Positions 1 to 5,180 of a stretch of DNA of 5,180 bases are shown piece after piece; the stretch's first letter is position 1; every line of letters begins with the position of its first letter. The stretch comes from Zygophlyctis sp. KS116. Its lineage: Eukaryota > Fungi > Chytridiomycota. Made by a program: the position numbers and the translations under genes. The DNA is taken from the NCBI GenBank assembly GCA_054661495.1, contig BAAFSQ010000496.1, positions 1-5,180 on the forward strand, written 5' to 3'. The notes beneath the pieces were generated by a model. That model saw nothing but the letters and a program-made list of their open reading frames with translations. It was not told the DNA's origin and did not search any database.

Positions 1-617
1 TGTAAAGTGACATTTTTGGGATTTTTTTTGTATTAAGTGCATTCTGACACATATTACAGACTGTATATTCTTCCAAATCTCGATTCAGTAGAACATGATC
101 TATAATGGAGAGTTGGTTTGGCGATAGTTTGCTTTTTGTCGATTTCATTTCATTCGTAAATTTTACCATTCCACAAACGTTACAAGCACCTGCATACATA
201 TTATCTTCTTTATCCAAGTCGTCGTAAAAATTCTTGGCGATTATCCTGTAATTATCTATAGAGTGACATAATGGTGCCGAATCATTTTTCCCTTTGTACT
301 TTCTGTCAAGTAACTCATTATTGATCACGTTTTCTGTTTCAATTGGATCAGGATTAACTACTTAATTATATATTGGTATTCTCACCATCTTGTAAATCTT
401 GGGTGTCCTGATTTATAAGTGACTCAATAAGTTTATCTTCTATGTCTTTTTGTTTAACCTTGAGTTCCAATAGGTGTTCAATTAAGTCGGCTTTAGCCCA
501 CTTGGATTTACCTCTTAACTCTTCTTGATAACATTTCAGTATTTCAGCTTTTCTTTTTTTTTTGAGGAATTCGTTTATAGTCTGACTTCCTAGATAATGT
601 TTTGTTGGATTTTTATT
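1..617 (-). CDS. 5' part of a Helitron/Helentron-like Rep-helicase gene (Zn-finger CxxC...CxxC leading into a DUF6570-type region); continues beyond the left edge; start codon unresolved
   Basis: Manual translation. Exon 617-386 reads NKNPTKHYLGSQTINEFLKKKRKAEILKCYQEELRGKSKWAKADLIEHLLELK...QD. A 25-nt intron follows at 385-361 (GTGAG...AAG; alternative TAG acceptor 3 nt further). Exon 360-1 is open: VVNPDP...AGACNVCGMVKF...YTVCNMCQNALNTKKIPKMSLY. The CxxCxxxLxxxKxPxxSL(xN) pattern is the typical lead-in to DUF6570 in Helitron-like Rep-PIF1 proteins. No in-frame ATG was found in the first exon. Absent from the ORF track. Confidence 0.72.
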
Positions 618-650
618 CTATGTGTTAATAAAGTTTAAGATTCCAGTTAA

Positions 651-850
651 AATCACATGACTTAAATGGCTCCTTTAAGGAGCCGTTTATGATCACATGC
701 TTTTAATGGCTCCGCTAAGGAGCCGATTATGATCACATGCTCTTGTTTATAATCACATGCTTTTAATGGCTCCGCTAAGGAGCCGATTATGATCACATGC
801 TTTTGTTTATAATCACATGACTTTAATGACTCTTTTAGTGAGCCAATTGT
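651..850. repeat. Composite tandem repeat A-A-B-A-B-A (A = 40 nt, B = 20 nt) with a palindrome in each A unit
   Basis: A units at 651, 691, 751, 811; B units at 731, 791. All six carry ATCACATG (652, 692, 732, 752, 792, 812). A units contain GGCTCC-N5-GGAGCC (668-684, 708-724, 768-784; degenerate 828-844). Confidence 0.95.
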
Positions 851-980
851 GATCATCTGATATGAATTCGAATCAAATATCATACAATAATACTTGAGTT
901 TGAATTGTATATTTCGGAATCAATAAACAAATTATTGACAAAATTTACCTCCATTTTCTTGATTAATTTTTTATAGAAAA

Positions 981-1070
981 TTTGACGGCAGGCTAGTTTC
1001 AGACAGATTTGCGGCAGGCTATTTTCAACCATATTTGCGGCAGGCTAGCTTAATACAAATTAGCGGCATC
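981..1070 (+). repeat. Four 26-nt-period direct repeats with core TTTGCGGCAGGCTA
   Basis: CGGCA cores start at 986, 1012, 1038 and 1064 (exact 26-nt spacing). The first three continue GGCTA; spacers are variable. The array ends ~60 nt upstream of ATG 1130. Confidence 0.9.
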
Positions 1071-1129
1071 TCGTTTCACTTGCACAGTCAACTAAAACAC
1101 ATAGCCGCACATTCTTTAAAAAATTCAAT

Positions 1130-1896
1130 ATGAAACTAACAGCTGCTCAAAAAAGAAATGCATCAAACTTCTATAAAACTCAGTTGGACTTTCCTAATAA
1201 TGTTAGTTCTATGAGTTTTTCTTGGATAGGGAGTGGAAACAAACCCATAGAATATTCTCTAGTTTTGGATCAGGACAAAACAAGTGATACTGATTTCTCG
1301 CTATCAACTTTAACTATTGTGGGCACTATATCATTAGTTGAATCTGACAATTACAAATCTTTTGTTCACCTTACTGGATTAGATCCAAATCTCAACGACA
1401 TTACAATTTGGAACTCACAAATCCAAGGAATCTTCAAAATGATAAATTCATTTCCAGAGGTAAATGGCAAAACCTATGAATGCGCTGAAGGAACTTTGTC
1501 CAATCAACATGTTGCATTCAAGTTAAAACATCCACATACTCTGAGTGAGAAGCAGGTATTCTTTTCGTTAATTTATTCTAGGTACCTGTAACTGTGACAG
1601 ATCAAAATGATCTGTTATTAGAGGGCGATTACTCAAACTTATTGAACGCCGGAGACCTAGTTATTATTTCATTTGTTCCTTACGCATATGATACAGTCAA
1701 CAATTACGGGAGTTTTTGTGGAATGTCCTTATCTCCTAAGAATATTAAGGTAGTAAAGAAAAATTACATTCCTTCTACGGTTATGTCTGCCAATCCTGTT
1801 ATGCGTTTGATTAACAGAAGAGCAGAAACACCTAAAAAGGTTTCCAAGGTAATTGTTCCTTGTAAGACTCCCCCAACATTTGATCTAGGTTTTTAA
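1130..1896 (+). CDS. Two-exon gene (1130-1555, 1582-1896; 246 aa), putative OB-fold ssDNA-binding protein of T7 gp2.5/Enc34-like type
   Basis: A 26-nt intron at 1556-1581 (CAG|GTATTC...TTAAT...CTAG|) fuses ORFs 1130-1591 and 1594-1896 in frame (EKQ|VPVTVTDQND). The segment FKLK...PVTVTDQND...LLNAGDLVIISFVPYAY...GMSLSPKNIKVVK matches the gp2.5-like pattern, and the protein ends in Phe. AATAAA at 1900-1905. Confidence 0.75.
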
Positions 1897-2028
1897 TCGA
1901 ATAAAACCTACTACTTCTTTGACAATTCCATTTATTGTGAATGCCATATAGCACTATTCTATTTTTAACTTGATATCTACTATTAATAACTTTAATATAA
2001 CATATTTATAGCTTGTTAAAAATAAAAA

Positions 2029-2756
2029 ATGTCCCAACCTACAGAACCTTTTTTCAGACAAAAGCAGGCTATTCATGGAATAGTTAACCAGCTGACTACC
2101 TGTATTGTTATACTAATATTAAAACTAGTAACAGCTACTGAAAAACAACTAATGTGTTCACAGTTGAAGAATATAAGCTTAAAATTTCTGTTGATGTTAG
2201 AACCAAGAGGTATACCTTTAATATTTAATCGAAGTTTTGCCTGTTAATCCAAAGAGGAATTTGGAAAATTCGAAAACTATTCTTCTTGAAGAACAAATAG
2301 AGACCAACAGGCTATCCAAAAAACCTAAAATATTAACTGATTACTCAGAAGTTCACCAGTTTTTGGATCATGCAGCCTGCAAACTCCAACCATACACGAA
2401 TATAGATGATGTAACTTTGGATGCAACCTATAATGTAAATGAACTTATTCAAGAACTTACATACACTCTAGAAGCAATCCATAAGACAGATTGTGAAAAT
2501 ATAACATTCTATTTCGATTTAGGTAAAATACTCTTTCAATGTTTTCTGCGCAGAAAATTATGACTTGGGTAAAAGTACAATCAACCACTATATTAAGATT
2601 ACTGAATTTCTTACCAATTATCCTAAATTTAAACGTACAGGACTTAATTGGTCTTCTGTAAGAGATAAATCGGCTTTGCTGAAAAAATGGTTTACATCTG
2701 TTCAAGCAACCGAATTGCCAGATGATAGCGTACTTTCACCTCAATTTTGGAAATAG
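2029..2756 (+). CDS. Four-exon gene (2029-2101, 2129-2209, 2235-2522, 2554-2756; ~214 aa), uncharacterised mainly helical protein with possible HTH-like C-terminus
   Basis: AAAAATG start. Introns 2102-2128 (27 nt, TACTAAT branch-like site, frame-preserving), 2210-2234 (25 nt) and 2523-2553 (31 nt); the last two join ORFs 2029, 2237 and 2565 in frame. The third junction could instead be a frameshift or deletion. Confidence 0.72.
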
Positions 2757-2812
2757 AATTTTGTTTTAAAATATTTTATTTCTATGAATTATTATAAAAA
2801 TTTATTACCTTA

Positions 2813-3139
2813 TTAATGAGCCCATTCCAGAATCACATCATTCCCTACTTCCAGTTCAAAGGGACCCAAAACCTTAAATAAGTACTATATAGAATTACCT
2901 GCCTGTAATTTTGAGGTATTAAGAACCTCCTGGCAAGATCAGCTGATTTGAATTTTATCTTTACCCATTTTTGTCCGGACAGAAAAGTATAGCTCCCCAC
3001 CTGATCAGATCTCCGTAGCATATTCACAATTCCTATCATTAATGTATATATTATTACCCATTGCGTGATTTTCTTTTCCATTTTTAAAAGAGATCACAAT
3101 TTCCCTATGCCATTAGAAATTGGTTGAATTTGTAAACAT
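2813..3139 (-). CDS. Multi-exon gene for a small RRM/ferredoxin-fold-like protein (80 aa minimal model; may extend 5' to ATG 3377)
   Basis: Exons 3139-3138, 3104-3058, 3032-2899, 2872-2813 with GT-AG introns of 33, 25 and 26 nt give MEIVISFKNGKENHAMGIVNMLRRSDQVGSYTFLSGQKWVKIKFKSADLARRFLIPQNYRQVLGPFELEVGNDVILEWAH*. This has beta-alpha-beta-beta-alpha-beta periodicity. A further 25-nt intron at 3195-3171 joins it in frame to ORF 3189-3497 (151 aa from ATG 3377). Confidence 0.65.
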
Positions 3140-3377
3140 GATATGTTTAATCCATAGAGAGTTGGATTTACTACGAAGTTATAGGTAACTAGTACCAGTG
3201 CTCGTCACCTAACACTACCGCAATGGGCCATAACTCTCCAACGTCTATGTGGATTAAACACATCATGAAAACAACAACCAGATAAATCAGCGTAAAGCTG
3301 GATAAATGAGCGTATAGCTCGAAAAATGTACGTAAAGTACAATAAATAATATACCTTTTTTCGGTTGTCGTTTTCAT
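3137..3377 (-). ncRNA. Candidate structured RNA or structured 5' leader: two adjacent long stems, one enclosing three repeated hairpins
   Basis: Inverted repeats 3265-3279/3363-3377 (14/15) and 3137-3154/3250-3267 (17/18). Each single mismatch is a G-U pair on the minus strand. Further inner pairing includes GUUGGA/UCCAAC, AGUUAUGG/CUAUAACU and AGUGUU/AGCACU. Confidence 0.55.
3281..3347. repeat. Three 20-nt-period stem-loops with covarying stems
   Basis: GATAAAT-CAGC-GTAAA-GCTG / GATAAAT-GAGC-GTATA-GCTC / GAAAAAT-GTAC-GTAAA-GTAC / AATAAAT. Confidence 0.9.
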
Positions 3378-3674
3378 TTTTTTTTGACCCTTGTAGTATA
3401 AACCCCGCGCTAGCGTGATCAAATTAAAAAGCTTATTTAAATAAACTCCGCCGTGGCTTAATTGATTAACCACAAAACTAACCATGTGTGTGATCAACCT
3501 TGCACCTAGACTCAGCCTGCCATGAGTTAGTAAATGGGCTCATATCTAATTCATTGTATATATGAAACATATAAAATCATGTTGAGGGATCTCTATTTTT
3601 GGGCTGCTGTTATGTTTGCGCGTCGAAAAAAAAATTTAATGTAATGTAATTTATTATTGTTCTTAATAAAACAG

Positions 3675-3976
3675 TTTCACTTAATCAACTTACAAATTGA
3701 TCAAGACATGGAAATAACCCAAAAGCTTCAAAAAGAAAGATCTGAAAAAAACAATCATTCAAATGTTCCTCAAGGAAAAGAAGATGCTCACGAGGTGCTT
3801 ACTGAATCTACGACTATGCTGAAAGGATTTCAATATGTATTTGAATGTTCGGTTGATATGATTTTGAAGAAGGTGATTATGTAAATGGAAATTTCAATCT
3901 GAATTATATTGAATCATCGGATGATGCAAATTTCAAGATGCGAGTGATTCAAATACTATGGATTTCTCAAAAATAA
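3675..3976 (+). pseudogene. Small degraded or mis-assembled gene, possibly beta-rich/OB-like
   Basis: ORF 3657-3884 (ATG 3708) is followed by a protein-like shifted frame YDFEEGDYVNGNFNLNYIESSDDANFKMRVIQILWISQK* ending at 3976, with AATAAA at 3975. An intron-like GTAAT...AACAG lies at 3641/3646-3674. Confidence 0.4.
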
Positions 3977-4048
3977 TAAAGTTTAATAGTTTGCGTTTAC
4001 TTGCGTTGATTAAAATTATTTTTCCTACATATGCTGTTTAAAGTCCAT

Positions 4049-4335
4049 CACCATTATCAGCGTCTTCAGTAGAGTACCTTACACTTACTGATCCCTACAT
4101 AATTTTACAGCCTAATATTATTTGTCTAGATTTCACCTCTTATTGTACAGTTTGATATTCCAGTTACTTGTCACCTTCATGTGCCAAGTCCGCACAAAGG
4201 TTTGAAGATTCAAGTTAAATAGTACATCTGGCTCCTCCATTGAATGCAAAAGAGGTGAAATATGTAGTGGTTGGAGATGTTCCATCACATGTTCCAATAA
4301 TAGATGAATTCTCTGAACAGTTTTGGCATCCCTCT
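4049..4335. repeat. 287-bp direct duplication, copy 1
   Basis: Matches 4756-5042 (offset 707) with 5 substitutions and no indels. Confidence 0.97.
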
Positions 4336-4755
4336 GGGCCAGTAAAAACTTATAGAATTTCTGCTATTGATTCTGCGTAGTTTAAAATCACCGCCCAAAA
4401 TCAGATTGAGATAGCGCTACCATTGAATTCTGAAGTTGTAAAGTATGAAATGGTTCAAAATTCTCCATTGTTAAGGTCGTGCGTCAATCACCTTGCTTAC
4501 TTAAGCATCTATAGTAACATTTGGTGAAACAGACTTTTCCTACATTTACCGCTTCAGAAGTATAATAAGAAGTAGTTCTCTGAGAAACACTACATGCAGA
4601 AAATCCTGTCGTGATCCAATATGATTATCCATTGAAAACAGATTAATAATAAGAAGTGATTCTTGAAGACCCATCACAAGTTCCAATTTCACCTCTTGTA
4701 ATTCCGCAGTAAGCACAAGTATCGGTTATAACCGGTGGATTGTTACATACAGATC

Positions 4756-5042
4756 CACCATTATCAGAGTCTTCAGTAGAGTACCTTACACTTCCTGATC
4801 CCTACATAATTTTACAGCCTAATATTATTTGTCTAGATTTCACCTCTTATTGTACAGTTTGATATTCCAGTTACTTGTCACCTTCATGTGCCAAGTCCGC
4901 ACAAAGGTTTGAAGATTCAAGTTAAATAGTACATCTGGCTCCTCCATTGAATGCAAAAGAGGTGAAATATGTAGTGGTTCGAGATGTTCCATCACATGTT
5001 CCAATACTAGATGAATTCACTGAACAGTTTTGGCATCCCTCT
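4756..5042. repeat. 287-bp direct duplication, copy 2
   Basis: Matches 4049-4335 with 5 substitutions. Confidence 0.97.
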
Positions 5043-5180
5043 ACAACCATTGTGGGCCGAATCAATTTGTCCCATCTAGAGTTATCATAGAGCATCTAAA
5101 CTTTTTAAAGAAATTGAAAAAAACCTTGTAAATTCCAACACTTGTTTCTGGTGTAAATGCTAATAGAGCCATTCCTTGTT
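5043..5180 (-). CDS. Coding fragment entering from the right edge, possibly START/SRPBCC-like, in frame with the Cys-rich repeat
   Basis: QGMALLAFTPETSVGIYK, 29-nt intron 5124-5096 (AAG|GTTTTT...TTTAG), then MLYDNSRWDKLIRPTMVVE. The YxMLxD..RWDK.....VVE pattern recalls START domains. Confidence 0.4.

Follow-up and report, generated by a model that had tools for sequence, protein, structure and literature searches.

From position 1 to approximately 2875, the window (the whole stretch of 5,180 nt analyzed here) contains what we consider, with a probability of about 0.8, to be the upstream part, comprising the 5′ portion of the RepHel gene, of an autonomous-type, DUF6570-bearing Helitron-like rolling-circle transposon, with a characteristic layout and two accessory genes, denoted A and B. 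In this layout, RepHel occupies the minus strand, starting inside the window and running leftwards past base 1, and a control region of ~510 nt, which contains one array of palindromes and another of 26-nt repeats, separates it from gene A (246 codons), which points in the opposite direction and is followed by gene B. The host is predicted to be an uncultured, AT-rich eukaryote (~33% GC) that uses the standard genetic code and has GT..AG introns of 24-28 nt; TAA, TAG and TGA all terminate genes, and none of the three occurs in frame. The features are as follows.

1-360, minus strand: RepHel exon 2, leaving the window leftwards; CxxC...CxxC stretch and first DUF6570 residues; 45% identity to the L006 and L012 homologs
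361-385, minus strand: RepHel intron, 25 nt, GT..AG; excision fuses two minus-strand ORFs in frame, and the exon 1 peptide is kept in L006
386-617, minus strand: RepHel exon 1, with motif LRGKSKWAKADLIEHL and no in-frame ATG
645-864: array of four units, period 40/60 nt, with the palindrome GGCTCC-N5-GGAGCC in every unit (TRF and repeat finder)
978-1068: array of 3.5 x 26 nt with a GCGGCAGGCTAG core, 60-150 nt upstream of gene A (TRF and repeat finder)
1130-1555, plus strand: gene A exon 1, 142 codons, T7 gp2.5-type SSB-like; 63% identity to P0002 residues 1-141
1556-1581, plus strand: gene A intron, 26 nt, GT..AG; the intronless homologs P0002 and P0160 read through the junction
1582-1896, plus strand: gene A exon 2, 104 codons plus TAA; 61% identity to P0002 residues 146-241; basic linker, then C-terminal ...PPTFDLGF
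2029-2101, plus strand: gene B exon 1 (ORF; conserved with L006/L007)
2102-2128, plus strand: gene B intron, 27 nt; the L006 counterpart, at the equivalent position, is a 24-nt GT..AG stretch containing an in-frame stop
2129-2209, plus strand: gene B exon 2 (comparison with L006)
2210-2234, plus strand: gene B intron, 25 nt, joining ORF 2029-2247 to ORF 2237-2756 in frame; the L006 intron at the equivalent place is 28 nt
2235-2756, plus strand: gene B exon 3; 33% identity to the 193-aa L007 homolog, E 2e-26
2757-2875: stretch 3′ of gene B shared by the window and the paralogous copy L004; similarity decays past 2875 (alignment)
3120-3281: foldback, 160 nt, a long imperfect inverted repeat (repeat search; no Rfam match)
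3514-3521, minus strand: fourth, inverted GGCAGGCT core of the 26-nt array (motif search)

The RepHel transposase gene

The preliminary description, made from the sequence of the window, had recognized a Helitron-like RepHel locus, and extension of the RepHel frame leftwards bears this out. In the metagenome contig L001, which is nearly identical to the window and contains one 60-nt repeat unit fewer, the frame reaches 498 codons and matches Pfam DUF6570 (PF20209) with an E value of 1.5e-17 and 64.7 bits (score cut-off, 24.3 bits). The codons that had been predicted to follow base 1 do continue DUF6570, but the real sequence, NMGFVSSYQPDCLKNLTL, does not show the exact predicted spacing. The L001 frame enters only the start of the Rep region, where it can be aligned to P0003, P0007 and P0010, relatives that bear Helitron_like_N; the window's own copy, as followed through L001, gave no Pfam match to Helitron_like_N, and collection scans and exact look-ups found no contig extending this copy past codon 498. 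Thus, the domain content expected leftwards was recovered in part: DUF6570 in L001, and the HUH Rep and PIF1 domains with their catalytic motifs in relatives only.

RepHel has 603 relatives at E<1e-3, and those with assigned domains show 33-47% identity to it. P0003 (47% identity) combines DUF6570 with Helitron_like_N, whereas P0006 (33%) and L010 (45%) possess DUF6570, Helitron_like_N and PIF1; the helicase matches of L010 are PF05970 and AAA_30. PF14214 was detected in L006, L010 and L012. L010 and P0006 retain both the HUH and the Y..Y motif intact, and L006 retains an intact HUH. A DUF6570 domain located N-terminally to Rep, which is almost exclusive to the HLE2 (Helentron/Helitron2) group (PMC11417382), is also found in L006, L010, L012, P0003 and P0006, and this domain, the single feature employed for classification, suggests that the element belongs to HLE2. 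The peptide encoded by exon 1 has a conserved counterpart in L006 (E 2e-5); no start codon emerged from a brute-force search that allowed an ATG to be joined to the exon through one small intron.

Conservation and genomic context of gene A

Both accessory genes had been described as small and spliced, and comparison with relatives confirms it, through the intronless P0002, which tiles both exons and thereby proves the intron, in the case of gene A, and through L006 in the case of gene B. RepHel and gene A are divergent neighbors in six lineages (window/L001, L006, L010, L012, L013 and a 4711-nt JGI contig), on contigs of 32% to 47% GC, with ~45% identity across lineages for RepHel and ~32% for gene A. 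A search of 5.8 billion proteins yielded 11 relatives of gene A, exclusively from metagenome data, and all those with enough flanking sequence lie beside RepHel. Furthermore, gene A differs between the window and L005 by 6 synonymous and 3 non-synonymous changes (pN/pS 0.13), and between the window and L006, where synonymous sites are saturated, its pN of 0.26 equals that of RepHel (0.27). Gene A is therefore under purifying selection as strong as that on the transposase.

Because the pair recurs in six lineages and gene A is under purifying selection, we consider this gene a part of the element, rather than a random captured fragment or a neighboring host gene. The notion that genes A and B are simply genes of the host that adjoin a Helitron insertion, with the element ending between RepHel and gene A, draws on the lack of a mapped terminus, the presence of gene B in only two lineages and the different downstream sequences of the window and L004. 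It is nevertheless largely refuted, and in our estimate highly improbable, given that a chance neighbor would not co-diverge with the transposase across hosts, as this divergent pair does, nor be confined to 11 metagenomic relatives found next to RepHel wherever flanks sufficed. The placement of genes A and B inside the element thus derives from synteny and not from mapped ends, and of the gene set proposed for a synteny test, gene A is the neighbor of RepHel in six lineages and gene B is seen in only two.

Structural relationship of gene A to T7-type SSBs

The AlphaFold2 model of P0002, built from 11 sequences, has a pLDDT of 82 and a pTM of 0.84. In a Foldseek search against the PDB, all nine matches with E<1e-3 were T7-type SSBs (E 2.8e-5 to 8.4e-4, probability 1.00), namely, Enc34 SSB (5odj/5odk/5odl), T7 gp2.5 (1je5) and DUF2815 proteins (4jg2/4klk), followed in the ranking by the African swine fever virus (ASFV) SSB CP312R, whereas generic OB folds appeared only at E>1e-2, and RPA and bacterial SSB structures only at E>2e-2. 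Among viral models (BFVD), there were 123 matches at E<1e-3, mostly to giant-virus and phage proteins annotated as ssDNA-binding, DUF2815 or helix-destabilizing. T7-type SSBs (1je5; Enc34 ORF6/DUF2815, 5odj, PMC5686142; ASFV CP312R, 7yeq; and giant-virus homologs) are thus the closest structural counterparts of gene A. Like them, the model comprises one OB-fold domain, supplemented by extra helices, and then a C-terminal tail that is disordered (pLDDT <50 at residues 214-230 of P0002). The earlier designation of a phage-type SSB accordingly holds at the level of structure.

There are also clear differences. No sequence similarity to T7-type SSBs is detectable: gene A has no SSB match in Pfam (including the RPA and Ssb-like_OB families), PHROGs, profile searches of PDB sequences or tblastn against 50,697 phages, and none of the 11 members of the family matched a DUF2815 or phage SSB profile, even with the threshold relaxed to E 5. 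The tail of T7-type SSBs is acidic, and no such tail was found in gene A; instead, the tail is basic and resembles a nuclear import signal, with a charge of ~+6 (exon 2 of the window copy has 8 K/R vs 2 D/E among its last 45 residues). Unlike T7-type SSBs, gene A is encoded by a eukaryotic transposon and possesses a spliceosomal-type intron. The tip of the tail, ...L(G/S)F, is conserved in four of the six lineages; the tail of T7 gp2.5 likewise ends in Phe.

Conceivably, gene A encodes an OB-fold protein with another role, for instance in binding RNA or as an adaptor that binds proteins, and shares only the fold with T7-type SSBs, as the modest TM-scores (0.3-0.56), the basic tail and the absence of sequence-level similarity to any SSB might indicate. 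We consider this unlikely because the top-ranked structures are specifically T7-type SSBs and not generic OB folds, gene A is linked to a rolling-circle transposase that makes ssDNA, and other Helitron-like elements independently carry SSB genes. Structurally, then, the gene A product appears to be an OB-fold protein of the T7 gp2.5/DUF2815/giant-virus SSB type that probably binds ssDNA.

The control region and gene B

The two repeat arrays noted between the divergent genes are real (645-864 and 978-1068). The palindrome of the first array is located at 668-684, 708-724 and 768-784, with a degenerate version at 828-844, and a related palindrome, GTCTCCTTTGAAGGAGAC, is present three times at the equivalent place in L006; folded as single-stranded DNA, the array has a z-score of -6.1. 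In the 26-nt array, GGCAGGCT occurs three times, compared with 0.01 occurrences expected across the whole window. Most simply, the palindrome array would provide binding sites for a dimeric regulator of a bidirectional promoter, and gene B is a candidate for the binder because the gene and the array co-occur. The regulatory functions attributed to the locus by the preliminary description are, to this extent, conjectural.

Gene B encodes a three-exon helical protein and is present in two lineages only; the two gene B copies in L004 yield a pN/pS of 0.75, which is weak evidence of constraint. In the window, gene B has lost 44 nt between 2532 and 2533; this deletion shifts the frame, with a stop at 2561-2563, and so breaks the gene. 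The 44 nt are present in L001, L003 and L004, where the ORF runs uninterrupted for 187 codons. A GT..AG stretch at 2523-2553 was considered as a third gene B intron and rejected, given that it sits on the deletion and that the ORF is continuous in these three contigs. The accessory genes are thus less intact than had been thought, and together with the ATG-less RepHel exon 1, the frameshift indicates that the window copy may be non-functional.

Copies and extent of the element

The available copies (window, L001, L004, L005 and P0001) vary in repeat number, the 44-nt indel, substitutions (1-8%) and downstream sequence. The relatives are all metagenome-derived, and one copy was binned into a cyanobacterial MAG. 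Although several copies could be aligned, their flanks did not define an end: similarity between the window and L004 extends to ~2875 and then gives way to gradual divergence without a sharp junction, and neither an element terminus nor a target-site signature or a 3′ hairpin was identified in the window and related contigs, none of which includes the RepHel-distal 3′ end. The extension of the element to 3540 is accordingly not upheld, and inclusion of 2876-3540 is unsupported. In this region, the foldback at 3120-3281 is far more stable than shuffled sequences (z -6.6 on the plus strand and -8.0 on the minus strand), yet its interpretation as an RNA or as a part of the element, the structured RNA of the preliminary description, is unsupported as well: Rfam produced two chance-level matches far below gathering scores, neither of them in 2757-3540, and no tRNA was found. 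Nor did Pfam or PHROGs reveal the proposed RRM-like protein, with no RRM domain in the minus-strand ORFs 2848-3081, 3192-3497 and 3192-3539. Beyond this region there is a cysteine-rich tandem-repeat gene that has a longer intron-like gap; this part of the window looks like host chromosome.

The locus had also been called virus-like, for which the SSB fold is the sole basis, and the 4-12 kb of related contigs contain no capsid or other viral gene. Should the contigs be pieces of a DNA virus or episome (a giant virus or a Rep-encoding virus), RepHel, the SSB and the regulator would constitute its replication module; the numerous giant-virus proteins among the top structural hits for gene A, the metagenomic origin of all copies, including the one in the cyanobacterial MAG, and a gene order with a palindrome array between divergent genes that recalls viral replication modules are compatible with such an origin. 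We deem it improbable in view of the spliceosomal-type introns of 24-28 nt, the DUF6570, Helitron_like_N and PIF1 architecture typical of eukaryotic Helitron-like transposases, the absence of capsid, packaging and polymerase genes from L009-L013, the transition of the window into chromosome-like sequence and the lack of matches in IMG/VR scans. Collectively, the preliminary description is partly confirmed in its observations and partly supported in its interpretation, and its core, a Helitron-like transposon with an SSB-type accessory gene, stands.

Comparison with other Helitron-like elements

In HLE2 elements, SSB genes (RPA, Ssb-like_OB) upstream of RepHel, along with DUF6570, are known features (HELIANO, PMC11417382). 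The element described here resembles them in the DUF6570, Helitron_like_N and PIF1 composition of RepHel (here in relatives), in the separate SSB-type gene upstream of RepHel and in the variable, partly damaged copies. It differs in that its SSB falls outside the RPA and Ssb-like_OB Pfam families and is of the T7 gp2.5/DUF2815/giant-virus type by fold, and in that the SSB gene diverges from RepHel out of a repeat-rich control region; termini, a TT target site, an endonuclease and an OTU domain were not seen here. Plant Helitrons with an RPA70-like gene, for example, the Mothra family (PMC4683698), are also rolling-circle transposons with their own intron-containing gene for an ssDNA-binding protein. 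However, the RPA70-like proteins derive from the host replication protein, and these elements belong to the HLE1 group, lack DUF6570 and usually carry the SSB gene downstream of RepHel. The germline Helitrons of Paramecium are Helitron-like elements in a protist with introns of ~25 nt (PMC13085455), as here, although Paramecium reads TAA and TAG as glutamine whereas all three stop codons are used in the present case; the report on these elements does not mention an SSB gene.

Proposed mechanism and implications

Under the mechanism that we propose, RepHel would nick the element end and its PIF1 helicase would peel off one strand, which, or else a circular intermediate, would be coated by the element-encoded SSB. 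Through its conserved C-terminal tip, the SSB may dock onto either RepHel or a polymerase of the host, and its basic PKK-rich linker could direct nuclear import. Gene A would then do what RPA70-like and Ssb-like_OB genes have been proposed to do in other Helitron-like elements, with an unrelated, virus-type SSB performing the task here. A broader scenario, which we put forward tentatively and regard as rather doubtful in its entirety, is that a Helitron-like clade in hosts of differing base composition maintains a virus-derived T7/giant-virus SSB as a selected partner of RepHel, with gene B as a regulator acting on a palindromic operator array and with possible persistence or amplification as a free circle. 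If true, this would be a third independent solution after RPA-like and Ssb-like_OB proteins, implying that ssDNA protection limits rolling-circle transposition, and the sub-lineage of the window would possess a small virus-like module for replication and regulation.

To our knowledge, the SSB genes acquired by Helitron-like elements are of cellular type only (RPA-like and Ssb-like_OB), and we found no report in the literature of a T7/giant-virus-type SSB in such elements. The gene A family has no sequence-level annotation and would therefore be missed by domain-based surveys of Helitron cargo. It has been argued previously that Helitron SSB genes are dispensable captures. The linkage of a virus-type SSB to RepHel in six diverged lineages, together with purifying selection at the level of the transposase, provides good comparative evidence for the functional importance of an element-encoded SSB in rolling-circle transposition, and suggests gene flow between viruses, of the phage or giant-virus type, and eukaryotic transposons.

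Layout of the locus and its genetic code

The GC content of the window is 31-37% across its 5180 nt. At its left end, two minus-strand open frames are joined in frame by removal of a short GT..AG stretch and belong to the Rep-helicase (RepHel) transposase gene of a Helitron-like element. Facing away from it are two plus-strand genes, gene A, which encodes a protein resembling the T7 gp2.5-type single-stranded DNA-binding proteins (SSB), and gene B, which encodes a helical protein. The preliminary description had two repeat arrays separating these divergent genes, and both the frames and the arrays are real.

Features of the RepHel, gene A and gene B region
1-360, minus, RepHel open frame, exits the window at base 1
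361-385, minus, 25-nt GT..AG stretch
386-617, minus, RepHel open frame (exon 1)
645-864, tandem array between the divergent genes, period 40/60, four units, each with the palindrome GGCTCC-N5-GGAGCC
978-1068, tandem array between the divergent genes, 3.5 units of 26 nt
1130-1591 and 1594-1896, plus, gene A ORFs
1556-1581, plus, 26-nt gene A intron
2029-2247, 2237-2563 and 2565-2756, plus, gene B ORFs
2029-2101, 2129-2209 and 2235-2756, plus, gene B exons, with introns of 27 and 25 nt

The core of the 26-nt array, GGCAGGCT, has a lone inverted copy at 3514-3521 (minus strand), with 0.01 occurrences expected by chance in the window.

Introns in this locus and its relatives are of the GT..AG type and 24-28 nt long, and exons were searched one by one. 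Helitrons have recently been reported in Paramecium (PMC13085455), which resembles this locus in intron size but differs from it in how stop codons are read: TAA, TAG and TGA each act as a stop here, and ORFs of 500-1447 codons contain none of them in frame, which rules out a Paramecium-like host with the ciliate code. The host is a eukaryote other than human.

The transposase and its relatives

When the 153-aa ORF of gene A was looked up by exact match, it recovered a 3828-nt ENA metagenome scaffold (L001) and short contigs of JGI and Logan origin. The source samples are ENA ERZ28594211, ERZ28593378 and ERZ28594375, JGI 3300059473 and runs ERR14949358/9. L001 has one fewer 60-nt repeat unit than the window, differs from it by two substitutions and carries 44 additional nt at window position 2532; otherwise the two are identical where they overlap, and L001 reaches 1133 nt further left. 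In this scaffold the RepHel frame is open for 498 codons and matches Pfam DUF6570 (E 1.5e-17), with its last 200 residues aligning with the Helitron_like_N ORF of a related contig, L006. The continuation beyond the window, NMGFVSSYQPDCLKNLTL, is indeed DUF6570; the residue pattern that had been predicted for it has a different spacing.

A full HMMER search that used this 498-residue stretch as its query yielded 603 relatives at E<1e-3. These include a protein 47% identical to RepHel that combines DUF6570 with Helitron_like_N (P0003), and a 1447-aa protein, 33% identical, that additionally carries PIF1 (P0006). The DUF6570, Helitron_like_N and PIF1 regions are likewise all present in a 7320-nt contig (L010), the N-terminal ORF of which is 45% identical to RepHel and in which the HUH (YHAH) and Y..Y (KYITKY) motifs are intact. 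Because the window's own RepHel copy has been followed only to codon 498, its PIF1 domain is predicted from these relatives.

RepHel exon 1 encodes a short helix-rich motif, LRGKSKWAKADLIEHL, which by eye looks SAP-like, without support from Pfam; motifs of this type are found twice in L006 (2617-2742 and 2328-2414, minus strand) and, weakly, in L010. Exon 1 contains no in-frame ATG in the window, and a search upstream of it for an ATG followed by one small intron found none. A more distant locus with DUF6570, Helitron_like_N and PIF1 (L009, 7302-9053; RepHel 33% identical) lacks gene A and has an ORF for a Peptidase_C48 (Ulp1-type) protease downstream of RepHel.

Gene A is a conserved partner of the transposase

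A word search identified a 241-aa uninterrupted homologue of gene A (P0002), annotated only as a hypothetical protein in a cyanobacterial metagenome-assembled genome (MAG). Its identity to gene A is 63% over exon 1 and 61% over exon 2, and it reads straight across the junction, which proves the 26-nt intron at 1556-1581; this natural intronless homologue was used for gene A in searches and folding. The source contig of P0002 is evidently mis-binned. The same evidently applies to L006 (NCBI JBEAZO010000364.1, GCA_041170045.1), a eukaryotic contig in a MAG labelled Cyanobacteriota, which has RepHel ORFs as well as genes interrupted by tiny introns of the spliceosomal type.

A profile search against 5.8 billion proteins found eleven members of the gene A family, all of them metagenome-derived. 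Wherever enough flanking sequence could be had, gene A lies back to back with RepHel: in L006 (DUF6570 and Helitron_like_N ORFs), L010, L012 (DUF6570 and Helitron_like_N), L013 (a degraded RepHel) and a JGI contig of 4711 nt. The pair thus occurs in six lineages, the window included, on contigs of 32% to 47% GC; between the most distant of these lineages, RepHel is ~45% and gene A ~32% identical. Between the window and L006, gene A has diverged to the same extent as RepHel (pN 0.26 and 0.27, respectively, with synonymous sites saturated), and comparison with a 99%-identical copy (L005) gave six synonymous and three non-synonymous changes in gene A (pN/pS 0.13). These data show that the RepHel gene and the gene with the T7-type SSB fold are divergently arranged partners, conserved together and under selection. 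The alternative that gene A is a single-copy host gene lying outside the element is at odds with its linkage to RepHel in six lineages, its RepHel-like divergence and the selection acting on it; membership of the accessory genes in the element is argued from synteny. Scans of JGI metagenome contigs, GTDB genome contigs and IMG/VR produced no further copies of the element.

By sequence, the gene A family has no match in Pfam, PHROGs or PDB sequences, and a tblastn search of phages with P0002 was also negative. An AlphaFold2 model of P0002, built from an 11-sequence alignment, was confident (pLDDT 82, pTM 0.84), and all nine of its PDB matches at E<1e-3 are T7-type SSBs, among them phage Enc34 ORF6 (5odj, 5odk, 5odl), T7 gp2.5 (1je5) and two DUF2815 proteins (4jg2, 4klk). 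Next in rank was the African swine fever virus SSB CP312R, and the OB folds of RPA, bacterial SSBs, MCM and lysyl-tRNA synthetase appeared only above E 1e-2. The model also matched 123 predicted viral structures at E<1e-3, mostly those of giant-virus proteins along with ones from phages that carry the names ssDNA-binding, DUF2815 or helix-destabilizing. These structural matches support the proposed phage-type SSB at the level of the fold. The tail of the gene A protein is disordered, basic (about +6), PKK-rich and similar to a nuclear import signal, whereas that of T7-type proteins, such as Enc34 and gp2.5, is acidic (PMC5686142); in four of the six lineages its last residues are a conserved ...L(G/S)F in the gene A protein. 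None of the papers searched mentions both Helitrons and gp2.5.

Gene B and the palindrome array

The gene B introns match in position introns of 24 and 28 nt in L006, one of which contains an in-frame stop. Exon 3 is an uninterrupted 187-codon ORF in L001 and two further related contigs (L003 and L004); the window, lacking the 44 nt at 2532, has a frameshift, and the ORF ends at 2563. A GT..AG stretch at 2523-2553 was considered as a further intron and rejected: it sits on the 44-nt deletion, and splicing would drop 25 codons, among them codons for residues that do not vary between lineages. This stretch is a deletion scar, and the window's copy of gene B is defective.

Homologues of gene B were found only in the lineage of the window and that of L006/L007 (33% identity, E 2e-26); a profile search did not detect it in L009-L013, and the alignment, used in a word search, retrieved nothing beyond the three sequences it was made from. 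The family has no match in Pfam, PHROGs or PDB sequences, and its AlphaFold2 model is all-helical but unreliable (pLDDT 45). Both lineages that bear gene B also have, in the interval separating RepHel from gene A, an array of palindromes (four of GGCTCC-N5-GGAGCC in the window, three of GTCTCCTTTGAAGGAGAC in L006), and L010 and L012 have neither gene B nor the array.

L004 is a paralogous copy. In it, the 3' end of gene B is internally duplicated over 180 nt (1784-1930), after which comes, in tandem, a second unit (2072-3301, 84-97% identical) that consists of a 3' fragment of gene A and an intact 186-codon gene B; the pN/pS of 0.75 between its two gene B copies is not decisive. The contigs L006 and L007, otherwise 99.8% identical, part ways within the 3' end of gene B (at 4943 and 1835, respectively), with the conserved end ...VLSPKFWK kept in L007 and L006 running on into unrelated sequence.

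The region downstream of gene B

Past gene B, the window remains similar to L004 to about 2875 and then drifts gradually, with no sharp junction; a second copy of 2876-5180 was not found.

Features downstream of gene B
3120-3281, 160-nt near-perfect foldback, 31-nt seed arms extending further
3284-3337, 2.7 copies of the 20-nt tandem repeat AAATGAGCGTAAAGCTCGAA, immediately following the foldback
4000-5180, 707-nt tandem duplication with cysteine-rich exons, minus strand
4049-4335 and 4756-5042, 287-nt repeated segment, 98% identity, 707-nt spacing
4218-4349, 4487-4624, 4646-4801 and 4925-5095, minus, cysteine-rich exon-like ORFs (motifs GTCDG, CxxC)

An RRM-like protein and a structured RNA had been proposed up to 3540. 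Searches of 2876-3540 gave no protein family and nothing RRM-like in Pfam or PHROGs, no usable Rfam match and no tRNA. The ORFs in 2848-3539 and 3645-3881 have no match in Pfam, PHROGs or PDB sequences, and exact look-ups returned no record for the ORFs 2848-3081 and 3192-3497 (both minus) or the truncated gene B ORF 2237-2560. The only structured candidate is the foldback, which is far more stable than shuffled sequences on both strands (z -6.6 and -8.0) and resembles an inserted foldback or miniature inverted-repeat element more than any known RNA. The duplication at 4000-5180 is probably a tandemly duplicated host gene resembling those for surface proteins; its cysteine-rich ORFs have no Pfam match.

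A Helitron-like element with a probable T7-type SSB

The preliminary description is partly confirmed. Its main claim, a Helitron-like element with a phage-type SSB, is supported; an RRM-like gene, a structured RNA as part of the element and an intact gene B copy within 1-3540 are not. For the rolling-circle and regulatory roles, we infer the following scheme. As RepHel displaces a strand in the course of rolling-circle transposition, the SSB encoded by gene A would coat it, and the C-terminal tip of this protein may contact RepHel or a polymerase. The arrays between RepHel and gene A would serve as promoter or operator elements, with the gene B product a candidate binder of the array palindromes.

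In the HELIANO survey (PMC11417382), DUF6570 occurs almost only in one group of Helitron-like elements, HLE2 (Helentron/Helitron2), and some members of this group have an RPA-like or Ssb-like_OB gene upstream of RepHel. Our results support the identification of this locus as a variant HLE2-type element, the SSB accessory gene of which is not RPA-like or Ssb-like_OB but of the T7 type found in phages and giant viruses.
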